Below, piece after piece: positions 1 to 64,000 of a DNA stretch of 64,000 nt. The notes under the pieces are model-generated. The model saw only the letters and a program-made list of their open reading frames with translations, had not been told where the DNA came from and ran no database searches. Numbering within the stretch: the first letter of the stretch is position 1; every line of letters starts with the position of its first letter. A program made the translations under genes and the position numbers. Source of the DNA: Abditibacterium sp. (GTDB lineage Bacteria > Armatimonadota > Abditibacteriia > Abditibacteriales > Abditibacteriaceae); contig OZ251992.1 of the NCBI GenBank assembly GCA_965246885.1, positions 3,008,001 through 3,072,000 of the forward strand, read 5' to 3'.

Positions 1-322
1 CCGCCAGCGCGCCCAAAACCCCGACATTCGCCGCGAACCCCGACGAAAACACCAGCGCCGCCTCGCACCCTTTCCAAGCCGCCAACTCCGCCTCGAACTC
101 CTCGACAAGCGAAAAATGCCCCGACACCAGCCGCGACGCCCGCGCCCCCGCCCCAAACTCGGAGGCTGCCGCCCGCGCCCCCTCCACGACGGCGGGATGC
201 CGCGCCAACCCCAAATAATCGTTCGACGCAATGTCCAGCACCCCCTCCGGCACCCCGCGCAAAGCCCGCCCCCGCCCCGCCAAAGCGCGCGCTTCCAACT
301 CCACCCGCAGTTCATCCCACAT
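1..322 (-). CDS. bioF: 8-amino-7-oxononanoate synthase (5' part; runs off the window start)
   Basis: Manual translation from ATG at 322: MWDELRVELEAR...LDIASNDYLGLARHP...GAGARASRLVSGH...ALVFSSGFAAN, typical BioF/class II aminotransferase motifs. Not in the supplied ORF track. The start overlaps the TGA of the upstream gene. Confidence 0.88.
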   Translation of the reverse strand, partial: MWDELRVELEARALAGRGRALRGVPEGVLDIASNDYLGLARHPAVVEGARAAASEFGAGARASRLVSGHFSLVEEFEAELAAWKGCEAALVFSSGFAANVGVLGALA

Positions 323-1305
323 CACGAATTCCCCAACAACGCCGGAATTTCTTCGGGCGCGACTTTGCCCCGCAACCACTCGCGCAGGCGCAAATGCGCT
401 TCGAGGCGCTCGTGTTGGGTGGGCTTTGCAACGGGTAGGTCAAAAAATGGGCCAGCGCCAGAAGGGGACGAGTGGGTTAGATACTCGACGGCGCGATGGT
501 GTGCGAAGTCTTTATTCCAAGCAGGGCGGTAATGACGGTAGGCGGCAGCAACTAACTGCCTCAACTCCTCTGTAACATTGGTGGGCTTCTCTCTACCAAA
601 GGAAAACCCGAACAAAGGCTCGTCTTCCGGTTCAAATTCACCAAACGCATCGAGTTGATGAATCCACCCGCCTTCGTCATGATTCCAGCAGATGCACGCC
701 CACGCAATCCAAATCAGAACTTGCTTCCACTGGTCGAAGTCGTCCTTGACTTGAGCGACAAAACGCCATCTCTCTTCGCGGCTTAGTGTCAGCCACTTCA
801 ACGCAAACGCACAGTCGCTCTCCTCATCGGATAGCAGTTCATGGACGCAACTTTGTATTTCTGCGTCTGGCGCCGTCAGAACCCACTGGAAGCTCATGCC
901 TTCTGGAAACTCCCAAGGCGCCTCTCCACTGCCAACCGACTGTTGCCAATGCGCCATGTCTCTACATAGCCGCAACTGGAGGTCGAAGGAAATATGCTGA
1001 TAGTCCAACTTCCGGCTCCAAGACCACTTTCTCAGTATTTCTTCGGGATTCTCAAGCCTCTTCTCTAACGTCGGCTCTGAGCGGCGGCGGTAAGAGTAGA
1101 GAACAGGCGAGTGAGTAGCATCCAATCGCAAGAACACCATTGTCTTGTCTAAAGAGTAAAGAGCGGGATTTCCACCAAAGCACTCGCGCAGTAAATACCA
1201 ATCTTCCCCCACCTGAACGCGCGCCGACGCGGGAGCGACGGCGGGTTCATCCTCCGCGCACTCCTCCAATTCCAACGGCCCCAACTCAAAGTCTGGCAAC
1301 GGCAT
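322..1305 (-). CDS. Hypothetical protein (327 aa)
   Basis: Long ORF with ATG start 7 nt after the upstream stop; its stop overlaps the bioF start. Trp/Glu-rich, no recognised motif, centre visibly lower in GC. Confidence 0.75.
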   Translation of the reverse strand: MPLPDFELGPLELEECAEDEPAVAPASARVQVGEDWYLLRECFGGNPALYSLDKTMVFLRLDATHSPVLYSYRRRSEPTLEKRLENPEEILRKWSWSRKLDYQHISFDLQLRLCRDMAHWQQSVGSGEAPWEFPEGMSFQWVLTAPDAEIQSCVHELLSDEESDCAFALKWLTLSREERWRFVAQVKDDFDQWKQVLIWIAWACICWNHDEGGWIHQLDAFGEFEPEDEPLFGFSFGREKPTNVTEELRQLVAAAYRHYRPAWNKDFAHHRAVEYLTHSSPSGAGPFFDLPVAKPTQHERLEAHLRLREWLRGKVAPEEIPALLGNS

Positions 1306-1312
1306 AATCGGC

Positions 1313-2077
1313 TCAATCGCGCGATGGCGCTGTCCAGTCGGGGATTTGGTCGTCGTCTATGGCGCCGTAGAGGGCGAAGGGGTGGCCGCCGCGTAATGCC
1401 CAGCCCGGTTCGCCGTAGCTCCAGTGCCACCATTCGCCGGGGAAGTTCGTCAGGCCCGACTGGGTGAGAACATCCGCCAGCAGGAGGCGGTTGCGGCGCG
1501 CTTCGGCGCTTAGTCCTTCTTTGCGCATGGGCGCCGAGTCCCAGCCCATCTCGAAGGGCGAGATGAAGTCGAGGCGCTCGCCCGCCGCGTCCACGATGCC
1601 AACGTCTACGGCGCCGCCCGTCGTGTGTGGGGGCGGCGTGTCCCAAATGGGGGGCGCCGAAAAGACGTTGATGTATTGCGTCAGGAACGCCTCGCTCCAG
1701 TGCGGGTGCTTTTGGCGCGTCTCCTCGCGCACGATGTCATACATCGCCTTTTGCGTGGCGAAGGGGCGAAAGACGCCGATGATGAGCAGGTGCAAGCCGT
1801 CGGGCAGAAGCCCTTGCGCGTGCGCCAGTTGGTTGGCGAGCGTGAGGCGCCCCAAGCCGTAGCGCGGAAAATCGAAGCGCGGGCTTTCGTGCAGCCAGCG
1901 CAACTCCGGGCAAACCGCGAAGACATCCACGAGCGGCTCGCCGTTGTCGCGCGTGGGGATGGGGATGAGCTTGCTCACCGGCTCGCCAAAGTCGTCTATT
2001 TCGGGCAGGGCGGGCAAATCCGCGTCGAGGTCGGTTTCGGGATCGAGTTCGTCGGTATGGTGGTCGCGCGAGGTCAT
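1313..2077 (-). CDS. M15-family D-alanyl-D-alanine dipeptidase-like metallopeptidase
   Basis: PPHTTGGAVDV and EWWHWSYG zinc-binding motifs of VanX/DdpX-like peptidases. ATG at 2077 preferred. Confidence 0.88.
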   Translation of the reverse strand: MTSRDHHTDELDPETDLDADLPALPEIDDFGEPVSKLIPIPTRDNGEPLVDVFAVCPELRWLHESPRFDFPRYGLGRLTLANQLAHAQGLLPDGLHLLIIGVFRPFATQKAMYDIVREETRQKHPHWSEAFLTQYINVFSAPPIWDTPPPHTTGGAVDVGIVDAAGERLDFISPFEMGWDSAPMRKEGLSAEARRNRLLLADVLTQSGLTNFPGEWWHWSYGEPGWALRGGHPFALYGAIDDDQIPDWTAPSRD

Positions 2078-2155
2078 TGGCTTTGAGTGTGGCAAGGTCA
2101 GCGCCCCGCCAGAACCGCGCCAATGGTGGGGAGAGCCATTGGATACGCTTTATGG

Positions 2156-2977
2156 ATGCAAACCCTGCTTGTCGTTGGCGGCTCGTTCGACTTCTCCGGC
2201 GATTTCCCTGAACTGCGCGTTGTTCATCGCTCGCTAAGCGGCGCGAAGTGGTTGCTGGGCGGGGAGAACGCGCTTTACTTTCTTGACCGGAGCGGAGCGA
2301 TTCGCGCGGATGCCATCTTGTGGCGCGTCGGGGCGATTCGGGCGCGCGAAGAACATCGGCACGCGCTCGAACTGATTCGCTTGGCGGGCATACCGTGCGT
2401 CAACGCCGCCCAAACACTGCTGCGCGGCTTCGAGCGGTTGTCCATGCTGGCCGAACTGCGCGAAGCGGGCGTGCCGATGTTGCCGTTTTCGGTCACGCTG
2501 GGCGAAGGCGCGCTCGAAGAAGTGGAGCCGGAGTTGCCGTGCGTTCTCAAGGTCGGCAACTGGCATGGCGGCGTTGGCAAGGCGAAGCTGGAGGCGCGCG
2601 AGAACTATTTGGACGCGCGCGATTTGGCGAGCGCGGCGGGAGATTACACGACCATAGAGCCGTTCATCGAATATCGGCGCGACGTGCGAGTTTTGACCGT
2701 CGGCGAGCGGCTGTGGGCGATGGAGCGCGCTTCAAGTGCGTGGAAAGTCAATCGCGGCGACGCGCAGGTGCGCCTTATCGAACCGCCCGACGAACTCGCG
2801 CGCTGGACGAAGCGCGTGCGCGAGCATCTGGGCGCCGACATGCTGGGCTTGGACTGGATCGAAGCGCCGGACGGCGCGTGGTGGTGCCTCGAATCGAACG
2901 ACGTGCCGGGGCTTGCGGGCTGGCCCGACGAGGTGCGCCGCGCATTGGTAGCGAACGTGCGGAACAAAATCGCCTGA
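2156..2977 (+). CDS. RimK-like ATP-grasp ligase
   Basis: PCVLKVGNWHGGVGK, EPFIE..RDVRV and CLESNDVPG motifs. ATG at 2156 is preceded by TACGCT. Confidence 0.8.
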   Translation: MQTLLVVGGSFDFSGDFPELRVVHRSLSGAKWLLGGENALYFLDRSGAIRADAILWRVGAIRAREEHRHALELIRLAGIPCVNAAQTLLRGFERLSMLAELREAGVPMLPFSVTLGEGALEEVEPELPCVLKVGNWHGGVGKAKLEARENYLDARDLASAAGDYTTIEPFIEYRRDVRVLTVGERLWAMERASSAWKVNRGDAQVRLIEPPDELARWTKRVREHLGADMLGLDWIEAPDGAWWCLESNDVPGLAGWPDEVRRALVANVRNKIA

Positions 2978-2987
2978 GCGCCCCGTC

Positions 2988-3017
2988 TTGACAACGCGCT
3001 TCCCGGCGCCTTACAAT
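2988..3017 (+). promoter_or_regulatory. Sigma70-type promoter
   Basis: TTGACA (2988-2993), 18 nt spacer, TACAAT (3012-3017), just upstream of the riboswitch. Confidence 0.8.
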
Positions 3018-3040
3018 CTCTGGGTTAATTTCATAGCGCG

Positions 3041-3159
3041 CCCTTTTGGTTGGGGAAGTCCGGTGCAAGTCCGGCGCTGTCCCGCAACGGTAATGACTTT
3101 GGTCTAAGCCCGATTACCAACCCCAAGGCCGTCACAAAATCCCTGCGCGAGAACAGGGA
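3041..3159 (+). ncRNA. Cobalamin (B12) riboswitch, compact class-II-like
   Basis: GGTTGGGGAAGTCCGGTGCAAGTCCGGCGCTGTCCCGCAACGGTAA...AAGCCCGATTACCAACC: GGGAA box, CCGG-T-loop-CCGG stem, TCCCGC loop, closing GGTTGG/CCAACC stem. A downstream hairpin TCCCTG-CGCGAGAA-CAGGGA (3140-3159) is positioned for the kissing loop. Confidence 0.88.
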
Positions 3160-3279
3160 AGACGAACCCGGCCCGCACCGCTCGTGCGCGGCTTGTCGCC
3201 CTTGGTGGCGCCCGTTTCCCCATTCTCAGCTTGGCTTTTGTGACACGCCCGCAGCCGCGTGCGACGGCTGCCGAGCCAC

Positions 3280-4122
3280 ATGTCACCCACATCCAACCAC
3301 CGCCCGCAACCGGGCCGGAGCGCTTTCACGCTCATAGAAATCCTCGTCGTCGTGGCGATTATCGCCCTGCTCGCCGCCATCCTGTTCCCGGCCTTTGCCC
3401 GCGCGAGGGAAAACGCGCGCCGCGCCAGTTGCCAATCGAACCTCAAGCAAATCGGCCTCGCGTGGATCCAATACTCGCAGGACTACGACGAGAAAATCAT
3501 GCGCTTCTCGACGGGCGCCGATTCCGCTTCCGTCGCTACGCCCGCCAATCCCATCAACTACTGGTGGGGCGGCTACGACGGCACCACCTTCCGCGCCGCC
3601 AACGGCCTCTTGCAACCTTATCTCAAGAGCGACCAAGTGCGCGCTTGCCCCTCGTTCACCGCCGCGCCCGCCAACGCCTACGAAGGCTCGACGGGCTACG
3701 CTTACAACGTCGACACCCTCGCGCCCACCGATTATCCGGCGCCCTCTTTCTCGCCGGTTCCGCGCACCGCCAGCCTTGCCTCGATTCAGGACACCGCCCA
3801 AACCGTCGCGTTCGCGGATTCGGCCCACTTGCGGAACTACGATCCCACCACCTTTGCGTCAATTTCGCCCGCCGTCTTCGAGGCCAATACCTTTCTAAGC
3901 GCGCCTAAAGCGAACTACCCCACTTTCGCGGCCCGTCACCTCGAAACCGGCAATGTCCTGTGGTGCGATGGGCACGTCAAAGCGATGCACCCGTTCTATC
4001 GCACTGGGAGCGTGGGTTTTGGCGCCTATTCTGCTGACGAGCTTCGCTCTTACAACCTCGGCGACATAGACCGCGACGGCGACCTTTCGACCGACGAACT
4101 CTTCAACGGCACCGGCAAGTAA
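3280..4122 (+). CDS. Prepilin-type N-terminal cleavage/methylation protein, DUF1559 family, with H-X9-DG domain
   Basis: [61 protein letters not shown] motif; C-terminal [12 protein letters not shown] loop. Confidence 0.92.
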
Positions 4123-4203
4123 ACAGCGCGACACTTGGGGGCGCCCGAAGACGCACTCAGGTGGCGAAACCGAACGAGGGGGCGCGTGATACTTCCGGGC
4201 ATC

Positions 4204-5415
4204 ATGCGCCCATTGCTCCTTCTCGTCCTGCTCGTCGCGTTGCCTCTGGGCGCGCGGGCGTGTCTCAACGACCGCGACTCCGACGCGCTCGCGGTTCAGA
4301 ACGGCCGCGTTCCCGATGCGTTGCGCGTCGTTAGTGGGCGCTTCGAGCGCAACCCGCCGCGCTTTTATCAAATGCGAATCGCGCGGGTGAGCGGCGAACT
4401 CAAAGTCCATCCGCGCGACTTCGGCTTATACGACGACCTCGCCGTCGCGCACGACAAGTTGGGCGACGACGAGGCGGCCCTGCGCGTCATGGCCGCCAAG
4501 CGCGCCCAGTTGCCCGCCTACAACGCGCACGACAAGGCCAACAAAGAAGCGTGGTATCGCTTCTTCGCCAACGACGGCACCTTCCGCGCCCACCTCTTCT
4601 TGCACGCGGGCGCCCCAGTCGCGGGGTTGGGCGAGATGAAACAAGCGCGGGCGGAGATCGCGCGCGCCCTGCGCATCAAGCCCAACGCCCACTTCGGGCG
4701 CGAGAAGTATCAGGTGGCGGTGATGGATTGGGTGGTGCTCGCCAAAACGGGCAAGACCGAGTTGTCGCTGGGCGACTGGATGCAAGCGCGCTTCAAATGG
4801 GACGGCGGCTACGACTGGCCAAGGCAACCGCTCGCACCGCAAAATCAAGAGGCCGCGCAAGGGTTGGCGGGCCTCATCGTGTTGGGCGCGGCGTGGCGCA
4901 GCCCCGACGTGTTCGACGCCCTCGCAACGGCCTTGGAAGCGCGCCCGACCATCGCGCTGTCGTATCTGGCGCGGCACCGGAGTCAGGAACTGCTCGCAGG
5001 CGGCGCCAAATCTCTTCAGCCCAAAGCCGTTCTGCCGTTGGACGAGTACTGGCTCCGCGACCGGATGGATCGCGGCCTGAACGACACCAACGCCAAGACC
5101 CTCGACGCCTTTTACCCGAAGCTGCGCGCCGATGCCGAAGCGTGGCAAACCCGCCGCGCGGCATGGATGAACGCCCGCTTTGTGCGCGGCGAGCATCCCG
5201 ATACCGATGCCGACTTCTGGCGGGGTTGGCAAGATAGCGCGCCCATGTCGCTCGATGTCGCGTGGTATGACACCCGCGCCGAAACTCAGCGCATAATGCG
5301 CAACGCGAAGTTCATCGCATTGTCAACGGTGTTGGGGGTTCCCACACTGCTTTTGGTCGCCTGCTTCTGGTTCGCGCGCCGTCGCCGCGCCAAGCGCCAG
5401 AACGCTCCCACTTAA
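4204..5415 (+). CDS. Secreted, C-terminally anchored hypothetical protein (TPR-like helices)
   Basis: Signal peptide MRPLLLLVLLVALPLGARA, YDDLAVAHDKLG helix, C-terminal TM segment followed by RRRRAKR. Confidence 0.8.
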   Translation: MRPLLLLVLLVALPLGARACLNDRDSDALAVQNGRVPDALRVVSGRFERNPPRFYQMRIARVSGELKVHPRDFGLYDDLAVAHDKLGDDEAALRVMAAKRAQLPAYNAHDKANKEAWYRFFANDGTFRAHLFLHAGAPVAGLGEMKQARAEIARALRIKPNAHFGREKYQVAVMDWVVLAKTGKTELSLGDWMQARFKWDGGYDWPRQPLAPQNQEAAQGLAGLIVLGAAWRSPDVFDALATALEARPTIALSYLARHRSQELLAGGAKSLQPKAVLPLDEYWLRDRMDRGLNDTNAKTLDAFYPKLRADAEAWQTRRAAWMNARFVRGEHPDTDADFWRGWQDSAPMSLDVAWYDTRAETQRIMRNAKFIALSTVLGVPTLLLVACFWFARRRRAKRQNAPT

Positions 5416-5466
5416 GCGATTGCACTCGCGCCCAACTCGAAGCACACTGCGTTTCTACTTATCTCC

Positions 5467-6405
5467 ATGAAACACCTGCTGCCCTTGTTGCTCCTGTTGC
5501 TCGTGTCGGGGTGCGCGTCGAATCCCGGTGCCGGGTATGCCGGTAAGCAGTTAGCGACCGAGCGCAAGGCGTTCAAAACATCGCTTGTAGCGTCGGGGAT
5601 CGCGCGCGAAGCGGCACCGACCGCGCCGACGGATTTCATGCAAACGGTCAAGTTCCCCGCGCCATCGGGTCAACTGAGCGCCTATCTGAGCTATCCGCCC
5701 AAAGACGGGAGTAAAGTCCCCGGCGTGGTGTGGATAACGGGCGGCGATTGTAACTCCATCGGCTCGGTTTGGGAGCGCGAATCGCCTTCCAACGACCAAA
5801 CGGCCACGCAATACGGGCAGTTCGCCATGATGTACCCGTCGTTGCGCGGCGGCAACGACAACCCCGGCCAGAAAGAGGGCTTTTTGGGCGAAGTGGACGA
5901 CGTGCTCGCCGCCGCTGACTTCCTCGCCAAACAACCGGGCGTTGACCCCACCCGCATTTACTTGGGCGGCCACTCGACGGGCGGCACTCTTGCGTTGCTC
6001 ACGGCGGAAAGCACAAAGCGTTTCCGTGCCGTCTTCGCGTTTGGGCCGGTCGGCGACGTTTCGACCTACGGCGACGACCGCCAGTTTCTGCCCTTCGACA
6101 CGAGCAAGCCCGAGGAGATCGCCATTCGCTCGCCCATCAACTGGCTCCACTGCGTCCAGTCGCCGACATGGGTCATCGAAGGTGACGGGCGCGGCAACAG
6201 CGACCAACTGCGCCTCATGAAAGCCGCGACAAGCAACCCACAACTGCACTTCGTCGAAGTTGCGGGCGCGAGTCATTTCAGCGTCTTGGGCGCGTCCAAC
6301 GGCGTCATCGCTGGGAAAATCGCCGCCGATACGGGGCCAAATTGCAACATCGCCCTCGACGGCGACGAACTCGCCCGCGCAGTGAAAGCGGCGGGGGCAA
6401 CGTAA
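5467..6405 (+). CDS. Alpha/beta hydrolase (S9 peptidase-like) lipoprotein
   Basis: Lipobox LVSGC, nucleophile motif GHSTGG, C-terminal GASHF. Confidence 0.88.
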   Translation: MKHLLPLLLLLLVSGCASNPGAGYAGKQLATERKAFKTSLVASGIAREAAPTAPTDFMQTVKFPAPSGQLSAYLSYPPKDGSKVPGVVWITGGDCNSIGSVWERESPSNDQTATQYGQFAMMYPSLRGGNDNPGQKEGFLGEVDDVLAAADFLAKQPGVDPTRIYLGGHSTGGTLALLTAESTKRFRAVFAFGPVGDVSTYGDDRQFLPFDTSKPEEIAIRSPINWLHCVQSPTWVIEGDGRGNSDQLRLMKAATSNPQLHFVEVAGASHFSVLGASNGVIAGKIAADTGPNCNIALDGDELARAVKAAGAT

Positions 6406-6416
6406 CCGGCGCCTGC

Positions 6417-6962
6417 ATGACCAGACCCACGCGCGAACAACTCCTCGCCGCCGCAGGGCGCACCATGCCCGACATTCTCGCGCCGGGGTTGCGCGTCGCG
6501 TTTTGCGGGATCAATCCGAGCGTTTATTCGGTGGTCGTCGGGCATCATTTCGCGCGGCCCGGCAATCGCTTTTGGCCCGCCTTGTTTGCGGCGGGCTTTA
6601 CTCCGGCGCGCTGGGCGCCTGCCCAAGACCGCGAGTTATTGGGGATGGGGTTGGGCATTACCAACGTAGTGGCGCGCTCCAGCGTGGCGGCGGCGGAAGT
6701 AACGCGCGCAGAGTTCGAGGCGGGCGGGCAACTGCTACGCGCCAAGATGGAGGAGTTCCGACCGGAAGTGCTGGCGGTGTTGGGCATTGGCGCCTACCGC
6801 GCGGCGTTCAATCGGCCCAAAGCGACGCTTGGCTTGCAAGCCGAAACCATCGGCACAACGCGCTTGTGGGTGTTGCCGAATCCAAGCGGCCTTAACGCAC
6901 ACTACCACCCGCCCGACTTAGCGCGCCTGTTCCGCGAATTGCGCGAGTGGGCGGATGAATGA
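6417..6962 (+). CDS. mug: G/U mismatch-specific uracil-DNA glycosylase
   Basis: FCGINPS, HHFARPGNRFW and VLPNPSGLNA motifs. Confidence 0.93.
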   Translation: MTRPTREQLLAAAGRTMPDILAPGLRVAFCGINPSVYSVVVGHHFARPGNRFWPALFAAGFTPARWAPAQDRELLGMGLGITNVVARSSVAAAEVTRAEFEAGGQLLRAKMEEFRPEVLAVLGIGAYRAAFNRPKATLGLQAETIGTTRLWVLPNPSGLNAHYHPPDLARLFRELREWADE

Positions 6963-7046
6963 ATTAGCCACAGATGAACACCGATGGACACGGATAAACC
7001 CCTTCCAAAATCATCTGTGTTCCCCGTGTTCATCTGTGGCTAATTC
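6961..7046. repeat. 21-bp perfect inverted repeat (REP-like; probable bidirectional terminator)
   Basis: GAATTAGCCACAGATGAACAC (6961-6981) / GTGTTCATCTGTGGCTAATTC (7026-7046) between convergent genes. A partial copy lies at 21514-21530. Confidence 0.85.
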
Positions 7047-7456
7047 CACTCCGATTTATCCGTCAAGAAGCAGATGACGGGCAGGAATACGACGACCGTA
7101 TGCAGCAAGCACTGGCCGATTTGCGCCCCAAGCGTCACGCCCGCAAAGCGCGGGGATTTGGTGTAGCTCAAGCGATAGGGCAAGTGGAACGAGAGCAACA
7201 GTAGCACGGCGGCGAGCGTGAGGAAAACCGCGTGGCGCGTCCGTTTGTCGGGGAAAAGGGCGGCAAGCAAGGCGTAGCCGAGCGCGACCAACAGGGCGCC
7301 GCCAACCGTTCCGCTCGTGATTTGCTGGGGCAAGAGTGGCGGATACGTCGGCGGCACGCCGGCAATGCGCAACAGCACAAAGCCAAGCGGCACACAGACG
7401 CACGTCGAAAGGATGGCGCCGAGGGCGAAACGGGAGAACACTTCAGGGAATGGCAT
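7040..7456 (-). CDS. Small multi-pass membrane protein
   Basis: 138 aa from ATG 7456 (MPFPEVFSRF...) with about 4 hydrophobic segments. Confidence 0.7.
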   Translation of the reverse strand: MPFPEVFSRFALGAILSTCVCVPLGFVLLRIAGVPPTYPPLLPQQITSGTVGGALLVALGYALLAALFPDKRTRHAVFLTLAAVLLLLSFHLPYRLSYTKSPRFAGVTLGAQIGQCLLHTVVVFLPVICFLTDKSEWN

Positions 7457-8133
7457 TTTTAGGAGTAGAAGGAGTAGACGCGTTTCGGACGGGCAGTGAA
7501 ACGCCCCGAACGGGTATTCTTTTGGGCCACCTGCTCGCGTCGTTGCGCGACGCGGTCGGGGCGGACGAAGTGCGGGCGCGGCTGTTCCCCGCCGCGACGC
7601 AGTTCTTCGGCGCCCTGCGCGGCGCGCTGTTTCTTCGCGCCGAGGCGCCCGACGACCCGCGCTTCGCCAACAACCCCTTCGCCCGCGCCCTATCCAAGCG
7701 GCCTGCGCCATTGCACGATGGGCAACTGGCGGACGGGGAAGGGTGGCGGGCGCAGCGGATGCGCGCCGATCACGGGCACGCTTTGGTCGGGCCAATTGTC
7801 GCGCGCGGCGAGTTAATTGGCGTCTTGGGTTTCACGCGCCATGTCGAGGGCGAGCCGTTCGATGCCGACGATGTGGCGAACCTGAGCGCGCTGTGTTTGC
7901 ACGTTTCGACGCTGTTGGCGAGCGCCCCGTTGCCCGCACCGTTCGCGCTCACGCCGCGCGAGCGGGACATCGTGGCTCTGGTGGCGCAAGGACGAACCAA
8001 CGCGCAAATCGGGCGGGCGCTCTGGGTTTCCGGCGAGACTGTCAAGGGCGCGCTCAAGACCTTATTTCGCAAAGCCGGGGTGTCGTCGCGCGCGCAGTTG
8101 GTGGCGGTAATGGCCGGACGCGCCGCGACTTGA
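7450..8133 (+). CDS. LuxR-family regulator with GAF-like N-terminal domain
   Basis: GHALVGPIVARGELIGVLGFTR (GAF-like) and LTPRERDIVALVAQGRTNAQIGRAL (LuxR HTH). Start uncertain. Confidence 0.85.
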   Translation: MAFLGVEGVDAFRTGSETPRTGILLGHLLASLRDAVGADEVRARLFPAATQFFGALRGALFLRAEAPDDPRFANNPFARALSKRPAPLHDGQLADGEGWRAQRMRADHGHALVGPIVARGELIGVLGFTRHVEGEPFDADDVANLSALCLHVSTLLASAPLPAPFALTPRERDIVALVAQGRTNAQIGRALWVSGETVKGALKTLFRKAGVSSRAQLVAVMAGRAAT

Positions 8134-8190
8134 TAAAATGTATGGGCCGAAAAGAAGCACCCGTCGAATGGCGGTGGAGAACCGAATCTA

Positions 8191-8688
8191 ATGAAAGTAA
8201 TTTTGACACAGGATGTCGAGAAGTTGGGTCACGCGATGGACGTTGTGACCGTCGCCGACGGCTTTGCCCGCAACTATTTATTCCCGCGCTCGATGGCGAT
8301 GAGCGCCACCAAAAGCGCCCTCGCCTCGCTCGATAACATGAAGGCCGTCGAGGAGCGCCGCCAAGCCAAGCTCAAAACCGGCGCGCAGGAACTGGCCGGT
8401 AAAATCGGCGCGACCGTTGACTTTCCCGATGCCAACGTCGGCGAAGGCGGCAAATTGTATGGCGCCATCACCGCCGCCAACATCGCCGAGCAGTTGCAAA
8501 AGCAATACGGCGTCGAAGTCGAGCGCAAGTTCGTCCTGCTGCAAGACCCCATCCGCGCCGAAGGCTTTTATGAAGTCCCGCTTCGCTTGCACCGCGACGT
8601 TTCTAAAACTGTGCGCGTCAAAGTCGGCAACCCCGCCGAAGTCGCCGCCACCCCGCCCGCTCCGGTCGAAGAAGCTGTCGCCGTGTAG
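8191..8688 (+). CDS. rplI: 50S ribosomal protein L9
   Basis: MKVILTQDVEKLG...VADGFARNYLFP, GKLYGAIT. Confidence 0.97.
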   Translation: MKVILTQDVEKLGHAMDVVTVADGFARNYLFPRSMAMSATKSALASLDNMKAVEERRQAKLKTGAQELAGKIGATVDFPDANVGEGGKLYGAITAANIAEQLQKQYGVEVERKFVLLQDPIRAEGFYEVPLRLHRDVSKTVRVKVGNPAEVAATPPAPVEEAVAV

Positions 8689-8707
8689 GTCGCGGTTAAA
8701 CTCTTGG

Positions 8708-8736
8708 GCGCCCGCGACTCGAAGAGTCGCGGGCGC
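8708..8736. terminator. Hairpin terminator between convergent genes
   Basis: GCGCCCGCGACTC-GAA-GAGTCGCGGGCGC, 13-bp stem. Confidence 0.7.
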
Positions 8737-8741
8737 TTCTA

Positions 8742-9752
8742 TTAACCGCTCCACCACGCCGCGTGTGGCAGCTTGTGGCCCTGCATGGCTGCCGCCGCGA
8801 GGAACGAGGTCGCGTCTATAAAGCCGTGTGCCCACACTGCGGGCCAAATCGAGCGGTGTTGCCACGTAACCGCGCCCAAACCCGCGCCCAAGATGGTCGT
8901 GAACACCACGCCCAGCCAGCCCTGATACGCGTGGCCCAACCCGAACACGACGGACGAAATAGCAATGGCGACCATCCAGCGCGCAGTGGGCTTCAGTTCT
9001 TGCGGCAGCACATGGCGGAGCGCCGCCAGACACGCTGTGCGCCATAACTCCTCGCGCACTCCCGCCACCACGAATGATAAAAGCGTGACCACTAAGAACA
9101 AATACAAGGGATTGTGCAACGCGCCGGGCGGGAACAGCGCGTCGGTTTGCGGCTGGTTTTGCTCGATGAAGTGCGCGAACTGCTTGGGATCGGTGTGCGT
9201 CAGCAGCAAAAACGCCCCCGCCGCGAACATGATGAGGAACAGCAACCCCATACGAAGCGCGAAGGCGTAGCCGAAGCCTTGCAAGACCGGCAATACTCCG
9301 CCGCGCCAACGCAGCAATAGCTCGTCTTTGCTCGCGCGCGAAAACGCCCACGCCAAACCCCAAAACAGGGCGAAGGTGCCAAGCTCCAACGCCGAAATCC
9401 ATAGCAACCCGCCCACCGAAGACGGCAACGCCGCGCCGCTTTTGCCGCCGTGTTGCGGACGCAATCGCCCCAACAGAGACACCCACACCGGATACAGCCC
9501 GACGAGCAACAGCGACACCGCCCAACGCCAGCGCGCCGCGCGCCGAGAGAAATCCTCCGTCTGGGAACCGTTGACAGACGTCCGGGAATCATTCCCAGAC
9601 GTTTGGGAACCGTTGGCGGATGTCTGGGAACCGTTGACGGACGTCTGGGAATCGTTGGCGGGCGACGGCGCTTCTTCAAACGTCGGCGCTGACGGGTCGA
9701 GGGGCGGCGGTGGCGGAACGAAAAACGGAGATGGCTGTTCGGGCGGCGTCAT
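8742..9752 (-). CDS. CPBP (Abi/CAAX) family intramembrane glutamic endopeptidase
   Basis: REELWR, FGLGHAYQG and AHGFID motifs; multiple TM segments. ATG at 9752. Confidence 0.9.
   Translation of the reverse strand: MTPPEQPSPFFVPPPPPLDPSAPTFEEAPSPANDSQTSVNGSQTSANGSQTSGNDSRTSVNGSQTEDFSRRAARWRWAVSLLLVGLYPVWVSLLGRLRPQHGGKSGAALPSSVGGLLWISALELGTFALFWGLAWAFSRASKDELLLRWRGGVLPVLQGFGYAFALRMGLLFLIMFAAGAFLLLTHTDPKQFAHFIEQNQPQTDALFPPGALHNPLYLFLVVTLLSFVVAGVREELWRTACLAALRHVLPQELKPTARWMVAIAISSVVFGLGHAYQGWLGVVFTTILGAGLGAVTWQHRSIWPAVWAHGFIDATSFLAAAAMQGHKLPHAAWWSG
9558..9662. repeat. 5 x 21-bp tandem repeat, in-frame within the CPBP gene
   Basis: Units such as CGTCTGGGAACCGTTGACGGA, encoding NDSQTSV/NGSQTSA heptads on the - strand. 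Confidence 0.9.
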
Positions 9753-9830
9753 TGAAGGGGTGGACGAACGACGGGAAGGCAAGGACGCGCGCAATCGGCG
9801 GGATGCGGCGTCGGGCAAACTAACCACCCG

Positions 9831-11060
9831 ATGTCATTCACGCACCCGCGCGCCCGGCGGCGCTCCGTCTTTGTTCTTGGTGCCGCCGCGTGCGCGGGTC
9901 TGCTCGTGGGCGGCGCGCTGTGGAGTCGCACTTTAGCCCAAGCGACGGATACATTCACCGAAGTCGCGCCCGGCCTGACGCTCCGCGCCGTTACGCGCCA
10001 AACCCCGCAAGGCCCGCTCCGCTTCTGGCTCGTCAAAGCGGCGCCGTCCGCGTTCAACTTGGGCTTGGCGCTCCCCGACTCGACCGACGCGCAAAAGAAG
10101 CGCACCGTGCGCGCTCTCGCCGCGCAAAGCGGCGCGACCGTCGCGGTTAACGGCGGCTTTTTCGCGTATGGCGGCGCGGCGGTTGGGGCCGTGAAGGTGA
10201 ACAGCTTTTGGCAGCGAACACCTTGGATGCGCCGCACAGCAATAGGATGGAACACAGCGCAAGACGCTCGCATCGGCCCTGTGCAAGGGTGGGTCACGCT
10301 TATGGTTCGGGGAGCCGATAGAAACGCGCAGCTGAAAGACGCGACGTTTAACGGCTTCACAATTCAGGCGAAAGAATACAACACCAATCCCAACGGATTC
10401 GCCGTGTTGACGCCGATGTTCGCGCGCACCTACACGCTCAAATCCGGAGAAATTGCCTTTGGGCAATATGTGAACTATGTGAGCAAGGATGGTATAGACG
10501 CTCCGCCTCCCGTCCTCATGCAAAGCGCTGGAAAGGTGGATTTACAAGCCTACAGGTTTGTCGTCATCGCGCGCGGCCAAGCGGCGAAGCAAATTGACCC
10601 GCAAAAACCACCGCGCTTTTGCTATTGGATTGGAACTACACCCGACGACTGGAACTCCTACGCCAACATCCTCGGCGCCGGCCCGCGCTTGGTGGAGCAT
10701 GGGCTGGCCCTCACCACCGGCGCTCCCGAAACCGCCGAGGAGTTCCGCCCCGATGTCCTCGCGCGCGGCCCGCGAACGTGTGTGGGCTTGGACGCGGAAC
10801 GCAACTGGTTGCTGCTCGTCGCTGATGGTCGCTCCGCGACCTCTGTCGGCCTGACCCTCCCCGAAACCGCCCAACTCTTCAAAGAACTGGGCGCGACCGA
10901 AGCGATGAACCTCGACGGCGGCTCCTCGACGCAACTCGTCGTCAACGGCGCGCTCATCAACACCCCGTCCGGCTTCGACCCCGCCAACCCCACCCGCCCC
11001 CGCGAAGTGCAAGTTTCCAACGCGCTCACGCTCTCGCCCGTGCCCGAAGGAGGACACTAA
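9831..11060 (+). CDS. Phosphodiester glycosidase (NAGPA/DUF2233) family exported protein
   Basis: VNGGFF, GAGPRLV, GPRT, VADGR and MNLDGGSST motifs; N-terminal RRR plus hydrophobic signal. Confidence 0.9.
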   Translation: MSFTHPRARRRSVFVLGAAACAGLLVGGALWSRTLAQATDTFTEVAPGLTLRAVTRQTPQGPLRFWLVKAAPSAFNLGLALPDSTDAQKKRTVRALAAQSGATVAVNGGFFAYGGAAVGAVKVNSFWQRTPWMRRTAIGWNTAQDARIGPVQGWVTLMVRGADRNAQLKDATFNGFTIQAKEYNTNPNGFAVLTPMFARTYTLKSGEIAFGQYVNYVSKDGIDAPPPVLMQSAGKVDLQAYRFVVIARGQAAKQIDPQKPPRFCYWIGTTPDDWNSYANILGAGPRLVEHGLALTTGAPETAEEFRPDVLARGPRTCVGLDAERNWLLLVADGRSATSVGLTLPETAQLFKELGATEAMNLDGGSSTQLVVNGALINTPSGFDPANPTRPREVQVSNALTLSPVPEGGH

Positions 11061-11066
11061 GCAACT

Positions 11067-11732
11067 ATGAAACGGGCGAAGGTAATCTTAGTTGTAGTGC
11101 CGCTCTTATTATTAGGCGGCTCGGTCGTTGTGGCGAAAAAGCGCGCGGACAGGCAACGTGTAATTCTCGTCAACACGCAGTTCCGCCGCGCGCTGGACAA
11201 CGGGGACGCTAAGAGCATGATTCACTGGCTGCATCTGGGCGCCAATCCCAATGTGGATGGAAAGTATGGCTTGTCCGCGCTGGATTATGCTGTCGGCGGC
11301 TTTGACGACACAGGGGATTTGGATGAAGAACTGTTGCGCGCCCACGCCGATGTCAACCGCCGCAACGCGCACGGCGAACCTCCATTGACCGCAGCCATCG
11401 TCGTTTGCGGCGGTTGTGGTTGCACTACGAATGACGAAGAAGCAATCTTCCTTCTCGATCACGGCGCCCACGCGAATGTCTCCTACAAGGGCCGAACCCT
11501 TCTTTTGGACAGCGCGGATATGGTGGGCTACGCGCCTCAGAATCTTCGCATCATCCCCGTTCTCCTTCGACACGGCGCTGACGCCAACAAGCGCAACCCG
11601 CGCGGGAAGACTGCTTACGATTTAGTCAACGAGGATTCTTTGCAGGACGCGAAGCAAGAGAAGCAGCGCCAGCACGTTCTCGCGCTTCTCCTTGCCGCCA
11701 TGAAACACCCCAAGACAGCCCGCGTCGGGTAA
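11067..11732 (+). CDS. Ankyrin-repeat protein with N-terminal signal/anchor
   Basis: GANPN, LLDHGAHAN and LLRHGADAN..GKTAYD ankyrin-type repeats. Confidence 0.8.
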   Translation: MKRAKVILVVVPLLLLGGSVVVAKKRADRQRVILVNTQFRRALDNGDAKSMIHWLHLGANPNVDGKYGLSALDYAVGGFDDTGDLDEELLRAHADVNRRNAHGEPPLTAAIVVCGGCGCTTNDEEAIFLLDHGAHANVSYKGRTLLLDSADMVGYAPQNLRIIPVLLRHGADANKRNPRGKTAYDLVNEDSLQDAKQEKQRQHVLALLLAAMKHPKTARVG

Positions 11733-11747
11733 ATTAACCCTTCGCAC

Positions 11748-12932
11748 ATGAACCACGAACACCTGTTCCCGCTTTTGGATGCCTTCGCCATCGAAGTGCC
11801 GTCGTGGGGTTTCGCAGATACGGGCACGCGCTTTGGCAAGTTCCACCAGAGCGCCGCCGCCGCAACCATCGAAGAGAAAATCGAGGACGCGAGCGAAGTC
11901 CACCGCCTGACCGGGGCCGCGCCGACGATGGCGGTTCACGTCGAGTGGGATTTCAAACCCGGCCAAGACCCGCAAGAGGTCGCGCGCATGGCGACCGAAG
12001 CGGGCATCCGCATCGGCAGCATCAACCCCAACCTGTTCCAAGACCAAGATTATAAATACGGCTCCGCGTGTTCGCCGGTCGAGGCGGCGCGCGCCAAAGC
12101 GAACGAGCATCTGGCGCGTTGCCTCGCAATCGGGGCAGCGACGGGGTCGGAGTTCCTGAGTTTGTGGTTCGCCGACGGCACCAACTACCCCGGACAAGAC
12201 GACATCATCGCGCGCAAGCGGCGCATGGAAAGCGCCTTGAAGCAGTGGCACGACGCCATGCCGGACGGCATGACGATGCTCGTCGAATACAAGCCGTTTG
12301 AACCCGCCTTCTACCATACCGACATCGCCGACTGGGGCATGGCCGCGCATTTCGCCCGCAAAGCGGGAAGCAACGCGAAGGTCTTGGTGGACACCGGACA
12401 CCATCTTCCCGGCGCCAACATCGAACACATCGTCGCGTTTCTGCTCGATGAGGGGATGCTGGGCGGCTTCCATTTCAACGACCGCAAATACGCCGACGAC
12501 GACCTCACGCTCGGCTCCATTGACCCCTACGCCGTCTTCCGCATCTTCCACGAAATCCGCCAAGCCGCCGCGCGCGGCACGGACGTTTCGGGCGTCGCCT
12601 ACATGATAGACCAAAGCCACAACCTCAAGCCCAAGGTCGAAGCCATGCTGCAAACCGTCGTCTCTGCGCAGGAGCTTTACCTCAAAGCGTGCCTCGTTGA
12701 CCGCGACAAACTCGCGCACTTCCAAGCCCGCACCGACATCGTGGGCGCCGAAGAAACCCTGCGCGCCGCCTTCTATGCCGACACCACGCCGGTTCTATCC
12801 GCGTGGCGCGAGTCGAAAGGCTTGCCCGCCGACCCGCTCGCCGCGTATCGGTCGAGCGACTACGCCACCCGCCGCGCGAGTGAGCGCACCGCGCGCCGCC
12901 CCGACGCGGGCAAGGGCACGAGCTACGCCTGA
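11748..12932 (+). CDS. rhaI: L-rhamnose isomerase (RhaI type, xylose-isomerase-like TIM barrel)
   Basis: EVPSWGFADTGTRF, WFADGTNYPGQ, EYKPFEP, DTGHH and FHFNDRKYADDDL; adjacent to the aldolase/SDR fusion. Confidence 0.88.
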   Translation: MNHEHLFPLLDAFAIEVPSWGFADTGTRFGKFHQSAAAATIEEKIEDASEVHRLTGAAPTMAVHVEWDFKPGQDPQEVARMATEAGIRIGSINPNLFQDQDYKYGSACSPVEAARAKANEHLARCLAIGAATGSEFLSLWFADGTNYPGQDDIIARKRRMESALKQWHDAMPDGMTMLVEYKPFEPAFYHTDIADWGMAAHFARKAGSNAKVLVDTGHHLPGANIEHIVAFLLDEGMLGGFHFNDRKYADDDLTLGSIDPYAVFRIFHEIRQAAARGTDVSGVAYMIDQSHNLKPKVEAMLQTVVSAQELYLKACLVDRDKLAHFQARTDIVGAEETLRAAFYADTTPVLSAWRESKGLPADPLAAYRSSDYATRRASERTARRPDAGKGTSYA

Positions 12933-12953
12933 CCCAATCACACTCCCAACGCC

Positions 12954-15134
12954 ATGCAATTCCAACACGTTTCCTACCTCTGGGACGACGCGCACGCCGA
13001 CTCGCTCGACGCTGTGGGCCGCCTCATTTATCGCTCGAACATCCTCGGCGCCGACGGGCGTATCACCAATACCGGCGGCGGCAACACGAGCGCCAAGCTG
13101 CCCGAAACCGACCCGTTGACGGGCGAGAAGACGACCGTCATGTGGGTCAAAGGGAGCGGCGGCGACCTACGCACCGCCACGCGCGAGAACTTTTCCAGCC
13201 TCTACCAAGACAAAGTGATGGCGCTCCAAACGCTCTACGCCGGGAAGGATGGGCGCGGGGCGAAGACCGTCGCGGAAGATGAGATGGTCGGGCTTTACAG
13301 CCACACGACCTTCAACCTCAACCCGCGCGCCAGCAGCATTGACACCCCGCTCCATGCTTTCGTGCCGCACGCACACGTTGACCACACGCACCCCAACGCG
13401 GTCATTGCCCTCGCCGCGAGCAAAGACGGCGAGGCGCTCACGCGCGCGATTTACGGCGACGACGTGATTTGGACGCCTTGGCAACGCCCCGGCTTTGAGC
13501 TTGGTTTGATTTTGCAGGACATCGTGCGCGCGCACCCCAACGCGAAGGGCGTCATTTTGGGCGGGCACGGCCTCATCAACTGGGACGAGAACGACAAGGC
13601 ATGCTACGAACTCTCGCTTGAACTCATTGAAAAGGCCGCGCAGTTCATCGAAGCCCGCGACAAGGGCGCGGCGACTTTCGGCGGGCAAAAGTTCGAGACC
13701 TTGGACTCAGACAAACAGCGCGAAACGCTGTGCGCCCTTTTGCCTTGGCTGCGCGGGCAAGTGTCGGGACACAAGCGGCTCATCGGAACCGTCCAGTCGG
13801 ACGAGCGGACGTTGCGCTTCGTCAACTCGCACGACGCCGCGCGTTTGGCGGAGCTTGGCACATCCTGCCCCGACCACTTCCTGCGCACCAAAATCAAGCC
13901 ACTTTATGCCGAGTGGAACCCGCAAACCGAGGAGTTGGACGCGCTAAAAACCAAAATTAGCGCCGGACTCGCCGCCTATCGCGCGGACTACGCCGCCTAT
14001 TACGCGGCCTGCAAGCGCGACGATTCCCCGGCCATGCGCGACCCAAACCCGACCGTGATTCTCATCCCCGGCCTAGGCATGATCGCGTGGGGCAAGGACA
14101 AATCGGAATCGCGCGTCACGGCGGAGTTTTACGGCTGCGCCATCGAAGTTATGCGCGGCGCCGAAGCGATTTCGACCTACACCGCCTTGCCGCAACAGGA
14201 AGCCTTCGACATCGAGTATTGGCTCTTAGAAGAAGCGAAATTGAAGCGGATGCCGCCCGAAAAGTCGCTCGCGCGCCAAGTCGTCATGGTCATTGGCGCT
14301 GGAAGCGGCATCGGGCGCGAAGTCGCGCTGCGAATCGCTCCCGAAGGCGCGCATATCGTCTCCGTTGACCTCAACGCCGAAGCCGCCCAAAAGACCGCCG
14401 ACGAACTGAGCGCCAAGCTGGGCCAAGGCATCGGCGTCGCGGGAACGGGCATTAGCGGAAGCGGCCCCGCCATTGGCCTAAGCGCCAACATCACCGACCG
14501 CGCTTCCATCCAACACGCCTTGGACGACGCCGTTCTCGCGTATGGCGGACTCGATGCCATTGCGGTAACGGCGGGCATTTTCGTCGCGCCCGACACGTCC
14601 GGCCACATCCCCGACGACAAGTGGGCCTTGACGTTTGCCATCAACGTCACCGGTAGCTACCTCGTCGCCGACGAAGCCTTCAACCGCGTCCTCAAGCCGC
14701 AAGGTCTCAAAAGCCGCATCGTGCTAACCACCTCGGCCAACGCGGTCGTGTCGAAAAAAGGCTCGCTCGCGTACGATACGAGCAAAGCCGCCGCGAACCA
14801 TCTCGTGCGCGAACTCGCCGTCGAACTCAGCCCGCTCGTGCGCGTCAACGCCGTCGCGCCCGCAACGGTCGTCAAAGGCAGCACCATGTTCCCCCGCGAC
14901 CGCGTCGTTTCCAGCCTCGCCAAATACGACATCGCCTACACCGAGTCGGAATCCGACGACGACCTGCGCGACAAGTTAGCCCGCTTCTACGCCGAGCGCA
15001 CCCTCACCAAAGCCCCCATCGAACCCAGCGACCAAGCCGAAGCGTTCTACATCCTCCTCACCGAGCAACTCAGCAAAACCACCGGCCAAATCATCAGCGT
15101 AGACGGCGGTCTGCACGAGGCATTCTTGCGGTAG
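12954..15134 (+). CDS. Bifunctional rhamnulose-1-phosphate aldolase / short-chain dehydrogenase
   Basis: GGGNTSAK, HVDHTHP, CPDHFLRTK and EYWLLEEAK (class II aldolase); GAGSGIG and YDTSK (SDR). Confidence 0.93.
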   Translation: MQFQHVSYLWDDAHADSLDAVGRLIYRSNILGADGRITNTGGGNTSAKLPETDPLTGEKTTVMWVKGSGGDLRTATRENFSSLYQDKVMALQTLYAGKDGRGAKTVAEDEMVGLYSHTTFNLNPRASSIDTPLHAFVPHAHVDHTHPNAVIALAASKDGEALTRAIYGDDVIWTPWQRPGFELGLILQDIVRAHPNAKGVILGGHGLINWDENDKACYELSLELIEKAAQFIEARDKGAATFGGQKFETLDSDKQRETLCALLPWLRGQVSGHKRLIGTVQSDERTLRFVNSHDAARLAELGTSCPDHFLRTKIKPLYAEWNPQTEELDALKTKISAGLAAYRADYAAYYAACKRDDSPAMRDPNPTVILIPGLGMIAWGKDKSESRVTAEFYGCAIEVMRGAEAISTYTALPQQEAFDIEYWLLEEAKLKRMPPEKSLARQVVMVIGAGSGIGREVALRIAPEGAHIVSVDLNAEAAQKTADELSAKLGQGIGVAGTGISGSGPAIGLSANITDRASIQHALDDAVLAYGGLDAIAVTAGIFVAPDTSGHIPDDKWALTFAINVTGSYLVADEAFNRVLKPQGLKSRIVLTTSANAVVSKKGSLAYDTSKAAANHLVRELAVELSPLVRVNAVAPATVVKGSTMFPRDRVVSSLAKYDIAYTESESDDDLRDKLARFYAERTLTKAPIEPSDQAEAFYILLTEQLSKTTGQIISVDGGLHEAFLR

Positions 15135-15141
15135 AACGGTT

Positions 15142-15182
15142 AACAAAAAAGCCCCCGCCGTATTCGGCGGGGGCTTTTTGTT
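15142..15182. terminator. Bidirectional intrinsic terminator
   Basis: AACAAAAAAGCCCCCGCCG-TATT-CGGCGGGGGCTTTTTGTT. Confidence 0.9.
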
Positions 15183-15320
15183 TGAGGTCGTGGCGGTCAG
15201 ATGACGATCTCACAAAAAAGAAAGGGAGCCGACCCCCTGGGCCGACCCCCTCGTAACTCCCCTTAAGACTATCAATAAATGCGCCAAGTTGCAAACGGTC
15301 TGGAAAGCGTTCGCACAAAT

Positions 15321-15938
15321 TTAAACTCTGAACAGCCGTTCAATCCAGGCGATGAAGGCGACGGCTTCGGGCGCCTCGGCCCGAAGATAGCGGAACTTGA
15401 TGGCGCTTCCCATCGGTGTTCCCGGCTCTTCCTGCAAGGCCAGCCAAGTGTGGATGTTGGCTTTCGAGACGTGACTGCCGAAAGGTTTGTCCGGCGCGTC
15501 GCTTACGCACTTTTGCGCGTAAGGCCACAACGTGTCGCCCGGAGGCACCAGACACGCGATAAAATCTTCGAGCATTCCTTCCAGTTGATTGTCTGGCATC
15601 AGCCAAATCCCGACTTTTGGTAGCCCCGCCGTTTCGATGATGGTGCCGCCCTTGTGTGGAGACAGGGGCACATCCTGATGCCCCAACTCCCTCAAGCTGT
15701 CTCGAATCGAGTGCCATCGCGCATCGAGATCCGTGTCGGCGTCCAAAACCACGCCCGCGCACTCTAAATCGCTTTCCCGCAGTTCCGTTTTGAGTTCTTT
15801 GAGCAACGTAGAAACGCCGTCTTTGCCCTTCACATCAAACGTCTCCGGCACCGCGTGATGCTCGAACAGATTCCAGAAAACGTGGCAGTCGTTGATGCCC
15901 TCGACCAGGAGTTTGCGATTGAATTTCTTTCTGGCCAT
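15321..15938 (-). CDS. TOPRIM-like protein (DUF3226-like)
   Basis: LLVEGINDCHVF, GVVLDAD and WLMPDNQLEGMLEDF; abuts the upstream ATPase stop codon. Confidence 0.8.
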   Translation of the reverse strand: MARKKFNRKLLVEGINDCHVFWNLFEHHAVPETFDVKGKDGVSTLLKELKTELRESDLECAGVVLDADTDLDARWHSIRDSLRELGHQDVPLSPHKGGTIIETAGLPKVGIWLMPDNQLEGMLEDFIACLVPPGDTLWPYAQKCVSDAPDKPFGSHVSKANIHTWLALQEEPGTPMGSAIKFRYLRAEAPEAVAFIAWIERLFRV

Positions 15939-17069
15939 TTAGCGCACCTCGATGTCTTCGCGCACGGCGATTTGCAACTCTTCTTCGTCAAACGGCGACA
16001 CCACAACTTTTCCATCCTTGTTCTCCAGACGAATCAAAACGCCCGCGATGCCCGTCGCTTCGGTAGCGGCCTCCTCGAAGGCGCGAATACAATCGTAGGA
16101 GTGCGTGGTGGCGAACACTTGAATGTCGAGCCGCTTGGCCGTCTGGAAAACCAACTTCCACATCTCGGCTTGCACGGAATAATGCAAACCGGTCTCGATT
16201 TCGTCCACCAACAGCAAGCCGCCGCCCGACGACACCAGTGCGAGCGACAAACCGAATAGTCGGTTCATGCCCTCGCCCAGACTTCGCATCGGAATCGGGT
16301 CGGGCCGCGACGACAAACGCACCATCGCTATGCGGTCGGGGTTGCCTTCACGCGCGCTCACCAAATTGACGCGCAGAAGGTGGGGCGCCACGATTTGAAG
16401 CGCGCGAATGACATCATCTTCGCGCTCCGAAAGCGCCACCTGATCCCAGTAAGAGGCCGTCGTTTTGGCATCCAACCCCCGCGACCAGATGAAGGTGTGA
16501 TTTAATTCTGCATCCATCATACGAGCCACGTTTCGCAGGTAGAAAGAATGCGCTTCAAAAGGTAGCGAGAGCGCCTTGCTGTCAAAAGCCACGATGAAAA
16601 CACGACGTGAAAGAGAAGCAAGCCTTATCTGTTCCGCGCCGTCATCAATCGCTTTGTTACCAGTAGGGAAATAAGAAAAAGTCTCGTCTTCTTCGACTTC
16701 TTGGTCTTCCACCGAAAGCACGAGTTGATTACTCGTGTCATTCAGAGAACCAATAACTAACTGTTGATCCGTGTCTTTGGCTCCTGCTCTTCCATAAAAG
16801 ACATGACGCACATCGTCCAACAACTTCGTCATTTCGCCCGACTTCATGCTGCCTGAAACATATGTTTCGTCCCGTCGCACGAGCAAACTCTGCAAAACGT
16901 TCGGTTCGCCGCGCCGCGCGTAGACCTGCAACGCTTCCAGCAAGCACGTTTTGCCGACGTTGTTTTTGCCCGTGATCAGGTTCACGCGGCCCAATTTGGG
17001 AATTTGCAAATCCTCGAAGGCGCGAAAGCCACGCACGAGTAGCGAATCTAAAACCAAGGTGTCGTCCAT
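15939..17069 (-). CDS. ABC-type ATPase (AAA_15/AAA_21-like)
   Basis: Walker A GKNNVGKT, signature LGEGMNR, Walker B LLLVDEIETGLH, H-loop FATTHS; no TM segments. Confidence 0.9.
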   Translation of the reverse strand: MDDTLVLDSLLVRGFRAFEDLQIPKLGRVNLITGKNNVGKTCLLEALQVYARRGEPNVLQSLLVRRDETYVSGSMKSGEMTKLLDDVRHVFYGRAGAKDTDQQLVIGSLNDTSNQLVLSVEDQEVEEDETFSYFPTGNKAIDDGAEQIRLASLSRRVFIVAFDSKALSLPFEAHSFYLRNVARMMDAELNHTFIWSRGLDAKTTASYWDQVALSEREDDVIRALQIVAPHLLRVNLVSAREGNPDRIAMVRLSSRPDPIPMRSLGEGMNRLFGLSLALVSSGGGLLLVDEIETGLHYSVQAEMWKLVFQTAKRLDIQVFATTHSYDCIRAFEEAATEATGIAGVLIRLENKDGKVVVSPFDEEELQIAVREDIEVR

Positions 17070-17079
17070 AATTTTCCAG

Positions 17080-17808
17080 TCAAACAGACTCCACCGCGTT
17101 CAACAACGCGCGCAACGTCGTTTTCCCCTCATATAGCGCCTTGCCGGTGATTAAGCCTTCGATGCCTTCGACCGCTTGCAGGGGCGCCATGTCGGCGGGG
17201 CTTTGGATGCCGCCGGAGGCGATGACGGGGATGGAGACGGATTGGCAGAGGGCTTCGAGGGCGGGGAGGTTGGGGCCGGTCAGCATTCCGTCGCGCGCGA
17301 TGTCGGTGAAGATGATTCGCATGGCGCCGAGTTCTTCCATATAGGCGGCGAAGCGGATGGCGTCTATGGCGCCGGTTTCTTGCCAACCTTCGACGGCGAT
17401 TTTGCCGTCGCGCGCGTCTATTCCGGCAATGACCGCGTCGGCGTAGATGGCGAAGGCTTCCTCGGCGAAGTTCTGGTTTTTCGCCAAGACGGTGCCCAGG
17501 ATGCAGCGTTGCACGCCCGCGTCGAGCAAGGCGTCGAGGGTGTCGAACGAGCGGATGCCGCCACCGACTTGGACGGGAATCGAAAGCGCGCCTGCGATGG
17601 ACTTAATGGCCTCGAAGTTGGCGCCCTGTCCGTCGCGCGCGCCGTCGAGGTCAACGATGTGGAGCCGGGTCGCGCCCTCGTCCGCCCACTTCTGGGCCAT
17701 AGCGAGCGGGTCGTCGCCATAAACGGTCTCACGCGCGTAATCGCCTTGGAGCAGTCGGACGCACTTGCCACCGCGAATATCAATGGCGGGGATGATTTGG
17801 AATGACAT
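17080..17808 (-). CDS. hisA: ProFAR isomerase (histidine biosynthesis)
   Basis: IIPAIDIRGGKCVRLLQGDY, LHIVDLDGA, QVGGGIR, TDIARDGMLTGPN. Confidence 0.97.
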   Translation of the reverse strand: MSFQIIPAIDIRGGKCVRLLQGDYARETVYGDDPLAMAQKWADEGATRLHIVDLDGARDGQGANFEAIKSIAGALSIPVQVGGGIRSFDTLDALLDAGVQRCILGTVLAKNQNFAEEAFAIYADAVIAGIDARDGKIAVEGWQETGAIDAIRFAAYMEELGAMRIIFTDIARDGMLTGPNLPALEALCQSVSIPVIASGGIQSPADMAPLQAVEGIEGLITGKALYEGKTTLRALLNAVESV

Positions 17809-17823
17809 GGAGAGTTAGTCTGC

Positions 17824-19065
17824 TCAGGCAACGCCCGTTTCGGGGCGAAGCGGCACGCTGAGGATAAAAGTTGCGCCTTCGCCGGGCGGACTTTCGATGC
17901 GGATGCAGCCGCCGTGAGCGCGCGCCACAAGGTCGCAAAATGTCAGCCCAAGTCCGGTGCCTCCTTCGACGTTTGTGGCGGAGTTCGGGTTGTTGGCCTG
18001 CGCAAATTTCTGGAAGATGCGCTCGCGTTCTTCGGGAGCGATGCCTTGGCCCGAGTCGGAAACAGCAAACGCGACGTGATCGTTTTCGCGGCGCGCTTCG
18101 AGCGAAACGGAGCTCCGAACCGGCGAAAACTTCAGGGCGTTGCCGAGCAAATTGACGAGCGCGCGCTGCAATTTGTCCTCGTCGGCCCGAAAGGGGGGCA
18201 AGTCGCTCTCGCTCCCGACGGACAGCGTGATGCCGCGATAGGTGGCGATGGAGGCGACTTGGCGCGCCGCCCCTTCGATGAGCGCTGCCGCGTTCACGTC
18301 TTGCCAGTTCAAATCCCATGTGCCGCTTTGCATCTTGGCGACATCCAAAATGGTGTTGACCAAGGACAGCACCCGCTCGCCGCCATGCAGCGAAAGCGAC
18401 AGCATTTCCTGTTGGTCGGCGTTGAGTTGTCCAAGCGAGGGAACCAACTGCAAGCCCATCAGCAAAGAGGAAAGCGGCGTTCGCAGGTCGTGAACCAGCA
18501 TCTGCACCGCTTCTTCGCCCGAAGCGCGCGCTTGGTAAACGTCGCTCAGGTTCGTGCGTAGCTGCGCGGTCGCCACACGCAACTCGACTTCGGACATCGC
18601 CGCCGCCGCCAACCCGCGCAGAATTTCGATATCACCCTCGCTCCACTGACGCGGCACGAAATCAATGGCGCAAAAGGAGCCGAGCGTGTGGCCTTGCGAC
18701 GTGACGAGCGGAATGCCCGCATACGCCACGACATTGGCTTCGAGGGTGCTCAGGTTGTCTTTGACGAGCGGATGCACGCGCGCGTCCTCGATGAGCATCG
18801 CTTCGCCGGACGCGACGACGTGCTTGCAAAACGAATGAGAATGCGGCGTTTGGCGCGCTTCGCACCACGAGATGTTCTGGCTTTTGAAAAACTGGCGCTC
18901 GGCGTCCACAAGGGAAACCAGCGCAATCGGCACGCCCAGCACTTTGCTGGCTAAGGTCGTCAGCCGGTCAAAAGCCGCTTCGGGCGCGGTGTCGAGCAAA
19001 CCGCTTTCTTGAAGCGCGGCCAAGCGCTGCGGATCGTTGACGCGATTAGAAACATCGAAAGACAT
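17824..19065 (-). CDS. GAF-domain sensor histidine kinase
   Basis: GAF (LLDTAPEAAFDRLT...HSFCKH), H-box HDLRTPL, NLLGNALKF, DSGQGI, GTGLGL. Confidence 0.93.
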   Translation of the reverse strand: MSFDVSNRVNDPQRLAALQESGLLDTAPEAAFDRLTTLASKVLGVPIALVSLVDAERQFFKSQNISWCEARQTPHSHSFCKHVVASGEAMLIEDARVHPLVKDNLSTLEANVVAYAGIPLVTSQGHTLGSFCAIDFVPRQWSEGDIEILRGLAAAAMSEVELRVATAQLRTNLSDVYQARASGEEAVQMLVHDLRTPLSSLLMGLQLVPSLGQLNADQQEMLSLSLHGGERVLSLVNTILDVAKMQSGTWDLNWQDVNAAALIEGAARQVASIATYRGITLSVGSESDLPPFRADEDKLQRALVNLLGNALKFSPVRSSVSLEARRENDHVAFAVSDSGQGIAPEERERIFQKFAQANNPNSATNVEGGTGLGLTFCDLVARAHGGCIRIESPPGEGATFILSVPLRPETGVA

Positions 19066-19107
19066 AGAATTTCCTTCCACTGAAACGAACCGCGCGCGAA
19101 GCACGCT

Positions 19108-19674
19108 TTACAAACCCGGCAGTTGATGCCAATTGCTGAGTAACTTGAGCGATTGGAGGCGTTCGGAGTCTACGCGGACTTCGCTGATAGCTTCTAAATG
19201 AATGGTGGCTTCGCGGTCAATGACGCCGTAAGGGTCGAAGACTTCGAGGGTCATGGTTTCGAGTTCGACGCTCTTGACGGCGCCGTTGTCGAAGTCTTCG
19301 GCGGCGACTTCGACCGTGACCAGCAACTCCTCGCGCTGCGCGGCCATCAGTATCTCGACGACGAGGTTGGTTTGCGCGTCGAAGTCAGACACCAGCACAG
19401 TCGGGAACTGCTGCTTACGGGCGCTGAACAGGAAGGCGAGGCGCTCCAAGTAGCGCCCCTCGGTGTCCACGCGGAAGATGGAATCGCAGTATTTGAGGAC
19501 GTAGCCGTCGTAGCGGCCTTCGGGCGATAGGTGGCGCAGGATGACGTGCGTTTCGGACACGGCTTCGATCCAGCCCGCGAGAAAGGCGCGCGGGTTGTCG
19601 GGGTTGCAATAGATGGCGACGGGCATATCGCCTTGGCGCGCCTTGAGCAAGACGTTGTAAAACGGTTCGTTCAT
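19108..19674 (-). CDS. Hypothetical protein (188 aa)
   Basis: ATG-started ORF with host-like codon usage, upstream of and co-oriented with the kinase. Confidence 0.75.
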   Translation of the reverse strand: MNEPFYNVLLKARQGDMPVAIYCNPDNPRAFLAGWIEAVSETHVILRHLSPEGRYDGYVLKYCDSIFRVDTEGRYLERLAFLFSARKQQFPTVLVSDFDAQTNLVVEILMAAQREELLVTVEVAAEDFDNGAVKSVELETMTLEVFDPYGVIDREATIHLEAISEVRVDSERLQSLKLLSNWHQLPGL

Positions 19675-19727
19675 TTGGTGGCCCGCAGTTTAAACACGCG
19701 GCGTTTGAAGGGGTTTAACTTGCTGTC

Positions 19728-21409
19728 ATGTCCGAATTGCCCACCAAAGAAACGCAGCAAGTCGAATTCAAAAGCGATTTGAAGAAATTGTCCGACCGCG
19801 AACTCATGGGGACAGTTGTCTGCTTGGCCAACAGCGAGGGAGGCGATATTTACTTGGGCGTCGAAGATGACGGGACACCGACCGGGCTTCACCGCGAACA
19901 CCAAAACGTCGAAACGTTGGCCGCATTCGTCGCCAACCTCACCCTCCCGCCCGTGCCGGTGCGCGTGGAAAAGCTGAACGAGGCCGGAGTAAGCGTGGCC
20001 AAAATCAGCGTGCCTCGCTCTCAAACGGTGGTGGCAACCAGCGAAGGATTATCGCTCCGGCGACGTCTTAAAGCCGACGGCACACCGGAGTGCGTGCCCT
20101 TCCCTCCGCACGAACACCCGTCGCGTCAGAGTCGAATTAGCGCCCTCGACGTTTCGCTCCAAGCAGTCGCACAGGCGACGTTAGACGATTTAGACCCACT
20201 CGAACGGGCGCGACTGCGCGCGGTTATCGAACGCTACAAAGGCGAAAAGGCGCTTCTTGGGTTGGACGATGAAGAGTTAAATGGCGTGTTGGAGTTTACG
20301 ACGACATTTGAAGGGCGCACCGTTCCCACGCTGTGCGGCTTGCTGTTGCTGGGTAAAGAGGCTTCGCTTCGTAGGTTGGTGCCTACCCACGAAGTCGCGT
20401 TTCAAGTGCTGGATGAAACTTCCGTCAAGACCAACTATTTCTCCCGCGCCCCACTTTTGCGGGTTTTTGAAGCGATTTATGAGAACTCGTTTTTGCAAAT
20501 CGAGCGCGACGACGATGAGATTCAAGTCGGGATGTTCCGCGTGGCAGTTCCAGCCTACGAGCGGAGCGTGTTTCGAGAAGCCTTTGTGAACGCTCTTGTC
20601 CACCGCGACTTTTCGCGCATGGGCGCGGTTCATATCCAAGCGCAAATCGGCAGCGAGCCGCATCTTTCGCTGTCCAACCCCGGTGGTTTTGTCGAGGGCG
20701 TAAGCGTCTCGAACATTCTCGACACCCCGCCACGCCCGCGCAACCCCCGGCTCGCGGACGTTCTCAAACGCATCGGGCTGGCCGAGCGCACAGGGCGAGG
20801 AGTTGATCTCATCTTTTCCGGCGTGTTACGCTACGGACGCCCCGCGCCCGATTATAGCGCTCCAACGATGCGGGGGTTGTGGTGCGTCTGTCGGGAATTC
20901 AGCCCGACCTACCGTTTCTCCAACTAGGGTTGGAAGAGGAGCAACGTTTGGGGCACGGTCTGCCGCTCCCGATGCTGTTGGCGCTTTCCGCCTTACACCA
21001 CGAGCGCCGTTTGACGTGCGAGCAGATGGCGCCTCACCTTCAAAAATCCTCCAATGTCGCCCGCGCGACACTCGAAAAGTTGGTAGAGCAAGGGCTGGTC
21101 GAAGCACACAATGACGGCGCCGAGCGCGCTTACACCCTCAGTCGGCAAATCTATCGGCGTTTGGGCCAAAGCGCGCATTACATCCGGCAAACAGCTTCCG
21201 GCCCATTGGAACATCACGAACTGGTCAGAAAATTTGTCGCCGCAAACGGTTCCATCAAGCGAGCGCAAGTCGTCGAACTTTGCCGCGTCGAACCCAAACA
21301 AGCGACCCAGTTGCTCCTGATGATGGAAGCCCAACATGTCCTCCAACGCCGGGGAGCGCGACGCGGAACAAGCTACTTTCCGGGAAAGGCTTGGGACGAA
21401 GCCTCCTAA
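19728..21409 (+). pseudogene. Schlafen/AlbA_2 + HATPase_c_4 + HTH protein, frameshifted near 20858
   Basis: ETQQVEFKSD..LANSEGGDIYLG (AlbA_2), REAFVNALVHRD, PRNPRLA. The frame breaks at PAPDYS; one added base restores DYS-RSNDAGVVVRLSG into the 20879..21409 ORF. Confidence 0.82.
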
Positions 21410-21557
21410 AAACGCCCCCCAACCCAGTTATGACCCGCACTATAACCCAGAAGTCATAGTTATGACCTACAGGTCATAAAGAATTCATAACGCGAAGTTT
21501 CATCCACGCCCCCTCCGTGTTCATCTGTGGGCGAGAAAGGGCGTCAAACTGTTCGCT

Positions 21558-22955
21558 ATGAAACCGCGCTACTGGATACAAACCTACGGCTGCCAGATGA
21601 ACGTCCACGACTCCGAACGGATGGCGGGCATGCTCGAATCGCTGGGCCTCGCCGCAACAGATAAGGCGGAGGATGCCGATGTGATTCTGCTCAACACCTG
21701 CGCGGTGCGCGAGCGGCCCGAACAGAAGCTGTATTCCGACTTGGGGCGCTTGCGGACGCTCAAGGTCGCTAAGCCGAACCTGCTGATTGGCGTCGCGGGC
21801 TGTATGGCGCAACGCGAGGCGGACTCGATTCGGCGCCGCGTGCCCGAAGTGGACATCCTGCTCGGCCCGCGCAATTTGCATCACTTGCCGCTCCTCGTCC
21901 GCCAAGCGCAAAGCGGCGGCGGGCAAGCGGGGTTTGGCTTGGGACTCGATACCGACCCCACGCCCGTTACGCCGGTTCGCCGCACGAGCGCCACGAGCGC
22001 GTGGGTGGACGTGATTTTCGGCTGCAATTTCAAATGCACCTACTGCGCCGTGCCGAGCGCGCGCGGTCGGGAAATCTCGCGGCGCCCGTCAGAAGTTCTC
22101 GATGAAATCCGCGCGCTGAGCGATTTGGGCTACCGCGAGATTACCCTGCTCGGCCAAACCGTCAACGCCTACGGGCACGACTTGGGGCGCCTCGACGACG
22201 GCACGCGGCTCGACTTTGTGTGGCTGCTCGAACAAATCAACGCCATCAACCCTGACTTGCGCATCCGCTTCACCTCGCCGCACCCGATGTATTTCTCCGA
22301 TGCCTTGGTGGACGCCATCGCGCAGTTGCCAAGCGTGTGCGAGCACTTGCACATGCCGATGCAGTCGGGCGACGACGCGGTTTTGAAGCGCATGAAGCGC
22401 ACCTATTCGGTCGAACGCTACCGCGCCATCGTCGAGAAAGTGCGCGCGCGGATGCCGGACGTCACCCTTACAACGGATGCCATCGTCGGCTTTTGCGGCG
22501 AGACGGACGCGGAGTTTGAAAACACCCTGCGCGTCTTCCGCGAAGTGCGCTTTGACCAAGCGTTCATGTTCGCGTATTCGCCGCGCCACACGACTGAAGC
22601 CTTCGATTGGCCCGACGATGTGCCCGCGCCGGTGAAAAAGGAGCGCCTCAACCGCTTGATAGATTTGCAAGCCGACATCTCGCGCGACATCAACGGCGCC
22701 CTCGTCGGTAAACGCTTCGAGGTGTTGGTCGAAGGGCCAAGTGACAAAGACCCCACCCGCTTGGCGGGCCGCACGCGCGGCGGGAAGTTGATGATTTTCC
22801 CCGGCACACTCGCCGATGTTCCCGTCGGCACGCTCGTCGAAGTCGAAGCGCGCGAGGGGTTCTTGTGGGGCTTCACTGGCGAACTGTCGCGCGTGGTGAC
22901 GCCCACAACGACCCGCGCGCCGCGCGTCTTGATGGAGCTAACGATGGCGGGGTAA
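21558..22955 (+). CDS. miaB: tRNA-2-methylthio-N6-dimethylallyladenosine synthase
   Basis: TYGCQMNVHDSE, LLNTCAVRE, GCMAQ, CNFKCTYC radical SAM motif, C-terminal TRAM domain. Confidence 0.96.
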   Translation: MKPRYWIQTYGCQMNVHDSERMAGMLESLGLAATDKAEDADVILLNTCAVRERPEQKLYSDLGRLRTLKVAKPNLLIGVAGCMAQREADSIRRRVPEVDILLGPRNLHHLPLLVRQAQSGGGQAGFGLGLDTDPTPVTPVRRTSATSAWVDVIFGCNFKCTYCAVPSARGREISRRPSEVLDEIRALSDLGYREITLLGQTVNAYGHDLGRLDDGTRLDFVWLLEQINAINPDLRIRFTSPHPMYFSDALVDAIAQLPSVCEHLHMPMQSGDDAVLKRMKRTYSVERYRAIVEKVRARMPDVTLTTDAIVGFCGETDAEFENTLRVFREVRFDQAFMFAYSPRHTTEAFDWPDDVPAPVKKERLNRLIDLQADISRDINGALVGKRFEVLVEGPSDKDPTRLAGRTRGGKLMIFPGTLADVPVGTLVEVEAREGFLWGFTGELSRVVTPTTTRAPRVLMELTMAG

Positions 22956-22985
22956 ACCTTCCGCGCACTTTCCCGTTTGGCCTAA

Positions 22986-24143
22986 ATGATGTTTCACCGT
23001 CTTCTACTTATGCGCTGGATTGCCATTCTCGCCGTCGCTTCGGCGTGCGCCCTGCCATTGTGGGCGCAAGGCGGCGCCGATTTGCCCGACTTCGATGCGC
23101 AAAGCAAGGCACTCTCCGCGCCGCGCGTGGATACGGTTGACCAACTCCGCGACCAAGGCCGCGCGCTGCTCGGCAAAACGGTCGAACTGCGCGGCGTCGT
23201 TCAAGGCGTGTCGGAGGGCGGCAACTCGCTGTCCATCTTGCTCGAACTTCCCGGCGGGCAAACGCAAGTTATCAGCGCCACACCCTCTTTCAAGAGTTCG
23301 CCCGCCGGACGCGCGGGGAACTGGGTGAGGTTGCTTTGCCGCGTGCAAGCGACGGTGGGCGACGACGCCCTCTTGCAACTCGTGAACGCTTCGGCGAAGC
23401 GGCCCACCGCTTCGGACGCCGATAGTGACAAGGGCGCGACGCTCGCCGTCCCCGCTTACGCGCCGGGAGCGCCCCCGCCGTCGCAGGTATTGGCCCCGGA
23501 AACGACGACCGACACCGGCATTGTCATCGGGCCGGAAGTTGAACTGCCCGCCGCCCTCCCCGTTCCCAAGCGGGACGGCGCTACCCGCAGGAGAGACACT
23601 GCTACTCCCAAGAGAGACGGCGCTCCTCGCACCATTGTCCCCCGCGACAACGCTTTTTACGGCTTTGACGATCCCAGCCGCGCGGCTTTCGCCTCGCTCG
23701 CGCTACGCACCAACCCGCGCTTGGGTTCCGACCGCGCCGACGAAATCGCCACTTCCCTGCTGGACGCCGCGCAAAGCCAGCACCTCGACCCGCGCTTTTT
23801 GGCGGCGGTCGTTCAAGTCGAGTCCGGCTTCAACCCCTACGCCGTCTCCGGCGCGGGCGCGATGGGCTTGGGCCAACTCATGCCGTTCAACCTGCGACCG
23901 CTCGGCGTCTACGACGCTTGGGATCCAGCCCAAAACCTGCGCGGCGCCGCCCGGTTGCTCCGCCAAAATCTGAACGTTTATGCGCGCGACGCCAACGGCA
24001 CCATGCTCGCCGTCGCCGCGTATCATGCGGGCGTGGGCGCCGTCAACCGCGCCGGACGCGCCATCCCTAAAGCCACCACGCAAAAGTATGTGTGGAAGGT
24101 CTACTACGCCTACCGCGCCTTGGCGCCGGAATTGTTCCGCTAA
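22986..24143 (+). CDS. Secreted lytic transglycosylase (SLT domain)
   Basis: Signal peptide; VQVESGFNPYAVSGAGAMGLGQLMP; AAYHAG. Start may be up to 8 codons later. Confidence 0.9.
   Translation: MMFHRLLLMRWIAILAVASACALPLWAQGGADLPDFDAQSKALSAPRVDTVDQLRDQGRALLGKTVELRGVVQGVSEGGNSLSILLELPGGQTQVISATPSFKSSPAGRAGNWVRLLCRVQATVGDDALLQLVNASAKRPTASDADSDKGATLAVPAYAPGAPPPSQVLAPETTTDTGIVIGPEVELPAALPVPKRDGATRRRDTATPKRDGAPRTIVPRDNAFYGFDDPSRAAFASLALRTNPRLGSDRADEIATSLLDAAQSQHLDPRFLAAVVQVESGFNPYAVSGAGAMGLGQLMPFNLRPLGVYDAWDPAQNLRGAARLLRQNLNVYARDANGTMLAVAAYHAGVGAVNRAGRAIPKATTQKYVWKVYYAYRALAPELFR
23565..23627 (+). repeat. 3 x 21-bp degenerate repeat, in-frame in the SLT linker
   Basis: CCCAAGCGGGACGGCGCTACC / CGCAGGAGAGACACTGCTACT / CCCAAGAGAGACGGCGCTCCT. 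Confidence 0.7.
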
Positions 24144-24152
24144 CCACCCACC

Positions 24153-24590
24153 ATGACCGGATTCGTTCACGCTTCCATCGGCGCCGCTTTGGGGCGCTAT
24201 CTCAAGAACCCCGCGCTCGCTTTTGTCGTGGGCGTCGCGTCGCACGTCGTTGGCGACATGATTCCCCATCACGACATGGACATTGGCGAAACGCCGCTTG
24301 TGTTCGGCACCCTCGCGCAGATTGGCCGCGTGCACGGATGGAAGTCGCCGCAGTTTTGGGGTGCGCTGGGCGCCGTTTGCCCCGACTTCGAGCACATCCC
24401 CTATGAACTCAAGCGCGACCCGCGCCGCTACGAGCCGATGAAAGAGAAGTTCATCCCCACTCACAACGGCAAACTCCCGCACCGCAAGTGGCCCTTCGAG
24501 GAAAAGTGGGGCGTCATGTTCAACTTCGCCGTGTTCATTCTGGGCCTGTGGATAGCGGGCACGCTCGTGACGGGCCGGGAGGGGAAGTAA
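24153..24590 (+). CDS. Membrane-bound metal-dependent hydrolase-like protein
   Basis: VHASIG, SHVVGDMIPHHD and PDFEH His/Asp motifs within hydrophobic segments. Confidence 0.7.
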   Translation: MTGFVHASIGAALGRYLKNPALAFVVGVASHVVGDMIPHHDMDIGETPLVFGTLAQIGRVHGWKSPQFWGALGAVCPDFEHIPYELKRDPRRYEPMKEKFIPTHNGKLPHRKWPFEEKWGVMFNFAVFILGLWIAGTLVTGREGK

Positions 24591-25030
24591 TGGCACTGCG
24601 AAAGGAGGGGCAATACAGTTACGGTGACTCCAACCTCGACATTCGGGAGGGGTTGACAAGATATAGCCGCAAACAGGGTTGTTTGGCTGTGCACTTTGCG
24701 GATGCTGTTTGCGGCTGTGGCAGCAAGGTGTTCCATCTTTCGCTTGAGGACACCGAAGGTGCGGCAATTCGTGAGTGCATAAGTTGCAAGGCCGAGCATC
24801 CAATCGGCGACAGCCAAGACTATCTTGAGGACGCAGAGCTTAAGGAATGTCAGTGCCCCTGCGGTTCAGGCGCGTTTGAAATAACGGCTGGCGTTGCGCT
24901 GTATGGAAACAGCGAGGATGTCAAATGGCTCTACATCGGTTGCCGTTGCGTCAAGTGCGGTTTAACCGCGTGCTACGGCGACTGGAAAAACGAGTACAAC
25001 GGCTTCAGTAAGCTCCTGAGCCGCATTTAG
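24590..25030 (+). CDS. Cys-rich hypothetical protein (putative zinc-binding)
   Basis: CGC, CISC, CPC and CVKC motifs; TAATG overlap with the upstream gene; lower GC. Confidence 0.75.
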   Translation: MALRKEGQYSYGDSNLDIREGLTRYSRKQGCLAVHFADAVCGCGSKVFHLSLEDTEGAAIRECISCKAEHPIGDSQDYLEDAELKECQCPCGSGAFEITAGVALYGNSEDVKWLYIGCRCVKCGLTACYGDWKNEYNGFSKLLSRI

Positions 25031-25162
25031 AAGTTCCGCTCGCCTGCAACCCGACAAGCCGCTGCTCTACCCTCCGTCGCGCCTCTGTCCCGCCGCCCCG
25101 TGAGTGTGAGGGGAGCCTGTCACGCAGCGTACGATGGCGCACGCATTGCGGCAAAACCGTCC

Positions 25163-28100
25163 ATGACGCAGCGAAACCCGGCAGTCGAGGACATCGAAAC
25201 CTACGCGCAAGACATCGTGGACACCGTGCGCGAGCCGCTTCTGATGCTCGATACCACGCTAAGGGTGCGAAGTGCCAATCGCGCGTTTTACCAGACGTTC
25301 CAAGTCTCGCCGGGGGAAACCGAGAACCGCCTCATCTACGAACTGGGCAACGGACAGTGGGACATTCCCGACTTACGCACGCTCTTGGAGGACGTGGTGC
25401 CCAAGAGTTCGGTTTTCAATGACTTTGAACTCGAGCACACGTTTCCCATCATCGGGCGTCGTGTGATGCTGCTCAACGCCCGCAAGTTGCGGGCGGGCAG
25501 CCATGCCGAACTGCTGGTGTTGGCGATGGAGGACGTAACCGAGCGGCGCCGCGCCGAGGAAGCCTTGCTTCAAGCAGGCGCGCTACAAAACGCCATCTTC
25601 AACAGCGCCAACTTTTCGAGCATCGCTACCGATGCCAAGGGCGTCATCCAAATTTTCAACGTCGGCGCCGAGCGGATGCTGGGCTACGCCGCGTCGGAAG
25701 TAACCAACCAAATCACCCCCGCCGACATTTCCGACCCGCAGGAGGTCATCGCCCGCGCCGCGTCGCTTTCTCTGGAACTGGCCACCCCAATTACGCCCGG
25801 CTTCGAGGCGCTCGTCTTTAAAGCGGCGCGCGGCATTGAGGACATCTACGAACTAACATACATCCGCAAAGACGGCAGCCGCTTTCCGGCGGTCGTGTCC
25901 GTGACCGCTCTCCGTGACGCCGGAGACGCCATCATCGGCTACCTGCTGATTGGCACCGATAACACCGCGCGCAAGCAGGTCGAGGAAGAGCAGAAGAAGT
26001 TAGACCAGCGCCTGCGCGACCAGCAGTTTTACACGCGCTCGCTCATCGAATCGAACATAGACGCCCTGATGACGACCGACCCGCGCGGCATTATCACCGA
26101 CGTGAACAAGCAGATGGAGGCCCTCACCGGTTGCACGCGCGACGAACTGATCGGCGCCCCGTTCAAGAACTACTTCACCGACGCCGAGCGCGCCGAAGCG
26201 GGCATCAAACTCGTGCTGTCCGAGAAGAAGCTGACCGATTATGAACTGACCGTGCGCGCGCGCGACGGTAAGAAGACCGTTGTTTCCTATAACGCGACCA
26301 CCTTCTACGACCGCGACCGCCAACTGCAAGGCGTTTTCGCCGCCGCGCGCGACGTGACTGCCCAAAAGCAGGCCTCACAATACGCGCGCTCACTCATCGA
26401 AGCCTCGCCCGACCCACTCGTCACCATCAGCGCGCAAGGCAAAATCACCGACGTAAACGAGGCGAGCGTGCAAGCGACGGGCGTGGCGCGCGAACAACTG
26501 ATTGGCACGGACTTTTCCGACTATTTCACCGAGCCAGACAAAGCGCGCGCCGGGTATCAGCAAGTCTTCTCCGAGGGCGTGGTGCGCGATTACCCCCTCG
26601 CCATCCACCATACGACGGGCCGCATCACCGACGTGCTTTACAACGCGAGCGTGTACAAGGACGACCGGGGCAACGTCTTGGGCGTTTTCGCCGCCGCCCG
26701 CGACGTGACCATCAGTAAACGCTTCGAGCAGTCGCTACGCGAAAGCAACGTCGAGTTGGAAAGCGCCATCGCGGGCGCCGCCAAAGCCAAGGAAGCCGCC
26801 GAAACCGCCAACAAAACCAAGAGCCTCTTCTTGGCCAACATGAGCCACGAACTGCGCACGCCGCTCAACGCCATCTTGGGCTACTCCGAGATGCTCCAAG
26901 AGGAAGCCGCCGACCAACAGTTGGACGACTTCGTGCCCGACTTGCAAAAGATTCATTCGGCGGGCAAGCACTTGCTCGCGCTGATTAACGACATCCTCGA
27001 CCTTTCCAAAATCGAGGCGGGCAAGATGGAACTGTTCTTGGAATCGTTCGACATCGCGGGCATGATAGACGAGATCGCTTCGACGGTGAAGCCGATGGTC
27101 GCCAAGAACGGCAATGCCCTTCACATCGAGCGCGCGGGCGACCTTGGCATCATGCGCGCCGACGGCATCAAAGTCCGGCAAGGCCTGTTCAACCTGCTGT
27201 CCAACGCCGCCAAGTTCACCGAAGGGGGCGACATCACCCTCGACGTGCGGCGCGAGGTGATGGACGGGCGCCCTTGGATCGTGTTTCGCGTCGTGGATAC
27301 CGGCATCGGATTGAGTCCCGAACAGATCGTCAAGCTGTTTCAGGACTTCACCCAAGCCGACGCTTCGACCACCCGCAAGTTCGGCGGGACGGGCCTCGGT
27401 TTGGCCCTGACGCGGCGCTTTTGCCAAATGATGGGCGGCGACGTGACCGTGCACAGCGTTAAAGGAGAGGGGAGTACCTTCACTATCAAGCTGCCCGCCG
27501 TTGTCGCCGACGCCAAGCCCGAACACCCCGACACGCACGCCGCCAGTGTGCTTAGCGTGCCCGATGCCGCCATGACCAACGGCTGCATCTTGGTCATAGA
27601 CGACGACGCGACGCAACGCGAACTCATGGAGCGGTTTCTTTCCAAGGAGGGCTTTTGCGTGCGCACGGCGGGCGGCGGCGAGGAGGGCTTGCGCTTGGCC
27701 CGACAACTGCATCCTGTCGCCATCACGCTGGACGTGATGATGCCCGACTTGGACGGTTGGAGCGTCCTGTCGGCCCTCAAAGCCGACGCCGCCCTGCGCG
27801 ATGTCCCCGTAATTATGGTGACGATGGTGGACGACCCCGACCGGGGCTACACCCTCGGCGCCGCCGAATACGCGACCAAACCGGTGGACAGACACCGCTT
27901 GGCGCTGATTCTCAAGAAATACACCTGCGCCAACCCGCCCTGCCCCGTCTTGCTCGTCGAAGACGACCCCGCCACCCGCGCCCAAACGCGCGCCATCCTC
28001 GAACGCGAAGGCTGGAAAGTCTCCGAAGCCGCCACCGCACGCGCCGCCTTGGAACAAATGGCGGCCAATCGCCCAGCGCTCATCCTGCTCGACCTGATGC

Positions 28101-28309
28101 TCTCCGGCGACGGCTTCGATTTCGTTGACGCGGTGCGCGCCCACCCCGAATGGCGCTCCATCCCAATCGTCGTCTTAACCGCGAAAGACTTGTCGAAAGG
28201 GGAACAAAAGCGCCTGAGCGGGTCGGTCGAGACCATCCTCCACAAAACCGACAACCCGCGCGAAGCGCTATTGGAGCAAGTGCGAGGGTTGGTAGCAGGG
28301 TGCAAATAG
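25163..28309 (+). CDS. Cytoplasmic multi-PAS hybrid histidine kinase (4 PAS, HisKA, HATPase, 2 REC)
   Basis: [41 protein letters not shown] domains ILVIDDD..LDVMMP and VLLVEDD..LDLML. Confidence 0.95.
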
Positions 28310-28339
28310 ACCGTTGCCCGCGAGTGCCACACCACCACC

Positions 28340-28723
28340 ATGCCGAAAATCCTTTTAGTCGAAGACAACGAAATGAATCGCGATATGCTGTCCCGGCGCT
28401 TGGAGCGCAAGGGGTTCGTGGTCGTGCTGGCGGTGGACGGACAAAGCGGCGTGGAGATGGCGCGCGCCGAAGCGCCCGACTTGGTGCTGATGGACATGAG
28501 TTTGCCGGTCTTGGACGGTTGGGAAGCGACGCGCCGCCTCAAAGCGGACGCCGCGACGCGGCACATTCCCGTGATTGCGCTCACGGCGCACGCCATGTCG
28601 AGTGACCGCGAGAAAGCGCTCGAAGCGGGGTGCGACGATTACGATACTAAGCCCGTCGAACTGCCGCGCTTGTTGGAGAAAATCGCCGCCCTGTTGCCCG
28701 TCGCACGAGGAGACACCCCATGA
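28340..28723 (+). CDS. Single-domain response regulator (DivK-like)
   Basis: ILLVEDN, LMDMSLP, ALTAHAM, TKP. Confidence 0.95.
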   Translation: MPKILLVEDNEMNRDMLSRRLERKGFVVVLAVDGQSGVEMARAEAPDLVLMDMSLPVLDGWEATRRLKADAATRHIPVIALTAHAMSSDREKALEAGCDDYDTKPVELPRLLEKIAALLPVARGDTP

Positions 28724-30135
28724 CCCCGCCCCCCCGCCACCCCCTCCCTTCGGCGCTTCTCCACGACCTGCGCACTCCGCTCAACCACATCCTCGGCTAC
28801 ACCGAACTGCTGCTCGACGCCGCACCCGAAGACGAGGTCGCGGGCGATTTGGGGCGCATCCGCGCCGCCGGAAGCCAACTGCTCGCCATCATGGACTCCA
28901 ACTTCCAAGCGGTGCGCGCCTTGGATGTCGTCGCCGCGCAGGTCGCGGCGCCCCCGTTCCCCAAACTCGAAACTCCCACCGCGCCCCGCCCGTCGGCGCC
29001 GGGAACCGGGCGCGGCTTGCTACTTGTCGTGGACGACATGGACGCCAACCGCGAACTGTTGTGCGCGCGCCTCAAAGTCGAGGGCTATGCCACCGACACC
29101 GCCGAAAACGGGCGCGAAGCGTTGGAAATGGTCGCTGCCCGCCCCTTCGACATGGTGCTCCTCGACGTGATGATGCCCGAAATGGACGGCTTTGAAACGT
29201 TGCGCCTGCTCAAGGCCGACGAAGCGACGCGCCATATCCCGGTGATTATGATCTCGGCCATGAGCGAGTTGGACTCCGTCGTGCGCTGCATCGAACTGGG
29301 CGCCGAAGACTATCTTTCCAAGCCGTTCAACCCCGTGCTCCTGCGCGCGCGCATCGGCGCGGGCTTGGACAAAAAGCGCGCCCATGACCGCGAAGCGGCC
29401 TTGTTCGCCCAATTGCAGGACAACTTCAAACGCCTGCAAGAGTTGGAGCGCCAGCGCGACGACCTGACGCACATGATCATCCACGACCTGCGCACCCCGC
29501 TTACGTCGGTTATCGTCGGCATGGAAACCGTTGAACTGATGGGCGAACTCAACGCCGACCAGCACGAAATGCTCGCCATCGCCCTGTCCGGCGGCGCGAC
29601 GCTCCTTGGCATGATTAACGACTTGCTCGATGTCGAGAAGCTCGAATCGGGCGCCATGACGCTCGACATCGCGCCCATCGCGCCCGCCGAATTGGTCAAA
29701 TCCGCCCTCGCCCAAGTCGCCTCTCTTGCGGCGGGCAAGAGTTTGCTCATGGAAGCCCGCGTCGTTCCCGGCACCCCAGACTTCTCCGGCGACGCGGGCA
29801 AACTGCGCCGCGTTCTCGTCAACCTGTTGGGGAACGCCATCAAGTTCACCCCGTCCAACGGAGTCGTCTCCGTTGGAGTAGACCGCGACGCCGACGCCGA
29901 CCGCGTTTCCTTTGCCGTGCGCGATACCGGCGAAGGCATTCCTCCCGAAGCGTTCGGGCGCATCTTCGAGAAGTTCGGCCAAGTCGAAGCCCGCCAAGCC
30001 GGACGCGCCATGTCCACCGGGCTTGGCCTCACCTTTTGCAAATTAGCCGTCGAAGCGCACGGCGGCCAAATCACCGTCGAAAGCGAGTTGGGCGCGGGCA
30101 GCACCTTCCGGTTTTGGATTCCATTAGGGCAGTAG
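28720..30135 (+). CDS. Hybrid kinase HisKA-REC-HisKA-HATPase
   Basis: N-terminal HDLRTPLNHILGY, REC (VVDD, LDVMMP, SKP), second HDLRTPL, NLLGNAIKF, DTGEGI, TGLGL; ATGA overlap with the upstream gene. Confidence 0.93.
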   Translation: MTPPPRHPLPSALLHDLRTPLNHILGYTELLLDAAPEDEVAGDLGRIRAAGSQLLAIMDSNFQAVRALDVVAAQVAAPPFPKLETPTAPRPSAPGTGRGLLLVVDDMDANRELLCARLKVEGYATDTAENGREALEMVAARPFDMVLLDVMMPEMDGFETLRLLKADEATRHIPVIMISAMSELDSVVRCIELGAEDYLSKPFNPVLLRARIGAGLDKKRAHDREAALFAQLQDNFKRLQELERQRDDLTHMIIHDLRTPLTSVIVGMETVELMGELNADQHEMLAIALSGGATLLGMINDLLDVEKLESGAMTLDIAPIAPAELVKSALAQVASLAAGKSLLMEARVVPGTPDFSGDAGKLRRVLVNLLGNAIKFTPSNGVVSVGVDRDADADRVSFAVRDTGEGIPPEAFGRIFEKFGQVEARQAGRAMSTGLGLTFCKLAVEAHGGQITVESELGAGSTFRFWIPLGQ

Positions 30136-30158
30136 CACCGCCCCCTTTTCGCCCACTC

Positions 30159-30491
30159 TTACGAAATAGCAAAGTGCTTTTCATCGCGCCTAAAGACACC
30201 CTTTTGGCAATAGGGGCAGTTCTCACCATCCAACTCGCAAGTGTCGCGGATGGAGGAGGATTTACAGGAAGGGCAAGTCGAACGGGGACGCCCGGAATCC
30301 ACTTTCAACGACTTGCCGCAAGACAGGCACAAAAAGGGCCAGTCGTTGCCGACACATCCGTCGCGCTTCGGGTCGGGATGATAAGCATAGCTTTTCTTTC
30401 CCTGCGCGTCGAAGTAATAGGGGTTGCCATCATCCCAACTCTCTATGCGCTTTGAACACTGGTTGCAAACGAAGGCGTGTTGTTGAGCCAT
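30159..30491 (-). CDS. Small zinc-ribbon protein
   Basis: Four CxxC motifs (CNQC, CLSC, CPSC, CPYC); purine-rich RBS-like leader; lower GC. Confidence 0.75.
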   Translation of the reverse strand: MAQQHAFVCNQCSKRIESWDDGNPYYFDAQGKKSYAYHPDPKRDGCVGNDWPFLCLSCGKSLKVDSGRPRSTCPSCKSSSIRDTCELDGENCPYCQKGVFRRDEKHFAIS

Positions 30492-30509
30492 ATTTCTCTT
30501 TGTTCCTCT

Positions 30510-33170
30510 TTAGTTCAGCTTTATTGCTCCTTTCCACACCCCCGCGACTGCCTCGAAGTCGCTCCCATCCGGCAATTCCACGCGCGCGCTTGTGTTCGGC
30601 GGGACGACGAAGCGGTAGTTAAACTGGCCGTCTGCCAGTTCCCACGCGCTTTCGATGCGGCCATGCGGGGTGTCGAGGTGGGCTTTGGCGTGGGTAAGTT
30701 CGCCGCCCGGTCGGGGCTTCAGGAGGAAGCGTTGATAACCGGGGATGTGGGGGTCGAGGGCGATTCCGGCGACGTAACCATACAGCCACGCGCCGACGGC
30801 GCCGTAAGCATAGTGGTTGAAGGAGTTCATGCCCGCGTCCTGAAAGCCCCGGTCGTGCGTCCAGCCGTCCCAGCGCTCCCAAATGGTTGTCGCGCCTTGC
30901 GTGACGGCGTATAACCAACTCGGCCACTGCTTCTGGTGAAGCAGTATATACGCCGTGTCAAGGTGCCCCTCGCGCGTCAGCACGCCGTTGATGTAGGGCG
31001 AACCCACAAAGCCGGTCGAGAGTTTTCCGCCGCGCTTTTGGATTTCCGCCACCAACTCCGCCGCCAATTGGGGGCGCAATTCGTCCGGCACAAGATTAAA
31101 CTCTAAGGCCAGCAGATAGGGCGTTTGATACGGCGGACTGAGCTTTCCGGCGGGGGTCACGTAGCGCGCGCAAAAGGCCGCTTTGACGCTCTCGAAAAGC
31201 GCGGCGTATTTAGCGGCGTCCTCGGCGTGGCCCAACACGCCCGCGATTTGGTGCATTAGGTCGGCGGCGTGGGCGTAAAACGCCGTCCCGATGAGGTCGT
31301 TGGGCGTGCCGCCGAAGGTATCGCCTGAGCCATCAATGGCCAGCCAATCGCCAAAGCCCCGAAAGTAGCCGCAGCCATCGTAGCAACGGATGCTGTCTTT
31401 CGCCGTGCTCGTGAGGTACTCGACGAAGCGCGTCATCACGTCGTAGTTTTCCGCCAGCACCTTCACATCCCCCGTCGCGCGGTAGACCGTCCAAGGACAA
31501 ATCAGCGCGGCGTCGGCCCATGCGGGGCCGCCATCGGCGGACTCGCAGCGCCCCGTTGCGGCGTCCACCTCGTCGGTGCCCACGACTTGGATGTCGGGCA
31601 CCACGCAAGGGATGCAACCCGCTTTGGTTTGCGCGTCGCGCACTTGGCGCAGCCACTCGGCCCAGAAGCCGCGCGAGTCGCGGTTCCACAGCGCGGTTTC
31701 ACAAAACGCTTGGGCGTCGCCCGTCCAGCCCAAACGCTCGTCGCGCTGCGGGCAGTCGGTCGGAATATCGAGCGAGTTGCCTCTCCAACCCCAATCTATG
31801 TTGCTTTGCAGTTGGTTGATGAGCGGGTCAGAGCACTCGAAGTCGCCCGTGCGCGCTTGCTCGGTTCCCATCACCACGCCGGTCACGAACTCAAGCGGCG
31901 GCACTTCGCCTGCCTTGAGTGCGGGGGTCAGCCCCACCACTTCGACAAAGCGGAAGCCGTGAAAGGTGAACATCGGCTCCCACTCCTGCAAGTTCCCATC
32001 GGTCGTCACGACATCCAGTTGCCGCGCGGAGCGCAGGTTGGCCGTGTAAATGTGCCCTTCCGTTGCGTTCGGGCCGCCCACAAGGGTTTCGGCAAAGCGC
32101 AAACGTAGCGTCAAGCCCGGTCGCACGCTTTGAAGCGCCGCGAAGTTGAGCCGCGCGCGGCCAATCATGTTCTGCCCCAAGTCGAACACCCACACCGGCC
32201 CCAAGTTATCCACATTGCCCGGCGACTGCACCGCGATGGGGCGTAGTTCCTGCGTCGCGCGAATCGGCGGCGCGACCGAAGCGCGCAAATGCAGCCCATC
32301 GGGAAGCGGCGCCGCGTCCACGCGCCCCACGTCTCGCCACTCTTGGCGCGCGTCGAACGCTTCACCTTGCTGCAAGTCCGCGCCCAGCATCGGCCCATAC
32401 GCCGCCGCCCACTTCTCATCGGACGCGACCACCTCGCGCGAGCCGTCCTCGAACTCGATCTCCAATTGCGCAAGTAACGCCGGACGGTCGTGGTAAGTGC
32501 CGCGCGCGTTCCAGCCGATGTGTCCAACCGCCCAGCCATCGCCCAACAGCGCGCCGAGCGTGTTGTCGCCTTGCTGCAATTGGGCGGTTACGTCGTAGGT
32601 TTGAAAGCGGAGCGAATAACGGTAGTCCGTCCAACCGGGCGCCAGTTCATCGTTGCCGACGCGCGTGCCGTTCAAATCCATGCGATACACGCCCACCGCC
32701 GACGCATACAAGCGCGCTGCTTTGACTGGCTTATCGAGGTGAAAGCCCCGCGTCAAACGGGGAACGGGCGGCACCGTATACGGCCCACCCACAAGCGGCG
32801 CGCTGATGAGTTGCGCTCCCCAATCCGCCATTTCAAAGAGTCCGGTTTCAAACCACGTCACCTCGCTTTGCGTTGTCGCGCCCGTTTCGTCCTCGATTTC
32901 CACGCGCCAATAGACCCGCTCCCGACTATAAAGCGGCGCCCCACCATATTCGATGAATGCCGTCTGGTTCGAGGCGACGCGGCCCGAATCCCATAGCTCT
33001 GGCACGCCGAAGCCATCGGGCGAACTCGATGCCATCAAGCGATACGCCACTTGCCGCGCGCCCTCGCGCGGCGTATCGAGGCGCCACGACAAACGCGGAC
33101 GGAGTTCGGTTAAACCGAGCGGGCAAGAGAAACCTTCACATTTCAAAGCGACAACGGATGTTTGGTTCAT
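30510..33170 (-). CDS. Alpha-L-rhamnosidase (GH78)
   Basis: PTDCPQRDERLGWTGD, FGDWL, GATTIWERW, SFNHYAYG. Confidence 0.95.
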   Translation of the reverse strand: MNQTSVVALKCEGFSCPLGLTELRPRLSWRLDTPREGARQVAYRLMASSSPDGFGVPELWDSGRVASNQTAFIEYGGAPLYSRERVYWRVEIEDETGATTQSEVTWFETGLFEMADWGAQLISAPLVGGPYTVPPVPRLTRGFHLDKPVKAARLYASAVGVYRMDLNGTRVGNDELAPGWTDYRYSLRFQTYDVTAQLQQGDNTLGALLGDGWAVGHIGWNARGTYHDRPALLAQLEIEFEDGSREVVASDEKWAAAYGPMLGADLQQGEAFDARQEWRDVGRVDAAPLPDGLHLRASVAPPIRATQELRPIAVQSPGNVDNLGPVWVFDLGQNMIGRARLNFAALQSVRPGLTLRLRFAETLVGGPNATEGHIYTANLRSARQLDVVTTDGNLQEWEPMFTFHGFRFVEVVGLTPALKAGEVPPLEFVTGVVMGTEQARTGDFECSDPLINQLQSNIDWGWRGNSLDIPTDCPQRDERLGWTGDAQAFCETALWNRDSRGFWAEWLRQVRDAQTKAGCIPCVVPDIQVVGTDEVDAATGRCESADGGPAWADAALICPWTVYRATGDVKVLAENYDVMTRFVEYLTSTAKDSIRCYDGCGYFRGFGDWLAIDGSGDTFGGTPNDLIGTAFYAHAADLMHQIAGVLGHAEDAAKYAALFESVKAAFCARYVTPAGKLSPPYQTPYLLALEFNLVPDELRPQLAAELVAEIQKRGGKLSTGFVGSPYINGVLTREGHLDTAYILLHQKQWPSWLYAVTQGATTIWERWDGWTHDRGFQDAGMNSFNHYAYGAVGAWLYGYVAGIALDPHIPGYQRFLLKPRPGGELTHAKAHLDTPHGRIESAWELADGQFNYRFVVPPNTSARVELPDGSDFEAVAGVWKGAIKLN

Positions 33171-33214
33171 AGAAAGCAGCCCCTAATTTAGCGCACTTGG
33201 CGCGGTGCGCGCCG

Positions 33215-33352
33215 TCCGCCACACAAAGAATTACATCCGCCACCGCGTCGCCGACGTCCGCCACCGATTCCCAGAGGTCTGTCGCCGATTCCCACACGTC
33301 TGTCGCCGATTCCCAGAGGTCTGTCGTTGAATCCCACACGTCTGTCGTTGAA
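33215..33352. repeat. About 6.5 x 21-bp tandem repeat in a divergent intergenic region
   Basis: Units TCCGCCACCGATTCCCAGAGG, TCTGTCGCCGATTCCCACACG, TCTGTCGCCGATTCCCAGAGG, TCTGTCGTTGAATCCCACACG. Confidence 0.9.
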
Positions 33353-33420
33353 CGGCGCAAGGCGGCGGATGCGGGAGCGGCGCGCGCCACTTCCTTGGCG
33401 CGGCCTTGTCTTTTCAAAGG

Positions 33421-34473
33421 ATGCGCGCACCTTCTTTCATCCTCTTCTGTCTTGGCCTTGGCGCCCCGCTTTGGCTGGCCGGGTGTGGCGGCGGGAGTGG
33501 CGGGCCAAGCGTCTCGCCAACGGCCACCCCCTTTCCCGGCGCCACCGCGACGCCAACTCCCAAGCCCTCGCCCACCCCGACGCCCACCGCCACGCCCCTT
33601 CCCGGCGCGACGGCAACTTTGGCGCTCCAAACCGTTGGCGACCCTTGGCCGCGCGCGAGTCCGCGCTGGCGCGACATCGGCAACAACCCCTACTCCGCCA
33701 CTTTTCGCGCCGCGTTTTCCTATAGCTCAGCAAGCGTGGCGCTGACTTACCAAAAAGCGCCCGCGTCGGGAGTGTTCGTCGGACACATCGAAGCGCGCGG
33801 ACTCAAGCCGAACTTCGCCTACCAACTCAAGTTGGCGGGCAAACCCATCGCTGGCAACCGGGGATGGGGGCAAGGGCAGTCGTTTGTCACGGCCAGTTCC
33901 GCCTTTCCCGACGCCGTGCCCACCCTCCACACGGTCGGCAACACGCCCGTTGGCGGCGACGACTGGGCCAACACTCAACTGGGCTACGCGGGCCGTTGGT
34001 GGGACGACACTGCCGCGCCTTCGACCAACCTCAACGACGCCTATTTCCGCGCCAACTCGCCCGCGCATACCATCTACGGCTACTTGTTTATGGGCGATTT
34101 TCTGACCGACGCCGATGGCAACGCGAGCGCCGACCTACGCGGCGACCGCTCCTTGCATATCACTTGGCAAGACGCGCAAAGCGGCATTAACGACGTTTTG
34201 CTCGGCACCTTTCCCATCCGCGTTTCGGCTGCCACGCCCGCGTATGATGCGCCGCTCAGCGCGAGTTCGCAAAAGCTGTGGTATGAATTAGAAGCGGGCC
34301 GCACCCAACCCGTGCGCTTGCCCAGTGGCACTTATCACTGCCGCTTGCTCGTCACCGAAGAAGCCTTTCACACTGCGGGCGGAAGCGACGGCGGCGTGTG
34401 GCAGACCGTGTTCGCTACGGAAGACGCAGGCGACACGAGCGGAGCGAACGATGTCGTCTTCGCGGTGCGGTAG
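33421..34473 (+). CDS. Hypothetical lipoprotein with PT-rich linker
   Basis: Lipobox LAGC followed by GGGSGG and PTATP repeats. Confidence 0.8.
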   Translation: MRAPSFILFCLGLGAPLWLAGCGGGSGGPSVSPTATPFPGATATPTPKPSPTPTPTATPLPGATATLALQTVGDPWPRASPRWRDIGNNPYSATFRAAFSYSSASVALTYQKAPASGVFVGHIEARGLKPNFAYQLKLAGKPIAGNRGWGQGQSFVTASSAFPDAVPTLHTVGNTPVGGDDWANTQLGYAGRWWDDTAAPSTNLNDAYFRANSPAHTIYGYLFMGDFLTDADGNASADLRGDRSLHITWQDAQSGINDVLLGTFPIRVSAATPAYDAPLSASSQKLWYELEAGRTQPVRLPSGTYHCRLLVTEEAFHTAGGSDGGVWQTVFATEDAGDTSGANDVVFAVR

Positions 34474-34502
34474 CCTCTTAATCCGTTAAAATTCCCCTCG
34501 CT

Positions 34503-35615
34503 ATGCAAAAATCCAAAGCCGCTATTTTCACCGGGAAGAACGAACCCCTCGTCGTAGACGAGATCGAAGTGGACGACCCCCGCGCGGGCGAAGTCATGAT
34601 CCGACTCGACGCCACCGGGTTGTGCCACACCGAAATCTGGTACATGTCCGGCGGCGACACCCAAACGCGCGGCAACTCCATCTTGGGGCATGAAGGCTGC
34701 GGCGTTGTCGTGAAAGTGGGCGAAGGCGTCACCGAACTCCAAGAGGGCGACCGCGTCGTGCCCATCTACATCCCGCAGTGCAACCACTGCCGCGAGTGCT
34801 TATCGGGCGAGACGAACCTGTGCTCCGCCCTTGATGACGCCTACTTTGGCGGCTCGATGAACGACGGCACCATGCGCTTCCACCACAGGGGGCAGGACTT
34901 ACACCACTTCATGCTGACTTCGACGTTTAGCCAGTACACCGTCGTCCACCAAGAAGCGGTCGCCAAAATCCGCCCCGATGCGCCTGCCGAGGCCGCGTGC
35001 TTGTTTGGTTGCGCGGTCACAACGGGCATTGGTGCCGCGCTGTATACCGCCAAAGTCAAGGTGGGGGCGAAGTGCGCCGTGTTTGGCGTCGGGCCAATTG
35101 GACTCAACGTCTTGCAAGGCTGTAAGTTGGCGGGCGCGGAAATGGTTATTGCCGTTGATCCCAATCCCGCGCGTTTACAGCGCGCCGCCGAGTTCGGCGC
35201 CACCCACTTCGTCAACCCCAACGACGGCGACAGCGTGGCGCAGGTCAAGGAACTCACCGGCGGCGGCGCGGATTACGTGTTCGAGGCGACGGGCAACACC
35301 AAAGTGATGCGCCAAGCGCTTGAATCCACCATTTACGGCGGCGGCGTGTGCTGCTTGATTGGCGTCGCCAAAACCGGCGAAACGATCGAAGTCACGCCGC
35401 GCCTGCTCATCGCAGGGCGTAGACTTATTGGCACCGCCTTCGGCGGTGCCAGAGGCAAGTCGCAACTCCCCGGACTCATAGACCTTTACATGGACGGCAA
35501 GGTCAAAGTGGACGAACTCATTACCGGCAAAATCCCCCTGACGGGCATTAACGACGCGTTCGAGGACATGAAGCGCGACTCCGGCTACCGCTACGTCGTG
35601 GACTATTCGCTATAA
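34503..35615 (+). CDS. Zn-dependent class III-type alcohol/formaldehyde dehydrogenase
   Basis: GLCHTE, LGHEG, structural zinc CNHCRECLSGETNLC, FGCAVTTG, GTAFGG. Confidence 0.9.
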   Translation: MQKSKAAIFTGKNEPLVVDEIEVDDPRAGEVMIRLDATGLCHTEIWYMSGGDTQTRGNSILGHEGCGVVVKVGEGVTELQEGDRVVPIYIPQCNHCRECLSGETNLCSALDDAYFGGSMNDGTMRFHHRGQDLHHFMLTSTFSQYTVVHQEAVAKIRPDAPAEAACLFGCAVTTGIGAALYTAKVKVGAKCAVFGVGPIGLNVLQGCKLAGAEMVIAVDPNPARLQRAAEFGATHFVNPNDGDSVAQVKELTGGGADYVFEATGNTKVMRQALESTIYGGGVCCLIGVAKTGETIEVTPRLLIAGRRLIGTAFGGARGKSQLPGLIDLYMDGKVKVDELITGKIPLTGINDAFEDMKRDSGYRYVVDYSL

Positions 35616-35616
35616 A

Positions 35617-35659
35617 CAGAACGGGGCGCGGAGCAAAGCAGAGTCCGCGCCCCGTTCTG
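35617..35659 (+). terminator. Hairpin terminator
   Basis: CAGAACGGGGCGCGGA / TCCGCGCCCCGTTCTG, 16-bp stem directly after the stop codon. Confidence 0.7.
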
Positions 35660-35797
35660 CGTTTCGTTGCGCCTTCTGTGTTCTGGTTGTATCCGACGGC
35701 GCGCGACGGCTGTTAGTCGCTTCTGGCAATAACATTGATTACGGTTACTCATCCCCTTCTGGCTGGACTGTCCGAAAGAACGAGAAGAGAACCAATC

Positions 35798-38997
<3,200 letters not shown>

Positions 38998-39141
38998 AAA
39001 GTTGCGCTGCCATCTCGTCGCTTCCCGACAAGTAAGCTCCCCCGCTCCGTAAAAACGGCCAGAGTAGCCGCGAAATCAGGGAGCGAGGGAGGGCGGTTGT
39101 AAAAAGTTGTCCAAAAAGGTTTAAGAAGGCGGTTCCGCGGG

Positions 39142-39175
39142 TAGAATGAAGGGGAGATAAATTTTTACCGCTCAA
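39142..39175 (+). promoter_or_regulatory. Putative -10 box and LacI-family operator upstream of the LacI gene
   Basis: TAGAAT (39142-39147) and imperfect palindrome TTTACCGCTCAA (39164-39175) with the central CG of LacI-family sites. Confidence 0.5.
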
Positions 39176-39198
39176 GAAATTGGCGGATACGTCCCATC

Positions 39199-40233
39199 AT
39201 GACAACGCTGCAAGAGATCGCCCAGCGCGCGGGGGTGTCGAAGATGACGGTTTCCAATGTTCTCAATAACCGCAACAAGGAGAACTGGCCCTCGACCGCG
39301 TCACGGGCGCAGGAGATTCGCGCCTTGGCCGAGCAGATGGGCTACCGACCCAACTTGGCGGCCAAAGCGGTGGTGACGGGGAAGTTCGGGGCGATTGGCA
39401 TCTTGTCGCCCAAAAGTCTGCCGAGCGCGCCGCACGATGGCATCGCGTGGGGTCTGTAGGCGGAGGCCGAAGACAAAGGCTTTCATCTGGTGGTGGGTTC
39501 GGTTCCCGACGCGCGGCTTTGCAATGCGACGGAAGTGCCCCGCCTGTTGAGCGACTGGATGTGCGATGGGTTCGTCATCAACCACATCCACAATCCGCCG
39601 CCGCGTTTGGGCGAAATCATCGCGCGTCATCGTCTGCCCGCGATGTGGCTCAACGTCGAGCAACCCAGCGACTGCGCGCACCCCGACGATTTTGGCGGCG
39701 CCGTCCAAGCGACCCGGCATCTGTTGCAACTGGGGCACACGCGCATCTGCTACTTCCATCCCAGCGGTTCACCCCACTACAGCGCGAGTGCGCGGCGGCG
39801 CGGCTTTGAGCGCGCCATGAACAACGCCGGTCTTCCAGCGTGGGTGGAAGAAATCGAGAGCAACGCGAACTCTGCCTCTTATGTGGCCAGAAGCCGAGAA
39901 CTGTTGCGCCTGTCAGAGCGCCCCTCGGCGATTTTGTGCTACGAGTTATGGCTGGCGCAACCCGTTTGGGCCGCCGCCCTGCACGAAGGCTTGCGCGTGC
40001 CAGAAGACCTTTCGCTCATCACGTTTCACGAAAAAGTCTTCGACGGTTTGGGCGCCCCGTTCTCCACGATGCAAATCCCTTTCGTCGAGATGGCGCGCGA
40101 GGCAGTGCGGGGAGTAGTGGAAAAAATCGCCGACCCGTCGTTGGTAATCCCCACCCGCGTGCTACTGTATCCCGACCCGCAAGGCGAAATCTGCCTTCCG
40201 CCGTCACCGACTTACGCTTCCAACGTGCGTTAA
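39199..40233 (+). pseudogene. LacI-family transcriptional regulator with premature in-frame TAG
   Basis: TTLQEIAQRAGVSKMTVSNVLN HTH and GYRPN; TAG at 39457-39459; the same frame continues through LLQLGHTRI and GLRVPEDLSL to 40233. Confidence 0.88.
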
Positions 40234-40272
40234 CGTTGTTCGTTTACAGCCAACACTTTGGCCAGCTATACT

Positions 40273-40398
40273 ATGTCACATCTTGCAAATGTCCGCTCCG
40301 GGCGGAACGCGTTCACCCTCATAGAATTATCGGTAGTTGTCGCCATCATTGCTATTTTGGCAGCCATCTTCGCTATTTTGGCAGCTATCTTCCGATAA
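40273..40398 (+). pseudogene. Truncated prepilin-type (DUF1559-like) gene remnant
   Basis: Manual translation MSHLANVRSGRNA|FTLIELSVVVAIIAILAAIFAILAAIFR*, containing a 21-bp duplication. Confidence 0.8.
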
Positions 40399-40399
40399 T

Positions 40400-40582
40400 A
40401 TTGATAAATCGACGACGCTGGGCGCTTTCTCCGCACCTATCACGCTCGCCGCCAACACGAATTACACCATCAAGATGGAATATAAAGAACTCAGCGGGCA
40501 GGCTTTTGCCAAGTTGCTCTGGCAAAAGCCGGGAGCCTCGACCGCTGTCCTTGTGCCCAAAGCGCAGTTGTTTCCTTTGTAA
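40400..40582 (+). pseudogene. C-terminal fragment of a PA14-like domain
   Basis: ITLAANTNYTIKMEYKELSGQAFAKLLWQKPGASTAVLVPKAQLFPL*, with no plausible start codon. Confidence 0.7.
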
Positions 40583-40602
40583 AAAGAGCAGTTTCGCTTC
40601 GT

Positions 40603-42375
40603 ATGAACACCTTCAAAGCAATCTACTGGCGTGCATTGGGGCGCGGCGTTTTCCTCCTATCCATGCCGTTGGCGAGCGCCATCGCATCGCCTGCCCAAAC
40701 GCTGCAAAACGGCAGTTTGGAGGGGGCTTACACCGCCGCGTCGGGTTCGGCAACCGCCGCCGTTTCCGGGTTGGTGACGCCCAGTTGGACGGACAACACG
40801 ACTTGGGCCAGTGGGGTCAACCTTTCCTATGAGCGCGACGCCAGCACCGTGCATGGCGGCTCGGCAAGCCAGAAAATCACCGTCAACTCCGGCTTCGCGC
40901 AGTTCCTAACGTGGAGCGCCAGCACCCAAACTTTCTCGGTCTGGCTCAAGGCGCAGTCGCCGATGTGGGTGGATGTGACTCTGCGCCAAGCTGACGCGCC
41001 TTACACGAATTACGCGGGCCACGCCGTCCGACTGACACCCACATGGACGCAAGTTTCGCTGAGCGGCCAAACACCTGCGGTGGGCGGTGTCATCCTCATC
41101 AAAACTGCGGGCACCGGAACATTGTGGGTGGACGACGCGGCGCTGACGCAAAGCGCGCACGGGCTGGCGCAAATGTTACGTCCGCCCTCGGCAACGCCGA
41201 TTCCCCCGACCTACTTTGGCCTCAACGCCAATCATCTGCACGATTCGCCGGGATACTCGTGGCCCGCCGTCCCCTTCGGTGCGTTTCGCAACTGGGATTC
41301 GGGCGTCATCTGGTCAACTATTGAAACCGCGCGTGGGGTTTACAACTGGGCTGACTTAGATAAAGATGTCGCGGGGGCACAGGCCAAAGGCCAGAAATAT
41401 CTCTTCAACTTCGCGGGCATACCGCGCTGGGCGGCACCAAGCGGGCCACAAACCTATGTGGGCACTTCGGCGGCGCCCGACGATCTCCAAGATTTGCGCG
41501 ACTTCGTGCGCGCCATCGCCACGCGCTACAAGGGCCGCATCGAAGCCTACGAGGTGTGGAACGAACCCGACCTGAACGACTTCTACTCCGGCACGCCCGC
41601 GCAGTTGGCGGCAGTCGAACTGACCATCAAGGAAGAGTTGCGCGCCGCCGACCCAAAGGCACTTCTGGTGGCTCCGCCGCTCGCGGGCGCCGATAACGCG
41701 GGTTCCCTTTCCTTTTTGGAAGCCTACCTCGTGGCGGGTGGCGGTAAGAACTGCGATGTCTTCGCCTATCATTCTTACGACCCACCGGAAACTCAACCCG
41801 ACTCCACGCGCGCCGTCCACAATCTTCTGGCGACTTATGGCTTTGGTGGCAAGCCCGTGTGGGTGACGGAGCGCGGCCTAATTCGGGGCACCTTGCCCGC
41901 CTCGGAGGGAGCGAGTTTCGTCGGACGCTCGTATCTACTTGGGTGGGCGACAGGCGTGAGGCGCCAATACTGGTATGCTTACGACAACGAGACCTACTCC
42001 GGCCTCGACCAGCAAAGCGCGGACGGCAAGACCCGCGACCCCGCGCAACTGGGCGCCGATGGCGTCGCCTACGAACAAATCCAAAAATGGCTGGTCGGAG
42101 CGAAGATGCTCTCGTGCGGCGTGGACAACAACAGCACTTGGACGTGCGTCGTGCAGGATGGCGCAGGCAATAAAGGCTACATCGTGTGGAGCACGCAAGG
42201 CCGGGCTGACTTCTCTGTGCCCACGATATGGAAAGCGACGACCTACCGCGACTTGGCGGGCAACGCCGCTCCTGTTACCCGAAACTCCATTGCTATAGGC
42301 CCATCTCCCATTGAGTTGCTGCCCACAAAAGTTGTTGTCCGCACAAAAGTCACCCGCCGCAAAGAGAAACAGTAA
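40603..42375 (+). CDS. Secreted clan GH-A glycoside hydrolase (GH39-like) with N-terminal CBM-like domain
   Basis: Signal peptide, LQNGSLE..LWVDDA module, acid/base YEVWNEPD, nucleophile VWVTERG. Confidence 0.85.
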   Translation: MNTFKAIYWRALGRGVFLLSMPLASAIASPAQTLQNGSLEGAYTAASGSATAAVSGLVTPSWTDNTTWASGVNLSYERDASTVHGGSASQKITVNSGFAQFLTWSASTQTFSVWLKAQSPMWVDVTLRQADAPYTNYAGHAVRLTPTWTQVSLSGQTPAVGGVILIKTAGTGTLWVDDAALTQSAHGLAQMLRPPSATPIPPTYFGLNANHLHDSPGYSWPAVPFGAFRNWDSGVIWSTIETARGVYNWADLDKDVAGAQAKGQKYLFNFAGIPRWAAPSGPQTYVGTSAAPDDLQDLRDFVRAIATRYKGRIEAYEVWNEPDLNDFYSGTPAQLAAVELTIKEELRAADPKALLVAPPLAGADNAGSLSFLEAYLVAGGGKNCDVFAYHSYDPPETQPDSTRAVHNLLATYGFGGKPVWVTERGLIRGTLPASEGASFVGRSYLLGWATGVRRQYWYAYDNETYSGLDQQSADGKTRDPAQLGADGVAYEQIQKWLVGAKMLSCGVDNNSTWTCVVQDGAGNKGYIVWSTQGRADFSVPTIWKATTYRDLAGNAAPVTRNSIAIGPSPIELLPTKVVVRTKVTRRKEKQ

Positions 42376-42384
42376 GCAAGCGGT

Positions 42385-43251
42385 TTACGAGAACATCGTT
42401 TCTGTCCACTCGCGGGCGTCGAAGTCGCAGATTTCGTCGGCGCGCTCGCCCACTCCGAGCAGCTTCACAGGCACGCCGGTCTCTTTAGTGACGGTGAGAA
42501 CGATGCCGCCTTTGGCGGTGCCGTCCCACTTGGTGAGAACAATACCCGTGAGCGGCGCGATACCTGCGAAGGCCGTCGCTTGATGCAGGCCGTTTTGTCC
42601 GGTCGTGGCGTCTATCACGAGCAGGGTTTCGTCGGGCGCCCGCCCAGTTTCGCGCTCGATGATGCGCGCGATTTTGGCGAGTTCGTTCATTAAGTTCGAC
42701 TTGTTGTGCAAGCGTCCGGCGGTGTCCACAAGAACGACGTCTCGCCCCCGACTGCGGGCGGCGCTCAGGGCGTCAAAGACGACGGCGGCGGGGTCAGCGC
42801 CTTGCTGCCCGGATACAACGGGGACGTTCGCGCGAGTTGCCCACTCCGCCAGTTGCTCGCTCGCGGCAGCGCGGAAGGTATCGCCCGCCGCAAGTAAGGG
42901 TCTATGGCCCTCTTCGACTAAGCGGTGGGCCAATTTGCCTATGGAAGTAGTCTTGCCCACGCCGTTCACGCCGATAAACAGCCACACCGTGACGCCGGAC
43001 GGGTTAAAGCGGAGCGGCTCGGTTTCCACGCCAAGCGTCTCGACGACGCGCGCTTTGAGCCACGCGCGGGCCGACTCGTCGTCGCGCGCTTCACCCCGCT
43101 TGGCGGCGGCGCGCAGGTCGCCGATTAGTCCAGTGGCGGTTGCAACCGACACATCAGAAAGAATCAGCCCCTCTTCGAGTTCTTCCAGGAACTCCTCATC
43201 CAGTTTGCGCCCGCCCAAACCGCCCAACCGTGAAAACAAACCGCGTAACAT
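42385..43251 (-). CDS. ftsY: Signal recognition particle receptor
   Basis: GVNGVGKTT, DTFRAAA, DTAGR, TKWDGTAKGG. ATG at 43251. Confidence 0.96.
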   Translation of the reverse strand: MLRGLFSRLGGLGGRKLDEEFLEELEEGLILSDVSVATATGLIGDLRAAAKRGEARDDESARAWLKARVVETLGVETEPLRFNPSGVTVWLFIGVNGVGKTTSIGKLAHRLVEEGHRPLLAAGDTFRAAASEQLAEWATRANVPVVSGQQGADPAAVVFDALSAARSRGRDVVLVDTAGRLHNKSNLMNELAKIARIIERETGRAPDETLLVIDATTGQNGLHQATAFAGIAPLTGIVLTKWDGTAKGGIVLTVTKETGVPVKLLGVGERADEICDFDAREWTETMFS

Positions 43252-43360
43252 GACGGCTTTCAGTCTGACGAAGCTCTCAGGCGGGCGGCCTCTGTCAGGC
43301 GAAGATGTGCGAAAACGTTGCATATGGAAAGAGCACGCGCCCCGAAGCCTTGCTTTCACG

Positions 43361-46300
43361 ATGAACCACAAACCCCCGGTGTCCGTCGCCTCCGAACTGT
43401 CTTCCTCTCCTCCGCTTCTGCTGGTCGAGGATGTCGAAGCGCGTCCCGAACGCGGGGCGCCCATCTCCTTCACGACGGTGGGCGCCGTTTTTGAACCGCC
43501 CACCGGTTTTGTGGTCAACGAGGTCACGGACGTGCCGCCTACGCTGATTGAACAACGGGCGTTACGCGCCGAAGCGCGCGCGGGCGCTTTGGTCATGGCG
43601 ACGCTCACGGCGTTAGGCGTCTTGATGGCGACGCTCGTGTTTTTGTTTGCGCGCGGCGGCGTCACGTCGGCCTCCGGGGGAATTGGGGTGTCAGTGGGAC
43701 AGGCGTTACTACTCGCGCTGTGCGGAGGCGCAAGTGCGTGGGGGGCGGGTATGGCGATCAAAAGCGCGCGCGGTGACGAGTTGATCCGCAGGCGGCTCGG
43801 CTGGGGCGCCATTGCGGGAGCGTGTGCGCTTTATGGCGTCGGATGGCTGGCGTATGAAGCCAACGGGCGCGGCGGCGCGGCGGCTTCTGCATCGGGTACG
43901 GTCACGCTCGCTGATTGGTTTTGGATCGCGCAACAACCGCTTTTATGGGTGGGACTGTTTTTGCTCGCGTGGCGCGGCAAGAGTTTGGGACTCATGCGCC
44001 TGCTCACCGATACCATCATTGTGGTGCTTTCGGCGCTTGTGCTGTTGTATTCGCTCGTGTTGGAAAATCGGCTCTTGGACTCCAACCCACAGGTTAGCTC
44101 GATGGCGAGGTTCGCGGCGCTGTATTTTCCTTTGTGCGACATCGCGCATTTGTTTTGCGTCCTGATGCTGTTGGCGAACGTGCGCGAGTATCCTTCGCTT
44201 CAGCGCGCGGCGCGGTTCTTGTTCGCGGGCGTGGTATGTTTAATCGCTTCCGATACGGTCGCCGCCTCGCTTGCGGCGGGCCACGTCCACCCCGCGTGGC
44301 TGACGGCACTGCAAGGTTGGGGCGTGCTGTTGTTGGGTGTGGCGGGAGTCGTGAGTGTCTTGTCGCCGCGTTCAGCCAAGCTGAGGCCGCAGTCGGACGC
44401 CGAAGAAGCCATCGAAGCCGCGCCACGCGAAGCGACGACCATCGGGGTGGCGGGCTTAGACGAAGCCCTCGCGCGCTGGCACCGTTCAGCCATGCTGTGG
44501 CTTCCCTATCTGGCGACGCTGGGCGTCTCGTGCTTTCTGATTGGCAAAGAGTTTTGGGGCAAAGACATCATGGGCAAAGACGCCCAAAGCGTGCAGCACC
44601 TGTTCCCCGTCTTGGCGCTTCTCCTCGCTATCGCCGCGCGCCAGATGCTCACACTATGGGACAACGTGCAACTCGCGGAGCGGCTGCGCGCCTCTAACCT
44701 CGACCTCGAACAAAACGTCAACGACCGCACCCGCCACCTCGCCACCCTCCATAGCATCACTTCGACTCTCAACGGCAGCCTCGACCGCCGCACCATCCTG
44801 CGCGTGGCACTCGAAAAAATCCTCGTCGCAACGGGCGCAACCGCAGGCGGCATCTGGCTCCGCGAAGTGCGCCGTGACGTGTATGATGGCGCCGCGCCGC
44901 ACCATCAGTGGGTGCTCATGCACTGGCAAGGCGGGGCCGATCCCGCGATGCCCTCCCTTTTGCGCGACCTGTCCATCGCCGAAGCGACCGAAACGGAGGC
45001 CGACCATAGCGATCGTTTACCCCTGTCACCCGCCACGCGCGAGGCGCTCCAAAGCGGACTCGCGCCTTCCAGTCAACGGCGGATACTTGTCCCCGTGCGT
45101 TGGCAAGGCACCCTTTTGGGCGTGTTGGGCTTGATGCGCGAAACTGGGCAATTCGGTTACGAAGACCGCGCTTTAGTCGAAAGCGTCGCTTTGGAAGCGG
45201 GCGCCGCCTTGCAAAACGCGCTGATGTATTCCGAAGCCGCGCACCGCGCCGACCGCGACTCTGTGACTAACCTGCTCAACCACCGCGCCGTGCAGGACGA
45301 GATGACCAAAACGCTCACCCGTTGCAAACGCACCGGGGGCGTGTTCTCCATTGTGATGATGGACTTGAACAACTTCAAGTTCTTTAACGACACCTACGGC
45401 CACCCCGTTGGCGATGAGGTGCTCCGCGCCGTTGCGCGCAGTCTTCGCGAGTCGTGCCGGGGCAGCGACATTCTGGGGCGCTACGGCGGCGACGAATTTA
45501 TCGTCGTTTTGCCCGACACCGACGCGCAGGGGACGCTCGACGTTTGCGCGCGCATCAAGGCCGCTCTCGACGCCAAGCACTTTGAACCCGTGCCGGGAAC
45601 GCGCCTTCCCATCGGTACCGCCTTCGGCTGGGCCGCTTATCCCCAAGACGGCGAGGTCATTATGGATTTGCTCCAAGCCGCCGACGCCAACCTTTACAAC
45701 CACAAACGGGGCGGCGCCTCTTATCTGTCGCAGTCGCAAAAGGCGCTGCAAGAGGGCCGGGACGAACTGCGCAAGCTGAAAAACCGCGCGCACGGCGGCT
45801 CCTTCGGCGTGCTCGATGCCCTCGTGACGGCCATTGACAACAAAGACCACTACACCCGCGCGCACTCCGAGGAAGTCACCTATCTTTCGCTTCTGGTCGC
45901 CCGCGAGTTGGGCTATGGGCGCGAGCAACTCGAAGCCGTGCGCATCTCCGGCCTCTTGCACGACGTGGGTAAAATCGCCGTCCCCGATTCCATCCTGCGG
46001 CACCCCGGCAAACTGGGCCGCGACGAGTGGGACATCATGCAGCAACACCCGGTCTTCGGCGCCCTCATCGTCAAAGACGTGCCGCACTTGGAGCGCGTCA
46101 TAGACGGCATCAAATACCACCACGAGAAATGGGACGGCTCCGGCTACCCCGAACAGCGCGTGGCTGAGGACATCCCCGAAATGGGCCGCCTGTTGGCAAT
46201 GGGCGACTGCTATTCTGCCCTCACCACCGACCGCCCCTACCGCAAAGGTTGGAAGCCCGAAGCCGCCTTAGAGGAAATCGAGCGCTGCGCGGGCAGCCAC

Positions 46301-46435
46301 TTCGACCCGAACTTGTGCGCCCTGTTCCTCCAAATCATGCGCCGGGAACTGGCTTTAGGAAGCGACAACAGCGACTATGGGAGCCGCATCTCCGAAGAGT
46401 TCGGCGCCGACCGCGAAGAAGCAGTCGCGGCGTGA
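43361..46435 (+). CDS. Membrane GAF + GGDEF + HD-GYP c-di-GMP signalling protein
   Basis: Multiple TM segments, GAF, RYGGDEF, then LLHDVGK, HHEKWDGSGYP and DRPYR. Confidence 0.93.
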   Translation: MNHKPPVSVASELSSSPPLLLVEDVEARPERGAPISFTTVGAVFEPPTGFVVNEVTDVPPTLIEQRALRAEARAGALVMATLTALGVLMATLVFLFARGGVTSASGGIGVSVGQALLLALCGGASAWGAGMAIKSARGDELIRRRLGWGAIAGACALYGVGWLAYEANGRGGAAASASGTVTLADWFWIAQQPLLWVGLFLLAWRGKSLGLMRLLTDTIIVVLSALVLLYSLVLENRLLDSNPQVSSMARFAALYFPLCDIAHLFCVLMLLANVREYPSLQRAARFLFAGVVCLIASDTVAASLAAGHVHPAWLTALQGWGVLLLGVAGVVSVLSPRSAKLRPQSDAEEAIEAAPREATTIGVAGLDEALARWHRSAMLWLPYLATLGVSCFLIGKEFWGKDIMGKDAQSVQHLFPVLALLLAIAARQMLTLWDNVQLAERLRASNLDLEQNVNDRTRHLATLHSITSTLNGSLDRRTILRVALEKILVATGATAGGIWLREVRRDVYDGAAPHHQWVLMHWQGGADPAMPSLLRDLSIAEATETEADHSDRLPLSPATREALQSGLAPSSQRRILVPVRWQGTLLGVLGLMRETGQFGYEDRALVESVALEAGAALQNALMYSEAAHRADRDSVTNLLNHRAVQDEMTKTLTRCKRTGGVFSIVMMDLNNFKFFNDTYGHPVGDEVLRAVARSLRESCRGSDILGRYGGDEFIVVLPDTDAQGTLDVCARIKAALDAKHFEPVPGTRLPIGTAFGWAAYPQDGEVIMDLLQAADANLYNHKRGGASYLSQSQKALQEGRDELRKLKNRAHGGSFGVLDALVTAIDNKDHYTRAHSEEVTYLSLLVARELGYGREQLEAVRISGLLHDVGKIAVPDSILRHPGKLGRDEWDIMQQHPVFGALIVKDVPHLERVIDGIKYHHEKWDGSGYPEQRVAEDIPEMGRLLAMGDCYSALTTDRPYRKGWKPEAALEEIERCAGSHFDPNLCALFLQIMRRELALGSDNSDYGSRISEEFGADREEAVAA

Positions 46436-46438
46436 ACC

Positions 46439-46536
46439 CGCCCGCTTACGGGAACGGTTGCCGCGCCCCGGTGAACGAGCCGCCGGGGCCGGTGAACGAG
46501 TCGCTGGGGCGCGGCAACCGTTCCCGTAAGCGGGCG
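46439..46536. repeat. 31-bp perfect inverted repeat enclosing 2 x 21-bp direct repeat
   Basis: CGCCCGCTTACGGGAACGGTTGCCGCGCCCC (46439-46469) and its reverse complement (46506-46536); CCGGTGAACGAGYCGCYGGGG twice at 46468-46509. Confidence 0.92.
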
Positions 46537-46558
46537 CTTCGTTCGCCCAGTCCCGTCT

Positions 46559-47818
46559 TCAAATCCCCAGCGCCCGCAAAACGCGCGCGGCATTAAAAGC
46601 GCCGACGGTGCCTTCCAACATCACGACGCGGCGCCCGCGCTGGATGAGCCACACGCCGTCGGGCGCGGCGTTCCACACGCTCAGGGCGCCGCGCTTGATT
46701 TCGGGTGCCCGCACGCCGAAACGCAGGTTGGTTCGGCTCGCATACGCCGCGCGCCACAGCGTTGCCGCGTCTTCGTCGTCCCACAGCGAGTCTTGCACGA
46801 TTAAATCGGCTCCCTTTGGCCCGACGTAGACGGCGTAACGGTCGCCCGCCCAGCCCGACGCGGCGGCGCGCGCTTGCGCCTCGTTGCCGTTGGCGCCCGC
46901 GACTTGGCGCAAGCCCAATTCGCCGTTGACATCGAAATCGAGCAACTGCCAGCCGCGTAACACCCGGCGTACATCGGGCATGGCCACCTCTTCTGGCTCT
47001 TTGCCCGCCAGATACAGCGAGGGATGCAAGATTTGCTGCGTCGAAACCGGCGGGTGCGCGTAGGCTTTGGACACCTGCGTCCAACCGCCGACCGCTTCAA
47101 GGCGCGTGCAAAAGCGCAAACCCGCCACATAGGGGAACGTCACCGTTTCGCGCAGAGCGGACGGCGCTTGGCTCATCTGCACCGTGTCGCCTCCCGCCAA
47201 ATGTCCCAACGCCGACATGAACATCCCGAAGGAGCGCAAGGGGTCGCGCGCCATAAAACGCGACATTGAAAGCGTGGCATCGCCTTCCACTAAGGCGCGG
47301 AGCGCCAACTGCCCGTCGCCGTTGTGCGGCGCGGAAGAAAGTAGGCGCGTTAAGTCGAAGTGTTGGTCTTGCAAGGCGTGCGTGAGTTCGTGCGCCATGA
47401 CGGTTTCCAACTCACCGCGTCCCACGCGGTCACTGGTGGTGAACGAGCGCGTGCGGTTGTCGTAAAAGCCCAGTATCTGCTCGCCCATCAAGTGCGAGTA
47501 GGCGCTCTTGAGGTCGAAGTTCTTGGGCGCCAACCCCGTTTGGCGCAGGTAGATGTTGGCGGCTCGCACCCCGTTTGAGTCGCCTTCGCTGTTCACCCCG
47601 CGCGTGACGTAGGCCGCCACCTGCTTTTGCGTGAGCACCCGCGTCGGGACAGGACGCAGGATGGAGAGTTGCCGAATGGCGCTGGTTTCCTTCAAGACGC
47701 GGTTCGCCATCGCTTGAACGCTTTCGGCTTTGGCAGGGGTGGGCGTGGGCGTGGGCGTGGCGAAACACGGAAGGGACGAGGCGCTTATCGCCGCGAGACA
47801 GAGCCAAAAACGATTCAT
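46559..47818 (-). CDS. Secreted HExxH putative zinc metallopeptidase
   Basis: Signal peptide, ILGFYD, AHELTHALQDQHF, ALVEGDA, GWAGDRY. Confidence 0.82.
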   Translation of the reverse strand: MNRFWLCLAAISASSLPCFATPTPTPTPAKAESVQAMANRVLKETSAIRQLSILRPVPTRVLTQKQVAAYVTRGVNSEGDSNGVRAANIYLRQTGLAPKNFDLKSAYSHLMGEQILGFYDNRTRSFTTSDRVGRGELETVMAHELTHALQDQHFDLTRLLSSAPHNGDGQLALRALVEGDATLSMSRFMARDPLRSFGMFMSALGHLAGGDTVQMSQAPSALRETVTFPYVAGLRFCTRLEAVGGWTQVSKAYAHPPVSTQQILHPSLYLAGKEPEEVAMPDVRRVLRGWQLLDFDVNGELGLRQVAGANGNEAQARAAASGWAGDRYAVYVGPKGADLIVQDSLWDDEDAATLWRAAYASRTNLRFGVRAPEIKRGALSVWNAAPDGVWLIQRGRRVVMLEGTVGAFNAARVLRALGI

Positions 47819-47911
47819 GCGCAGAGTGTAGGGGGAACGCGCTTTGCCTTTTGGGGGTCTTTCTCTAACCGCTTTCAAGATCGTTCCCCGCAAGCGGCAA
47901 GACCCACTATC

Positions 47912-49675
47912 ATGGCCAAAAACCGCGACCGTCGCACCTTGGGCGACGATGCCGACGAAGCGTTTCCCGCTTCGTCGTTCCCCGAAACGCAACTCGACGC
48001 CGCCGGACTGTTGGACGAAGTTCTGCGCTCCGGCCAGATTGACGACGCCAAAACGCGCAACACCCTGTTCCTGTTGCGCCACCAATTAGAAACCGACAAA
48101 CGCCAACTCGAAGAGGCCGCCGAACTCATCGGCCAATACGAGGAGGCTTATAACAAGCTCACCCAACCCGCCAACCGCTTGGGCACGTATCTGGGCCTGC
48201 CGCCCGAAGACCGCTCGACGCGCAAAATCGCCAAAGAAGGCGAGGACACCCTCGCGCTGATTGCCGTTGGCGACCAAGAATACGTCGTGCAGGTTGACCC
48301 GAACATCGAAAATCCCGCTTTCGAGGTCGGCACGCGCGTCAAGATCAACGAGGGCTATGCCGTCGTGGGCGACCTTGGCCCCGCCGAGAACGGCCCCATC
48401 GCCAAAATCGCCGAAGTCCTCGACGACACCCGTTTGCGCGTGTCGTCCGACCCGCAAGGGATGCAGTCGCGCATTGTGTTGCGCGGCCCAAAGCTCGCCG
48501 TCGCCGATGTGAAAAACGGCGACGAAGTGCGGATGGAGCCGAACTTTAAAGTCGCGCTTGAATCGTTCGCGGGCAACGACTCGCGCGACTACTTCCTCGA
48601 CGAAGTGCCCGAACTGCCTTGGGAAAAGGTCGGCGGGCAAGAGGAAGCCATCACCGTCATCAAGGACGCCATCGAACTGCCGCTTTTGTATCCCGAACTG
48701 TTCGAGCGCTTTGGCAAAAAACCGCTCAAGGGCATCCTGCTGTATGGCCCGCCCGGTTGCGGTAAGACGCTCATTGGCAAAGCGACCGCTTACAACCTGA
48801 CCAAAGCCTACAACGAGCGCACCGGGCAGAACTTGAAGGAGTATTTCATGCTCATCAACGGCCCGCAAATCCTTAATATGTGGCTGGGCGAATCGGAGCG
48901 CCAAGTGCGCGAGATTTTCCAATCCGCCCGCGAAAAGGCTAAGGAAGGGCACCTCGTTTTCATCTTCATGGACGAAGCCGAAGCGCTCCTTCGCACCCGT
49001 TCAAGCGGACGGATGGGCAACATCAACAACACCTTAGTGCCGCAGTTCGCCGCCGAGATGGACGGCCTCGTCGCCATGCAAAACGTCGTGGTCATGCTGA
49101 CCAGCAACCGTCCCGACTACATTGACCCCGCGATTCTGCGCCCCGGTCGCATTGATCGCAAGGTGAAAATCCGCCGCCCCGATAAGCCGAGCGCCCGCCA
49201 GATTTTCAGCATCTACCTGACCGACACCCTGCCCTACGACCCGGATTTGCTCCGCGCGCACGGCGACAACCTCACCGCCGTGCGCGACGAACTCGCCGAG
49301 GCCGCGACGAACTACGTGTTCCGCCGCACCGCCGAAACCGAGTTCCTCGAAGTCTTTACCCGCGCCGGGGGAGTCGAGACGCTGCACTACAAAGACCTGA
49401 TTTCGGGCGCGCTGATTGAGTCCATCGTCGAGCGCGCCAAGGACTTCGTCATTAAGAGGAGCATTGACGTAAAGTCCTCGCAAGAGGGCCTTTCCTTCGA
49501 GGATTTGAAGAAGTCCATAGACGCCGAGTTCAAGGAAAACGAGATTTTCCCAAAAACCGACAACGTCGAAGACTGGCTCAAACTGCTCGACTACGAACCC
49601 GAAAACGTCGTCACCCTCAAGCCCATCCGCCCCGGCGCCCGCGACAAAGCGCAGTCCGTGCGCGGCGTGATTTGA
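47912..49675 (+). CDS. arc: Proteasome-associated AAA+ ATPase (ARC/Mpa-like)
   Basis: N-terminal coiled coil ending LTQPAN, OB-like interdomain, GPPGCGKT, FMDEAE, VPQFAAEMDG, NRPDYIDPAILRPGRID, ISGALIESIVERAK, EFKENEIFP. Confidence 0.88.
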   Translation: MAKNRDRRTLGDDADEAFPASSFPETQLDAAGLLDEVLRSGQIDDAKTRNTLFLLRHQLETDKRQLEEAAELIGQYEEAYNKLTQPANRLGTYLGLPPEDRSTRKIAKEGEDTLALIAVGDQEYVVQVDPNIENPAFEVGTRVKINEGYAVVGDLGPAENGPIAKIAEVLDDTRLRVSSDPQGMQSRIVLRGPKLAVADVKNGDEVRMEPNFKVALESFAGNDSRDYFLDEVPELPWEKVGGQEEAITVIKDAIELPLLYPELFERFGKKPLKGILLYGPPGCGKTLIGKATAYNLTKAYNERTGQNLKEYFMLINGPQILNMWLGESERQVREIFQSAREKAKEGHLVFIFMDEAEALLRTRSSGRMGNINNTLVPQFAAEMDGLVAMQNVVVMLTSNRPDYIDPAILRPGRIDRKVKIRRPDKPSARQIFSIYLTDTLPYDPDLLRAHGDNLTAVRDELAEAATNYVFRRTAETEFLEVFTRAGGVETLHYKDLISGALIESIVERAKDFVIKRSIDVKSSQEGLSFEDLKKSIDAEFKENEIFPKTDNVEDWLKLLDYEPENVVTLKPIRPGARDKAQSVRGVI

Positions 49676-49687
49676 GGAGGTAGAATG

Positions 49688-49721
49688 AAAAGCGAGGCAT
49701 CGAAAAGGTGTCTCGCTTTTT
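49688..49721 (+). terminator. Intrinsic terminator after the ATPase
   Basis: AAAAGCGAGGCATC-GAAAA-GGTGTCTCGCTTTTT. Confidence 0.75.
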
Positions 49722-49755
49722 GCTTGCCTCCAAGTGCTTGCACAAACTCGCTGCT

Positions 49756-50772
49756 ATGCCTTCTGCAATCCTCGTCAACTCTGCCTTTGATGCCGTGTGG
49801 CCCTTTTGCGCCGATTACGCTCATCGTGAATGGGGCGCGCAGGGCGCAGTTGAGTTCATCCGTGTCGGGCCGGAAGACACGCGCCCTGTGAACGAACTGC
49901 TTGCCTCGCCATCGGAAACGACGCGCCTCCTCAGCTTCGGCATACCGCTCACTTCGCGCTGTGTCGAAGCGTTATCCGCACTGCGAGAAGCGGCCATTAT
50001 TCCGTCCGACGAGAACAAAACCGACGAGGACGCGAGAAAACAACTCCAAGCGCGAGGAGTGCGGCTCATCAAGCACACCTCGGAGGGGTTTTGGGGGCAA
50101 TCCGTCAGCGAGTTCGCGTTGGCTTTGACGCTGTGCGGATTGCGGCGCATCCCGCAAACTCACCACAACATCCTGACAAGCCACGAAGACTGGGACTATG
50201 ACCCGCCTGAGGGCCGGGGGCGCCCCGGCGTGCGCGGGCAACAGTTCGGCGACGACCCGTGCTTTGTCAATGGCACCGTCGAGGGCAAACGCGTTCGGGT
50301 TGTCGGCGCGGGTAACATCGCCGCCCGTTACGCGAGTTTCGTTCATTTTCTCGGCGCCGAGGTCGCGGCGTGGGATCCCTTCGCGGCGGAACCAGCCTTT
50401 CACCGCGCGGGCACTCGGCGCGAGCATTTTCTCGACCGTTTGATAACGGACGCCGACATCTTCGCTCCCATGCTTCCGCTCACCGACGCAACGCGCGGTT
50501 TGGTTACGGCAACTCACATTGAAGCGCTCCCCAAAGGGTGCCTCGTCGTGTTGGCGACGCGCGCCGACATCGTGGACGTTCCCACCCTACGCCGCCGCGT
50601 GCTCAACGACGAATTGGCACTCGCTGCCGATGTCTTCGACATCGAGCCACTTCCTATGGACGACCCGCTTTTGGGCCGCCACAACGTAGTTCATACCCCC
50701 CACAACGCCGGACGCACCCGCCAAGCGAACGAACGTTTCGCCGCCATGCTCCTCGAACAGTTCGCCCCCTGA
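49756..50772 (+). CDS. D-isomer-specific 2-hydroxyacid dehydrogenase family protein
   Basis: SVSEFAL, VVGAGNIA, DVFDIEPL, TPHNAG. Confidence 0.88.
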   Translation: MPSAILVNSAFDAVWPFCADYAHREWGAQGAVEFIRVGPEDTRPVNELLASPSETTRLLSFGIPLTSRCVEALSALREAAIIPSDENKTDEDARKQLQARGVRLIKHTSEGFWGQSVSEFALALTLCGLRRIPQTHHNILTSHEDWDYDPPEGRGRPGVRGQQFGDDPCFVNGTVEGKRVRVVGAGNIAARYASFVHFLGAEVAAWDPFAAEPAFHRAGTRREHFLDRLITDADIFAPMLPLTDATRGLVTATHIEALPKGCLVVLATRADIVDVPTLRRRVLNDELALAADVFDIEPLPMDDPLLGRHNVVHTPHNAGRTRQANERFAAMLLEQFAP

Positions 50773-50781
50773 GCGCCCCCA

Positions 50782-50848
50782 GAACTCGAAAACATCGTCA
50801 TCCTCAAGCCCATCCGCCCAGCTCCCGCGACGAAACGCAGTCCGTGCG
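50782..50848 (+). repeat. Degenerate direct copy of the ATPase 3' end (49595-49662)
   Basis: GAACTCGAAAACATCGTCATCCTCAAGCCCATCCGCCC...CGCAGTCCGTGCG versus GAACCCGAAAACGTCGTCACCCTCAAGCCCATCCGCCC...CGCAGTCCGTGCG. Confidence 0.9.
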
Positions 50849-50982
50849 AGGAGCGCGAGCGAGGGAAGAACAAGCACGTTGCGTTGTATCAAGCAGTTGA
50901 ACATGATAAGGTAAACCCTACCGTTCCTCAAGCGTCACGTTTATTCCCTTTTGGCGGGGCTTGGTGCTGGGCGGTTACAACC

Positions 50983-52041
50983 ATGTTCACACCCACATCA
51001 TCTGCGCGCCGCGCGCCCTCTTTGGGCCGCCAGTTCTGGCTTCTCGCCTCCGTCCTTACGCCGATTGTCTTCCTGTCCGGCGGTTGCGGTGGCGGCTCTG
51101 GTGGCGGACTGTTCGGCACGCCCACCGCGACGCCGGTTCCGGCGGCTGTGACGCTTCTCTCGAACGCTCCCATCGCTCTGGGCAATGGACAAACCGGCAC
51201 GCTCAACGCCACGCGCATTGGAAATGCCGTTACAGGCACGCTGACGGTAGCGAATACCTCCCGCGCGGCGCTCAAACAAACGAGCGCCATTAGCTTCAAT
51301 ATCCCACCCAACGTTTACAACATCACCGGCTCGTTCTCGCCGCCACGCGGCTTCACCCTAACGGGCACCTTCCCCGCCCCCATCGGCGCGTTTAGCTTGA
51401 GCGGCCAAACCCCCACAACAACCGACACCGGCTCGTTTAGTCTCACGGCGGCGGGACAAACCCAAAGCGGCACCTTGCCCGTCATCTCGACGCCGACTGT
51501 GACCCCAACTACTCCGACGGCGACACCAGCGCCCCAAATGACGCCGACGACAATCCCAACAACAGGCGGCGGCTCGCTTCGGACATCGGGCGGCGGCACG
51601 GACACGCTTTCTCTGACTGGCTCCGGGACAGGCATAGGGGCGAACTTTTCCGAAGTGGGTTACTTCGGCATCGTGACATCCAACGGCACTGCGGCACTGC
51701 GACTGGAAGGCACAACGCCACGCAACGACACCACACCCTATCGGGACATTGTGGTTGGAATTTATAAAACTGGCACCATCAACGTCGGCGACTCCTTCCC
51801 GATTGGCCCCACAACCGGCCAACACGCTTCGGTGCTCATCAGCTACGCCCCCGCCGGAAGCACAACCGGCACCGTTTACTACGGCGTGAGCGGGACGGCA
51901 ACGATCACCGGCGCGACAGCAACGGGCTTTTCGGTCTCGCTCTCGAACGTGAAAATTAACGGCATCGGCAGCGCCACTGGAGGCGGGAACGACTTCCACA
52001 CCTTCCCCACCGGCTCGGCATCGGGCACTTACACCAATTAA
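50983..52041 (+). CDS. Thr/Gly-rich hypothetical lipoprotein
   Basis: Lipobox-like LSGGC then GGGSGG and PTATP; beta-rich, low-charge composition. Confidence 0.8.
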   Translation: MFTPTSSARRAPSLGRQFWLLASVLTPIVFLSGGCGGGSGGGLFGTPTATPVPAAVTLLSNAPIALGNGQTGTLNATRIGNAVTGTLTVANTSRAALKQTSAISFNIPPNVYNITGSFSPPRGFTLTGTFPAPIGAFSLSGQTPTTTDTGSFSLTAAGQTQSGTLPVISTPTVTPTTPTATPAPQMTPTTIPTTGGGSLRTSGGGTDTLSLTGSGTGIGANFSEVGYFGIVTSNGTAALRLEGTTPRNDTTPYRDIVVGIYKTGTINVGDSFPIGPTTGQHASVLISYAPAGSTTGTVYYGVSGTATITGATATGFSVSLSNVKINGIGSATGGGNDFHTFPTGSASGTYTN

Positions 52042-52280
52042 TCAAACACCACTCCAAGCCAACAAGCGCGCCCTGAATTGGGCGCGCTTGTTTGTGTTTG
52101 GCAGGCTCGCGCCGCGCGCGACAGAACAGCTTGGTGGATTAGGCCGTTGGAAACGCCGGGGTCTTGGGCGAGCAACGCGGCCAAACGGCGGTCGCGGGCG
52201 GTTAATTGGCCGCGCTTCGCGCGCTCCAAAATGAGCGCGGCCAACTTCGCTTTGCGCCAATGGATGTTTTCGTTTTTCAT
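52038..52280 (-). CDS. Possible small hypothetical protein (80 aa)
   Basis: ATG preceded by TACGCT and a helical-looking N-terminal part, but the ORF runs through a terminator hairpin. Confidence 0.4.
   Translation of the reverse strand: MKNENIHWRKAKLAALILERAKRGQLTARDRRLAALLAQDPGVSNGLIHQAVLSRAARACQTQTSAPNSGRACWLGVVFD
52061..52092. terminator. Hairpin terminator
   Basis: AACAAGCGCGCCC-TGAATT-GGGCGCGCTTGTT followed by TGTGTTT. Confidence 0.75.
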
Positions 52281-52330
52281 CGCGTTGGGAAGCGTAGTTC
52301 AGGCGCGCGGCTTGCCAACCCGCGCCCCAA

Positions 52331-53545
52331 ATGATCAATGAAACGCAAGATTCTACCGCCGTGCCGCATTTGGGCGGCGTGTCGCTTTCCCTTGAACGGG
52401 TGAACGAAGAGGAAGAGAAAACGCCCTCACCGCGAACGAAGAGCGTGCCCAAGGCGGCGCCGCTTTGGATGCCGGAGCGGGTCATCTTCACCCCCGCCGC
52501 GTTGGAGTGGGAGCATGGGCGGGCTATCTTGGCGCGCTGCGAGGCGATCGGCATACCTGTGGAGAAGCTCCGCGCGAATCGGCTGACCGGCCTGACGCAG
52601 GAGGATGTGCGCAAGACCTACGCGGCGGCGAAGCGCACGCTCGCGGTGGTGGTTTCGCCGCCCAGTTACCTCAAGTTGCAGCCGATTCCGCCGTCCGCCG
52701 ATTGGCAGTTCCACGTTGCCGAAGGCTGTCCAGCGCACTGCCAATACTGCTACCTCGCGGGCAGTTTGTCCGGCCCGCCGATTGTGCGGGCGTTTGCTAA
52801 CTTGCCGCAGATTCTCGAAAACCTCGTTCAATATGAGACCATCCGCCCCAACGTCGCTAAGCCGCGCGGCAACTCGCCAACATCCGAGCGCGGGCGCGAG
52901 GACTCGATGAGTTTTGAAGTTTCGTGCTACACCGACCCGCTCGGCATCGAACATCTGACCGGCAGTTTGGCCGAAGCGATTCGGTATTTCGGCACGCGCG
53001 ACCGGGGCTTTTTGCGCTGCGTGTCGAAGTTCGACGCCGTTGACAACCTGCTCCATCTGCCCCACAACGGGCAAACGCGCTTTCGCTCCAGCATGAACGC
53101 CGAGCCGATTTCGCGCCGCTTGGAAGGCGGCACCGCCAACGTTCCGGCGAGACTGCTCGCGCTTCGCAAATTGGCGCTTCCGCCCGAACGCGGCGGGGGC
53201 GGCTACCCGATTGGCATCGTCATCGCCCCGATTATGCCGATGGACGACTGGAGCGCGCACTACACCAAACTGCTGAACGAAGCCCAATCCGCGCTCGATT
53301 TCGAGTGCGACCTTTCCTTTGAACTCATCACGCACCGCTTCACCCCCGGCTCGAAAGACGTGCTGCTCCAATGGTATCCCAACACCTCGCTCGACCTCGA
53401 CGAATCCAAACGCGAAGTCAAACGCAACAAATTCGGCGGCACCAAATACGTCTACCCCCGCGAGTTGATGAAGGAGTTGAAGAGTTGGTTCTTCGAGGAG
53501 ATCGGCGCGCGCTTTCCGACGGGGAAGATTTTGTATTGGACGTGA
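52331..53545 (+). CDS. Spore photoproduct lyase family radical SAM protein
   Basis: GCPAHCQYCYL, SCYTDPLGIEHLTG, FELITHRFT, KFGGTKYVY, ILYWT terminus. Start may be later. Confidence 0.9.
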   Translation: MINETQDSTAVPHLGGVSLSLERVNEEEEKTPSPRTKSVPKAAPLWMPERVIFTPAALEWEHGRAILARCEAIGIPVEKLRANRLTGLTQEDVRKTYAAAKRTLAVVVSPPSYLKLQPIPPSADWQFHVAEGCPAHCQYCYLAGSLSGPPIVRAFANLPQILENLVQYETIRPNVAKPRGNSPTSERGREDSMSFEVSCYTDPLGIEHLTGSLAEAIRYFGTRDRGFLRCVSKFDAVDNLLHLPHNGQTRFRSSMNAEPISRRLEGGTANVPARLLALRKLALPPERGGGGYPIGIVIAPIMPMDDWSAHYTKLLNEAQSALDFECDLSFELITHRFTPGSKDVLLQWYPNTSLDLDESKREVKRNKFGGTKYVYPRELMKELKSWFFEEIGARFPTGKILYWT

Positions 53546-53580
53546 GGGGTAGAGTTTTTTACGATGTATAATTAAAGACA

Positions 53581-54162
53581 ATGTGTTTCACACCGATAGA
53601 GAACACCGCCTACCACGAAGCTGGTCACGCGGTTGCCAACGTAGCCCTTGGACGACAAATAGCTCGCCTTAGTATCATCCCCGAAGGCGAGCTATATGGT
53701 GTCTGCTCTCGTGTCCCCATGTCGGACGAGTTGCTTAACTTAGAGAACGAAATTGTCTCTCTTCTATCGGCAAAATTTTCAGAGGAGCTGCATGGCCCTC
53801 CATTACCAGCAGGAATCCAAGGTGACGAAAAGGTTGCCAAACCCATCGCGGTGCGTCTCTTAAAACAGAGGGGAGAGTGGGAAGAAGAACTCACAAACGA
53901 CGAGATAGATGCGATTAACGCTCCGTTTCTTGAGCGCCAACGGCGGCGCTCCGAGAATAACGAAGCGATAGATAGAAACAACGAGAAGATAGATGAGAAC
54001 TTATTTGCTCTGAAGGAGAAAGCCCGTCTTTTGATTCGAAAGCACGAGTTAGCAGTTCACAGAGTAGCTGCTGAGCTACTGGACAAGAGAGAGTTGATTG
54101 GTTCGGAAGCACATAACTTCGTCGAGAACGCCGTCTTGGAAGCCGAAAATTCGGGGGAATGA
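53581..54162 (+). CDS. Standalone FtsH/M41-like HExxH peptidase domain protein
   Basis: TAYHEAGHAV motif and C-terminal VHRVAAELL..RELIG; no AAA domain; TATAAT 8 nt upstream; low GC. Confidence 0.75.
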   Translation: MCFTPIENTAYHEAGHAVANVALGRQIARLSIIPEGELYGVCSRVPMSDELLNLENEIVSLLSAKFSEELHGPPLPAGIQGDEKVAKPIAVRLLKQRGEWEEELTNDEIDAINAPFLERQRRRSENNEAIDRNNEKIDENLFALKEKARLLIRKHELAVHRVAAELLDKRELIGSEAHNFVENAVLEAENSGE

Positions 54163-54207
54163 TTTGTGCAGAAGCGCGGCTCTATATCCCGTGCATTAGC
54201 ACCAGAA

Positions 54208-54438
54208 CCGTTTATCGTCAATAATCGGCTTCCGTTAATTAACAAGACCCTCTTGTTAGTCAACGAGGGCCAATTCTTGTTCAATAAGAGCCTCTTAATG
54301 GTCAACGGGAGCCGATTGTTGGTCAAGGCGAGGCTCTTGATTACCGAGGAGAGGCTCTTATTGGCCAATGAGAGCCGATTCTTAGTCAATGAGAGCCGAT
54401 TATTGTTCAACGCGAGGCTCTTGTTAATCAACAATCGG
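54208..54438. repeat. 11 x 21-bp degenerate, semi-palindromic tandem repeat
   Basis: Units such as CTCTTGTTAGTCAACGAGGGC, CTCTTATTGGCCAATGAGAGC, CGATTCTTAGTCAATGAGAGC, CTCTTGTTAATCAACAATCGG. Confidence 0.9.
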
Positions 54439-54466
54439 CTCGGCGCGAGAAGCAATGGGTGTTCAT

Positions 54467-54602
54467 CGGGGATATAAAATCCCCGGCATCCGGGCGCGGG
54501 CGCCCAAGTGTCCTGCCGGACACGCTTCCCTTGCCAACTCTCTAAACCCCGCGTCCGGCAGGACGCTTGGCGAAGCCGGATGCCGGGGATTTTATATCCC
54601 CG
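54467..54602. repeat. REP-doublet-like element: 27-bp perfect inverted repeat with nested inner repeat
   Basis: CGGGGATATAAAATCCCCGGCATCCGG (54467-54493) / reverse complement (54576-54602); inner CCAAGTGTCCTGCCGGAC / GTCCGGCAGGACGCTTGG. Confidence 0.9.
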
Positions 54603-54612
54603 AAAAACCGGA

Positions 54613-57279
54613 CTACGCCACGTCCATCCCTTCGCCGCTTTGTTGAATAAGTTTCGCAACCAGCGCCGTCCAGCCGGTTTGGTGACTGGCGCCCAAACCT
54701 TTCCCTGTGTCGCCGTGAAAATACTCGAAGAACTGGAGGTGGTCGCGGAAGTGGGGGTCGGATTGCAGGGTAGCGTTGTCGCCCCAAATGCGGCGGTGGC
54801 CGTTCGCGTCGAGGGTGAAGAGGCGGATGAGGCGGCGGGAAAGGAGGGTGGACACGTCCCACAGACTGAGCATCGTGTTGGGGTCGTCGGGCGAGGGGAC
54901 GGCGAAAGTGTCGCCGTAGAAGAAGTCGAACTTTTGGAGCGCCTCGATGAGCAGGTAGTTGATGGGAAACCAGACCGGGCCGCGCCAGTTGGAGTTGCCG
55001 CCGAACAGACTCGTCGTGCTTTCGCCCGGTTCGTAGTCGAGCGTCCACGAGTGGCCGTCGAGGTGGACGGTGAGCGGGTTCTGAGCGTGGAACTTCGAGA
55101 CCGAGCGCAAACCGCCGTCGCTGAGGAACTCGTTGGGGTCGAGCATCCGCGATAGGAGGCGGCGCAGGCGCGTTTCGTCCACGACCGAAAACAAGCGGCG
55201 CGCTTTCATGCCCTGCACCGTGAGGCTCGCGGCGTTGCGCGTCAGGTCGGGTCGGTGCGCGAGGAACCACTCCATGCGCGAGCGGAAATCCGGCAGGCGT
55301 TCGAGGACAGACTCTTCGATGGTTTCGACGGCCAGCAAGGGGATGAGGCCGACGAGCGTGCGGGTGCGAACGAACTGCGGCGGCGCGTCGCGCGTTTGCA
55401 GCACGTCGTAATAAAAGCCATCCTCTTCGTCCCAGAGGTCAATGCCCGCTTCGCGCATCATCATCGAGCGGTCGTTCATGGCGTGCGCGATATAAAAGAA
55501 GTGCTCCAAGAACTTGCTCGCCATGTCCTCGTAGGTGTTGTCTTCCGCCGCTAATTCGAGGGAGATAGCGAGCATGTTCAAGCAATACATCGCCATCCAC
55601 GCCGTGCCGTCGGCTTGGTCTAACTGCGCGCCGTTGGGGAGCGGCGCGCTCCTGTCGAAGACGCCGATGTTGTCCAGCCCTAAAAAGCCGCCCTGGAAGA
55701 CGTTGCGCCCCTGCGCGTCTTTGCGGTTCACCCACCAAGTGAAATTGAGCAGCAACTTGTGGAAGACGCGCTCCAGAAAGTCGCGGTCGCCCGTTCCGGT
55801 GCGCTTGCGTTCGATGCGGTAAACGCGCAGCGCCGCCCACGCATGGACCGGCGGGTTGACATCGCCAAAGGCCCACTCGTAGGCGGCCAGTTGCCCGTTC
55901 GGGTGCATCACCCATTCGCGCAAGGACAGCAGCAGTTGCTCCTTGGCGAATTCGGCGTCCATGATCGCGAACGTGACGCAGTGAAACGCCAAGTCCCACG
56001 CGGCGAACCAAGGGTATTCCCACACATCGGGCATGGACATGACGCCGTTGACGTTGAGGTGCGTCCAGTCATGGTCGCGCCCGCCCCAACGCGCGTCGGG
56101 CGGCGCTGGTTGCGCGGGGTCGCCGCTCAGCCATTTGAACACGTTGAAGTTGTAAAACTGCTTGCCCCACAGCAGCCCCGCGAGGGCTTGGCGTTGCACG
56201 CGCTTTTGGTCGAGGTCGGCGCCAGAGGGTGCGAGCGCCCCAAAGAACTCGTCGGCCTCCTTGCGCCGCGTTTCGACCAACTCATCGAAAGCGGCGCCCA
56301 AACTCTCGCCTTCGTGCTCCTCGTCCGACAAGCGCAAGCGAATCCGCGCCGACGCGCCGCCCGCGATTTCGAGGACATAATGCGCCGCCGCCTTAGTGCC
56401 GACTTGCCGGGGATTAACTGCGGTTTTGTCGCCTTGGACGACGTAGTTGCCGATGCCGTCTTTAACAAAAGGCGTCGAGTTGGGCACGTCGTAAAGGCGC
56501 TTCGCGTTGGTCTCGTTGTCGCAAAACAGCGCCGCCGCGTCGCCTTGCGCCCGCAGAAGGTAGGGGCCAAACCCCGGCTTTTCGGCGCGGAACTTCAGTC
56601 CCGATGCGGCGTATTCGAGGTTGATGCGCGGCTTATCCGCCACTCCCCTCCACGCCCATGTGTTGCGAAACCACAGCGTTGGCAACAGGTGCAAAGTCTG
56701 CGCGTCCGGCCCGCGATTGTGCGCGGTGATTTGGATGAGCGTATCAGTGGGCGCCGCTTTGATGTACTCAATTTCAACGTCGAAATACCTATCTCCATCG
56801 AAGACGCTGGTATCTAAGAGTTCAAACTCTGGCTGCGACTTGTTGCGCGCGGCATTTCCCTCGACCAGTTGCGCGTAGGGAAAGGCGGCGTGCGGGTATT
56901 TGTAGAGGGCGCGGTTGTAGGAGTGGCTGGGCGTGGCGTCGAGGAAATAAAGTAGCTCCTTGACATCCTCGCCATGCACACCCTCGTTGCCGCCCAAACC
57001 GAACAACCGTTCTTTGAGAATGGGGTCGCGCCCGTTCCACAAAGCGAGCGCGAAGCACAAGTTCTGCCCGTCGTCGCACCACCCCGCCAGCCCGTCCTCG
57101 TTCCAGCGATACGCTTTGGAGCGCGCGTGGTCGTGCGGCAAATAATCCCACGCGCGGCCATCGGGCGAATAATCTTCGCGCACCGACCCCCACGCGCGCT
57201 CGGCCAGATACGGCCCCCATTTGCGCCAGTTCTGGGTGTCATCTTGGTTCTCTTGAAGGCGGGTTTGTTCGGGAAGCAT
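54613..57279 (-). CDS. GH63-like glucosidase (MGH1-like)
   Basis: WGPYLAERAWGSVREDYS, SMPDVWEYPWFAAWDLAFH, GGFLGLDNIG, NWRGPVW, EYFHGDTGKGLGASHQTGWT. Confidence 0.93.
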   Translation of the reverse strand: MLPEQTRLQENQDDTQNWRKWGPYLAERAWGSVREDYSPDGRAWDYLPHDHARSKAYRWNEDGLAGWCDDGQNLCFALALWNGRDPILKERLFGLGGNEGVHGEDVKELLYFLDATPSHSYNRALYKYPHAAFPYAQLVEGNAARNKSQPEFELLDTSVFDGDRYFDVEIEYIKAAPTDTLIQITAHNRGPDAQTLHLLPTLWFRNTWAWRGVADKPRINLEYAASGLKFRAEKPGFGPYLLRAQGDAAALFCDNETNAKRLYDVPNSTPFVKDGIGNYVVQGDKTAVNPRQVGTKAAAHYVLEIAGGASARIRLRLSDEEHEGESLGAAFDELVETRRKEADEFFGALAPSGADLDQKRVQRQALAGLLWGKQFYNFNVFKWLSGDPAQPAPPDARWGGRDHDWTHLNVNGVMSMPDVWEYPWFAAWDLAFHCVTFAIMDAEFAKEQLLLSLREWVMHPNGQLAAYEWAFGDVNPPVHAWAALRVYRIERKRTGTGDRDFLERVFHKLLLNFTWWVNRKDAQGRNVFQGGFLGLDNIGVFDRSAPLPNGAQLDQADGTAWMAMYCLNMLAISLELAAEDNTYEDMASKFLEHFFYIAHAMNDRSMMMREAGIDLWDEEDGFYYDVLQTRDAPPQFVRTRTLVGLIPLLAVETIEESVLERLPDFRSRMEWFLAHRPDLTRNAASLTVQGMKARRLFSVVDETRLRRLLSRMLDPNEFLSDGGLRSVSKFHAQNPLTVHLDGHSWTLDYEPGESTTSLFGGNSNWRGPVWFPINYLLIEALQKFDFFYGDTFAVPSPDDPNTMLSLWDVSTLLSRRLIRLFTLDANGHRRIWGDNATLQSDPHFRDHLQFFEYFHGDTGKGLGASHQTGWTALVAKLIQQSGEGMDVA

Positions 57280-58058
57280 TAATACAAAGTGACTTGCTGC
57301 GTCAACCCGCCGTCGACGTAATACGTCGAACCGGTCACGTATTCCGATTCATCGCTGGCCAAGAACGCCGCGACTGCTGCGACTTCTTCGGGCTTTCCAA
57401 AACGGCCCCAAGGAATTTCGGTGAGCGCATTTTTCAGGGCTTCGGGGTCGGACAAAACGCTCTGATTAATGGGCGTAGCGATGGCGCCGGGAGCGATGTT
57501 GTTGACGTTGATTTTGTTGGGCGCCAGTTCCATTGCGAGGTTGCGCATCATCATGCGCATGGCGCCCTTGCTCGCGCAGTACGCGGTGTAGCCGGGGAAC
57601 GGAATGTCCTCGTGAACCGAGGAAATGTTGATGATTTTGCCGCCGCCGCCCTGCGCGATCATCTGGCGCGCACCGAGTTGGGATATAAGGAAGGCGCCGA
57701 ACAGGTTGACGTTGAGGACTTTGTTCCACTCGTCGTCGGTCACGTCCAGGAACGGCTTTTTGAACTCGATGCCCGCGTTGTTGACCACAATATCTATGCG
57801 CCCGAACTGCTTGACTACGGCGTCGAACATGGCTTGCACGTCGTCGCGTTTGGACACGTCGCCGCCAACGGCAATGCCGGTTTCGCCGTAGGTCTTGTCG
57901 AAGTCGTCCACTTCGGCCTGCGCGTCGGCGGCGTTGTGGCCAACCGGCAAGTAATTGACGGCGACGTGGGCGCCCTCTTGGGCAAAGCGGGTGGCGATGG
58001 CCTTGCCAATGCCGGAGTTGGCGCCCGAAATCAGCGCGACTTTGTCTTTGAGCTTCAT
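57279..58058 (-). CDS. Glucose 1-dehydrogenase-like SDR
   Basis: GANSGIG, NNAG, ISSVHE, YCASK, VDGG; TAATG overlap with the GH63 start. Confidence 0.9.
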   Translation of the reverse strand: MKLKDKVALISGANSGIGKAIATRFAQEGAHVAVNYLPVGHNAADAQAEVDDFDKTYGETGIAVGGDVSKRDDVQAMFDAVVKQFGRIDIVVNNAGIEFKKPFLDVTDDEWNKVLNVNLFGAFLISQLGARQMIAQGGGGKIINISSVHEDIPFPGYTAYCASKGAMRMMMRNLAMELAPNKINVNNIAPGAIATPINQSVLSDPEALKNALTEIPWGRFGKPEEVAAVAAFLASDESEYVTGSTYYVDGGLTQQVTLY

Positions 58059-58130
58059 AGCGGCCCCAGTTTGGAACACTTTGGGTGCCAAGACAGGAAT
58101 GTTTGGCGTATTCCCAAAGGAAACTGTTCC

Positions 58131-58742
58131 CTACCCCAACACCCAGTCACGCACCGTCGAGATAGCCTCGCGCAGGCAGTAAAAGAGGCGCGTTTGCGGC
58201 GGAAGCGCATCCCACCCCGCGAGGGCGGGCGAAGTCGTGGCAACCAACCCGACGCGCTCCAAGTCGCGGCGGCACCGGAGCAAGTGGAACGGGTCGGACA
58301 CGGCGATGACGTGGGCGCCGTGCGGCAAAAGTGCGGCGGCGAATTGGGCGTTTTCGCGGGTGGAGGTGGAGCGCTCTTCGCGCAAAATGGCGCTGGCGGG
58401 CACGCCCCAGCGTTCCAACAGGGCGGTCTCGACTATGGACTCGGCGGGCGGGTTGTCCCCGACGCCGCCGGTGCAGACTATCTTGGGCGCGAAGCCGCGC
58501 TTCCAAAGCTCGAAGGCATGGCGCGAGCGAAAGTAAAGCAGCGTCGAGGGCGCCCCGCCCGGTTGTACCCTCGCGCCGAAGACCACAATAGCGGCGGCGG
58601 GAGTCGCCCGCTCAACCCGTCCCCAGCGTTCGATCCACGCGCCCAATCCATACAGCGCCAGCAATGGTAAGGCACCAAGGAGAAGAAGGGCCAGAACGAA
58701 ACGGCGGCGGCGCGCGGCGGGTTGGCGGAGGAGGCGGGGCAT
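58131..58742 (-). CDS. YdcF/DUF218 family protein
   Basis: AIVVFGA, VCTGG, EERSTSTRENA, VSDPFHLLR, REA. Confidence 0.9.
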   Translation of the reverse strand: MPRLLRQPAARRRRFVLALLLLGALPLLALYGLGAWIERWGRVERATPAAAIVVFGARVQPGGAPSTLLYFRSRHAFELWKRGFAPKIVCTGGVGDNPPAESIVETALLERWGVPASAILREERSTSTRENAQFAAALLPHGAHVIAVSDPFHLLRCRRDLERVGLVATTSPALAGWDALPPQTRLFYCLREAISTVRDWVLG

Positions 58743-58760
58743 GGCAGTGGGCGTTCGCTC

Positions 58761-59621
58761 TTAAAAAGAAAGTCCGCGCGCGACCACGTGGTTGGGGTCA
58801 ACCGGCTCCTGCTCGATGCGGACTTCCCAGTGCAGATGCGGGCCGGTGACAAAGCCGGTCGCGCCGACTTTGCCGATCTCCGCGCCCTTCCCGACGGCTT
58901 GTCCCTCGCTGACTTCGCGCTTGGACAAGTGCATATACACCGAGAAGACGTTGCAGCCGTGATCTATCACCACGCAGTTGCCGCGCAGAGCGGGCAAGTA
59001 GGCGCTCAAGGCGACGCGGCCAGAGTTGGCGGCGTGGACGGGGGTGCCCAAACCGGCGCGCACGTCGGCGCCGTTGTGCTGGCCCCACCATTTGCCGTTG
59101 ACAAAGCGCCGCCGTCCGTATGCTGAAGTCGCCCCGCCCGCACAGGGAACAATCCAGTTGCCCTTCCAAAGCGGCGCCGCGTAGGAGTCGGCCATCTTGC
59201 TTTGCACGTAGAGTTTCTCGGCGTGGAGGGCATCCTTGGCGTCCATCTTGGCGGCGGTGCGGGAATCGCGCATGGTGATGTATTGCGTGGGATAGAGGCG
59301 CGTGCGGCCTTGGAAAGTCACGCGAATGGTCTGCGCACCCTTGTCGGTTTCGACGCGCGCCGCAAGTGGGAACGCGCCGCCCTTGCGGTCGAAAGGAAAG
59401 CCCACGAAAGCGCGCGCGCTTCCATCGGGGCGGGTGTAGAACTTCACCTCTTTGGTATCGAAGGCGCTCATGCCAATGGCTTGGATATGCTCACCATTGT
59501 CGGGCGCGACGGTAAGCGTCAGGATGTCGCCCGGTTGGGCGCCTTGCGGGGCAATGGAGAGGCTCGCGGCGTGCGCGGACGCGCACAGTGTAAGGAAGGC
59601 GGGGAGAAAGAAGCGGTTCAT
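58761..59621 (-). CDS. M23 family metallopeptidase
   Basis: Signal peptide, HNGAD, YMHL, TGPHLHW. Confidence 0.93.
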   Translation of the reverse strand: MNRFFLPAFLTLCASAHAASLSIAPQGAQPGDILTLTVAPDNGEHIQAIGMSAFDTKEVKFYTRPDGSARAFVGFPFDRKGGAFPLAARVETDKGAQTIRVTFQGRTRLYPTQYITMRDSRTAAKMDAKDALHAEKLYVQSKMADSYAAPLWKGNWIVPCAGGATSAYGRRRFVNGKWWGQHNGADVRAGLGTPVHAANSGRVALSAYLPALRGNCVVIDHGCNVFSVYMHLSKREVSEGQAVGKGAEIGKVGATGFVTGPHLHWEVRIEQEPVDPNHVVARGLSF

Positions 59622-59657
59622 GCCACCACAGTTTGCAGAGCCGCCGCGCGCCGTGTG

Positions 59658-60230
59658 TCAGGGTTTGGCGGCCATCTCGCGCGCCAACCGCTCCACTTCA
59701 CGCGGGTTCTCGATGCCGTAAAAGCCGACTTCGACGGTTTTAGTATCGCCATCATTATCTTTAACTGCGCTCCTCAGAACGAGGTCGCCGCGCCCATTCG
59801 CGCTCTCGGTGCGCTCAAGGGAGAACTCGGACGGCAGGATGCTTTGCACTTTGGTGGCGCTTCCCGTAACGACAACGAGGGCGCGGCGGTCGGTAAGGGC
59901 GTAGAAGGTGCGCGTCGCCTTGGCGCGCTCAGTGAACGGCGACAGCACTCCCGCAACAGCGACGCCCACGAAAAGGAGGCCGAACGCGGGAAAGCAGATG
60001 CTAAACAAGTCGGGCGTTTTCCCGGCGGCGAGGCTCTGTCGCACGGGCGTTGTGGCAATCCCCATCCAAAACAGCGAGAAAGCGAGCATGAACAGCATCG
60101 CTGGAAAGTATCTGAAAGCCCGTTTTTGCATGCGCGCCGGGTCGGGTTGTCCGGCCCACACGACGCGCTCGCCCGCGTCGAGTTCGCGCGCGATGGCCGG
60201 GGTGTCGGCGGAGATGGTATAGGGCGACAT
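59658..60230 (-). CDS. Two-TM membrane protein with PH-like C-terminal domain
   Basis: ELDAGERVVWAGQP, two TM segments, YALTDRRA, GRGDL, FYGIENPREVE. Confidence 0.78.
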   Translation of the reverse strand: MSPYTISADTPAIARELDAGERVVWAGQPDPARMQKRAFRYFPAMLFMLAFSLFWMGIATTPVRQSLAAGKTPDLFSICFPAFGLLFVGVAVAGVLSPFTERAKATRTFYALTDRRALVVVTGSATKVQSILPSEFSLERTESANGRGDLVLRSAVKDNDGDTKTVEVGFYGIENPREVERLAREMAAKP

Positions 60231-60296
60231 AAACCGTAGTCTGCTATTTTCGAGGACGCCTTGACGCGCGCCTCCAAAGCGGGAAACTGCGCGGAG

Positions 60297-63080
60297 ATGA
60301 AGTTCGGTCGCTTTGGCTGGAAGCGGGCCTGCGAGTGGGCGGGGGTACTGCGGGTGTGGGCGTCGCCGGGAACCAACCCGTTCGTGGCACAGGCGGCGCG
60401 CGTCGAGGAACGGCGGCGCTTGCCGTTTCGGGTCGCGTTCTGGTGGGCGGCGTGGTTTGGGGTGGCGTGGTTCTTCGCGTGGTCGGTAGACAGTGGATTG
60501 GGGCGGCACCCCTACCCGGCAGTGACGGCGGCGCAAACGGCGGTTGGTCTGGCGTGGCTGTGGGCCTTTTTCGCCGCGCGATTGCGGTTGGCGAGCGCGC
60601 TGCAAAGCGAGTGGATTAAAGCGCGCCTCGCGCCCATCCTGCTGTCGCGCTTGTCGCCCGACGAGGTGGCGGCGCGCGCGGGAGCGCCCGCGTTTTGGCT
60701 CGGCTTATTGGTGGCGGCAATGGGCTTACCGGCGTGGGCGTTCGGGCTGGCGCTGGGGTTCTTTAGCCCGCTTGATGCGTTGGGGTACGCGCTACTTTTG
60801 GCTCTGGCCATCGTGGGTTTCCCGGTTTGGAGCGCGACGCTGTGGGAAGCGCAAGTGAACGCGCGGGCGCGCCTCAAAGCGGGCGCGACGCCCTCGGCGA
60901 CCAAGCGCCGCGTGGCAACAACGACGACCAACGCGGGGCCAATGTCGCTGTCGCGGGCAGTGTTCCTCTCGCTGTTCGTGGTAGGGCAGGCGCTCGTCTT
61001 CTCGGTTCAACTGCCGATGATGATGTCGCTGGGAACGTGGGTGGCAATGTGGCCCTACGAAGTCACCCACCTCTTCATGCGGCCCTACATGTATCCGCTT
61101 TTGCTCGCACGGCTGTTGGTTTACCCCTTGCCCTTCTACGCCGCGTCGCTCCCGTTGGCCCTCGCACTCGCGCCGTTTTGGATCAACGGACTGCGCGACT
61201 CGCACGCACGACTAAGCGCCTCCCTCGAAGCGCGGAGCGACTCGGCAGAGAAGCGGGCGGCGCGGGTGGCGGCGATTTGGCGCCCGATACGCGGGTTGTG
61301 GGCGCCGCTTCTGCTCGGCTTCCTGTTGCCCGTCGCGTATCAGGACGGTTGGCTCGGAGCGTGGCGCATCGGAGCGGTGGCGATGCCGACCAAAGCGGGC
61401 GTGGACGCTTCGGTCACGCTGAGTTTGTGGCACGGCCTCATCGCTATGGCAACCTTTGCTTCGTCGTTTTGGCTGAGGGCGCGCGTGGCCAAGGGCGCGG
61501 CGGTGGTGGAATGGCCCATATTGCGGCGGCAGTGGGCGCGCGTCGCGGCGCGCACCTTTGGAGTAGCGACGCTGGTGGGCACACTCGCGCCGCTCGCGTG
61601 CGGACATACTCCCTTCCCCGCGCCATTCGGGGTGCTGGCGGCGCAACTGGCGCTCGTGGCGGGAATGTGGCTGACGCTGCAAGTGGCCATAGCGCGCTTA
61701 CAGTCGGTGCGAGGCGTGACCTCCGGGTTCGGGCGGAGCGCGCTCGATTGGGGCGTAATACTGTGGCTCGTTGGTATCCCGTTCCTCATTACAGCCGTGC
61801 CCGCGCTGGTGACGTGGGGCGTCGTGTTCGTCAACCCGCTTAAGTGGCCGATGTGCCTCGCGTCTCCGGTGACGCTGTGGTTCGCGCCGCGCTTTGCCCA
61901 GTCGCTCGACTCGCCCCTCTTCTACGGCGCGGCGGTCGGGCATGGGATGTTGGCGGGCGCGCTGTTGCTGTACACTCGGACGCTGAAAGCGTCCGAGGGG
62001 AAGCCCGCTAAAGCGGCGAGACGGCGGCGACTGAGCGCAGCGACGCGCCGCAAACTCGCGCTGAACCCGCAAGCGGCCCAAGAGGAACAGGCGCTGCAAC
62101 AGTCCCGCGAGGAAACGCTCCAAACCGTCCTCGAAGCGCGCCAGCAACAGGACGCGCCCACCGCCAAGACGCCCGCGCCTCCCCTCAACACCCTCGACAC
62201 CGACGCGCCCGAAACGGCGGCGCTTCGCACCATCACCCGCCCGCCGCTCCCCAAGCCCAACGCCGCGCAGGAGCGGTTTCTGGGGCGCTTTGGGCGCTTG
62301 GACAACCCCCTGCTGCTCTTGGAAATGCGGCGCGCAATGGGACAAATTGATTGGGCGACAAACGCGCGCTACGGCGCCGAAGCGGGCGCTATTGCGGTTG
62401 TTATTTTCTCGATTGTCGTGCCAGCCATTTACCTGCTGATGAACTTGCTCACGGGGCCGACGCCGCCCAAAGGCAGTCCGCCGACTTTCGCTGGCATGGA
62501 GTGGGTGTTCGCCGGGTTCACCTTGCTGGGCTTGGTCATTGCGGTTGCCGACATCGTTCAAAAAGTTGAGTCGCTGTATGCCCGCGACCGCTTGGACGGC
62601 GCGCTGGACTTTTTGTGGCTTTCTCCCATGACGACGCAAGAGATCGTGATGGGCAAGCTCGGCCCGCCGCTTATCAAGGCGACGCTTTACATGGCGGCGT
62701 TCTGGCCCGCGCTGCTTACCATCTCCGCCCTCTTGTCGCTCGCGGGCGATTATCGTTTGTGGCCCTTTGCCGTTGTGATGCCCATTTTTGTCTGGGCGTT
62801 CGCGGCGCGCGGGGTGGCGTGGTTGCACCTAACGGGCGTGGCAAAAACCTCCTCCCGCTTCGCGCTGTATGTTGCAGGAGTGGGGTTGGGCGCGCTGTTG
62901 TTGCCGCTCGCCGTTGGCATTGGTTACGCCTTTTCGCTGCTGTTGGGCGACTTCGACACGGCGGATTTCTCGCCGCTTCTTTGGTGGGCGCTCGCTTCCA
63001 CTGTAGCGTGTTTGCTCGATTGCTGGTTGCCGCTCGCGTGGAGCCTGCGGCTGCTGGAGCGCGAGCGAGTGCGGCGCTAA
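60297..63080 (+). CDS. Large polytopic membrane protein with two ABC-2 permease-like modules
   Basis: NPFV..ILLSRLSPDEV and DNPLLLLEMRR..RDRLDGALDFLWLSPMTTQEIVMGKL, separated by a hydrophilic linker. Confidence 0.7.
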   Translation: MKFGRFGWKRACEWAGVLRVWASPGTNPFVAQAARVEERRRLPFRVAFWWAAWFGVAWFFAWSVDSGLGRHPYPAVTAAQTAVGLAWLWAFFAARLRLASALQSEWIKARLAPILLSRLSPDEVAARAGAPAFWLGLLVAAMGLPAWAFGLALGFFSPLDALGYALLLALAIVGFPVWSATLWEAQVNARARLKAGATPSATKRRVATTTTNAGPMSLSRAVFLSLFVVGQALVFSVQLPMMMSLGTWVAMWPYEVTHLFMRPYMYPLLLARLLVYPLPFYAASLPLALALAPFWINGLRDSHARLSASLEARSDSAEKRAARVAAIWRPIRGLWAPLLLGFLLPVAYQDGWLGAWRIGAVAMPTKAGVDASVTLSLWHGLIAMATFASSFWLRARVAKGAAVVEWPILRRQWARVAARTFGVATLVGTLAPLACGHTPFPAPFGVLAAQLALVAGMWLTLQVAIARLQSVRGVTSGFGRSALDWGVILWLVGIPFLITAVPALVTWGVVFVNPLKWPMCLASPVTLWFAPRFAQSLDSPLFYGAAVGHGMLAGALLLYTRTLKASEGKPAKAARRRRLSAATRRKLALNPQAAQEEQALQQSREETLQTVLEARQQQDAPTAKTPAPPLNTLDTDAPETAALRTITRPPLPKPNAAQERFLGRFGRLDNPLLLLEMRRAMGQIDWATNARYGAEAGAIAVVIFSIVVPAIYLLMNLLTGPTPPKGSPPTFAGMEWVFAGFTLLGLVIAVADIVQKVESLYARDRLDGALDFLWLSPMTTQEIVMGKLGPPLIKATLYMAAFWPALLTISALLSLAGDYRLWPFAVVMPIFVWAFAARGVAWLHLTGVAKTSSRFALYVAGVGLGALLLPLAVGIGYAFSLLLGDFDTADFSPLLWWALASTVACLLDCWLPLAWSLRLLERERVRR

Positions 63081-63093
63081 AATGGACGAGCCG

Positions 63094-63229
63094 CCGGGGT
63101 GGGCGGATGGGCCGCCGGGTTAATTCTTTCGTCGGCGCATGTAATTCTTGCTTCCACCGACGTGCGCCACCCGTCGGCGCGTACGCGCCGACGAAAGAAT
63201 TAACCCGGCGGCCCATCCGCCCACCCCGG
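63094..63229. repeat. 45-bp perfect inverted repeat (REP/MITE-like)
   Basis: CCGGGGTGGGCGGATGGGCCGCCGGGTTAATTCTTTCGTCGGCGC (63094-63138) / exact reverse complement (63185-63229), between convergent genes. Confidence 0.93.
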
Positions 63230-63230
63230 T

Positions 63231-64000
63231 CTATCCCTCACCGAGGGCGCTGATTAAGTCCGCGAAGACGGCGGGTGGCGGAGCCTCAAAGCGAAGCGGC
63301 TCGCCGGTGGCGGGGTGAGCGCAACCGACGACCCGCGCATGGAGCGCTTGTCCGTTCAACGCTTCAATAAGGGTTTTCGAGCGCTCGTTCGGGGCGCACG
63401 TCAAGGCGCGATACAGCCCGCCATAAATGCCATCTCCCACGATGGGATGCTGTAAATAGGTGAAGTGGGCGCGGATTTGATGGGTGCGCCCCGTTAGTAA
63501 GTTGATGTCCACGAGCGCAAACTTGGGCCACGAGCGCTGCACTTCGTATTCGGTAATGGCGGGCCTGCCGCCGGGAGCGACCGTCATTTTCTTGCGGTTG
63601 GTATGGCTCCGTTCGATGGCGGCCTCGATGCGACCCCGCGCGGGAGGAACGCCGTTGAGAAGGGCCACGTAGCGCTTTTCGACGGTGCGGGCCTGAAACT
63701 GCGCGGTCAAATTCCAATGCGCCGCGTCGGTTTTGGCGACCAGCATGACGCCGGAAGTGTCTTTATCCAAACGGTGCACGATGCCCGCGCGACCGGGCGG
63801 GCCGACATTTGAAAGCGTCTTGCCTTGCGCGCGCAGAATGTCCACCAAAGTCGCGCCGGTATCTCCCGCGCCGACATGAACCGTCACGCCGCGCGGCTTA
63901 ACGACCACGAGCAAGGCGTCGTCCTCGTAAAGAACCGGGACGTGCGGCGCGCGCGCTAATTCTTCGGGCGTGGCGTTGATGGGCGCGGCGTCTTCGTCGT
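63231..64000 (-). CDS. rluD: RluA/RluD-family pseudouridine synthase (5' end beyond the window)
   Basis: VLYEDDALLVVVKPRG, GIVHRLDKDTSG, TGRTHQIR, PIVGDGIYG, QALHA. Confidence 0.9.
   Translation of the reverse strand, partial: DEDAAPINATPEELARAPHVPVLYEDDALLVVVKPRGVTVHVGAGDTGATLVDILRAQGKTLSNVGPPGRAGIVHRLDKDTSGVMLVAKTDAAHWNLTAQFQARTVEKRYVALLNGVPPARGRIEAAIERSHTNRKKMTVAPGGRPAITEYEVQRSWPKFALVDINLLTGRTHQIRAHFTYLQHPIVGDGIYGGLYRALTCAPNERSKTLIEALNGQALHARVVGCAHPATGEPLRFEAPPPAVFADLISALGEG

Follow-up and report, generated by a model that had tools for sequence, protein, structure and literature searches.

In the Escherichia coli type of cobalamin uptake, BtuB-TonB and BtuFCD act under the control of a cobalamin riboswitch, and in Bacteroides the surface B12-capture lipoproteins BtuG and BtuH feed BtuB. 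The locus described here lies in a 64-kb stretch of DNA, referred to as the window. It is comparable with the first of these systems in that a cobalamin riboswitch would directly control the envelope component that is first to act in acquiring B12. The product of the window gene, P0003, is however a 280-aa prepilin-type protein in which Pfam identifies no Plug or beta-barrel domain, and a Pfam search of the genome returned no Plug-domain protein. The likeness to BtuG and BtuH is that of accessory envelope proteins encoded in riboswitch-controlled B12 loci, with the vitamin presumably captured outside the periplasm; unlike Bacteroides, the window genome lacks BtuB, and P0003 is pilin-like rather than a lipoprotein.

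Competence type IV pili, with the minor pilin ComP, the PilQ secretin and retraction by PilT, mediate DNA uptake. The likeness proposed is that P0003 would also be a cargo-recognising pilin, in a retractile fibre that pulls its cargo through a secretin, and secretins and three PilT proteins are encoded in the window genome. The predicted cargo is a 1.3-kDa vitamin and not DNA, however, and the relationship in sequence is limited to the N-terminal helix.

DUF1559, the domain family to which P0003 belongs, is among the largest protein families without a known function. Many paralogues per genome are also reported in Planctomycetes and Verrucomicrobia. Planctopirus limnophila has 68 DUF1559 copies, two of which are essential (PMC10632474), and a verrucomicrobium has a 67-copy pulG-like pseudopilin family, which we infer to be DUF1559; one of its pseudopilins is over-expressed on alginate, and the family was read as part of enzyme export (PMC13274419). 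The accessible portions of these two papers make no link to riboswitches or vitamins, whereas for the clade that includes P0003 the riboswitch points to a known ligand. A search of the literature outside subscription journals and supplements found no publication in which DUF1559, a prepilin or a pseudopilin is paired with a riboswitch or with vitamin B12.

The features of the locus are listed in Table 1. An earlier note on this DNA had described a near-consensus promoter followed by a cobalamin riboswitch and a prepilin-type gene, and the three elements and their adjacency were confirmed. The promoter-like site matches 11 of 12 consensus positions and is one of two found between 2800 and 7200, where shuffled sequences give an expectation of 0.5 ± 0.8; the predicted transcript start is a few bases upstream of the aptamer. 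The covariance model RF00174 aligns over its full length (1–189) at 36.9 bits, above the curated gathering score of 31.5 bits (E 9.6e-6; E 1.3e-7 in a genome-wide search), and the riboswitch claim is thereby upheld. This is the sole gathering-level Rfam match within the window, and RF00174 has no other match in the 3.56-Mb genome.

Table 1. Features of the riboswitch-prepilin locus (window positions; residue numbers refer to P0003)
Feature	Position	Strand	Basis or remark
Sigma-70-type promoter	2988-3017	+	TTGACA (2988-2993), 18-nt spacer, TACAAT (3012-3017)
Cobalamin riboswitch aptamer, compact, very short P6 arm	3030-3139	+	RF00174 covariance model
Hairpin directly 3' of aptamer	3140-3159	+	6-bp stem in sequence
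Leader / expression platform	3160-3279	+	Without canonical intrinsic terminator
Conserved hairpin just 5' of start codon	3252-3270	+	Leader comparison
Prepilin-type DUF1559/H-X9-DG gene, P0003, 280 aa	3280-4122	+	ORF and domain matches
Predicted prepilin leader peptide, residues 1-15	3280-3324	+	PF07963 and TIGR02532 at residues 13-36
H-X9-DG motif, H220 to G231	3937-3972	+	TIGR04294; H220...D230-G231 visible
C-terminal EF-hand-like loop D-x-D-x-D-G-x5-E, residues 262-273	4063-4098	+	Predicted calcium binding

Comparison of the window leader with eight orthologous leaders reveals identical aptamer core columns in all nine sequences. Compensatory changes are present in 4 of the 17 predicted pairs of this alignment, all within the variable arm. 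The hairpin that immediately follows the aptamer has an aligned equivalent in seven of the eight other leaders and occupies what we take to be the position of the regulatory P13 hairpin of cobalamin riboswitches. A hairpin with a CGYGYGA-type loop, like that just upstream of the start codon, is also found in the leaders of L032, L033, L039, L043 and L044. The mode of control is less apparent at the window locus: in the region 3140–3279 neither a clear terminator nor a sequestered ribosome-binding site was found, and the minimum-free-energy fold does not improve on those of shuffled sequences (z −1.25). A terminator search of the + strand of 3160–3279 was negative, and a second, crude script flags only a weak, doubtful candidate there. 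The same script flags 15 of 22 leaders. By eye, 13 of 22 related leaders have a clear terminator, and four are short with a ribosome-binding site inside or adjoining a hairpin.

The absence of a canonical terminator, an aptamer score near the cut-off and a ribosome-binding site that appears weaker than those of the orthologous leaders could together indicate that the adjacency seen in the window is a relic, in which the compact aptamer has lost its regulatory role and expression of the gene is constitutive. This is extremely improbable, given that the orthologous compact aptamers of the same genus score alike (33.9–40.6 bits) and retain the same core, that a near-consensus promoter lies immediately upstream, and that the genome, which is B12-dependent, has no other cobalamin riboswitch.

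Downstream of P0003 are genes for a 403-aa TPR-like protein (P0004), for which a Pfam search gave no match, an S9/alpha-beta-hydrolase lipoprotein and a Mug glycosylase. Domain searches of these genes agree with the statement in the earlier note that btu, cob and metE genes are absent downstream. A candidate −10-like box, GATACT, is present ahead of P0004, and a monocistronic unit would be compatible with the absence of conserved neighbours. P0004 was considered as a partner of P0003 and rejected: its homologues sit elsewhere in 21 other genomes, some of which have a receptor only, and were never found in the fetched riboswitch loci.

The identity of P0003 as a prepilin-type DUF1559/H-X9-DG protein, also claimed previously, is borne out by four models that score over their cut-offs: PF07963 N_methyl (27.4 bits, cut-off 21.2), TIGR02532 (25.2, cut-off 16.3), PF07596 DUF1559 (53.1, cut-off 23.3; the match covers only profile positions 2–31) and TIGR04294 H-X9-DG (22.1, cut-off 19; residues 216–236). 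In alignment A1 of the riboswitch-linked proteins, H220, D230 and H232 are invariant, and H220 and H232 are common to all paralogues. The clade-specific residues, which include F126, G139 and Y142, offer no obvious cobalt ligand.

The pairing of a cobalamin riboswitch with a DUF1559 gene is not due to chance. In 41 related genomes there are 59 RF00174 matches; a prepilin/DUF1559 gene comes directly after 22 of these, and a further 22 lie ahead of a TonB-dependent receptor gene. The earlier note had proposed looking for orthologues behind B12 riboswitches, and these 22, together with one metagenome orthologue, are of that kind. A clade profile was built from the riboswitch-linked proteins, with P0003 left out when P0003 itself was scored; P0003 reaches 305 bits, compared with 188 for the best of the 64 other paralogues. 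The high scores of the riboswitch-linked proteins themselves are circular, as the A1 profile was made from them; the low scores in genomes with a receptor only are not. In a tree with 49 of the 64 paralogues, a background taken from the window genome alone, the 24 riboswitch-linked proteins all group together in a single clade (SH-aLRT 99), and after the addition of 12 rows the clade comprises 29 rows (SH-aLRT 96). Genes of this clade are found behind cobalamin riboswitches across the phylum.

Six of the 22 riboswitch-prepilin operons run on into B12 genes verified with Pfam (btuF, DUF6580 or cobQ). Peripla_BP_2 is encoded in operons L007, L008, L044 and L058, DUF6580 together with Peripla_BP_2 in L033, and CobQ in L059. 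In addition, a clade member in L068 is preceded by a pair of BtuF-like genes and by one for a PduO-like adenosyltransferase (all named from their translations), and in L067 a clade member without a detectable riboswitch lies behind an ORF for a PepSY-like membrane protein, judged from its translation. A search with P0003 among genome contigs gave a single orthologue, L060, which is 65 % identical, as well as a distant relative. Scanning of metagenomes with A1 and generic N-terminal patterns yielded 80 loci, mostly generic DUF1559, of which one is at clade level. With the clade profile the independent metagenome locus L072 reaches 287 bits, and a cobalamin riboswitch (88 bits) lies upstream of it. 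Among 19 of the 80 loci, sampled as background, a cobalamin riboswitch accompanies one (L075) and none of the other 18.

The clade and the riboswitch-led TonB-dependent receptors occur in a complementary fashion. The clade is found without any Plug match in 15 of the 41 genomes, including the window genome, and alongside a Plug gene that does not adjoin a riboswitch in three; 18 have a receptor and no clade member (best score 182–194 bits), and in none of the 41 are the clade and a riboswitch-led receptor missing together. Five genomes have both, so that the two are not strict alternatives, and the pattern overstates the evidence in that the relatives are not independent.

The gene content of the window genome is that of an organism that needs B12. 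It encodes NrdJ (575 bits, cut-off 400), a MetH-like ORF of 1250 aa and a PduO-type adenosyltransferase; NrdB was not found, and queries with CobQ, CobB, CobA and CobS revealed no cobalamin synthesis genes. The window bacterium is thus predicted to be B12-dependent and to be without a recognisable outer-membrane B12 receptor. The suggestion that btuB and btuF might be missing held in part: a BtuB-type receptor is absent, but two BtuF-like binding proteins are encoded elsewhere in the genome, as is a BtuC-like permease. This places the missing step at passage through the outer membrane and not in the importer as a whole. Cobalt, which had been named as an alternative ligand, is unlikely because no cobalamin synthesis genes were found with the four queries used.

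A B12 switch in a B12-needing genome with no recognisable outer-membrane B12 receptor suggests that P0003 captures or imports B12. The reading in the earlier note, that the pilin-like protein binds or delivers corrinoid, is supported; it is the gene context that points to corrinoid binding. We propose that P0003 is a corrinoid-specific pilin, induced by B12 scarcity, which would capture cobalamin and take over from BtuB in bringing the vitamin through the outer membrane, and we put the probability of this at about one half. When B12 is abundant, the switch would turn the P0003 gene off. When it is scarce, a prepilin peptidase would process the prepilin, which would then become part of a type IV pilus-like fibre, or be mounted on its tip, with the fibre extending through a secretin. 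The globular domain would bind cobalamin, PilT-driven retraction would draw the vitamin into the periplasm, and the BtuF-like proteins and BtuC-like permease would finish import. Candidates for the machinery are present in the genome, with six secretin matches, eight T2SSE matches, two prepilin peptidases (Peptidase_A24) and three PilT-family ATPases over the cut-off.

A shortage of B12 could also be met by sparing it, the part played in other regulons by B12-independent isoenzymes. NrdJ is present and NrdB was not found, and if NrdJ and MetH stall, P0003 might serve uptake of, for example, DNA or deoxynucleosides, and not bind B12 at all. The cobalamin riboswitches of relatives do precede nrdAB, nrdD and metE as well, and the DNA-binding ComP is the second-best structural match to P0003 (Z 5.0, rmsd 3.9, 98 residues). 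The operon partners are BtuF, DUF6580, CobQ and adenosyltransferase genes, however, and not genes for nucleoside or methionine salvage. A sparing role, which would also leave the complementarity with BtuB-type receptors and a thiamine-linked clade beside thiamine pyrophosphokinase (described below) to be explained, is highly improbable.

The predicted structure of P0003 (pLDDT 88.7) has a pilin fold, in which a long N-terminal helix (residues 18–68), followed by strands, is packed on a beta-sheet. Type IV pilins and pseudopilins account for every one of the 14 best VIA-align matches, PilA4 being the first of them (Z 5.6); at Z 3.2–5.6 all scores are modest (< 8). Foldseek gave no match to the PDB at E <= 0.001, although its top rows are pilins, and a sequence profile matched the N-terminal pilin helix alone in 21 PDB chains.

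A pilin-like helix may also act as an inner-membrane anchor. P0003 would then be a membrane-tethered periplasmic corrinoid binder that never enters a fibre, with its globular domain keeping B12 in the periplasm for transfer to BtuF-like proteins and an ABC importer, the vitamin having crossed the outer membrane by another route. Such a role would be in keeping with SBP_bac_10, the Pfam identifier of DUF1559, with operons that combine a clade gene with BtuF and ABC genes, and with some 60 paralogues per genome, a spread like that of solute-binding proteins. Thiamine, which may pass porins, has a linked clade nevertheless. We consider a tethered binder unlikely. The fold matches are pilins and not periplasmic binding proteins, and a search for PF01497 Peripla_BP_2 in P0003 gave no match at E <= 0.01; BtuF-like proteins are kept alongside, so that the task of a binding protein is already filled, and the occurrence of the clade complements that of the outer-membrane receptor, not of BtuF.

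The thiamine-linked clade provides a parallel to the corrinoid-specific pilin proposed here. The only TPP riboswitch in the window genome precedes another DUF1559 gene, and in the 41 genomes 7 of 22 TPP riboswitches lie ahead of a DUF1559 gene, with a gene for thiamine pyrophosphokinase following in two of these seven loci. The seven TPP-linked proteins form a clade of their own (SH-aLRT 100), separate from the B12-linked one. As thiamine is small, a pilin-like protein linked to it does not have to mean transport across the outer membrane, which leaves room for a periplasmic role.

The window genome has 62 DUF1559 matches, or about 60 copies, and the clade profile by itself matches 428,032 representative proteins at E <= 0.001. 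Tentatively, and with more doubt than confidence, the expanded DUF1559 families of Armatimonadota, and probably of PVC, may be seen as collections of pilins, each specific for one ligand and exchangeable within a retractile, secretin-based importer that replaces TonB-dependent transport. If so, the B12 and thiamine clades, labelled by their riboswitches, would be the earliest two specificities to be recognised, and each of the remaining ~60 paralogues in a genome would serve another nutrient. A riboswitch is an unambiguous label of the ligand, and two vitamin switches each mark a DUF1559 clade of their own; these labels make the annotation of DUF1559 directly addressable by experiment. A pilus route, if it exists, would mean that small nutrients can be imported across the outer membrane without TonB-dependent receptors. 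It would also change genome-based prediction of vitamin exchange and auxotrophy in Armatimonadota and PVC, which are common in soils and waters, as genomes scored as being without B12 uptake may simply use the pilin route.

Pilins are also subunits of secretion machinery. GspG, PulG and EpsG share with P0003 the class III signal peptide and the N-terminal helix (EpsG is a structural match, Z 4.5), and there is a C-terminal acidic loop in both; P0003 differs in being twice as long and in having DUF1559 and H-X9-DG features. P0003 could be a component of the pseudopilus in a machine resembling type II secretion systems, and one that acts in secretion and not in binding or import, with B12 shortage leading to export of a corrinoid-scavenging protein or to remodelling of the surface. 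There are weak matches to GspG, GspH and GspI models, and six secretin matches accompany several GspE-like ATPases in the genome. In addition, the 67-copy pulG-like family, as far as the accessible text goes, was interpreted in terms of enzyme export (PMC13274419). The score with the GspG major pseudopilin model TIGR01710 is nonetheless 31.7 bits against a cut-off of 88.85, from the N-terminal part only. The locus encodes no candidate for a secreted B12 binder, nor is one conserved beside the clade, and B12 and thiamine clades matched to their ligands suit recognition better than a generic piston. Secretion as the role of P0003 is quite improbable.

The two ends of P0003 have features of their own. 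The class III signal peptide has a short basic leader, a hydrophobic helix and E20 (Glu +5), which is invariant in A1, and cleavage is predicted before F16 of FTLIE, with Ala at position −1. Gly is the norm at this position of prepilin cleavage sites; 13 of the 24 clade members have Gly and 11 have Ala. At the C terminus, GspG binds calcium, and the EF-hand-like loop of P0003 is predicted to do the same. Among the genome's 65 paralogues the loop is found in P0003 only, and it is conserved in clade members of the same family; residues 251–270 are modelled at pLDDT 94–95.

The order of elements described in the earlier note, a promoter, a cobalamin riboswitch and a prepilin-type gene, was confirmed at positions 2988-4122 of the window by Rfam, ORF and family-model matches (table). 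In the Rfam scan of all 64 kb, the aptamer is the sole gathering-level match. The product of the gene, P0003, has an N-terminal prepilin methylation motif (PF07963 and TIGR02532 in family-model scans), the beginning of DUF1559 (PF07596, 53.1 bits) and the H-X9-DG motif (TIGR04294, spanning H220 to G231). Genes were inspected in the first ~7 kb of the window. Upstream of the unit lie genes for an ATP-grasp enzyme and a D-Ala-D-Ala dipeptidase, and downstream those for a 403-aa TPR-like protein, an S9-type hydrolase and a Mug glycosylase. None is related to B12, and the reading that no B12 genes follow the pilin-like gene stands.

The 403-aa protein carries a signal peptide and, at its C-terminal end, a membrane helix with an Arg-rich tail after it; its TPR-like features come from Atlas, and Pfam gives no match. 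This protein was rejected as a member of the B12 unit because its homologues, found in 22 of the 41 genomes compared, sit at unrelated places.

Coordinates of features in the window, in its genome (G000) and in fetched loci (L numbers)
Feature	Sequence	Position	Strand	Details
Promoter-like site	Window	2988-3017		TTGACA-18 nt-TACAAT; 11/12 consensus matches
Cobalamin riboswitch aptamer	Window	3030-3139		RF00174, 36.9 bits (gathering score 31.5), E 9.6e-6
Hairpin	Window	3140-3159		Directly 3' of aptamer
Leader	Window			120 nt, between hairpin and ORF
Second hairpin	Window	3252-3270		6-bp stem, CGTGCGA loop; 9 nt before start codon
P0003 ORF	Window	3280-4122	+	280 aa
403-aa protein	Window	4204-5415	+
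pilB-pilT-prepilin peptidase cluster and DUF1559-like gene	G000	C1:2398241-2405513
TPP riboswitch	L152	1501-1618	-	G000, C1:852282-852399
DUF1559/H-X9-DG gene	L152	670-1425	-	Directly after TPP riboswitch
Riboswitch-controlled nrdA	L036	1641-4202	+	Two ORFs
Second clade member	L048	2056-2910	-
Second clade member	L055	2136-2942	-
Second clade member	L060	1995-2840	+
398-aa membrane protein, then clade member	L067	958-2154 and 2078-2959	+
Divergent DUF1559 protein	L075	1080-2331	+	Metagenome contig
CRISPR array	L113	20-561	+	Metagenome contig; RF01322, 8 repeats

A search with RF00174 in the 41 genomes (G000, 12 others of its genus, a further 12 from the family and 16 from elsewhere in the phylum) gave 59 matches, 55 above the cut-off; all 59 loci were fetched and their downstream ORFs scanned against Pfam. 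The first downstream gene encodes a prepilin/DUF1559 protein at 22 loci (both Pfam families in 21, N_methyl only in L003) and a TonB-dependent receptor at 22 (21 by the Pfam ORF scan, L009 by a Plug match). Other loci lead into class I nrdAB (three), metE (two), nrdD (one), CobA (one), a BtuF-first transport operon (two), homocysteine methyltransferase with BtuF (one), DUF6580 with BtuF (one) or an unknown ORF and then a prepilin gene (L022). One sub-threshold aptamer has nothing close downstream, and a contig end cuts off the downstream gene at two loci. Orthologues in related genomes thus follow B12 riboswitches, as the earlier note had proposed checking, and 22 pilin-first loci among 57 assessable is far above chance, since DUF1559 makes up only about 2 in 100 genes (62 matches in G000, on an estimate of ~3,000 genes). 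Pfam-verified B12 genes continue six of the 22 pilin-first loci, namely Peripla_BP_2 in L007, L008, L044 and L058, DUF6580 with Peripla_BP_2 in L033, and CobQ in L059. A second, tandem DUF1559 gene is present in four (L026, L028, L048 and L055). At L036, nrdA reads as an N-terminal domain and then a barrel domain, possibly through a frameshift, a misassembly or a genuine split of the gene.

In a maximum-likelihood tree with 49 of the 64 G000 paralogues (of the other 15, six scored under 90 bits and nine had an N-terminal motif missed by the pattern), the 24 riboswitch-linked proteins form one clade (SH-aLRT 99). With a profile of the riboswitch-linked proteins of the other genomes, made without P0003, this protein scores 305.4 bits, against 187.9 for the best of the 64 other G000 matches. 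Scores with the same profile (A1) are two-humped over the 41 genomes: 29 matches in 22 genomes reach at least 254 bits, a few lie at 199-248 and the bulk at or below 195. High scores of A1's own members are circular, whereas the low scores in receptor-only genomes are not; the best there are only 182-194 bits, and these genomes have no orthologue. Five high scorers come from outside A1. Of these, two follow a riboswitch as the second copy of a tandem pair, L066 has a sub-threshold aptamer upstream (22.6 bits), L068 comes after a pair of BtuF-like genes and one for a PduO-like adenosyltransferase (named from translations) on a contig that starts inside the operon, and no riboswitch was detected at L067. 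A metagenome locus, L072, is at clade level (286.6 bits), with an 88-bit cobalamin riboswitch upstream. Such a riboswitch is absent in 18 of 19 generic DUF1559 background loci scanned and present in L075, whose long branch falls within the B12 clade. The L075 protein, directly behind a 70-bit riboswitch, is divergent (162 bits with the clade profile), so the riboswitch link extends past the clade as sampled.

G000 has a single clade copy. In four related genomes a second member follows the first, as in L060, from an Abditibacteriales MAG, which holds the closest named relative of P0003 (65% identity). The prepilin motif of tandem second members is degenerate, with F-A-L-S-E or F-A-P-S-E replacing F-T-L-I-E and the Glu retained; these may be partner subunits. 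The L067 clade member has a C-terminal EF-hand-like loop, and the membrane protein before it looks PepSY-like by eye. The CRISPR array upstream of a generic DUF1559 gene in L113 is probably a coincidence.

G000 (3.56 Mb, two contigs) encodes NrdJ, the class II B12-dependent ribonucleotide reductase (574.9 bits, cut-off 399.95), a 1250-aa MetH-like ORF with a B12-binding domain and a PduO-type adenosyltransferase (42% identity to a relative's). The window aptamer is its only RF00174 match genome-wide. CobA, CobB and CobS were not found with the queries used, and tblastn with the queries used gave no homologue of NrdB, CobQ, DUF6580 or the receptor. With B12-dependent enzymes and no synthesis genes found, the organism therefore appears to depend on imported cobalamin. 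The earlier note proposed checking whether btuB and btuF are lacking: the Plug domain, which marks BtuB-type receptors, has zero matches, but two BtuF-like Peripla_BP_2 genes are present, with a BtuC-like permease, none adjoining a riboswitch. G000 thus appears to have inner-membrane import parts without the usual outer-membrane receptor, absences meaning 'not found' at 92.7% completeness.

Fifteen of the 41 genomes have a clade member and no Plug match (G000, G005, G011, G015, G026, G028, G030, G032 and G034-G040, the G034 member scoring only 224 bits). In three (G025, G031 and G033) the clade occurs with a Plug gene away from any riboswitch, and in five (G002, G004, G006, G009 and G014) with a riboswitch-led receptor. 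Another 18 have a receptor and no clade member, the receptor being riboswitch-led in 17 and the riboswitch lying on a contig end in G024. None of the 41 is without both. Given the common ancestry of the relatives and the incompleteness of several genomes, this complementarity is a pattern, not a statistic. Because the pilin-like gene coexists with retained BtuF-like proteins, it is the outer-membrane step that the pattern points to.

Secretins (six matches), T2SSE ATPases (eight matches), two prepilin peptidases and three PilT-family ATPases above the curated cut-off are encoded in G000, which therefore has available a retractile, type IV pilus-like apparatus that includes channels in the outer membrane. 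P0003 may be a corrinoid-specific pilin, produced under B12 shortage, that would pass a secretin to the surface, bind cobalamin there and, after retraction, hand it to the BtuF-like/BtuC-like importer, a route standing in for BtuB. We put this whole reading at a probability of about 0.5; that P0003 acts somewhere in B12 acquisition is probable, and likelier than the full pilus reading. In the main rival, which is rather unlikely, P0003 would be a periplasmic binder tethered to the membrane and never assembled into a fibre. A secretion pseudopilus is less likely than a tethered binder, and improbable. Secretion is the interpretation reported for a verrucomicrobium with 67 copies of a pulG-like pseudopilin family: one copy belongs to an alginate gene cluster, and the set of proteins over-expressed on alginate includes a pseudopilin (PMC13274419). 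In Planctopirus limnophila, DUF1559 is reported as the largest paralogue group, of unknown function, with two essential members (PMC10632474). Full-text searches turned up no paper that connects cobalamin riboswitches or B12 uptake to DUF1559 or to proteins of the prepilin type. One DUF1559-like gene of G000 lies right after a pilB-pilT-prepilin peptidase cluster, and this genome has about 60 DUF1559 paralogues and no Plug receptor at all.

The single TPP riboswitch of G000 (RF00059 search, 69 bits), which lies outside the window, precedes a stand-alone prepilin-type DUF1559/H-X9-DG gene. The 41 genomes hold 22 TPP riboswitches, of which seven are followed by prepilin-type DUF1559 genes, and thiamine pyrophosphokinase comes next in two of the seven; the Pfam scan covered these seven and not the 14 other assessable downstream genes. 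The proteins of these seven loci group in a clade of their own (SH-aLRT 100), apart from the B12 clade (29 rows, SH-aLRT 96). That each of two vitamins has its riboswitch class and a matching clade in one family argues for ligand-specific acquisition, and uptake is the one functional category common to the B12 and thiamine regulons. That P0003 takes up something else, and so spares B12, is less likely than a tethered binder and highly improbable.

The AlphaFold2 model of P0003 made with alignment A1 (pLDDT 88.7, pTM 0.83) has a predicted helix at residues 18-68 and then a mostly beta globular part. Foldseek gave no match at E <= 0.001. With VIA-align against 48,161 representative chains, the first 14 matches, at modest Z, are all pilins or pseudopilins: Thermus thermophilus PilA4 (Z 5.6, rmsd 3.4, 120 aligned), the DNA-binding minor pilin ComP (Z 5.0) and next PilV and EpsG (Z 4.5). 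Sequence matches to solved chains end after the N-terminal helix. Residues C51, C123, Y65, D68, W95, P113-Y114, H220 and D230-G231-H232 are among the positions conserved family-wide, and C51 and C123 probably form a disulfide. F126, G139 and Y142, among others, are conserved in the B12 clade and replaced in paralogues. A C-terminal D-x-D-x-D-G-x5-E loop (residues 262-273), read as a putative calcium site, occurs in P0003 alone among 65 G000 paralogues and is common to same-family clade members. At the predicted cleavage site, Ala occupies position -1 in place of the usual Gly, as in 11 of the 24 clade members.

Inspection by eye shows a clear GC-rich hairpin ahead of a U-run in 13 of the 22 related leaders, and in four, which are short, the post-aptamer hairpin adjoins the ribosome-binding site; as both types occur, both transcription termination and translation control are used across the family. 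No canonical terminator was found in the window leader, and its fold is no better than shuffles, so that repression of the window gene by B12 is assumed from the general behaviour of the family. A decayed switch at this locus is less likely than a tethered binder, and only remotely probable. Five related leaders (L032, L033, L039, L043 and L044) carry, ahead of the ribosome-binding site, a hairpin that matches the second hairpin of the window in shape and loop type.

Follow-up and report, generated by a model that had tools for sequence, protein, structure and literature searches.

Does a prepilin gene take the place of a transporter between a LacI-type regulator and a secreted glycosidase? 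The question was raised by positions 39142..42375 of the window, the whole stretch of 64,000 nucleotides analysed here, from Abditibacterium sp. (contig OZ251992.1 of GCA_965246885.1). The initial annotation had read there the order LacI, prepilin N-terminus, PA14-like fragment and secreted GH39-like enzyme, which we confirmed at 39199-42375 (Table 1). It had also reported no ABC binding protein or SusC/D; a transporter gene is indeed absent, and there is no susC-susD pair (polysaccharide utilisation locus of the SusC/D type), since no TonB-dependent receptor (TBDR) lies in the locus or was found in the genome. However, LacI, prepilin and PA14 are not intact genes, and only the GH39-like enzyme is whole. 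The locus is a degraded version of a common module made up of a regulator, a DUF1559 pilin and carbohydrate-active genes, and the placement of such genes suggests an undescribed, pilus-based form of nutrient capture.

Table 1. Features located in the window
Feature	Position	Strand	Remarks
Cobalamin riboswitch	3030..3139	+	Genome's sole RF00174 match
DUF1559/H-X9-DG type IV pilin-like gene, intact	3280..4122	+	Only member of the B12-linked clade in this genome
LacI-family regulator	39199..40233	+	PF00356 E 1.5e-12; PF13377 E 6.5e-25
Sigma70-like site TTTACA-18-TATACT	40243..40272	+	Chance level: 1 found, 0.7 expected
DUF1559-type prepilin stub, 41 aa	40273..40398	+	PF07963 E 8.8e-7; TIGR02532
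PA14-domain gene, 3' end	40400..40582	+	Frame differs from that of the stub; forms the deletion scar's downstream side
GH39/PslG-like glycoside hydrolase, intact, 590 aa	40603..42375	+	

An in-frame TAG (39457-39459) interrupts LacI after residue 86 and leaves an 86-aa HTH; the HTH and ligand-binding domains of a repressor are both encoded, yet the TAG splits the single chain. Read-through or recoding was rejected, because TAG is an ordinary stop in this genome (it terminates 428 of the 2153 called genes of at least 200 aa) and the aligned region is stop-free in 10 LacI homologs. The prepilin piece bears the motif AFTLIELSVVVAIIAILAAIF at 40309 and a class III signal with E+5 (PF07963 28.7 and TIGR02532 29.1 bits, both above cutoff), followed by a 21-bp tandem duplication (40350-40391) and then a stop. 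With this stop after 41 aa, the profile search detected neither a DUF1559 body nor the C-terminal H-X9-DG; the stub is a remnant, not a gene. The PA14-like piece has no start codon and no Pfam match. Its identity to an intact PA14 protein (PF07691; C1:943855-944613), over the C-terminal part of the latter, is 69% (amino acids) and 72% (nucleotides), and the amino acid match maps to C1:944034-943861. Stub and PA14 piece join near 40392-40400. Contigs of two public runs span both the TAG and the join and show 0 differences, which does not support assembly error as the cause of TAG and scar; the runs are two samples of one study, one may be the assembly's own source, and contigs drop rare variants. 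Among the runs listed as containing the sequence there was no RNA data set. A nonsense change truncated the repressor, and a deletion fused the 5' end of the pilin gene with the 3' end of the PA14 gene, sparing the enzyme. A prepilin in the transporter slot is not demonstrable here, as only a stub of the gene survives and anything could have stood in the deleted DNA. No intact orthologous version was found in relatives or named genomes, and the locus is of interest solely as a fossil of the module.

The spared enzyme has a start that appears to resemble a signal peptide, a CBM4-like N-domain and a clan GH-A barrel. PslG was the best PDB match to its profile (E 5.9e-18, spanning barrel and C-domain); compared to PslG/GH39, the CBM4-like domain is additional. 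E321 and E423 are invariant in 23 sequences and align with the catalytic glutamates of PslG (the acid/base of NEP and the second Glu). PF01229 did not match the window enzyme and is listed for several homologs 40-46% identical. In 30 relatives the best matches are partial (about 22-38% identity). All six near-full-length orthologs, from named genomes, lack a DUF1559 gene nearby, and one of them has a LacI-type gene upstream. Five of the nine closest homologs of the LacI regulator, including the closest (41%), likewise have no neighbouring DUF1559 gene, indicating together with the enzyme orthologs that the module is dispensable.

The window also holds the intact, B12-linked pilin gene, whose product matches N_methyl, PF07596 and TIGR04294 (27.4, 53.1 and 22.1 bits, all above cutoff). 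Prepilin-like genes had been counted twice in 64 kb; both were located and this copy is intact, but the second is a stub and the count is at chance, about 1.1 copies per 64 kb being expected from the 60 intact DUF1559/H-X9-DG pilin genes in 3.55 Mb. The signal resides in the neighbouring genes, not in the copy count. PF07596 was present in all 31 genomes examined. By manual tally, the neighbours of 26 of the 60 intact copies are ambiguous or housekeeping genes, without a clear link to a nutrient; stubs and fragments of DUF1559 genes also exist.

Median identity among the copies is 83% in the N-terminal helix and 26% in the head. The residue before the cleavage site is Ala, not Gly, in 37 of 56 copies, as it is in all four pilins of the core pilus locus; all 56 copies carry E+5, although it was a requirement of the search motif. 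The predicted model of a 266-aa mature protein (pLDDT 90.6) has a long N-terminal helix (4-54) plus a much enlarged alpha/beta head, and its top 21 structural matches were all pilins or pseudopilins, with a modest best Z (5.5; rmsd 3.4, 121 aligned). Foldseek against the PDB gave nothing at E<=0.001, and the ESM Atlas gave hypothetical clusters only. No chain with a two-lobed periplasmic (solute-binding) fold was among the matches listed for the model, and the protein matched neither PF00593 nor PF07715, so that any TBDR resemblance is limited to gene position. The pilin fold accounts for the model, and DUF1559/H-X9-DG proteins are predicted to be type IV pilins whose N-terminal helix is conserved and whose head is large and variable.

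A genome-wide count bore out the proposed enrichment of DUF1559 genes beside nutrient regulators. Leaving the decayed LacI aside, 15 of the 24 other PF13377 regulators directly precede a DUF1559 gene (same strand, within 700 bp downstream), compared to 0.14 expected, a maximum of 3 in 10,000 shuffles and a background of 45 of 2951 genes (1.5%); the other nine have no intact DUF1559 gene directly behind. In six relatives, which are kin and not independent, the same holds for 22 of 60 regulators (G009 7/15, G014 7/15, G027 4/8, G028 2/8, G030 2/8, G026 0/6). Best matches of regulator and pilin head were concordant in only 10 of 41 pairs (3.7 expected). The genes downstream of LacI-linked copies are mostly CAZymes/CBMs, and no transporter families were found in the 69 genes scanned (of 199) at the intact loci of this genome. 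A conventional transporter in relatives had been named as counter-evidence; none lies directly behind the nine closest LacI homologs. An ABC ATPase 5 kb behind the DUF1559 gene of one locus (L220) was not assigned to the module, as a cyclase and an integrase intervene.

The single B12 riboswitch, the single TPP riboswitch and the single nikR match of this genome each precede a DUF1559 gene; the TPP-clade copy lies at C1:852191 and the nikR-linked copy at C1:1949228. The first gene after the B12 riboswitch is DUF1559 in 18 and a TBDR in 16 of 45 loci, and it is DUF1559 in all eight genomes without a TBDR match. The suggested inventory of TBDRs gave 0 PF00593 matches in this genome (0-6 in relatives); as the genome is 92.7% complete, a TBDR could be absent from the assembly alone. 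The TonB of a relative (G012), used as a query, had no match in it either. The two arrangements are not strictly exclusive, since both occur in 5 of the 16 genomes with a riboswitch-TBDR pair. btuF lies behind DUF1559 in six genomes and behind a TBDR in three. DUF1559 comes first at 5 of 17 TPP riboswitch loci, in one case ahead of TPK and an SSS transporter, and nikR is followed by DUF1559 at 5 and by a TBDR at 4 of 20 loci. A syntenic nikR/NicO-like locus carries DUF1559 in this genome and in G003; in G012 it carries a frameshifted DUF1559 N-terminal remnant, then a TBDR, ExbB, ExbD and TonB. The two NicO-like genes, one of them below the Pfam cutoff, are convergent with nikR-DUF1559 and do not belong to its operon. 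Rfam revealed no further riboswitch besides the TPP one over 21 loci around other DUF1559 genes. In Planctomycetota, DUF1559 is found at only 1 of 33 B12-riboswitch loci.

In a tree built by a quick method, with sequences shorter than 180 aa left out, the B12-linked copies fall into one clade of 20 members (SH-aLRT 99) and the TPP-linked copies into another of 5 (SH-aLRT 96). Heads of B12-linked copies from the PVC group grouped with the B12 clade in 6 of 7 cases, compared to 0 of 31 controls, a biased test, because only one control came from PVC and FastTree gave no single clade. Gene context shows that DUF1559 subfamilies are co-regulated with the use of glycans, B12, thiamine and nickel, and the slot exchange at B12 and nikR loci shows that DUF1559 pilins replace TBDRs. 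The initial annotation, which placed pilins where substrate-binding or uptake genes normally sit, was right about the general pattern; the slot, however, is that of the outer-membrane receptor and not of the binding protein, as btuF and SSS transporters are retained downstream.

A pilus machine is encoded in this genome: one complete T4a core locus (pilB-pilT-pilC-pilD-minor pilin), one PilD, secretins and LpxC. The idea of one shared machine is tentative: beside the single complete locus there are PilB/PilC/PilT paralogues, six secretin matches and Tad parts; three tandem secretins have N-domains.

As the overall explanation, we favour, with a probability of roughly 0.6, that DUF1559 pilins would be ligand-specific, pilus-type nutrient receptors replacing TBDRs. 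Gene context and the predicted fold make it probable that these pilins act at the outer step of capturing nutrients. PilD would process the prepilins, and interchangeable DUF1559 subunits would be built into a retractile T4a-type filament; the head would bind the nutrient, PilT retraction through the secretin would deliver it to the periplasm, and BtuF/ABC, SSS or NicO-type carriers would take over there. That retraction specifically drives import is a tentative proposal. Equally speculative is its extension to a general TonB-independent import in Armatimonadota/Abditibacteriota, and probably in some of the PVC group as well, in which one retractile type IV filament might carry tens to hundreds of DUF1559 pilins and reel nutrients through the secretin, each pilin possibly being the receptor for one glycan, vitamin or metal under its own regulator.

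DUF1559 proteins could instead be periplasmic or inner-membrane receptors or shuttles, whose pilin helix would serve only as the head's anchor, in the inner membrane or a short endopilus, while the head binds ligand arriving by another route and hands it to ABC/SSS carriers or senses it. We consider this unlikely. Pfam formerly classed the family as solute-binding proteins (PMC2754498), Tuwongella proteins carrying the two domains occurred largely in the detergent-extracted fractions S2 and S3 (PMC8567305), and the proteins are known here from genes and predicted fold, not as filaments; however, btuF is retained beside the B12-clade gene in six genomes, the exchange is with an outer-membrane receptor (in G012 with a complete TonB motor), and E+5 is universal, albeit required by the search motif. 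Somewhat less likely still, the proteins may be adhesins only, lectin-like pilins tethering the cell to particles or polymers digested by co-expressed enzymes, with no inward transport. Secreted CAZymes are the strongest association, the MUL2 locus of Akkermansiaceae was interpreted as attachment (PMC13174399) and type IV pili of Fimbriiglobus help chitin adhesion (PMC11131199), but this would explain neither the exchange with TBDRs nor the existence of clades dedicated to control by B12, TPP and NikR. It is improbable that each pilin is a secretion adaptor, a pseudopilus tip recognising and exporting the adjacent large enzyme: although the genes stand directly ahead of secreted enzymes, match GspG/GspH models below cutoff and share the genome with the tandem N-domain secretins, and a planctomycete T2SS is up-regulated on fucoidan (PMC11685898), the B12, TPP and nikR copies adjoin carriers or salvage enzymes or stand alone, without exoenzymes, and the enzymes frequently occur without a pilin. 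That a prolific family merely settles behind regulators as a passenger, without nutrient function, would fit the copies lacking clear nutrient context and the stubs and fragments, but is very improbable and largely refuted by the regulator adjacency against its 1.5% background and by clades that retain the same riboswitch throughout the phylum.

DUF1559 (SBP_bac_10, PF07596) has been found in at least 41 scattered genes per Planctomycetales genome (PMC8567305) and as 68 paralogs in Planctopirus (PMC10632474), and has been described as PVC- or Planctomycete-restricted, with no function given in the accessible text (PMC4807772, PMC10632474). The published proteins with TIGR02532 and TIGR04294 share the architecture and large expansion seen here; in contrast, the present family was detected in every one of 31 genomes from another phylum, is tied to LacI, B12, TPP and NikR control, and is modelled as a pilin rather than classed as solute-binding. 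In the literature found, mostly without subscription papers, no function was assigned to DUF1559, and no link was made between it and LacI loci, riboswitches, NikR or the replacement of TBDRs. Few paralog families are larger in Planctomycetes or, by the present counts, in the host's phylum, and the question at stake is how large nutrients pass the outer membrane in diderm polysaccharide degraders with few or no TBDRs. Simple binding and knockout tests are feasible, as the regulators name the likely ligands of specific subfamilies (B12, thiamine and nickel, and for each CAZyme cluster its glycan).

BtuB, SusC and the nickel/thiamine receptors are TonB-dependent. DUF1559 pilins resemble them in regulators, position ahead of btuF, nutrient range and direct exchange at the nikR locus; unlike them, they have no beta-barrel or plug, and their energy would come from pilus ATPases instead of TonB. 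In competence pili, the head of the minor pilin ComP recognises DNA, which is retracted through a secretin. ComP was the second structural match to the DUF1559 model (Z 4.4, rmsd 4.0, 99 aligned), but it is one pilin for one polymer, compared to tens of separately regulated pilins that would bind small solutes. Fibres of planctomycete crateriform structures bind dextran, their uptake system being uncharacterised (PMC5394234); the accessible text names no subunit and makes no DUF1559 link, and the general-import reading, if true, would give DUF1559 a function and these fibres a candidate subunit. Akkermansia MUL2 similarly ties type IV-like pili to glycan use, as a single four-gene locus with no DUF1559 link stated in the accessible text (PMC13174399). 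In the Sulfolobus bindosome (Bas), nutrient-binding proteins have type IV pilin processing sites and are assembled by PilB/PilC homologs; these subunits are ABC binding proteins of at least fourfold pilin size, in a cell without outer membrane (PMC4371748), whereas DUF1559 proteins have a pilin-type head of ~200 aa, in a diderm host that encodes the ABC binding protein separately.

The flagged locus (window 39142..42375) consists of four pieces, all on the + strand, between what we take from their translations to be a DNA ligase gene (end 38997) and a convergent ftsY-like gene. The initial annotation had read the gene order as LacI, prepilin, PA14-like fragment and enzyme; the pieces were found, but the LacI gene carries a nonsense codon, the prepilin is a stub and only the tail of a PA14-like gene is left (see the table). 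TAG is the stop in 428 of the 2153 called genes of at least 200 aa in the source genome (G000), and the aligned region is stop-free in ten homologs of the flagged LacI, so the TAG is a nonsense lesion. The PA14-like piece shares 72% DNA identity with an intact PA14 gene (C1:944034-943863) of a regulator-pilin-CAZyme cluster; the stub with a PA14 tail from another gene indicates a deletion scar. Both the TAG and the stub/PA14 join are covered, with zero differences, by contigs of two runs from one study. What remains at the flagged locus is a pseudogenised module. Its enzyme is intact (590 aa), with homologs of 38-59% identity over most of the length and invariant E321 and E423, and its best PDB matches are PslG and GH39 beta-xylosidases; because the repressor is cut, it may be constitutively expressed.

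Features of the window and of the source genome (G000)
Feature	Position	Strand	Remarks
LacI gene, flagged locus	39199-40233	+	both LacI domains encoded; TAG at codon 87
Prepilin stub, flagged locus	from 40273	+	41 aa, then stop; 21-bp tandem duplication in helix
PA14-like piece, flagged locus		+	last ~60 codons of another gene
Protein behind the B12-linked pilin (3280)	4135-5415		426 aa, no Pfam match; immediately downstream
Isomerase-like and aldolase/SDR fusion genes and a GH78 rhamnosidase	11748-15134 and 30510-33170		presumably rhamnose use; no transporter among scanned window genes
Schlafen AlbA_2 + HATPase_c_4 protein	19728-20927		
Pilus core locus, G000			pilB, pilT, pilC, pilD and four minor pilins together
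Separate secretin locus, G000			with putative pilNOP-like genes
Three tandem secretins, G000	L409:3655-8285		no other pilus genes alongside
Further parts, G000			orphan PilB/PilC/PilT paralogues, Tad parts, LpxC

A motif search of G000 (3.55 Mb, 92.7% complete) identified 56 DUF1559-type genes, to which a profile search added 4. The genome has 25 LacI-type (PF13377) regulators, one of them at the flagged locus, and an intact DUF1559 gene lies behind 15 of the 24 others (within 700 bp downstream, same strand). Random placement predicts 0.14 such cases and a DUF1559 gene follows 45 of 2951 called genes, which confirmed the proposed enrichment beside nutrient regulators. A second decayed regulator-pilin module was left out of this count: a C-terminal DUF1559 fragment (C1:1010883-1011038, E 4.6e-6) immediately behind regulator 1010373-1010870. 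Further DUF1559 fragments without such a partner map to C1:316051 and C1:2877802. A near-identical tandem pair of DUF1559 genes (C1:143783 and 144675) is a recent duplication. In six relatives, 22 of the best-scoring 60 regulator loci (among 90 matches) showed the adjacency; one relative had 0 of 6.

The gene scan of the 15 loci covered 69 of 199 called genes, mostly same-strand downstream. It revealed GH26, GH39, GH29-like, GH5, GH44, GH71, GH10, GH13, GH9 and GH2 families, together with pectate-lyase-like, BNR, CBM and PA14 ones; ABC, MFS, SSS and TBDR families did not turn up. The suggested inventory of receptors and binding proteins agreed: PF00593 had no match in G000, and the 14 ABC permease and 5 SBP_bac_1 matches all lie more than 20 kb from the 15 loci. 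Of all 60 copies, 33 clearly sit with a regulator, CAZyme, riboswitch or transporter, 1 belongs to the pilus core locus, and for 26 the context is ambiguous or unrelated. PhyH-family dioxygenase genes recur beside DUF1559 genes and CAZymes (7 matches; L149, L156, L161, L359), and a LacI-DUF1559-fucosidase cluster ends in a DUF6785/DUF6784 protein (L161:1341-3410), possibly an inner-membrane carrier.

The sole Cobalamin riboswitch match, sole TPP riboswitch match and sole nikR of G000 are each followed by a DUF1559 gene. At least 46 Cobalamin riboswitch (RF00174) matches were found in 31 genomes, with candidates limited to about 57 per genome; of the 45 loci read, 18 open with DUF1559, 16 with a BtuB-like TBDR and 11 otherwise (ribonucleotide reductase in 2, MetE in 2 plus 1 similar but unscanned, BtuF in 2, an unidentified gene ahead of DUF1559 in 1, a below-cutoff match in 1, the contig end in 2). 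Riboswitch-DUF1559 was present in 8/8 genomes without a TBDR match and in 13 of the 15 without riboswitch-TBDR (one as second gene; the other 2 unresolved), and in 5 of the 16 with riboswitch-TBDR. DUF1559 precedes btuF in G006, G015, G020, G022, G024 and G029 (in G029 with cobU, cobT and cobS), as TBDR does in G006, G007 and G013. DUF1559 followed the TPP riboswitch in 5/17 loci, one of which (G027) includes thiamine pyrophosphokinase and an SSS transporter. Beyond this phylum, DUF1559 stood behind 1/33 B12-riboswitch loci when the search covered the phylum to which a named planctomycete belongs, and behind 6/30 (3 of the 6 under the Rfam cutoff) when it covered the class that includes a named Victivallales genome. 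A DUF1559 pair is divergent from ribD in G000 (L368), apparently likewise in G010 (L217); no FMN riboswitch was found at L368.

nikR was found at 20 loci in 18 genomes, the next gene being DUF1559 in 5 and TBDR in 4, and other genes or contig ends in the rest. A convergent NicO-like gene (82-84% identity) makes the locus orthologous in G000, G003 and G012. DUF1559 is intact in G000 and G003; in G012 (L389/L401, G012:C1:1296000-1307000) a frameshifted DUF1559 start is followed by TBDR, ExbB, ExbD and TonB, and this one case suggests that a TBDR cassette displaced the pilin. The nikR-linked pilin of G000 (L371:6330-7241, C1:1949228) has 9 His in its head against a median of 4, and an H-H-E motif and conserved Cys, candidate metal ligands, are common to those of G000, G003 and G010.

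DUF1559 subfamilies track their regulator. B12-linked copies from 9 families formed one clade in a quick tree (20 rows, SH-aLRT 99) with an invariant Trp within a Y/F-W-W/F-G motif; the gene at 3280 is its sole G000 member, and TPP-linked copies formed a separate clade. Median identity among paralogs is 83% over the N-terminal 55 residues and 26% in the heads. The G000 paralogs group with sequences from named Abditibacterium, in agreement with a placement in the Abditibacteriota. The AlphaFold2 model (pLDDT 90.6) predicts a pilin-type protein, with a first helix of 51 residues and a beta-rich head. Its best matches are type IV pilins (Z 5.5 and below) over ~120/266 residues, so much of the head would be an insertion without a structural match. 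When 3010 called G000 genes were searched for the class III motif, none proved to be a small major pilin distinct from the family, and DUF1559 proteins may be the bulk filament subunits. They would be processed by PilD and assembled, the head would bind ligand, and the loaded pilin would be retracted through a secretin.

Ordinary porins pass up to about 600 Da (PMC5394234); B12 is too large for them, so a diderm with BtuF-like proteins but not BtuB needs another outer step. Alternatively, DUF1559 proteins might be periplasmic receptors or secretion adaptors. Adhesion only has to be set against regulation that is nutrient-specific by gene position and the exchange with TBDRs while inner carriers are retained. 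Passengers without a nutrient role would have to lie behind 15 of 24 regulators. Prepilins in a nutrient-uptake slot, as initially proposed, are well supported by gene context in general; the slot is the outer-membrane receptor's, and the flagged example is a pseudogene. Regulator and head best-hits agree in 10/41 pairs (not independent; permutation mean 3.7, maximum 9) and the closest homologs of the flagged LacI and enzyme often lack a pilin, which disfavours a tight one-pilin-one-substrate code.

The literature search found no paper tying DUF1559 to LacI, riboswitch or NikR regulators or to TBDR replacement. Published work describes large expansion of the family (PMC8567305, PMC10632474) and an old solute-binding label (PMC2754498), fibre-linked but uncharacterised uptake in Planctomycetes (PMC5394234), MUL2 (PMC13174399) and the archaeal bindosome (PMC4371748); related papers are PMC5352709, PMC4807772, PMC11685898, PMC11131199 and PMC12673574. 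If retraction-driven solute import were shown, the system would be categorically new; the nearest known kind is the ligand-capturing type IV filament.
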